Assembly: GCA_039208735.1 (NCBI GenBank)
Contig: JBCCQY010000163.1
Span: forward strand, 1-21,584
Source: Myxococcota bacterium
GTDB taxonomy: Bacteria > Myxococcota_A > UBA796 > GCA-2862545
DNA: 21,584 nucleotides
Reading direction: 5' to 3'
Part shown: positions 1-21,584 of the stretch, in pieces
How positions within the stretch are numbered: position 1 is the first letter of the stretch
Layout of the letters: each line of letters begins with the position of its first letter
Program-made: the position numbers and the translations under genes
The notes under the pieces: model-generated
Seen by the model: the letters and a program-made list of their open reading frames with translations, nothing else
Database searches by the model: none
What the model was told of the DNA's origin: nothing

Positions 1-227
1 ACGGTGCGCCCGTCGATGGGTTGGCCATTGACCCGAGTGCCTTCCGTCGATCCCAGGTCCCGGACCCAAGGCCCCAGCGCATCGAGCCCCATCCGGGCGT
101 GCCGCACGGACGCCCCCTTCAACACGACGTCAGACCGCGGCCCCGACCCCACCAACACGGGGCGAGACGTCAGACGAGCGAGGTCGATCACGGCCACGGC
201 CGTCACTTCCTGTACCCGGTGCGACAT
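1..227 (-). CDS. FHA domain-containing protein, 5' part (runs off the window start; not in ORF track)
   Basis: Manual translation from ATG at 227: MSHRVQEVTAVAVIDLARLTSRPVLVGSGPRSDVVLKGASVRHARMGLDALGPWVRDLGSTEGTRVNGQPIDGRT. The S-x-R-H-A and DLGS-T-x-GT-x-VNG segments match the FHA signature. Confidence 0.8.
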   Translation of the reverse strand, partial: MSHRVQEVTAVAVIDLARLTSRPVLVGSGPRSDVVLKGASVRHARMGLDALGPWVRDLGSTEGTRVNGQPIDGRT

Positions 228-293
228 GGCATCCAATATCGTCGAGGCATGAACCGTTGACGGGGACGTGTACTCCCTGCACGAGGAGGATGG

Positions 294-1634
294 ATGGCCT
301 CGAGGCACGCGTTCGTTGCGGCCACGCGGTTCGGGCTCGGCGCCCGGCCCGGCGACCTGGCTGCGATCGACGCCGTAGGACCCAAAACCTGGGTCCTCAA
401 ACAGCTCGACATCGCGCCCCAAGACCCGCGACTCGCCTCGCTCTCGTCCACCCGAGACGCGGTCGATGCGTTCGATCAAGCCCGCAAGAGCGACGCCGAC
501 GTCAAGTCGATGATGCGGGAGGCGCTACGCGACCGTTTTGCAAGCGAGCAAGCGGCCCACCTCGTGACCGCCGCGGCGAGCGAGTTCCCGGTCTACGAAC
601 GCCTCGTCTCGTTTTGGGCGAACCACTTCACGGTCTCCATCGCTCGGCGTGAGGTCCTACCCATTGCGGGCGCCTTCGAACGAGATGCGATTCGAGCCAA
701 AATGCGAGGCACCTTCAGCGAGATGCTCGTGGCCAGCACCCGCCACCCCGCGATGCTCGCCTACCTCGACAATGCCCGTTCGATCGGGCCTGGCTCTCCC
801 GCAGGAACCCGCAGCGGCCGCGGCCTCAACGAGAACTTGGCCCGTGAGGTGCTGGAATTGCACACGCTGGGCGTTGACGGCGGCTACACCCAGGCCGACG
901 TCGAAAACCTGGCCAAGATCTTGACCGGCTGGGGGGTCGACACCGGCCACAACGCCATGCGCATGGACCATGCCCCATCGCCGAATGCCTTCCGGTTCAA
1001 TCCTCGGCGCCATGAACCAGGCCCCAAAACGCTCCTCGACGTGCGATACCCCGGTGGGGGCGAAGCGGACGGCCTTGCGGCCCTGCGGAAGCTCGGGCGC
1101 CACGAGGCCACCGCTCACCACATTGCGACCAAGCTTGTGCGTCACTTCGTCGCCGACGACCCACCCGCCGCCGCAGTTCGCTCGGTCGCCAAAGCCTTCC
1201 GGGATTCCTCGGGCCATCTCCCCACGGTCCACCGGGCGGTGGCGGAACTCTCGGTCGCCTGGTCCTCGGGACTCACGAAGGTGAAGACCCCCCGCGAACT
1301 GGTGGTGTCGACAGCCCGGGCACTCTCCTACGAAACGCAAGGGTCCCCAATGCTCGCCGCCTGCCGGTTCTTGGGTCAGCTGCCCTACGAAGCCCCATCC
1401 CCGCAGGGCTGGCCCGACCGGGCGGAAGATTGGCTCGCTCCGGAAGCCCTGCTTACGCGACTCGACTGGATCGAACAGGTCGGAAAAGCCGCCGGTCCCC
1501 TCGACGGTCTCGCCATCGCCGACCAGGTGATCGGCCCCGTGATGAGCGCCAAGACCCGCGCCGCAATCGCCAAGGCACAACGCCCCATGACCATCGCTTT
1601 GCTGCTCGCCAGCCCCGAATTCCAGAGGAGATGA
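294..1634 (+). CDS. DUF1800 family protein
   Basis: 446 aa; RBS GAGGAGG upstream; family motifs ERLVSFWANHFTVS, HPAMLAYLDN, NENLAREVLELHTLG, YTQADV, KVKTPRE, C-terminal SPEFQRR; directly followed by DUF1501. Confidence 0.93.
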   Translation: MASRHAFVAATRFGLGARPGDLAAIDAVGPKTWVLKQLDIAPQDPRLASLSSTRDAVDAFDQARKSDADVKSMMREALRDRFASEQAAHLVTAAASEFPVYERLVSFWANHFTVSIARREVLPIAGAFERDAIRAKMRGTFSEMLVASTRHPAMLAYLDNARSIGPGSPAGTRSGRGLNENLAREVLELHTLGVDGGYTQADVENLAKILTGWGVDTGHNAMRMDHAPSPNAFRFNPRRHEPGPKTLLDVRYPGGGEADGLAALRKLGRHEATAHHIATKLVRHFVADDPPAAAVRSVAKAFRDSSGHLPTVHRAVAELSVAWSSGLTKVKTPRELVVSTARALSYETQGSPMLAACRFLGQLPYEAPSPQGWPDRAEDWLAPEALLTRLDWIEQVGKAAGPLDGLAIADQVIGPVMSAKTRAAIAKAQRPMTIALLLASPEFQRR

Positions 1635-1636
1635 CC

Positions 1637-2806
1637 ATGCAGCGACGCCAGTTCCTCGCCGGGATGGGTGCAGTGGGCGCCTCGGGCCTTCTCGCACCCG
1701 CATGGGCCGGCCCTGGGTCCACGTCTGCGCCAAACGCGCGCTTCGTCGTGCTCATGCTGCGGGGAGGTCTCGACGGGTTGGGCGTGGTCCCCGCCTATGG
1801 CGACCCTAAATACCGCTCCGCGCGGGGCGACCTCGCCCTTCCGGCTCCTCGTCAAAGCGGCGGCGTTCTCGATCTCGACGGCACGTTCGGCCTGCACCCC
1901 GCCCTTGCCCCCCTGATGCCGCTGTACAAGGACCGCGCGCTGCTCGTGGCCCATGCCGTCGCTGCGCCGTACCGCGAGCGTTCGCACTTCGATGGGCAAA
2001 ACGTTCTTGAAACGGGCATGACGCAGCCCTTCGCATCCCGGTCGGGCTGGCTCGCTCGGACGCTTGCGCGTTCACCAGGCGGGATGGCCATCGGCAAGAC
2101 GGTCCCCCAACTCCTGCGTGGCCCCAACGCTTCGTTGTCGCTCGATCCTCTGCGAACCCCTCGCCCCGACGCCCCTTTGCATCGCGCGGTGGCCGAGCTT
2201 TACGCAGGCGATCCCACGCTCGCGGCGGCCCTGGAACGAGGCCAAGCCGCCCAACGCCTTCTTGCCCGCCACGCCGAGCCACGCGCCAGCCGCCGCGCCG
2301 ACGTCGCCAAGTCCGCTCGCGTCGCCGCCCGACTCCTTTCCGACCCCGAAGGTCCCCGAACCGCCACGTTCTCGATCGGCGGCTGGGACACCCACTCGGG
2401 TCAGAAGGGCCGCCTCGGCCGTCAGCTCGGGGTGCTCGCCTCGGCGTTCACGAGCTTCGCCGAAGCCATGCCCCCCGACGTATGGGCCAAGACCGTCATC
2501 CTCGCGGTGACCGAGTTTGGTCGGACGGTACAACCCAACGGGACGGGCGGAACCGACCATGGCGTCGGGGGCGTGGCGCTGGTGGCCGGAGGAGCGGTCG
2601 CGGGCGGACGTGTGGTGGCGGATTGGCCAGGCCTCGCCGAACGCCAGCGCCTCGAAGGACGCGACTTGCGACCCACGACCGACCTTCGCGCGCTCATGAA
2701 AGGGTTGCTTCACGATCACCTGCGAGTCAGCCCAAGCCGGCTCAACGACGACGTCTTCCCCGGTTCCACGAGCGTTGCACCGCTGCGAGGCCTCATCCGA
2801 GGGTAG
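1637..2806 (+). CDS. DUF1501 family protein with Tat signal peptide
   Basis: Start refined to ATG 1637 (RBS GAGGAG 1625-1630; alternative ATG 1631 overlaps the upstream stop). MQRRQFLAG twin-arginine signal; motifs LRGGLDGL, FGLHPAL, RSHFDGQ, GGWDTH, TEFGRT, NGTGGTDHG, DLRPTTDLR. Confidence 0.92.
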   Translation: MQRRQFLAGMGAVGASGLLAPAWAGPGSTSAPNARFVVLMLRGGLDGLGVVPAYGDPKYRSARGDLALPAPRQSGGVLDLDGTFGLHPALAPLMPLYKDRALLVAHAVAAPYRERSHFDGQNVLETGMTQPFASRSGWLARTLARSPGGMAIGKTVPQLLRGPNASLSLDPLRTPRPDAPLHRAVAELYAGDPTLAAALERGQAAQRLLARHAEPRASRRADVAKSARVAARLLSDPEGPRTATFSIGGWDTHSGQKGRLGRQLGVLASAFTSFAEAMPPDVWAKTVILAVTEFGRTVQPNGTGGTDHGVGGVALVAGGAVAGGRVVADWPGLAERQRLEGRDLRPTTDLRALMKGLLHDHLRVSPSRLNDDVFPGSTSVAPLRGLIRG

Positions 2807-2832
2807 ATCGCAAGCGATATGCTTGCTGTGCG

Positions 2833-3321
2833 ATGCAGTACGATTTCGAACAACTCGTTGCGAAGGCGGGTTCGTACGGGGGACAGGGCGTCGACACGTT
2901 GGTCGGACCCGTCCACGGTGAACTCGAACTGACCCCTCTGCGGAGTCGGCGGGCCGTCATGGTCCGATTTTCGGCCTTCCGGGTGGATGGCACCAAGGTG
3001 CACGATCAGCTCGGTTGGATCGCTCCCGACGACGAGGGGGATGCCGTCTCGATGTGGAGCATCGTGGATGAGGGTCGGGGACTCCGAAAGTTCGCACGGC
3101 GGTTCGACGCCGACGTCGTGGGCTCTGACCACACCCTGGCGTTCGCATGCGGCGACCCCCAAGACCCCTCCCAATGGCGAGCCGAAACCGCGCTTGACCT
3201 TTACGGAGACGGCAGCATCGGCATGCGGTTGCGCTGGGGCCGGCCGGGCGAACCGGGCGCCACCCACGCGATTGTGCGCATGAGTGCTACGTTTACGCCC
3301 CCAGAACCTGCGCCATTCTGA
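2833..3321 (+). CDS. hypothetical protein (162 aa; alternating hydrophobic pattern suggests a small soluble beta-barrel)
   Basis: ATG 2833 lies just after the DUF1501 stop; the upstream part of track ORF 2482-3321 overlaps DUF1501 in another frame. Composition is globular-protein-like; no family recognised. Confidence 0.7.
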   Translation: MQYDFEQLVAKAGSYGGQGVDTLVGPVHGELELTPLRSRRAVMVRFSAFRVDGTKVHDQLGWIAPDDEGDAVSMWSIVDEGRGLRKFARRFDADVVGSDHTLAFACGDPQDPSQWRAETALDLYGDGSIGMRLRWGRPGEPGATHAIVRMSATFTPPEPAPF

Positions 3322-3378
3322 GGAGTCTTCGCGGTTTCATCCTGTCGAGATGCGGGCATCCGATCCGAAATTCCGTGC

Positions 3379-4440
3379 ATGACTTCGATGATTCTGGTTT
3401 CGGCGCTGGCTTTGGCCGGCGGAGCACACAAGCAACCCCTGGGTTCGAAAAAGCAGCTCGTCGGGGACCATAGTGCCCAGTCGCTGCGGCTCGGCGAAGT
3501 GATGCTAGGCACCTCGGGGCTCGCCATGGGGGTGCTGCCCCGCGTTCAGGTGGGCACCCGGGCCACCCTCAACCTTGTGGGGTTGCCCAACGGCGAGGTG
3601 AAACTGCAGCTCATCGACCGACCGAACGTCGACGTTTCGGTCGATGGGCTTCTGATGCAGAGCACCCTCGCCGGGTTTGATGCCGACGCGTGGGGGGCCG
3701 GCGCCAACGCCTCGCTGCATAAGGGGCGATTTTCACTGCACAGCGGCGTTCACTACACATCGTTCGGCTTTCAGGGCGTCCCCACCGAAAGCCCGCCGTT
3801 GGTCGTCCAAATCGCGGGCCAGGACCCGTTGGCCGAGATTCCACCCGAATTCAGCGATCTGGCGGACGTTGGATTCCGTTGGCAAGCCGCCACCCTCCGA
3901 ACCGGGATCGAACTCCGGGTCTTCGGACGTAGTGGGTTGCTGCTCCAGGGCAGTCTTTCGATGGGCGGCCAGTTCGACATTCGCGCGGGGGCCACGATCG
4001 AAGGCACGTCGATCGACATCGGCCACGCGCTTCCCGGCGTCAACATGCTCAAGGCGAGCACAACGCCCGGTGGCTCCTGGGTGACGTCAGCCGCGTGGCA
4101 ACAGGTGTTGGGCCCCTTCCATCTCCGCGCCGGGATCGGGATTTCCGCGATCCCATACGCCTGGGTGACCCAGGCCATGTCCCTGCAAATGCGACTCGGC
4201 GGGTTTCGACTGAAGCGATCTCATCCCGCGGGGCGCATGGCGGAAGCCCGCATCAAGCGGAAGGACCGTCGTGCCCTTCGCAACGAGGGGGACGCGATGG
4301 CCGAGATTCCCACCGAGGAGCCGTCGGACGACGCGTACGAGGAGGCAAGCCTGCCCGTCGACATCATCTTCGAGCCGAACGAAGCTCCCGCGGCCCCAGA
4401 AACGGTGTACCTGCCCGACCCCATCACCGACGCGGAGTGA
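3379..4440 (+). CDS. exported hypothetical protein, probable outer-membrane beta-barrel with acidic C-terminal tail
   Basis: Signal peptide MTSMILVSALALA; many amphipathic beta-strand-like segments (WGAGANASLH, FSLHSGVHY, FHLRAGIG); basic then acidic low-complexity tail. Confidence 0.7.
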   Translation: MTSMILVSALALAGGAHKQPLGSKKQLVGDHSAQSLRLGEVMLGTSGLAMGVLPRVQVGTRATLNLVGLPNGEVKLQLIDRPNVDVSVDGLLMQSTLAGFDADAWGAGANASLHKGRFSLHSGVHYTSFGFQGVPTESPPLVVQIAGQDPLAEIPPEFSDLADVGFRWQAATLRTGIELRVFGRSGLLLQGSLSMGGQFDIRAGATIEGTSIDIGHALPGVNMLKASTTPGGSWVTSAAWQQVLGPFHLRAGIGISAIPYAWVTQAMSLQMRLGGFRLKRSHPAGRMAEARIKRKDRRALRNEGDAMAEIPTEEPSDDAYEEASLPVDIIFEPNEAPAAPETVYLPDPITDAE

Positions 4441-4855
4441 CCCGGCGACGAAGCAGGAGTCCCATCACGCCAAGCCCCAGCGCTGCGGCGGGCAAGCCTG
4501 GCGTGTGGGCGCACCCGAACTGCGGTTGACGGGCGTCGCAAAACTCCGAGCTTGAATTCGGATCATCGCCCCGTGCAAGTTCCTCGGCATCGGAGGTCCC
4601 ATTGCCATCGGAGTCGGTGTTGGCATCGATCAAAGCCATGTATGCGTTGCCCAGCGCATCGACGTCCGAACCACCGGTAAGGCCCTCGGCAACCAGGGCC
4701 TGACCGAACGGCATGGTCACCGTACCCGACCCGCCTGCATTGGTGGCGTGGCAGACCGTACAGGCGGGGGCGCACGGGCCTCCCGACAGGCTCTGGAGTT
4801 CGGCTGGGTACGACGGGGAGGCCTGGGCGACGAACGCCGAAAGGACCAGCAACAT
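4424..4855 (-). CDS. monoheme c-type cytochrome with thrombospondin type-3-like Ca-binding motif and MYXO-CTERM-type sorting signal
   Basis: ATG 4855 with RBS AGGAG; short signal MLLVLSAFVAQA; CTVCH (4748-4762); DSDGNGTSDAEELARGDDP motif; C-terminal FGCAHTPGLPAAALGLGVMGLLLRRR. Confidence 0.85.
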   Translation of the reverse strand: MLLVLSAFVAQASPSYPAELQSLSGGPCAPACTVCHATNAGGSGTVTMPFGQALVAEGLTGGSDVDALGNAYMALIDANTDSDGNGTSDAEELARGDDPNSSSEFCDARQPQFGCAHTPGLPAAALGLGVMGLLLRRRVTPRR

Positions 4856-4863
4856 GGACTCTC

Positions 4864-6045
4864 CTACAGGAAGGCGTGAATCTGGGCGAGGGCAATGCCC
4901 CCAACCCGCGAACCGATGACGCAGTTGACGGGCCCGTACATCGCGTCGACCCGAAGGTTGACGTGTGGCGCGAAGAACCACTGCACCGCGCCCCAACCGC
5001 GACCGAGCGACCCTTCTTCCGAGGTCGAGGCATCGCAGAACTCTCCGCCGGCCTTCAGATGCAGTCCGCGGACCGCTTCCCAGTCCGCCTGGGCATCAAG
5101 CAGGAAGCCCGGAGAGGTCGTGCGTGCGATCCCTGACCCCGAGCCGGTCACCAACACATCGGCCTCGGCAAGCAGGGCCAACTTTTCAACCGGGGAGGCC
5201 CGAACGAAGACCCCATGGGCCTGTCGTGTGGTTCGGGTGAGGGTCAGGATGTCGTTGCGGCTGCCCAGCACCAACGAAGACAGCCCCAGCTCGACCTCCT
5301 TGACGGGGGCCCACCCGACGAGACCCGAGTAGCCGCGTTCGCGAAAGGCATCAGGGGACACCTGGAGATTCCCCGCCACCGCCATCACTTCGCCCCGAAC
5401 CTTGCGGGTTTCGAAGGCGGTGGACACCCCCAGCTGCTGATCGGCGTTGGTGGTGGTGCGCGTCACCGCGCGGGTGAACCGGATGTGGTCGTCCCCGCGA
5501 ATCCCGAAGGGCAGGTTGATGCGACCTGCGCGAATGGTCAGGCTACGCGTGGGTCGAAACCCAACCCAGTAGTCGCGCGCCACCGGAACCACCACTGCGT
5601 TGGCGGTCTGGTCCGCGTCGATGACCCGGGCCGAAAGCGCCCCCTCCGACACGATGCCAAACGACCCATACGCGATGAACTTGTCGGTTTGAACGCCGCC
5701 TCGAAGGTCGGACTGCATGAGCAAGAAGCGCGTGTTGCCGGGCTGCGGAATTAGCAACCCGCGCACATCGACCTGGGCGATCACCTCTTTGGGCAACTTC
5801 ACCACGCCAAAGGCAAAATCCTTGATCTTTCCAGGGTCCTCGACGGGTTTGCCGTAATCGGACCGGAGCAGGGCCTCGGTCTGGGCCCGACCGTAGGCGG
5901 TCATCGCCGAGCCCCCGGAAGGGTCGACGTGGCACTGGCTGCAGGTGTTGTACTGGTGCTGAATCATCCAGGGGTAGGCCTGGGCCTCGCCGCTGGCGAA
6001 CAGGGTGAACAGGGCGACGATGAGCGCCGCCAGACTACGAAGCAT
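4864..6045 (-). CDS. outer-membrane monoheme cytochrome c/porin fusion (Cyc2-like architecture)
   Basis: Signal peptide ending AQA; mature N-terminus YPWMIQHQYNTCSQCHVDPSGGSAMTAYGR with a single CxxCH (5929-5943); the remainder is rich in amphipathic beta-strands (IRAGRINLPFG, QLGVSTAF, WGAVQWFF) and ends IHAFL. Start is ATG 6045 or GTG 6048, overlapping the yceI stop. Confidence 0.8.
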   Translation of the reverse strand: MLRSLAALIVALFTLFASGEAQAYPWMIQHQYNTCSQCHVDPSGGSAMTAYGRAQTEALLRSDYGKPVEDPGKIKDFAFGVVKLPKEVIAQVDVRGLLIPQPGNTRFLLMQSDLRGGVQTDKFIAYGSFGIVSEGALSARVIDADQTANAVVVPVARDYWVGFRPTRSLTIRAGRINLPFGIRGDDHIRFTRAVTRTTTNADQQLGVSTAFETRKVRGEVMAVAGNLQVSPDAFRERGYSGLVGWAPVKEVELGLSSLVLGSRNDILTLTRTTRQAHGVFVRASPVEKLALLAEADVLVTGSGSGIARTTSPGFLLDAQADWEAVRGLHLKAGGEFCDASTSEEGSLGRGWGAVQWFFAPHVNLRVDAMYGPVNCVIGSRVGGIALAQIHAFL

Positions 6046-6577
6046 CACGGAGGTCCACGGTGACGTCGGCCGTCATGGCCGGCTTAATGGTGACCCCAAG
6101 GTAGGTCGGGATCTCGATGCCGTGCTTGGTCGTGTCGAAGGGAAAGCTCGCCTTGATCTTGTAGAGATCCTTCGACCGCTTGATCGAGTACTTCACCGGC
6201 ACGTCAAGCTCGACCCCGTGGGCTTCGAATTTTGCGGTCACTTCGCCGTTGACCGTTCCCGCCTCCGGCCACTGAATGTGGTCCTTCGCCAGCGTGAGCA
6301 CCACGTTCGGGTAGGTCGCGGTTTCCACGTACTTTTCACGCATGTGCTGATCGCGAAGACCAATGCCCGTCTCGACCGTGTCCATGGGCACGGTGAACAC
6401 GAGGGTCGTGCCCTCATCTTTGAGAGTCAAGTCACGGGTCGTCCCATCAAACGTCAGGAATCCCGGAGACCCTTCAGCGTGGAAGACGACCTTCGGCTTC
6501 CCCTCGATCGTGGTGCCCGCGAGCGCCACGTTCGTCCAGAGTAGGCTTGTCGCCAACACCATCATCCACTTGCTCAT
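6035..6577 (-). CDS. YceI family (polyisoprenoid/lipid-binding) exported protein
   Basis: ATG 6577 with RBS GGGAG; signal peptide; hallmark TGIGLRDQHMREKY..TATYP, HGVELDV, and KHGIEIPTYLG motifs. Confidence 0.9.
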   Translation of the reverse strand: MSKWMMVLATSLLWTNVALAGTTIEGKPKVVFHAEGSPGFLTFDGTTRDLTLKDEGTTLVFTVPMDTVETGIGLRDQHMREKYVETATYPNVVLTLAKDHIQWPEAGTVNGEVTAKFEAHGVELDVPVKYSIKRSKDLYKIKASFPFDTTKHGIEIPTYLGVTIKPAMTADVTVDLRDAS

Positions 6578-6665
6578 TCGAGTCTCCCTGTGTTGTGCCG
6601 GTGGCCCCGAAACGGGACAACGAGGCGATGTACAACGTGTTGGAACCGCGACGCAATGTCCGTGT

Positions 6666-6715
6666 TTCTCGTCCTCCAACGGCTTTACACATCTCAACAA
6701 CGTTGGAGACGAGAA
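6666..6715. repeat. inverted repeat/hairpin in the divergent yceI / Rieske-ThDP intergenic region
   Basis: TTCTCGTCCTCCAACG (6666-6681) pairs with CGTTGGAGACGAGAA (6701-6715): 15 bp with one bulged C and a 19-nt loop. Confidence 0.7.
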
Positions 6716-6758
6716 CCCCGGGTCACAAAATCGCAATGCGAGGGGAATGGGGCGTTCG

Positions 6759-8717
6759 ATGGCAGAGCTTGAATGGGAAAAAGTCCTGAGTCTTGAAGAC
6801 CTCGCGGAGGGTCGGGTCAAGCCTGTGACCTGCCGGAGGCGCACGGTTTGCATGACCCACTTCCAGGGCCAGTACGCAGCGCTCGACAATCGCTGCCCCC
6901 ACCAGGGGGGGCCGCTGGGTGAAGGGTCGATCGAGAAGGGTTGGCTCCGCTGCCCGTGGCATGGCTGGGACTACCACCCGCTCACCGGGAAATCCCCGGC
7001 GGGACACGACGATGGCGTCGCGACATTCCCCGTAGAGGTCCGGGACGACGGGGTATACGTCGGCTTTGAGGTGGAGGCTCCGCACGAGGCCACCGTGACC
7101 GACGTGATGGCCGAGACGTTCACGAACTTCGGCATTCGCTGGGTATTTGGCATGGTCGGCCACTCCAACCTCGGCCTCGCCGATGCCCTGCGTCGCCAGG
7201 CGCAGGACGGCAAGCTCCGGTACGTGGCGATCCGCCATGAAGGCGCCGCGGCGTTCGCGTGTTCCGCCTACGGCAAGCTCACGGGTCGTCCCGCGGCCTG
7301 TTTGAGCATCGCAGGCCCCGGAGCCACCAACCTGCTCACCGGCCTGTGGGATGCCAACGTGGACCGCGCTCCCGTGCTCGCCCTCACTGGGCAGGTCGAC
7401 ACCCAGGTGATCGGTCGAGGGGCGTTCCAGGAAGTGGATCTCAAGGCGGCTTTCGGCGATGTGGCCACGTTCGCCGCCGATGTTCAGCGCGACTCCAACC
7501 ACGCCGAACTCGCGGTGCGCGCCATCAAGTCCGCGATCCTCACCGACAGCGTCTCCCAATTGGTGTTCCCCGATGAAGTGCAGCGACTGCCGGCTGCAGG
7601 GCGCCCCAAGACGCCGAAGGGCCGCATCACCACCCGCCGGCCCAAACCAGATGCCGATCAGCTTGAGACGGCACTCCAGGCGCTGGCGACGGCCAAACGG
7701 CCATGCTTCATCGTGGGCCATGGTGCTCGGTACGCAATGGACCGAGTGCGGGCCCTCGCCGAGCACCTGAAATGCCCCGTCATCACCACGTTCAAGGGCA
7801 AGGGCCTCATCAGCGATACCCACCCGCTCGGCGGGGGCGTTCTCGGCCGGTCCGGAACCCCCATCGCGTCGTGGTTCATGAACGAAGCCGACCTCTTGGT
7901 CGTGTTCGGTTCCAGCTTCTCGAATCACACGGGAATCTCCGGAAAGTTTCCCATCATCCAGGTGGATTACGACCCGATGGCCCTGGGCAAGCACTACCCC
8001 ATCGACTTCCCCGTCTACGCCGAGATCGGTCAGGCGGCCGACCAGATGCTTGAAGCCCTTCGCTCCCGAGGCCACGCCAGCATCGACCACACCGCCGAGA
8101 TCGCCGAGCGGTGGCACATTTGGCGCGCTGAAAAGCAGCGGCGACTTCAGGAGGAGCGTGGCCAGGGGGTGTCGTCGGCGGCCATCTTCGATGCGCTGAC
8201 CCGCCTCACCCCCGCTAATGCCGTGGTGGCGGTCGACGTCGGCAACAACACCTACTCGTTCGGCCGGTACTTTGAGGCCAAGGATCAAGCCGTATTGATG
8301 TCGGGCTACCTCGGCTCCATCGGCTTTGCGTTGCCGGCCGCCATGGGGGCATGGGCGGCGACCCAAGAGGTGGGATCGGAATGGTACGGCCGGCCTGTGG
8401 TCTCGGTGAGCGGTGACGGCGGCCTCGGCCAGTACCTCGCCGAAGTGACCACGCTGGTGGCGCACCAGATGAACATCGTCCACGTCGTGCTCAACAACAG
8501 CGAGCTGGGCAAGATCAGCAAGGAACAGCGGTCGGCGGAACTCGACGTCTGGCAAACACGACTCGTCAATCCAAGCTTTGCCGCCTTTGCCGAAAACTGC
8601 GGGGCCAAAGGCATTCGGGTCACCGAAAGCGGACAGCTGGACGCGGCCCTCGCCGAAGCCTTCGCCCACGCTGGCCCCGTGGTTGTCGAGATCATGGCCG
8701 ATGTCACCCTGATTTAG
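6759..8717 (+). CDS. Rieske [2Fe-2S] domain fused to a thiamine-diphosphate-dependent enzyme (pyruvate oxidase/acetolactate synthase family)
   Basis: N-terminal CPHQGGPL...CPWHGW Rieske motifs; ThDP-family motifs IRHEGAAAF, GPGATNLLTGL, FQEVDL, TTFKGKG, MSGYLGSIGFALPAAMGA, GDGG...LNNSELG. Start ATG 6759 (alternative 6747). Confidence 0.92.
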   Translation: MAELEWEKVLSLEDLAEGRVKPVTCRRRTVCMTHFQGQYAALDNRCPHQGGPLGEGSIEKGWLRCPWHGWDYHPLTGKSPAGHDDGVATFPVEVRDDGVYVGFEVEAPHEATVTDVMAETFTNFGIRWVFGMVGHSNLGLADALRRQAQDGKLRYVAIRHEGAAAFACSAYGKLTGRPAACLSIAGPGATNLLTGLWDANVDRAPVLALTGQVDTQVIGRGAFQEVDLKAAFGDVATFAADVQRDSNHAELAVRAIKSAILTDSVSQLVFPDEVQRLPAAGRPKTPKGRITTRRPKPDADQLETALQALATAKRPCFIVGHGARYAMDRVRALAEHLKCPVITTFKGKGLISDTHPLGGGVLGRSGTPIASWFMNEADLLVVFGSSFSNHTGISGKFPIIQVDYDPMALGKHYPIDFPVYAEIGQAADQMLEALRSRGHASIDHTAEIAERWHIWRAEKQRRLQEERGQGVSSAAIFDALTRLTPANAVVAVDVGNNTYSFGRYFEAKDQAVLMSGYLGSIGFALPAAMGAWAATQEVGSEWYGRPVVSVSGDGGLGQYLAEVTTLVAHQMNIVHVVLNNSELGKISKEQRSAELDVWQTRLVNPSFAAFAENCGAKGIRVTESGQLDAALAEAFAHAGPVVVEIMADVTLI

Positions 8718-8759
8718 CCCCCAAGGTTAGGGGTCGACGCAGACGAACGGAGCCTCGAC

Positions 8760-9566
8760 ATGGCCGAACCGCGCACCGGCGTGCGCCTCGAAAAGAAGCT
8801 GCTCGACCACGTTGGCCGGGCGAGCCAAGACTTCCGCCTCATTGAACCCGGCGATCGCATTCTGTGCGGATTGTCTGGGGGCAAAGACAGCTACGCAATG
8901 ATCTGGCTGTTGCGTCTCGTCCAGCGCCGGGTGCCCTTCGACTTCGAACTCATCGCTTGCAACCTTGATCAAGGGCACCCGGGCTTTCCCCAATCGGTGA
9001 TTGCGGATTGGTGTGCCGAACACGGGTTCGAGTCCCACATGCTCCAGCGCGACACCTACTCGGTCGTGCTCGACAAGGTGCCGGAAGGCAAGACGTTTTG
9101 CTCGCTGTGTTCCAGGCTGCGACGAGGAATTCTCTACGACACAGCCGTCGAACTCGGATGCAACAAGATTGCCCTTGGTCATCACCGTGACGACGTGATC
9201 GAGACGCTGCTCCTCAACCTCATGTTCTCGGGCCAGCTCAAGGCTATGCCGCCACGCCTGCACAGCGATGATGGTCGCAACATCGTCATTCGCCCTCTGG
9301 TGTACGCAGACGAAGCCGAAATCGCCCAGTACGCCCAGGAAAAGGCCTTTCCCATCGTGCCTTGCAACCTGTGCGGTTCGCAGGAGAACCTGCAACGACA
9401 GCAGGTCAAGCGCATGGTTCATCAGTGGAGCCTGACCAATCCTCGAGTCAAGGGCAGCCTGCTTGCCGCCATCGGCAACGTTCGGGCGACGCACCTGCTC
9501 GACCGTGATCTTCACGCGAAGTTGGGACTGTTCGAGCCACGGGGCGACGACCCGTCGATCCCGTAG
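8760..9566 (+). CDS. ttcA: tRNA 2-thiocytidine(32) synthetase TtcA
   Basis: PP-loop SGGKDSY; CSLCSRLRRGILY; KIALGHHRDD; LKAMPP; IRPL; IVPCNLCGSQENLQRQQVK. Confidence 0.96.
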   Translation: MAEPRTGVRLEKKLLDHVGRASQDFRLIEPGDRILCGLSGGKDSYAMIWLLRLVQRRVPFDFELIACNLDQGHPGFPQSVIADWCAEHGFESHMLQRDTYSVVLDKVPEGKTFCSLCSRLRRGILYDTAVELGCNKIALGHHRDDVIETLLLNLMFSGQLKAMPPRLHSDDGRNIVIRPLVYADEAEIAQYAQEKAFPIVPCNLCGSQENLQRQQVKRMVHQWSLTNPRVKGSLLAAIGNVRATHLLDRDLHAKLGLFEPRGDDPSIP

Positions 9567-9569
9567 TCG

Positions 9570-10130
9570 CTACATCCCCACGGTGAGCTGAATTCCGGGC
9601 TGGAATACATCCAGGTTGTAATTGCGATCTCCGGGCGCACGGTACGCGAGCACATTGCCGCGAAGCCAAATTCCGGCTTCGGCGCTGAATCGGTCGAACA
9701 GCGACAGCCCCCCCGATACCTTCAGTTCGCCCGACCCGAAGAAGCTGCCCGAAAGCCAGCCCTGGCTCGGATCATTTGTGGGGCGGCGCAGCCTGAGTTC
9801 CCGAATCAACCCCAGGGCGTCGATGTAGGCCCCGCACGACACGATAAACGGGCCCGAGAACCGGTAGGTGCTGACGCCACCGAGCAAGACGCCCAAGGTC
9901 TCACAACGGCCTGGGCCGTCGAGGCAGGGCCCCGAATACAGCGCCAGACCCACCGCAGATCCGTGGTGCCAGCCCCCTTCGAGGCGTTTCCGGATTTGCA
10001 GGAGAAGACGCGGAGTGGTGCCAAAGCTCACGGCAACGCCCGGTCGGTAGACGACGCGCGGCGTCAACACGGCGGCTTCGGGCTCGGTGGCACTCGCGAA
10101 CGGCAACAGGCTCGCCAGCAACAAAACCAC
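9570..10130 (-). CDS. exported hypothetical protein, possible small beta-barrel
   Basis: GTG start with RBS GGAGG; signal-like MVLLLASLLPFASA; beta-strand-like C-terminus FQPGIQLTVGM; fills the gap between ttcA and the next gene. Confidence 0.65.
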   Translation of the reverse strand: MVLLLASLLPFASATEPEAAVLTPRVVYRPGVAVSFGTTPRLLLQIRKRLEGGWHHGSAVGLALYSGPCLDGPGRCETLGVLLGGVSTYRFSGPFIVSCGAYIDALGLIRELRLRRPTNDPSQGWLSGSFFGSGELKVSGGLSLFDRFSAEAGIWLRGNVLAYRAPGDRNYNLDVFQPGIQLTVGM

Positions 10131-10186
10131 GGGACCTCCCTACCCCCATCCTACCCCCGCGTTTGGCGATTCGGTTACCCCGCTCC

Positions 10187-10489
10187 ATGCGCCCCGCCTA
10201 CCGCCTCGCCCTTGTCGCAGGGCTGTTGCTCATCGGTGTTCTCGTGCTCTTTACGTTGGGGGGAGAACCTGCGAACCCGCCAACAAAGCCGATTGCAGCA
10301 CCGCTTTCGCCTCGGCCCAAGGTCGACCCCAAAGTGCAGGAAGCCGCGCGCGAGAAGATCCTCGACGACCTCGAAGCCCGCGAGGCGTCGGAGGTGGGCA
10401 AGGCCGAGGCCGCACGCCGCCGCAACCATCGGGAGCAGCTCCTCAATCAGCGTCCTGACGGGGGAATGCCCACCCCAGCTGCTCCGTGA
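10187..10489 (+). CDS. hypothetical membrane-anchored protein (100 aa)
   Basis: ATG 10187; N-terminal TM helix, Pro-rich linker, charged helical segment; stop overlaps the GNAT start (GTGA). Confidence 0.65.
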   Translation: MRPAYRLALVAGLLLIGVLVLFTLGGEPANPPTKPIAAPLSPRPKVDPKVQEAAREKILDDLEAREASEVGKAEAARRRNHREQLLNQRPDGGMPTPAAP

Positions 10490-11049
10490 GTCGGCTTCGG
10501 CGCTCCGACGACGGGCCCCCGTGGACCTCGTCCTTCCGTCCGCCTACGCCGCCCGTCACCGAGCGGATGCGCTTGGTGCCCCTCGGTCCCCACGTCGTTC
10601 AGCTCGACTACCTCGCCATCATGGGCTCTCGGCAGCGCCTGCGTCGCGAACTGGATTGGCGGGGGTGGCCTCGCAACGACTTCACGCTCGAGGACAACGA
10701 GGCGGATCTGGCGGAGCACTTCGCCGAATTCCAACGCGGTGAGGCCTACGCGTATAGCGTGCTCAACCCTGATGAATCCACTTGCCTCGGGTGCATCTAC
10801 CTCGAGCCTTGGACCCCTGGGGCTCAGCTGGCGCTTTGGGTGGTGGACGCTGAGGTGCCTATGGGGCTCGAACTCCACTTGCTACGCACGTTAGTCCCGT
10901 GGCTAGCCGGCTGGCCCCTTCCCGCGGTTCGGGTACCCGTGCGCGCCTCCAATCCCCGGCTCCAGGCGGTACTTCGGGATCTGGAATGCCCCGCAGTCGA
11001 CGGTCCGCCGGACCATCAGAGCTTCCTGCTGCTCCGCAGGGGTTCGTAG
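10486..11049 (+). CDS. GNAT (RimJ/RimL-like) N-acetyltransferase family protein
   Basis: RLVPLGP..V.LDY.AIM.S, WP..DFTLEDN.ADL.EH..EF, AYAYSVLNPDES.CLGCIY pattern typical of this GNAT subfamily. Confidence 0.78.
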   Translation: MSRLRRSDDGPPWTSSFRPPTPPVTERMRLVPLGPHVVQLDYLAIMGSRQRLRRELDWRGWPRNDFTLEDNEADLAEHFAEFQRGEAYAYSVLNPDESTCLGCIYLEPWTPGAQLALWVVDAEVPMGLELHLLRTLVPWLAGWPLPAVRVPVRASNPRLQAVLRDLECPAVDGPPDHQSFLLLRRGS

Positions 11050-11061
11050 CTCCCGCATCAT

Positions 11062-11091
11062 TTCGATTAAGCCCAATTAATCAGCTATAAC
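11062..11091 (+). promoter_or_regulatory. putative promoter with palindromic operator upstream of the metalloprotease
   Basis: AT-rich island; GATTAA-N6-TTAATC palindrome (11065-11082); -10-like TATAAC at 11086-11091. Confidence 0.45.
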
Positions 11092-11138
11092 CAACATCAT
11101 GGCCTACCCGATGTGTACAACGCATTCGGAGTTTCGCC

Positions 11139-12485
11139 ATGATGCTGGTTTCACCCTTCGCCCTGTTGTGGATGGCCGCCTGTTCGCCGGATCCGCTGTT
11201 GGCGCTCGACGTCGAACAGCCCGTCGACGTGACGCCACCCGTCTGCCAGACGTCGGCGGACTGTGATGAGGGCTTCGCTTGCTGGGTCGACCCCACGTTG
11301 CTGCAGAGCCGTTGCGTGCCCGCCTGTGAAGAAGACTCCGACTGCCCAGGGGACCAGCTGTGTCGCACCATGTTCGACACCACCGCCTGCGTGGACCCGC
11401 TCCCGGAGCCCCCGCCGGATGTGCCCCGGGTCGATGGCGCCACGCCCCAAGTCCCTGCCGATGTGCAGTGCATCGGCCCCGTGTCGGGGGCCGTGGACAT
11501 TCCATTCACCGTCGAAGACGACACCACCTCGGTGATGGTGGTTCCCTTTGCCACCGACGGAGGCCAGGTCAGGCCTTCGTCCTTGCTCCTGCCAACCGAT
11601 CAGGTGCTTGCCATTCAGGGTTCCGCGAGCTTTCTTGGCGTGACGGCCTCGCTGCTCGGCTACACCGCTCCCCTGTTCCTGCCCCAGAGCCCGATCGCCG
11701 AAGAGGTCCTCATCCCTGGTTCGCACGTCTACACCGTGGTCGCGGAGACGCAGGAATTGTGTTCCTACGTGCTCACAGAAACGGCCGATGCAGGCCGTCG
11801 GCTCGACCTGAACCTGTACTTCGTAGGGCTTTCCGATCTCGATTCGACGACCGCCGCCCAGGACGCCGACCTCGCCAACGCCCTCAATACCTTCGCCGAA
11901 GTCTACGCCAGCGCAGGCATTCAGCTTGGGGATGTGCGGGCGTTCGACGCCTCCCCCGAGGTGGCCAACGAGTTTGCGGTGATCGACGATCGGGCCGATC
12001 TCGACGAGCTTGTGGCCACCTCGCAGCCTCCCGGCCCCGATGATGCGTCGCTCACCAGCGTCAACGTGTTCTTCGTTGCCGCCATTGCCATCCCCGACTC
12101 GGGCGCGATCGGGATTTCGCAGGGCATTCCCGGCCCGGTCGGTCTGCACGGCACGCCGGGAAGCGGAGTGGTGCTGACATCCGAGTTTCTTCGCCTTGGG
12201 TCGTTGAACGACGCTACGCTCGGTGCTCAGCTCACGGGCGTGGTGCTCGCCCACGAGGTGGGTCACTGGCTGGGGCTCTTCCACACGTCAGAACTCGCCG
12301 GCGGCGTGCAGGACCCCATTCCCGACACGGTCGGATGTGATGACATCGCAGAGCGATTCGCCAACGATCAACTCGACGGGTGCCCCGATCGCAACAATCT
12401 GATGTTCCCGGTAGCCGATCCGTTCGCTCGCGACCTCACGGCCCAGCAGGGGGGCGTCTTGGTGGCCAACCCCGTGACCCGCTAG
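11139..12485 (+). CDS. lipoprotein zinc metalloprotease (metzincin, M43/pappalysin-like) with Cys-rich N-terminal repeats
   Basis: Lipobox-like WMAAC; repeats CQTSADCDEGFAC and CEEDSDCPGDQLC; HEVGHWLGLFHT zinc motif; DPIPDT; Met-turn NNLMFP. Confidence 0.88.
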   Translation: MMLVSPFALLWMAACSPDPLLALDVEQPVDVTPPVCQTSADCDEGFACWVDPTLLQSRCVPACEEDSDCPGDQLCRTMFDTTACVDPLPEPPPDVPRVDGATPQVPADVQCIGPVSGAVDIPFTVEDDTTSVMVVPFATDGGQVRPSSLLLPTDQVLAIQGSASFLGVTASLLGYTAPLFLPQSPIAEEVLIPGSHVYTVVAETQELCSYVLTETADAGRRLDLNLYFVGLSDLDSTTAAQDADLANALNTFAEVYASAGIQLGDVRAFDASPEVANEFAVIDDRADLDELVATSQPPGPDDASLTSVNVFFVAAIAIPDSGAIGISQGIPGPVGLHGTPGSGVVLTSEFLRLGSLNDATLGAQLTGVVLAHEVGHWLGLFHTSELAGGVQDPIPDTVGCDDIAERFANDQLDGCPDRNNLMFPVADPFARDLTAQQGGVLVANPVTR

Positions 12486-12802
12486 CCCGCCAGGGCCGCT
12501 TCGAGCGTTTCGTAGCTCGGAAAAACCCGGTCCAGCCGCGTGAGTTGAATGACCTTCTGGACGGTGGACGTGCAGTGAACAAGGCGAAGGACACCGCCCG
12601 ATTCCATGGTTTTCAGAACGCCAATCAACGCGCCCAGCCCCGAACTATCGATGTACTTCACGTTGCTCATGTCCAACACCACACGGCGATGGCCCGCCAC
12701 CGCCTCCGAAAGTTCGGTACGGAAGCTGGCCGCCTGGGCTGCATCCAGCTTCACGTGCTCAACGCGGATGAGCAAAGCGTCGTTGAGTTCTTCTAAGAGC
12801 AC
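12482..12802 (-). CDS. STAS domain anti-sigma-factor antagonist
   Basis: 106 aa; LDAAQA..FR, VVLDMSNVKYIDSSGLGALIG, LTRLDRVF motifs. Confidence 0.95.
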   Translation of the reverse strand: MLLEELNDALLIRVEHVKLDAAQAASFRTELSEAVAGHRRVVLDMSNVKYIDSSGLGALIGVLKTMESGGVLRLVHCTSTVQKVIQLTRLDRVFPSYETLEAALAG

Positions 12803-12920
12803 CGTTCACCTCGACGGAGGGCGAAGACACTCTGTGGTTCGGTCGACGGCCGGCGTACTGTAGGCCCTCCTCAAGGTCTCCCCCCACCCAAGCGATGTGG
12901 CGCGAGAGGAGGACGCGCCG

Positions 12921-14348
12921 ATGACCTGGACCAACGAGGACCAACGGTGGGCAGAGGAGTCCGGTATTGACCTGTCGCATCTCGACGCCCAGCTCATCCG
13001 AATCCGGGACGGCCAACAACCCACAGTGGTGGATCGACCCTGCACGGTGGGCGACGGCATCGAGACCTGCGACGAGGCCACGCGCGATGCTTATGCAGCC
13101 CGAGCCCGGCAGGCCGAAGGACGGGTGACCCATTTCGTCCCCGCATCGGGGGCGGCCTCACGCATGTTTCGGGCCATTGCAAGTGCCCATCCAACCACGG
13201 ATCCAAGCGCGCTTCCGGCCTCGGCGCGCCAGGCCTTCGAAGGACGCGACCGGCTCGCGGTGGGCATTGGACTCGGCCAAGCGACGCTGACCCAGGCCTT
13301 TGCCGCCTGGATTGATCAACATCGGTACGCTTCGATGCCCAAAGGGCTTTTGCCCTTCCATCGGTACGGAGAACAATCCCGGTGCGCCGCCGAAGAGCAC
13401 TTCCGCGAGGCGGTTGCGGTTTCGAGCCAAGACGGACGGGTCACGGTGCATTTCACGGTTCCCGAAGCGTTCGAAGATGCGTTTCACGCCATTGCCCGAG
13501 CCCATCCCCACATCGCCTTCACCACCTCGGTCCAGCGACGGAACACCGACACGGTGGCCACCGATGCCTCGGGTGCCGTGTGGCGTGGCGAGGACGGCCG
13601 GATCCTGTTGCGACCAGGCGGTCACGGAGCCCTGCTCCACAACCTCCACGCCCTCGGCGCAGACCTCGTCACCATCAAGAACATCGACAATGTCGTCCGA
13701 GATGAACCCCGACCGGTCGTGGTGGCCTGGCGACGGGCGCTCCTCGGCCGCCTCCTCGAACTCGAGCAAGCGGTTCACGAACAGCTCCGTGGCCTTCGTG
13801 ACGGCACCGTCGAGCCGTCCGCAGCCCTGCAGTTCGCCGCCACACAGTTCGGGCGAGCCCCTAAGGAAGGCGACCCCATGGCCGCCGCCATGGACGCACT
13901 CAACCGACCCCTACGCGTTTGCGGAATGGTGCGAAACGCAGGCGAGCCGGGCGGAGGTCCGTTTTGGGCTTACACGTCAGATGGTTCTTGCACCAAGCAG
14001 ATCGTTGAATCCGCACAGATCGACCGGACCCAAGCCCCCCAGGCGGCGGCCGTTGCAAAGGCCACGCACTTCAATCCCGTCGATCTGGTGGCCAGCCTCC
14101 GCGACGGAGATGGCAAGCCCTTCGACCTGGCGCGCTTCATCGACGATGAACAGTGGTTCGTGGTCGAAAAGAGTAAGCATGGGCGCTCGTTGATGGCCCT
14201 CGAACGCCCTGGTCTTTGGAACGGGGCCATGGCGGGATGGAACACGGTGTTCGTCGAGGTACCGGCCGAGACCTTCCATCCGGTCAAGGAACTCCGTGAC
14301 CTGCTTCGACCCGGCCATGTCGCGGTCACCCCTACGGTTCCTGCCTAG
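12921..14348 (+). CDS. DUF4301 family protein (nucleotide-sugar transferase-like fold)
   Basis: ATG 12921 with RBS GAGGAGG; FVPASGAASRMF, PKGLLPFH, RPGGHGALL.NL, IKNIDNV, NRPLRVCGMV.N.GEPGGGPFW, THFNPVDLV, ALERPGLWNGAMA.WNTVFVEVP..TF.PVK. Confidence 0.93.
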   Translation: MTWTNEDQRWAEESGIDLSHLDAQLIRIRDGQQPTVVDRPCTVGDGIETCDEATRDAYAARARQAEGRVTHFVPASGAASRMFRAIASAHPTTDPSALPASARQAFEGRDRLAVGIGLGQATLTQAFAAWIDQHRYASMPKGLLPFHRYGEQSRCAAEEHFREAVAVSSQDGRVTVHFTVPEAFEDAFHAIARAHPHIAFTTSVQRRNTDTVATDASGAVWRGEDGRILLRPGGHGALLHNLHALGADLVTIKNIDNVVRDEPRPVVVAWRRALLGRLLELEQAVHEQLRGLRDGTVEPSAALQFAATQFGRAPKEGDPMAAAMDALNRPLRVCGMVRNAGEPGGGPFWAYTSDGSCTKQIVESAQIDRTQAPQAAAVAKATHFNPVDLVASLRDGDGKPFDLARFIDDEQWFVVEKSKHGRSLMALERPGLWNGAMAGWNTVFVEVPAETFHPVKELRDLLRPGHVAVTPTVPA

Positions 14349-14508
14349 CGCATCACCGGAATCTCCCCCCAATGGGTAAGGCATCATTGTACGAGTCCCT
14401 CATGGTGCACCGCTGACGCGTCCGCTGCTGCTGCTTGCGCTGGGCCTGGCCTACACATGTGGGCCACGACGCGGCGATAGAGGCGCTTCCTCTGCACCTT
14501 GGGGCCTT

Positions 14509-16230
14509 ATGCCCCAAGTCGTCACGGTCGACGAGGAGCGGCCGCTCGACCTGCATCTTGACGTTCCGCCTCGAACCCGGGTCGCCATGACCGGCCTTCC
14601 CACCGGGGCCCGCTTCATGGAGGCCGAGCGTCGGCTCGTCTTCACCCCCGATGCAATCCAAGGGCCTGCGACGCACGCGGTCACCGTCGTCCTGCGCAAC
14701 GACAACGAGGTGCGCGAACACGCCATGTCGCTTGTCATCCGAGATGCGGTCGCCCTACCCCCCATCCGGGTGACCGACCGGGAGGTCCTTACAGACGTCA
14801 CGATCCTTCACCTCGAACAAACGACGACGGCGTGGCTCGACGTTGAAAAGCGTTCTTTTGAAGCGACCTTATCGATCCCCCACCCCGCGTCGGAACGACT
14901 TCCCGTCTTGGTCCGCATGCACGGGTTTGGCGACGCAGCGTTCGACATCGAACCCTCTTTCGATGCCATCGTCCTGCGTCCCGAGGACCCGGACACGACC
15001 TACTGGTGGGGCTACCAGGCCCCCAATGGCACGTTCGTGCCCTACACCCTTCGCCGGGTGCTCCACCTCCTCGGTTGGGTGATCGAACAGTTCCCGCAGG
15101 CCGATCCGGAGCGCGTCCGGGTGGAAGGGATGTCGATGGGGGGATTTGGCGCGCTGATGTTTGGGGCTCATCACGCGCGGCACATCGCCATGGTCGATGC
15201 CCGGCTCAGCCAGCCGGTTCCCCTGCTTCACCGGGACCACCGCATCCGGTCGCTCCGCGATGTGTGGGGCCCCACGCCCGCCCCTCGGGGACCCGATCCC
15301 TGGAAGCTCGGTGACTTCACCTGGCTCCTACGGCATCAACCCGCTACGCGAGAGCAGCTTTATTACCTTCGCAACCGCAAAGATGACTCCGCGATCTTCT
15401 TTCGCAGTTTTGGGGGACCGAGCCCGTTCACCCGACGCTCCACGGTCACCGCACTCGCCGAATTCACGGCAGGGCACGTGGTGTACTGGGATGAAGGCAG
15501 TCACACCGAGCCCGACCCGCTGCTTCATGAGGACTGGTGGGAATCCGAGTCGGACCTGCTGCTGGACGGCACGACCTTCGTGGCTCGTTCACTGTCGTTT
15601 CCGGCCTTTACCCAAGCAAGTGACGATTCGGACCCCGGCGACGGCCAACGAAGACCGGGCGTGCCCCTGCGCCAGGATGGCGACTATTCAGGTCATGTCG
15701 CGGTTCCTTACGATTCAGGCTGGTCGGGCGACCGTACCGGCACGATCAATCATGGTTTGCGATGGGACGCCCGACGCCTCGTCGACACGTGGGAACGTTG
15801 GTCGGTGCCCCTTCGAACCAAGGGTGGGCAACCTCGCACGGTGGCCGTCACCCCGCGCCGGGTCCAGGCGTTTCACCTCAAGCCCGGCGAAGCGGTGGAT
15901 TGGCAGTATGGCACCCAACAAGGACGGGTCCGCGCCGATGCGGCGGGCGCGGTGACGATTTCCGATCTCCCGATCGACGGGCAATGGCGGAGCCTCGACC
16001 TCTTCCGGGTGGATGTCGCTACGAACGACGACGGCGTCGCCCTTTCCGATCCTTCTTTCGGGCCACCCGCACCCGGCGACCGTTCGGCTGCTTCGCAATG
16101 TAGGCCAGCGAACGAGCAAACTCGGGATGGGCACGCAACCCCTCGACCGAATCGAGATCCCGATTTGGGGCGCGCAACTCCGCATTGTCGAACATCGCAT
16201 GGATCGTACGATGACATGCCGCACAAATAA
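14509..16230 (+). CDS. Ig-like domain + alpha/beta-hydrolase protein, probably exported; true start likely upstream (about 14402-14413)
   Basis: TGLPTGARF...VFTP (putative Ig/cadherin-like); HGFG; nucleophile elbow GMSMGG (15127-15144); candidate catalytic His in WDEGSH; an in-frame signal-like stretch lies upstream of ATG 14509. Confidence 0.78.
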   Translation: MPQVVTVDEERPLDLHLDVPPRTRVAMTGLPTGARFMEAERRLVFTPDAIQGPATHAVTVVLRNDNEVREHAMSLVIRDAVALPPIRVTDREVLTDVTILHLEQTTTAWLDVEKRSFEATLSIPHPASERLPVLVRMHGFGDAAFDIEPSFDAIVLRPEDPDTTYWWGYQAPNGTFVPYTLRRVLHLLGWVIEQFPQADPERVRVEGMSMGGFGALMFGAHHARHIAMVDARLSQPVPLLHRDHRIRSLRDVWGPTPAPRGPDPWKLGDFTWLLRHQPATREQLYYLRNRKDDSAIFFRSFGGPSPFTRRSTVTALAEFTAGHVVYWDEGSHTEPDPLLHEDWWESESDLLLDGTTFVARSLSFPAFTQASDDSDPGDGQRRPGVPLRQDGDYSGHVAVPYDSGWSGDRTGTINHGLRWDARRLVDTWERWSVPLRTKGGQPRTVAVTPRRVQAFHLKPGEAVDWQYGTQQGRVRADAAGAVTISDLPIDGQWRSLDLFRVDVATNDDGVALSDPSFGPPAPGDRSAASQCRPANEQTRDGHATPRPNRDPDLGRATPHCRTSHGSYDDMPHK

Positions 16231-16327
16231 GCTCGATGTCGTGCTTGTCTTTGCGTCGTGTCTTGAGGTGATGACGGGTGAGTACGAGATCCTCGCCCGC
16301 ACGCTCACAGAGGGGGCAATGGTTCAT
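16019..16327 (-). CDS. small HNH-type endonuclease (YisB-like)
   Basis: ATG 16327 overlaps the upstream stop (ATGA); CPLCER...TRHHL...CAACHRTIH.MF.N.EL...YIAKQP; basic tail. Confidence 0.85.
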   Translation of the reverse strand: MNHCPLCERAGEDLVLTRHHLKTRRKDKHDIELICAACHRTIHAMFDNAELRAPNRDLDSVEGLRAHPEFARSLAYIAKQPNGRRVRVARKKDRKGRRRRRS

Positions 16328-19257
16328 GGTGGTTGCGTAATCGGTGAACGCGTCGAATGCGAGCGCCACCATCGCTCGAAGGCGGGCAGGTGATTCGGCG
16401 CTCGTGCAGTCAGAAACGCGGCCGTCGCCTCAACCGCAGTGCGTTCGAGCCGCCGATGCAACGCGAATCCGGCCCGTCCGGGGCTGGTCTCCCGAGCGGA
16501 AAGCGACACCCCTTCCTCGGCCAGCACCACCGGATCGGTCACCGGATGCATCTCCTCATGGAAGACCTGCATGAGCACGTGCTCCGGCGGCATCGCAAGC
16601 GAGGTCGCCACCCGGCGCACCCCACCCACCGTCGACGCCCGGGCCTGCCGACCCAGCGCGGGCACATCGACGATGACCAAGGGTGGAGGCCGCAAGCCTT
16701 GGGGGGCCCACAAGTCCGCCCGCAGCCCTTCGAGCTGCTGCAGCACATCATCCGGCAGTGAACCAAACCCCTCCACCGTGGTTTCGCGCTGCGCCTCGAG
16801 GCCGGCGATGACCGCCCGGCACAGGCGACGTCCCGGTCCATCAGCCAAGGGGGAGGGCGGCGTTCGAAGCGCCTCGACCAAGGCGTCGAGTTCAAGATGG
16901 GCGAGGCCCAAAGCCTGAAGCACCAGACGATTCTCACAACGCGGCCAGGCGTCGCTCAACGCGCGGGCCCACGGCGCGTCGACCCGAGGACCGGGCAGCG
17001 CCGCAACGTCCGATCCGAGATCGGCTGCAGCGAGGACGGCAAAGAACCGAGCCGGTCCTTCAGCGTGGGCAATCCTTACTCCCGGTACCTTTGGATCCCT
17101 GGGCCAAGGCAGCCAACCCTCGGGACCACCCAAGACAGGCCACTTGTCACGAGCAAGCACTCTCTCCATGCCCGAGCGGTCGGCAATGAGAAGGTCTTGG
17201 GGCCGAAATCTTGGACCAACGCAAAGAAATGCACGCCCTCGATTCGACAGCAGGCGACCGATGGCCGAAGGCACGCGTGGTAGCGCGGCTCCGAGCCATG
17301 CCACGTCGTAGGTCCCCGAAAGATCGAAGCGAGCCGCGGGGCCTCGAACGACCACCGTGACCTGTGGCCGATCGGCCAAAGCGGCTCGAAGGCTATCGGC
17401 GGTCACCCCATCGGGGGCCACCGCCACAACCTCACCGCGGGGCCCCACGAGGGCAGCAAGCACCGCCGCCACATGCGGGGACTGGGCCGTGAGATCGACG
17501 GCCCGCTCGCCCGGCGCGGGGGCCAGCGCCTGCATCCCGATGAGCCACGCATCCAACCCCACCGTCGTGGGAGGCCACCCCTCAGCCACCGGCTCAGGAA
17601 TGCGATTGGCCAACATGGCTTGGGCGTGCGCGACGGGAAGGTACCGATGAGGCGGCGCGTCGAAGAGCGCCCCAAGCAGCGCATCGGCGATGACGAGCCC
17701 GCGGTCGAGCCGCGCCCGCACCGCGGTCTGAAGGGCGACCATCCCCCGGTCACGAACGTCGAGGCCAATCGGTACCGCAAGGGGGGCCGCCGTGGCCTGT
17801 GGGCGGGCCTGGCGGCCCTTGGCGAGGAGCACGTCTCGGGTACGCCGCGAGAGGTTGTCGACCTCGGTAAGCTGACTACGAGCGAAGACGCGGCCGCGGG
17901 GGTGGTCAGGGCCTTCCGGGCTGCGAAACCGCTCGTGAATGCGTCGTACGAGCGGACCATATTCGTCGTGCATCCAGCGAACCCGCGCTTCGTAATCGAA
18001 GACCGCGGACGGATCGAGATGCTGGGCGCGAAATGGCCCGTCATACCAGCCTCGCCACCAGGTGGGATGGTGGAACCGGGTTCCATAGGCCGTGGCGTAG
18101 TGGTCCTGCGCTTCATGAACCTGCGAACCTGGGTAGAGCCGAAAGGGATCGACGGACAGCCACCCGTGGCTCGAAGGGCCCGATAGGAACAGCTCCCGAA
18201 CAAAATCGAGGGTCTCCATCGCCGTCTGTAGGGTCTCACCAGGATGGCCCACAATCACATTGGTGGCCCAGTTCAGTCCGTGCTTCTGCGACAGTCGAGC
18301 GAGTCTGCGCACTGCATCGAGGTAGCGATCCGGCTGATTGCCCTTCTGCATGATGCGCAGCATCGTCGGACTGCCGCTTTCGAGTCCGATGCCAATGGCG
18401 AAGCGAGCCCGTCCCAACAGATGGATGTCTTCATCGTCAAGGTCGTCGGACCGTGTCAGGGTCCAAAAGCCCATGGGCAATTGATTTCGCGCCACGATGC
18501 CTTCGAGCACCTCCCGTCGCCACCGCCGACGGAATCCAAACAGTGGATCCGCAAGGTTGATCGTCCATCCCGACAAATCGGTAAACCGTGCCAGTCGGTC
18601 GAGTTCGTCGAGCGCTCGTTCGGGGCGATAGGCACGCCATTGGTAGCCCGACTTCGCGCGTTCCATACAGAATGCACAGCGATAGGGGCAACCTCGGGAC
18701 AGGTAGATCTGGAGCTTGCGCCCGATTCGGGTAGCGTGAGGCCAATACGCGTTGAGGAGTTCCCACCGATAAGGCGGTAATTCGTCGAGATCGGGCACCA
18801 CGCGGGACGGGGCAATCCCAGGTTCGACCGATCCGCCCCCGAGTAGCCCCTCGACAAGGGTTCGCATCTCGAGTTCCGCTTCGCCGGGAATCACCCGATC
18901 GAACGGGCCCAGCAGGTCCTCTGGAAGGGCCGAAGCATGGTACCCCCCCGTGACCAAGGGCACGTGCGGGTACCGTTCACGCAAGAGACGCGCGAGCGAA
19001 AGCACCCGAAGCAATTCGAAACTCGAGTACGCCGAAACCCCGATGAGGAGGAAGGGTCCAAGGTCGTCGAGACGCCGTTCGAGGTCGGCAACGTCGCCGC
19101 CCTCGTAGTTCAGATCGAGGATTTCGACCCGAACCTTGGTGTGCTCGATGAGGTATCCGCCGATGGCCACAAGGTGGGGCACCCCGAAGTCGACATCCTC
19201 CCAACGCAGAATGCCAGGGCTAATCAATAGAACTGCGGGCCTGCGGTTAGGACCCAT
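16324..19257 (-). CDS. B12-binding radical SAM protein fused to a PCMT-like methyltransferase domain and a C-terminal HExxH domain (977 aa)
   Basis: Start refined to ATG 19257. B12-binding region (PHLVAIGGYL, EILDLN, LVTGGYHAS, GEAE); SRGCPYRCAFC (18667-18690); IGLESGS..ML..M.K; IVGHPGET; PCMT-like PGERAVDLTAQSPHVAAVLAALVGPRGEVVAV...YDVAWLGAA; FHEEMHP (16546-16560). Confidence 0.9.
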   Translation of the reverse strand: MGPNRRPAVLLISPGILRWEDVDFGVPHLVAIGGYLIEHTKVRVEILDLNYEGGDVADLERRLDDLGPFLLIGVSAYSSFELLRVLSLARLLRERYPHVPLVTGGYHASALPEDLLGPFDRVIPGEAELEMRTLVEGLLGGGSVEPGIAPSRVVPDLDELPPYRWELLNAYWPHATRIGRKLQIYLSRGCPYRCAFCMERAKSGYQWRAYRPERALDELDRLARFTDLSGWTINLADPLFGFRRRWRREVLEGIVARNQLPMGFWTLTRSDDLDDEDIHLLGRARFAIGIGLESGSPTMLRIMQKGNQPDRYLDAVRRLARLSQKHGLNWATNVIVGHPGETLQTAMETLDFVRELFLSGPSSHGWLSVDPFRLYPGSQVHEAQDHYATAYGTRFHHPTWWRGWYDGPFRAQHLDPSAVFDYEARVRWMHDEYGPLVRRIHERFRSPEGPDHPRGRVFARSQLTEVDNLSRRTRDVLLAKGRQARPQATAAPLAVPIGLDVRDRGMVALQTAVRARLDRGLVIADALLGALFDAPPHRYLPVAHAQAMLANRIPEPVAEGWPPTTVGLDAWLIGMQALAPAPGERAVDLTAQSPHVAAVLAALVGPRGEVVAVAPDGVTADSLRAALADRPQVTVVVRGPAARFDLSGTYDVAWLGAALPRVPSAIGRLLSNRGRAFLCVGPRFRPQDLLIADRSGMERVLARDKWPVLGGPEGWLPWPRDPKVPGVRIAHAEGPARFFAVLAAADLGSDVAALPGPRVDAPWARALSDAWPRCENRLVLQALGLAHLELDALVEALRTPPSPLADGPGRRLCRAVIAGLEAQRETTVEGFGSLPDDVLQQLEGLRADLWAPQGLRPPPLVIVDVPALGRQARASTVGGVRRVATSLAMPPEHVLMQVFHEEMHPVTDPVVLAEEGVSLSARETSPGRAGFALHRRLERTAVEATAAFLTARAPNHLPAFERWWRSHSTRSPITQPP

Positions 19258-20210
19258 GGTGCAGCGCTCGCCAGAGCAGGGGTTCGGGATGGGTGTGGTC
19301 GCCGTAGGTCGCCAAGGCCGACTCCTTGCAGCCGCCCTGACACGACCGCTCAAAGGCGCAGCCGCGGCACATCTCAGGCACGCTCCGGACGAACGTGGCG
19401 GGGTACTCGGAGGCCATGATCTCGTCCCAGTCTTGCTCGACAAGGTTGCCGAGCACTCCGGTTGACAGATTACAGCTTCGCACATTGCCGCGAACGTCGA
19501 CCACCAGGTTGGGGGAGGACGATCCAGTGGAGTAATGCCCAAATCGCACGTGGGGATACCGTTCGGGTCGGACCAAGCAGGGGGGGGATCGGCATGGCGG
19601 TTCCCACTTCGATGCCGTACGCGCGGCCCACTCGGTCCGCGACCTCGAGATCTGCTTCGATCGCCTCGATCGAAGGCATGAGCCGCTCGACGTAATGCAC
19701 TGCGCCCCCAGTGGGCGACATCCGGTTGTAGGACACGGCACGAATGCCGAGTACGTGACACAGTTGCATCACCCGCTCGAGCTGGCCTTCGTTCCGCGAC
19801 ATGGCCACGTAGCAGCACTGCACTGGAACCTTGGCTTCAACCAGTTCAACCGCTGCGCGCAGCGTGTCGTCAAAGCACACCGCTCCTTTGAGTTCGTCAT
19901 GCAACGTACGGTCGCCCGCCAACAGGGTGAGTTGCACCGCGCCAACACCAAGCTCACCAAGCCGCTTGGCGGTGGAAGCCGGGACATGGCTGCCGTTGGT
20001 GATGATGGTCACCGAGGGCACCAAGGCGCAGGCGTGGGCGACCAGATCGAGGGCGCCTGCGGCCAACAGAGGCTCTCCGCCGGGGTCCTCGGGCGCAGCC
20101 CCCCACACGTTGTAGCCGTGGGCACAGCGATGGTCGCAAGCTGCGGTCAGCTCGAAATCCAATCGAGGGACCTGGCCTGGGGTCGGATCAGCACTTGGAA
20201 CGTCCGACAC
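19247..20210 (-). pseudogene. radical SAM/SPASM domain protein (PqqE-like peptide maturase type), frameshifted and degenerate
   Basis: Track ORFs 19470-20210 and 19247-19741 join by removing one base of the G8 run at 19580-19587 (gives ...MPIPPCLVRP...). Cluster motif reads CDHRCAHG; GGEPLL, ITNG and HDELKG are present; SPASM segment GNVRSC...CRGCAFERSCQGGC. Confidence 0.85.
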
Positions 20211-20670
20211 CTTCCTTTACCTTGGCTTGCCGTATGAGGTGTCCGAGGTTCATGCGCTGCGCCATGTCGGCGGTCGGGCTGGGCGTCAGTCGGTCGACGA
20301 GGTCGGCGGGAAGCGCACCATCGGCCGCCAGCTGTTCCAGGATCTCGTCGCGGGACGGCACCGATGGGGTCACCGTGCGCGAGGACGAACTCGTCGCGCC
20401 CGTATCCGACGTGTCCCCAGTCACCGCAAAGTCGAGGCACGCTTGTACGCCCGTATCGGCGGTGGTTGCCGTAGAGGCCGTCGACGCGGTCGACGCCGTA
20501 TCGGTGCCGGTTTCCGGGTTCCCGGTATCCGCCGTGATCGTCGTGTAATCGAGGCAAGTGGCGAAATCGAGGCACGGGCCAAAGATTCCACAGGAAGTCG
20601 AGGCGAGTCCGAGCATGGAGAGAATAGAGGGGGGAAGCGGTTTGCACAGCCCCCGCCCACTCGCGCGCAT
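20188..20670 (-). CDS. putative lipoprotein with three C-L-D-[F/Y] motifs; candidate radical-SAM-modified precursor
   Basis: ATG 20670 (alternative 20616): MRASGRGLCKPLPPSILSMLGLASTSC-GIFGPCLDFATCLDY...ACLDF; Thr/Asp/Ser/Gly-rich spacers; helical segment RDEILEQLAADGALPADLVDRL; overlaps the radical SAM start. Confidence 0.75.
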   Translation of the reverse strand: MRASGRGLCKPLPPSILSMLGLASTSCGIFGPCLDFATCLDYTTITADTGNPETGTDTASTASTASTATTADTGVQACLDFAVTGDTSDTGATSSSSRTVTPSVPSRDEILEQLAADGALPADLVDRLTPSPTADMAQRMNLGHLIRQAKVKEGVGRSKC

Positions 20671-20682
20671 TCGGAGTTCCCC

Positions 20683-21584
20683 ATGCACCCTCCGATCGAG
20701 CAACTTCGACGTTGGATCGGCGTCCGGTTTGGCACGCCCGCAACCCTGGAGCCGCTTGGCGAAGGTGAAGACTATTGGGCCGTGGTTGCCGATGGGGTCC
20801 GGGTCTACCGCTTTCCCAAGGCGGAGCACGTGGTGCGTCAGCTCGAAGCCGAAATCGCCGTCCTGCCGAAACTCCAGCACCTCCCCTGCCCCGTTCCCAG
20901 AATCGATGCGATAGGCCGACCCGATGGACGCGACGACCTAGCCTGGCCCTTCCTCGGCTACCCGATGCTGCGCGGGGTGTTCGCCAGCCGCGACACGGTG
21001 CCCAATCCCGACGCTTTCCTTGACGAACTCGCCGAGGTTCTTGCGGTCCTTCATACAACCCCGGAGGTGTCTCCGTTCAACGATGCGCCTGGCGTGGCTT
21101 GGGAGCCGGAACCCATCGAGGTGGACCATCCCGTCGGGGTCCGCGTGGTGCAGTGGCTCGAGGCGCACCCGCGAAATGACGGCCCCCACGCCTTCTGTCA
21201 CGATGACCTTGGGATGGGGCATGTGCTCATCGATCCCGACTCGAATCGCATCACAGGCATCATCGACTGGGGCGATTGCCGATTCACCGACCCTGCAGTG
21301 GACTGGATCGGCGCCGTCTACCACTGGCCCTCGCTCGTCGAACGGCGCCTCCCCGCTGAGACGCTGCTTCGTACCTGGAGCTGGGCCCTCCAGTACGGCC
21401 TAAACGACTGTCTCGAGGGTGCCGACTGGTCGGTCCTCGAAACCCGATTGGCCATCGCAGAGAAGGCGTTCGACGAACCCGTGCTGACGGGGATCTCCAT
21501 GGCCGATAGCGATGGCGCAACAGCACGGAGATCGGCATGGCGAATCGAAGTCGCGAGGAGTGGCGGGAGCTTGTCTGGCAGTGG
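20683..21584 (+). CDS. aminoglycoside phosphotransferase (APH/choline kinase-like) family protein; no stop within the window (not in ORF track)
   Basis: Manual translation from ATG 20683 (RBS GGAG): ...LEPLGEGEDYWAVVADGVRVYRFPK...LEAEIAVLPKL..LPCPVP...FLGYPMLRG...LAVLH...FCHDDLGMGHVLID...ITGIIDWGDCRFTDPAVD. Confidence 0.88.
   Translation, partial: MHPPIEQLRRWIGVRFGTPATLEPLGEGEDYWAVVADGVRVYRFPKAEHVVRQLEAEIAVLPKLQHLPCPVPRIDAIGRPDGRDDLAWPFLGYPMLRGVFASRDTVPNPDAFLDELAEVLAVLHTTPEVSPFNDAPGVAWEPEPIEVDHPVGVRVVQWLEAHPRNDGPHAFCHDDLGMGHVLIDPDSNRITGIIDWGDCRFTDPAVDWIGAVYHWPSLVERRLPAETLLRTWSWALQYGLNDCLEGADWSVLETRLAIAEKAFDEPVLTGISMADSDGATARRSAWRIEVARSGGSLSGS
21462..21584 (+). mobile_element. possible left end of an IS66-family element with start of a TnpA-like ORF at 21537
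   Basis: GAAGGCGTTCGACGAACCCGTGCTGACGGGG resembles IS66-type termini (usually GTAAGCG...). 75 bp later, RBS GGAG + ATG 21537 gives MANRSREEWRELVWQW, like the N-terminus of IS66 accessory TnpA proteins. Only 123 bp are visible. Confidence 0.5.

Follow-up and report, generated by a model that had tools for sequence, protein, structure and literature searches.

The cassette genes on the 21,584-nucleotide stretch of DNA analyzed here (the window) are a broken copy of a cassette that is conserved in dozens of myxobacteria-related genomes (Myxococcota) in the order of one to three precursor genes, a radical SAM/SPASM gene, a B12-radical SAM gene with a PIMT-fold domain, and an HExxH domain. We consider it likely (probability about 0.7) that intact cassettes modify the Pro-Cys-Leu cores of their own precursors in the cytoplasm, followed by export and lipid anchoring. 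The window allele itself cannot make the product. As the first-pass annotation of the window had suspected, the combination does not appear to correspond to a characterized pathway: no curated family or paper describing it was found in mostly open-access literature, and the string "GPCL" was absent from related papers. The cassette offers four unnamed protein families together with an obvious substrate.

Decay of the window locus

Four minus-strand genes, each overlapping the next, were confirmed in the window (all features below lie on the minus strand). The precursor stop overlaps the GTG start of the SPASM gene at 20188-20210, the SPASM stop overlaps the ATG of the B12 gene at 19247-19257, and the B12 fusion and an HNH gene share an ATGA at 16324-16327. 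Pfam assigned Radical_SAM and SPASM domains, and then B12-binding, Radical_SAM, and PCMT domains, in line with the initial domain calls. Pfam, strain comparison, and alignments identified the SPASM gene (19247..20210), which encodes no RRE, as a pseudogene here, with the third cluster Cys changed to Gly at 20117, a 33-codon (99-bp) deletion at 20080/81, a +1 frameshift at 19580, and an invariant SPASM Cys (the C254 equivalent) changed to Tyr at codon 19534-19532. True pseudogenization is indicated because these four lesions differ in kind and two of them are missense changes at invariant Cys residues. An assembly error was considered as the cause and rejected; the contigs of run X1 carry the same letters as the window and are identical over 18758-21200, and X1 may be the source of the window and hence not independent.

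The precursor gene (20188..20670) is a 160-aa open reading frame as it stands. Relative to strain X2, it lacks 36 bp at 20644..20645, including GAGG and the orthologous start codon. Read by hand, 34 additional letters of X2 at this junction supply GAGG and an in-frame ATG that opens an M-P-P-S-K-P-L-P start, which is also found in precursors P0263 and P0259, and strain X3 has a matching loose end at 20644/45. The original start codon and ribosome-binding site of the window precursor were probably deleted, and the ATG at 20670 probably does not correspond to that start. Strains X2, X3, and X4 keep the cluster Cys and about 99 bases at the SPASM deletion site and lack the frameshift; four of the five window lesions are therefore absent from close strains, and the fifth, the Tyr codon, falls outside the coverage of all three. 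The window copy is decaying, through four SPASM lesions and the probable loss of the native precursor start. Neither a second precursor nor an intact SPASM copy was found in the window's genome (G000, 93% complete).

Conservation of the cassette

Tier 1 comprised 43 orthologous SPASM loci from 43 genomes. The B12 gene lies 0-326 bp downstream of the SPASM match in 43/43 loci, and the HExxH domain is present in all 37 with enough downstream DNA. Of the 42 loci having upstream DNA, 41 contain a precursor there (39 by pattern and 2 by the follower profile, the L039 match being weak and at a contig edge), and one further locus has no upstream DNA; at the G115 locus, no precursor lies upstream and two are located on another contig. 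In a 401-genome sample, where 10 candidates were scored per genome and related genomes are not independent, a tier-1 SPASM was detected in 28 genomes, a precursor-profile match in 29, and both in 27, leaving precursor-profile matches in 2 of the 373 genomes without a tier-1 SPASM. The positive side of this co-occurrence is partly circular, because these very loci supplied the sequences for the precursor profile. The first-pass annotation had proposed that the first gene encodes the substrate and that a lack of co-occurrence with the radical SAM genes in other genomes would count against it. The neighborhood survey revealed the C-L lipoprotein conserved upstream of these genes, and the proposal is supported by its phylum-wide co-occurrence with both of them and by the controlled complex model described below.

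Clustering of open reading frames across the window and 50 loci recovered cassette clusters with antisense shadows only, besides one cluster shared by 7-8 related loci and some small clusters restricted to close kin. No metal-resistance gene, transporter, exported protease, or other biosynthetic gene was conserved nearby in this clustering, and no conserved small partner gene, such as a PqqD partner, was seen among reading frames of at least 80 aa. Genome G001, which has no SPASM or precursor match, retains a fusion without CxxxCxxC and HExxH. As snapshots of decay, the window allele and G001 support a joint function of the cassette.

Precursor anatomy and predicted lipid anchoring

In the precursors, a lipoprotein-like leader precedes 1-10 (G)PCL cores and, toward the C-terminus, a helical follower; conservation is limited to the leader, the C-L cores, and this follower. 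In 53 aligned precursors, Leu follows 208 of the 244 non-first Cys residues, which argues that the C-L repeats are not due to chance. The repeated C-L cores noted initially are therefore real, whereas the CLD[F/Y] motif proposed for them gave way to a shared core of (V/I/L)-G-P-C-L-(S/D)-P across loci. The window precursor carries GPCLDF (Cys33, 20563..20580; also reflected in the core logo), TCLDY (Cys39, 20545..20559), and ACLDF (Cys78, 20428..20442), along with a Thr/Asp/Ser linker, a follower of the form helix-G-x-L-P-x-D-helix (residues 107-128, 20287..20352), which is the predicted SPASM docking site according to the orthologue complex model, and a tail of about 30 aa that is longer than in orthologues.

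The predicted lipidation site of the window precursor is leader Cys27 (A-S-T-S-C, 20590..20592), in a column invariant in the 53 precursors. The first Cys falls at position 15-35 in 51/53 precursors, preceded by a K/R n-region in 49/53, a hydrophobic stretch in 50/53, and G/A/S at -1 in 50/53; the strict lipobox pattern [LVI][ASTVI][GAS]C occurs in only 19/53. For the window precursor, these statistics use Cys9, which lies in its extra N-terminus. Family searches with the precursors returned low-complexity matches only (96 rows). The window's genome encodes Lgt (4 matches) and Lsp (2 matches), which would make a lipoprotein whose acidic, flexible tether presents several modified cores. We speculate that the displayed cores probably serve metal binding or surface contact.

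Alternatively, the lipoprotein could be a carrier whose modified cores are excised by the HExxH domain or by periplasmic proteases and released as diffusible peptides. This would suit the multi-core layout and the constant presence of a zincin-like domain, but the cores are 5-47 aa apart and have no conserved flanking cleavage motif in the logo, the conserved neighbors include neither a transporter nor an exported protease, and two precursors also bear MYXO-CTERM anchors above cut-off. Release is thus improbable, and anchored display remains our preferred reading.

Predicted follower-guided recognition by the SPASM enzyme

The intact SPASM enzyme begins its CxxxCxxC at residue 20 of 349 and has no N-terminal RRE. 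Its CX2CX5CX3C motif and upstream auxiliary Cys residues (C239, C254, C274, C309, C312, C318, and C322) are invariant in 119/119 sequences, and the usual last SPASM Cys is present in only 1/119. A complex model of the intact G002 precursor-SPASM pair scored 0.87, compared with 0.01 for the best of three controls; the pass mark, reached by 116/157 solved and 2/215 mismatched pairs, is only roughly valid here, given that our own alignments were used and ligands rode along. The runs share at least 40% of their contacts, with a partner pLDDT of 61-69. The modeled follower contacts barrel residues 142-183, and core residues 78-84 contact residues 250-255, 274-276, and 322, corresponding to C254, C274, and C322. 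The pass may also reflect memory of solved radical SAM-peptide complexes; in CteB, according to the available text of PMC8172795, an open auxiliary site binds the substrate Cys.

The model suggests that the RRE-less SPASM enzyme would grip the C-terminal follower on its barrel exterior, which is predicted to bring the core Cys to auxiliary cluster I, and the enzyme may then oxidize each core Cys. Among the possible products, a short thioether cross-link (-2 Da) is the most likely, albeit at rather less than even odds. The second residue after the core Cys can be S, D, G, T, E, or Q, position +4 is occupied by P, A, L, E, V, or T in 210 cores, and Cys-X3-Asp is absent, so that no thioether acceptor is evident. 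If this reading is right, new Cys chemistry is probable, since the core motif fits no known thioether rule.

Within the main reading, the enzyme might instead convert X-Cys into a thiooxazole-like or other oxidized heterocycle (-4 Da), to which the B12 enzyme might add an S- or C-methyl group, yielding a membrane-tethered multivalent chelator like lipidated bufferins/oxazolins. Each core offers one isolated Cys without a fixed acceptor, and NedA, as portrayed in the accessible text of PMC13056109, is a repeated-core lipoprotein with -4 Da per motif. Sister SPASM enzymes adjoin T-C-Y-x-P cores, which points to Cys as the common target, and one SPASM enzyme, SbtM (TIGR04082), is annotated as a thio(seleno)oxazole maturase. 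Yet P0002 scored just 45.9 bits against the SbtM family, whose cut-off is 350, and the conserved neighbors include no metal-resistance gene. We therefore regard the heterocycle as unlikely and retain the thioether as the leading candidate.

According to the part of PMC8172795 that was accessible, CteB, PapB, and QhpD match what is proposed for the cassette enzyme in acting on Cys-bearing ribosomal substrates at several sites per substrate, QhpD on a protein subunit, and the modeled core Cys likewise sits at an auxiliary cluster. Relative to these enzymes, the cassette SPASM lacks an RRE, leader recognition, Cys-X3-Asp, and the last SPASM Cys, and it has a predicted lipoprotein substrate and a B12-radical SAM partner. 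Spliceases, as described in the available part of PMC11414181, use an XYG motif, in contrast to the PCL cores, and no conserved Tyr-Gly appears in the core logo. The TIGR04133 system also pairs a SPASM enzyme with a lipoprotein-like partner, TIGR04134; SPASM protein P0069 scored 49.9 bits against TIGR04133 (cut-off 425), which was not among the best 25 families for P0002. In a quick, midpoint-rooted tree of 60 rows, leaving out L055, L079, and L084, tier 1 formed one well-supported side.

The B12-radical SAM fusion and the HExxH domain

The 977-aa fusion (16324..19257) is an open frame. Its B12-binding (aa 35-134) and radical SAM (aa 185-353) domains, assigned by Pfam at 18199..19155, keep an intact CxxxCxxC, a motif present in 116/116 aligned enzymes in an alignment without three dead derivatives. 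The fold matches TsrM, AprD4, OxsB, CysS, and TokK at 15-23% identity, and the best NCBIfam score is 80 (cut-off 251). The class B methylases TsrM, CysS, TokK, and MgmA and the RiPP enzyme ApyD share this architecture and fold, from which the cassette enzyme differs by its low identity (15-19%) and its fusion to PIMT-fold and HExxH domains. Methylation of a Leu or Pro residue in the core (+14 Da) is the likely activity of the B12 enzyme. The Leu option is weakened by the TSP3-type partners of sister enzymes, which often carry CLSP at loci without a B12 gene; the SPASM tree holds two B12-linked groups only, too few for testing the link between Leu and B12.

Many B12-radical SAM families act on small molecules or lipids, and AprD4, OxsB, TokK, and CysS are among the best structural matches, so the enzymes could conceivably make a small molecule, lipid, or cofactor, in which case the lipoprotein would not be a substrate but a partner that binds metal or acts as a scaffold. 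This is quite improbable, as no other biosynthetic gene is conserved, the complex model places the core in the SPASM pocket, and the cores are fixed while precursor number and linker vary freely. The precursor as substrate remains favored.

The role of PCMT as a maturase, suggested in the first-pass annotation, became doubtful, although the PIMT fold itself was upheld (domain core 17149..17535; TM 0.81-0.82 by target to 2yxe and 1jg1). PIMT enzymes carry the SAM-binding and catalytic motifs D/E-x-G-x-G-x-G and T-I-S-x-P, which are degenerate here: the former occurs in 1/116 and the latter in 0/116 of the domains. With the motifs absent and the domain missing in some orthologues (L080, P0393, and P0371), it is likely a binding or relic domain.

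The HExxH motif reported earlier in the 977-aa protein is HEEMH at residues 900-904 (16560-16546), in a zincin-like domain without a family name (16327..17085) that is a separate gene in 13/38 loci. H176, E177, H180, H210, and E214 are invariant in 34 aligned rows, and among 147 representatives, 141 have HExxH and 136 a later HxxxE; the domain thus combines HExxH with the downstream Glu/His ligand that characterizes gluzincins. No sequence match was obtained in Pfam, NCBIfam, or PDB families, nor any Foldseek match at E 0.001 or better. A wide fold search placed many zincins in its top rows, the best being YbeY (Z 6.8, rmsd 3.3, 118 aligned), with no match at Z 8 or more, a result that does not prove a new fold. 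ChlH and PflC, per the available text of PMC12636437, and gluzincins likewise combine HExxH with a zincin-like fold and a radical SAM enzyme to which they are joined or which lies next to them; they differ from the cassette domain in showing no sequence match to it, and only a weak fold row to ChlB-HExxH was seen (8s5f, E 0.51, prob 0.18). We slightly favor the view that the domain clips the spent follower. Hydroxylation would be the alternative: the first Atlas match is named alphaKG-HExxH oxygenase (0.84), which is a lead only, and the invariant Arg149 could bind alphaKG.

Relation to lipoprotein RiPPs

The nearest known concept is that of the MNIO-made DAG-RiPPs. As described in the accessible portion of PMC13056109, DAG-RiPPs (DybA/DybH and NedA/NedBC) are modified in the cytoplasm and then lipidated by the housekeeping pathway; like the cassette precursors, they have a lipoprotein-type signal, Cys cores that are sometimes repeated, as in NedA, and a cytoplasmic maturase encoded alongside. 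The authors expect follower-guided cases, and "radical" and "rSAM" have 0 occurrences in the main text of that paper, as far as available. Characterized DAG-RiPPs use an MNIO (DUF692), whereas the cassette has two radical SAM enzymes, an HExxH domain, GPCL cores, and a follower; Pfam detected no MNIO in the window's unit, and no further neighbor is conserved. With odds close to even, if slightly below, the cassette represents the first radical SAM-made class of lipoprotein RiPPs, in which a follower-guided, RRE-less SPASM enzyme and a cobalamin radical SAM enzyme create a new Cys-derived residue at up to 10 sites of a surface-anchored Myxococcota protein, within a wider unnamed SPASM lineage whose exported target proteins (PCL, TCYxP, and thrombospondin-repeat partners) are modified at Cys. 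If true, this would carry the concept of lipoprotein-RiPP hybrids beyond MNIO enzymes into radical SAM chemistry, provide follower-guided, RRE-free recognition that could be used for protein modification via a short C-terminal tag, and point to an as yet unstudied modification at the surface of myxobacteria-related bacteria, most of which are uncultured.

The HNH gene

The window's HNH/HlpB-like gene (16019..16327), which the first-pass annotation had included in the system, has an HNH match in Pfam that scores below cut-off, and its match to HlpB (NF058586) reached 52.4 bits (cut-off 130). Its membership did not hold, as the gene occurs in 0/43 tier-1 loci. It is a passenger rather than a cassette member. 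The ATGA coupling in the window and an HNH neighbor beside the fusion in G001 would agree with all four genes forming one functional unit, such as a toxin/addiction module or a mobile cassette. This is largely refuted and highly improbable: besides the tier-1 count, the HNH gene was not found in the cassette-bearing genomes G002, G013, G023, and G030 and is present in G003, which has no cassette match.

Conservation of the cassette

The four overlapping minus-strand genes proposed in the first-pass annotation (overlaps at 20188-20210, 19247-19257 and 16324-16327) were indeed present in the window, which is the entire contig G000:C163 of a 9.4 Mb genome, with a GC content of 61-70% across its length. 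Pfam bore out the domains claimed for gene 2 (Radical_SAM and SPASM) and gene 3 (B12-binding, Radical_SAM and PCMT), gave no match for gene 1, the precursor, and placed the HNH match of gene 4 below threshold. For neither the window's genes nor one intact orthologue did any NCBIfam family-level model reach its cut-off; the sole pass was TIGR04085, a generic SPASM-domain model. The flanking genes (294-2806, 6363-8717, 8760-9566, 11139-12485, 12897-14348 and 14509-16230) look unrelated to the cassette; Pfam indicated a DUF1800/DUF1501-like pair, a weak M43-like lipoprotein peptidase, a DUF4301 protein and an esterase-like protein, alongside presumed Rieske, thiamine-dependent and TtcA-like proteins.

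Homologues are assigned by their sources to Myxococcota, Myxococcales, Nannocystaceae, Persicimonas sp. and Bradymonadia, which suggests Myxococcota as the phylum of the window as well. Orthologues of the B12-radical SAM fusion (48-63%) that span nearly its whole length occurred in 14 of 60 relatives, and the SPASM protein of G002, a genome with an intact orthologous cassette, found matches with E < 1e-100 in 26/181 other genomes of the class and 27/400 of the phylum. Across the 43 such (tier-1) loci fetched, from 43 genomes, the B12 gene always directly followed the SPASM gene, and the HExxH domain was present in all 37 loci with sufficient downstream DNA; with G001, a relative of the same genus, included (38 loci), 25 had it fused and 13 as a separate gene. 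One to three tandem precursor genes lay upstream in 39 loci by pattern and in two more by the profile of the follower, the helical C-terminal part of the precursor, in line with the anticipated co-occurrence of the lipoprotein with both radical SAM genes in other genomes; one remaining locus has no upstream DNA, and the other genome, G115, carries two precursors elsewhere. Additional precursors distant from the enzyme genes also occur in some genomes. The precursor profile matched 29/401 genomes of the phylum sample, 27 of them with a tier-1 SPASM protein; the exceptions were G352, with its gene at the edge of a contig, and G403, where the match was weak and the SPASM protein more distant. Because the profile was derived from the same loci, this co-occurrence is informative on its negative side alone (2/373 matched), and the counts include kin and are hence non-independent. 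The HNH gene, previously counted as a member, proved extraneous: it was found in 0/43 tier-1 loci and in none of four cassette-bearing genomes searched, and it occurs in G003, a genome lacking the cassette.

The cassette is real and conserved, a likely RiPP-like protein-modification system and apparently undescribed; no description was found in the literature searched, a body of work largely outside subscription journals.

Precursor anatomy

Precursor leaders are short, with K/R and a hydrophobic stretch ending in a Cys of an invariant column; a strict lipobox was found in 19/53 precursors, and G/A/S at -1 in 50/53. There follow 1-10 Pro-Cys-Leu cores (consensus V-G-P-C-L-S/D-P; of 210 sites, 74% have P at -1 and 71% have G at -2), with linkers of 5-47 aa rich in Asp, Pro, Thr and Gly, and then a follower of the form helix-G-x-L-P-x-D-V-x-x-R-L. 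Most precursors from outside the window's class have a longer leader, in which an initial L-T-A-C precedes a Gly-rich hydrophobic stretch and then another Cys; in loci L064-L080 this second Cys lies in Q/T-G-C. Such two-Cys leaders could invert the topology or provide double anchoring. A MYXO-CTERM anchor exceeded the cut-off in two precursors. MYXO-CTERM-like segments were seen in L119:1834-2301, L120:1989-2354, L035:4362-4991 and L041:3330-4052; in two orphan precursors (L120, below cut-off; L119, no match) the segment lies between cores and follower, so the follower would stay cytoplasmic.

Decay of the window's copy

Compared with intact orthologues, the window's SPASM gene has CxxxCxxG in place of CxxxCxxC (Cys lost at 20117), a 33-codon deletion at 20080/81, a +1 frameshift at 19580, and Tyr in place of a Cys invariant in 119/119 homologues. 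Sequencing run X1, possibly the window's own source, agrees with the window at the lesions. The strains of runs X2, X3 and X4, mostly 95-99% alike to the window and with coverage that excludes the Tyr codon, keep the Cys at 20117, carry ~99 additional bases at 20080/81 and lack the extra base at 19580. X2 also has 34 additional letters at 20644/45, which, read by hand, restore GAGG and the orthologous start of the precursor, indicating that the native start was probably lost in the window. Upstream of the precursor, 82 bases of 20807-20890 are skipped in X3. The 977-aa fusion keeps an open frame and every motif, and deviates at 13/235 conserved columns (median 6). In all likelihood the window's allele no longer functions.

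Decay is more advanced in G001, where the fusion lacks CxxxCxxC and HExxH and searches for SPASM and precursor genes gave no match. Another damaged cassette, G036:C387 (L044), has a core Cys changed to Tyr in a precursor, unusual SPASM substitutions and a stop in the B12 gene, from either decay or sequencing error. Fusion derivatives without CxxxCxxC but with a long open frame were seen in G001:C48 (L040:4009-6792), P0205, P0137 and P0211, all keeping their PIMT-fold domain well conserved (62% to the window in the case of G001); since three separate proteins show this, such dead derivatives may be retained for another role.

Enzymes and proposed mechanism

No RRE is present in the SPASM protein, whose SPASM domain has seven invariant Cys and lacks the usual last one. 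Modelled as a complex, G002 SPASM and residues 74-135 of the precursor scored 0.87, the best control reaching 0.01, against a mark attained by 116/157 solved and 2/215 mismatched pairs, a calibration only roughly valid here; at least 40% of contacts were common to runs, and partner pLDDT was 61-69. The follower is modelled against barrel helices 142-183, with the Y-G-P-C-L-D-F core contacting C254, C274 and C322, which supports binding of both by the enzyme, although the model may be partly indebted to solved rSAM-peptide complexes. The placement is reminiscent of the substrate-bound open site of CteB (PMC8172795).

The fusion model (pLDDT 92) matched class B radical SAM enzymes and PIMT folds. 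The PIMT-fold domain, missing in some orthologues, lacks the PIMT motifs (kept in 1/116 and 0/116 of the aligned rows). The HExxH domain belongs to a compact unnamed family of 244 representatives conserving HExxH, Asp+4, HxxxE and Arg. Its fold searches gave zincin-like hits, none a clear match, so it may be a peptidase or an alphaKG oxygenase of the kind described in PMC12636437. Standalone homologues of ~400 aa (P0435, P0437, P0439, P0441 and P0443) bear a C-terminal multi-helix hydrophobic extension.

Building on the observed gene order, precursor anatomy, co-occurrence and lesions, the proposed mechanism begins with predicted follower-guided docking that places the core Cys at an auxiliary cluster. 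The SPASM enzyme would then oxidise this Cys, giving a thioether (probability about 0.4) or, a weaker candidate, a heterocycle, with other chemistry taking the remainder. The B12 enzyme would methylate and the HExxH domain trim or hydroxylate the product, which would be exported and lipidated via Lgt and Lsp, both encoded in the G000 genome.

Relation to known systems

The cassette resembles CteB, PapB and QhpD at the enzyme level but falls outside the PapB-type ranthipeptides and TIGR04133. TIGR04134 is the partner family in the latter system. The proposed mode of working is like that of DAG-RiPPs, RiPP-lipoprotein hybrids (PMC13056109), but the cassette is not a member of the MNIO-made group; nor is it a splicease of the kind in PMC11414181. 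Some bufferins carry lipoprotein signals, according to PMC12452194.

The wider SPASM lineage

Distant SPASM homologues (33-40%) formed branches of their own in a quick tree, and 20 of their loci were fetched, two having no recognisable partner adjoining the SPASM gene. Seven had partners resembling lipoproteins, whose cores read (T/S)-C-Y-x-P; they probably represent a second undescribed system. In these loci (L062, L087, L060, L061, L063, L091 and L096) the partners lie upstream of the SPASM gene, their cores being P-T-C-Y-x-P or (T/S)-C-Y-E-P and their C-terminal part helical, and no related B12 gene was found within the locus. Another seven had thrombospondin-repeat partners, some with a similar follower at the end; those of L081-L084, L086, L088 and L089 are of type 3, with a conserved Cys-rich insert (PCCGPEC / CLSPCG / CCYDADGD) and a follower-like C-terminus. 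Cys is the feature common to the wider lineage. A related B12 gene adjoined in the remaining four, two of which have a PCL-repeat precursor between both enzymes. This third type (L094:1711-2271 and L095:4709-5860) has an ILARR..F leader and no follower, and the HExxH domain was not found in either locus.
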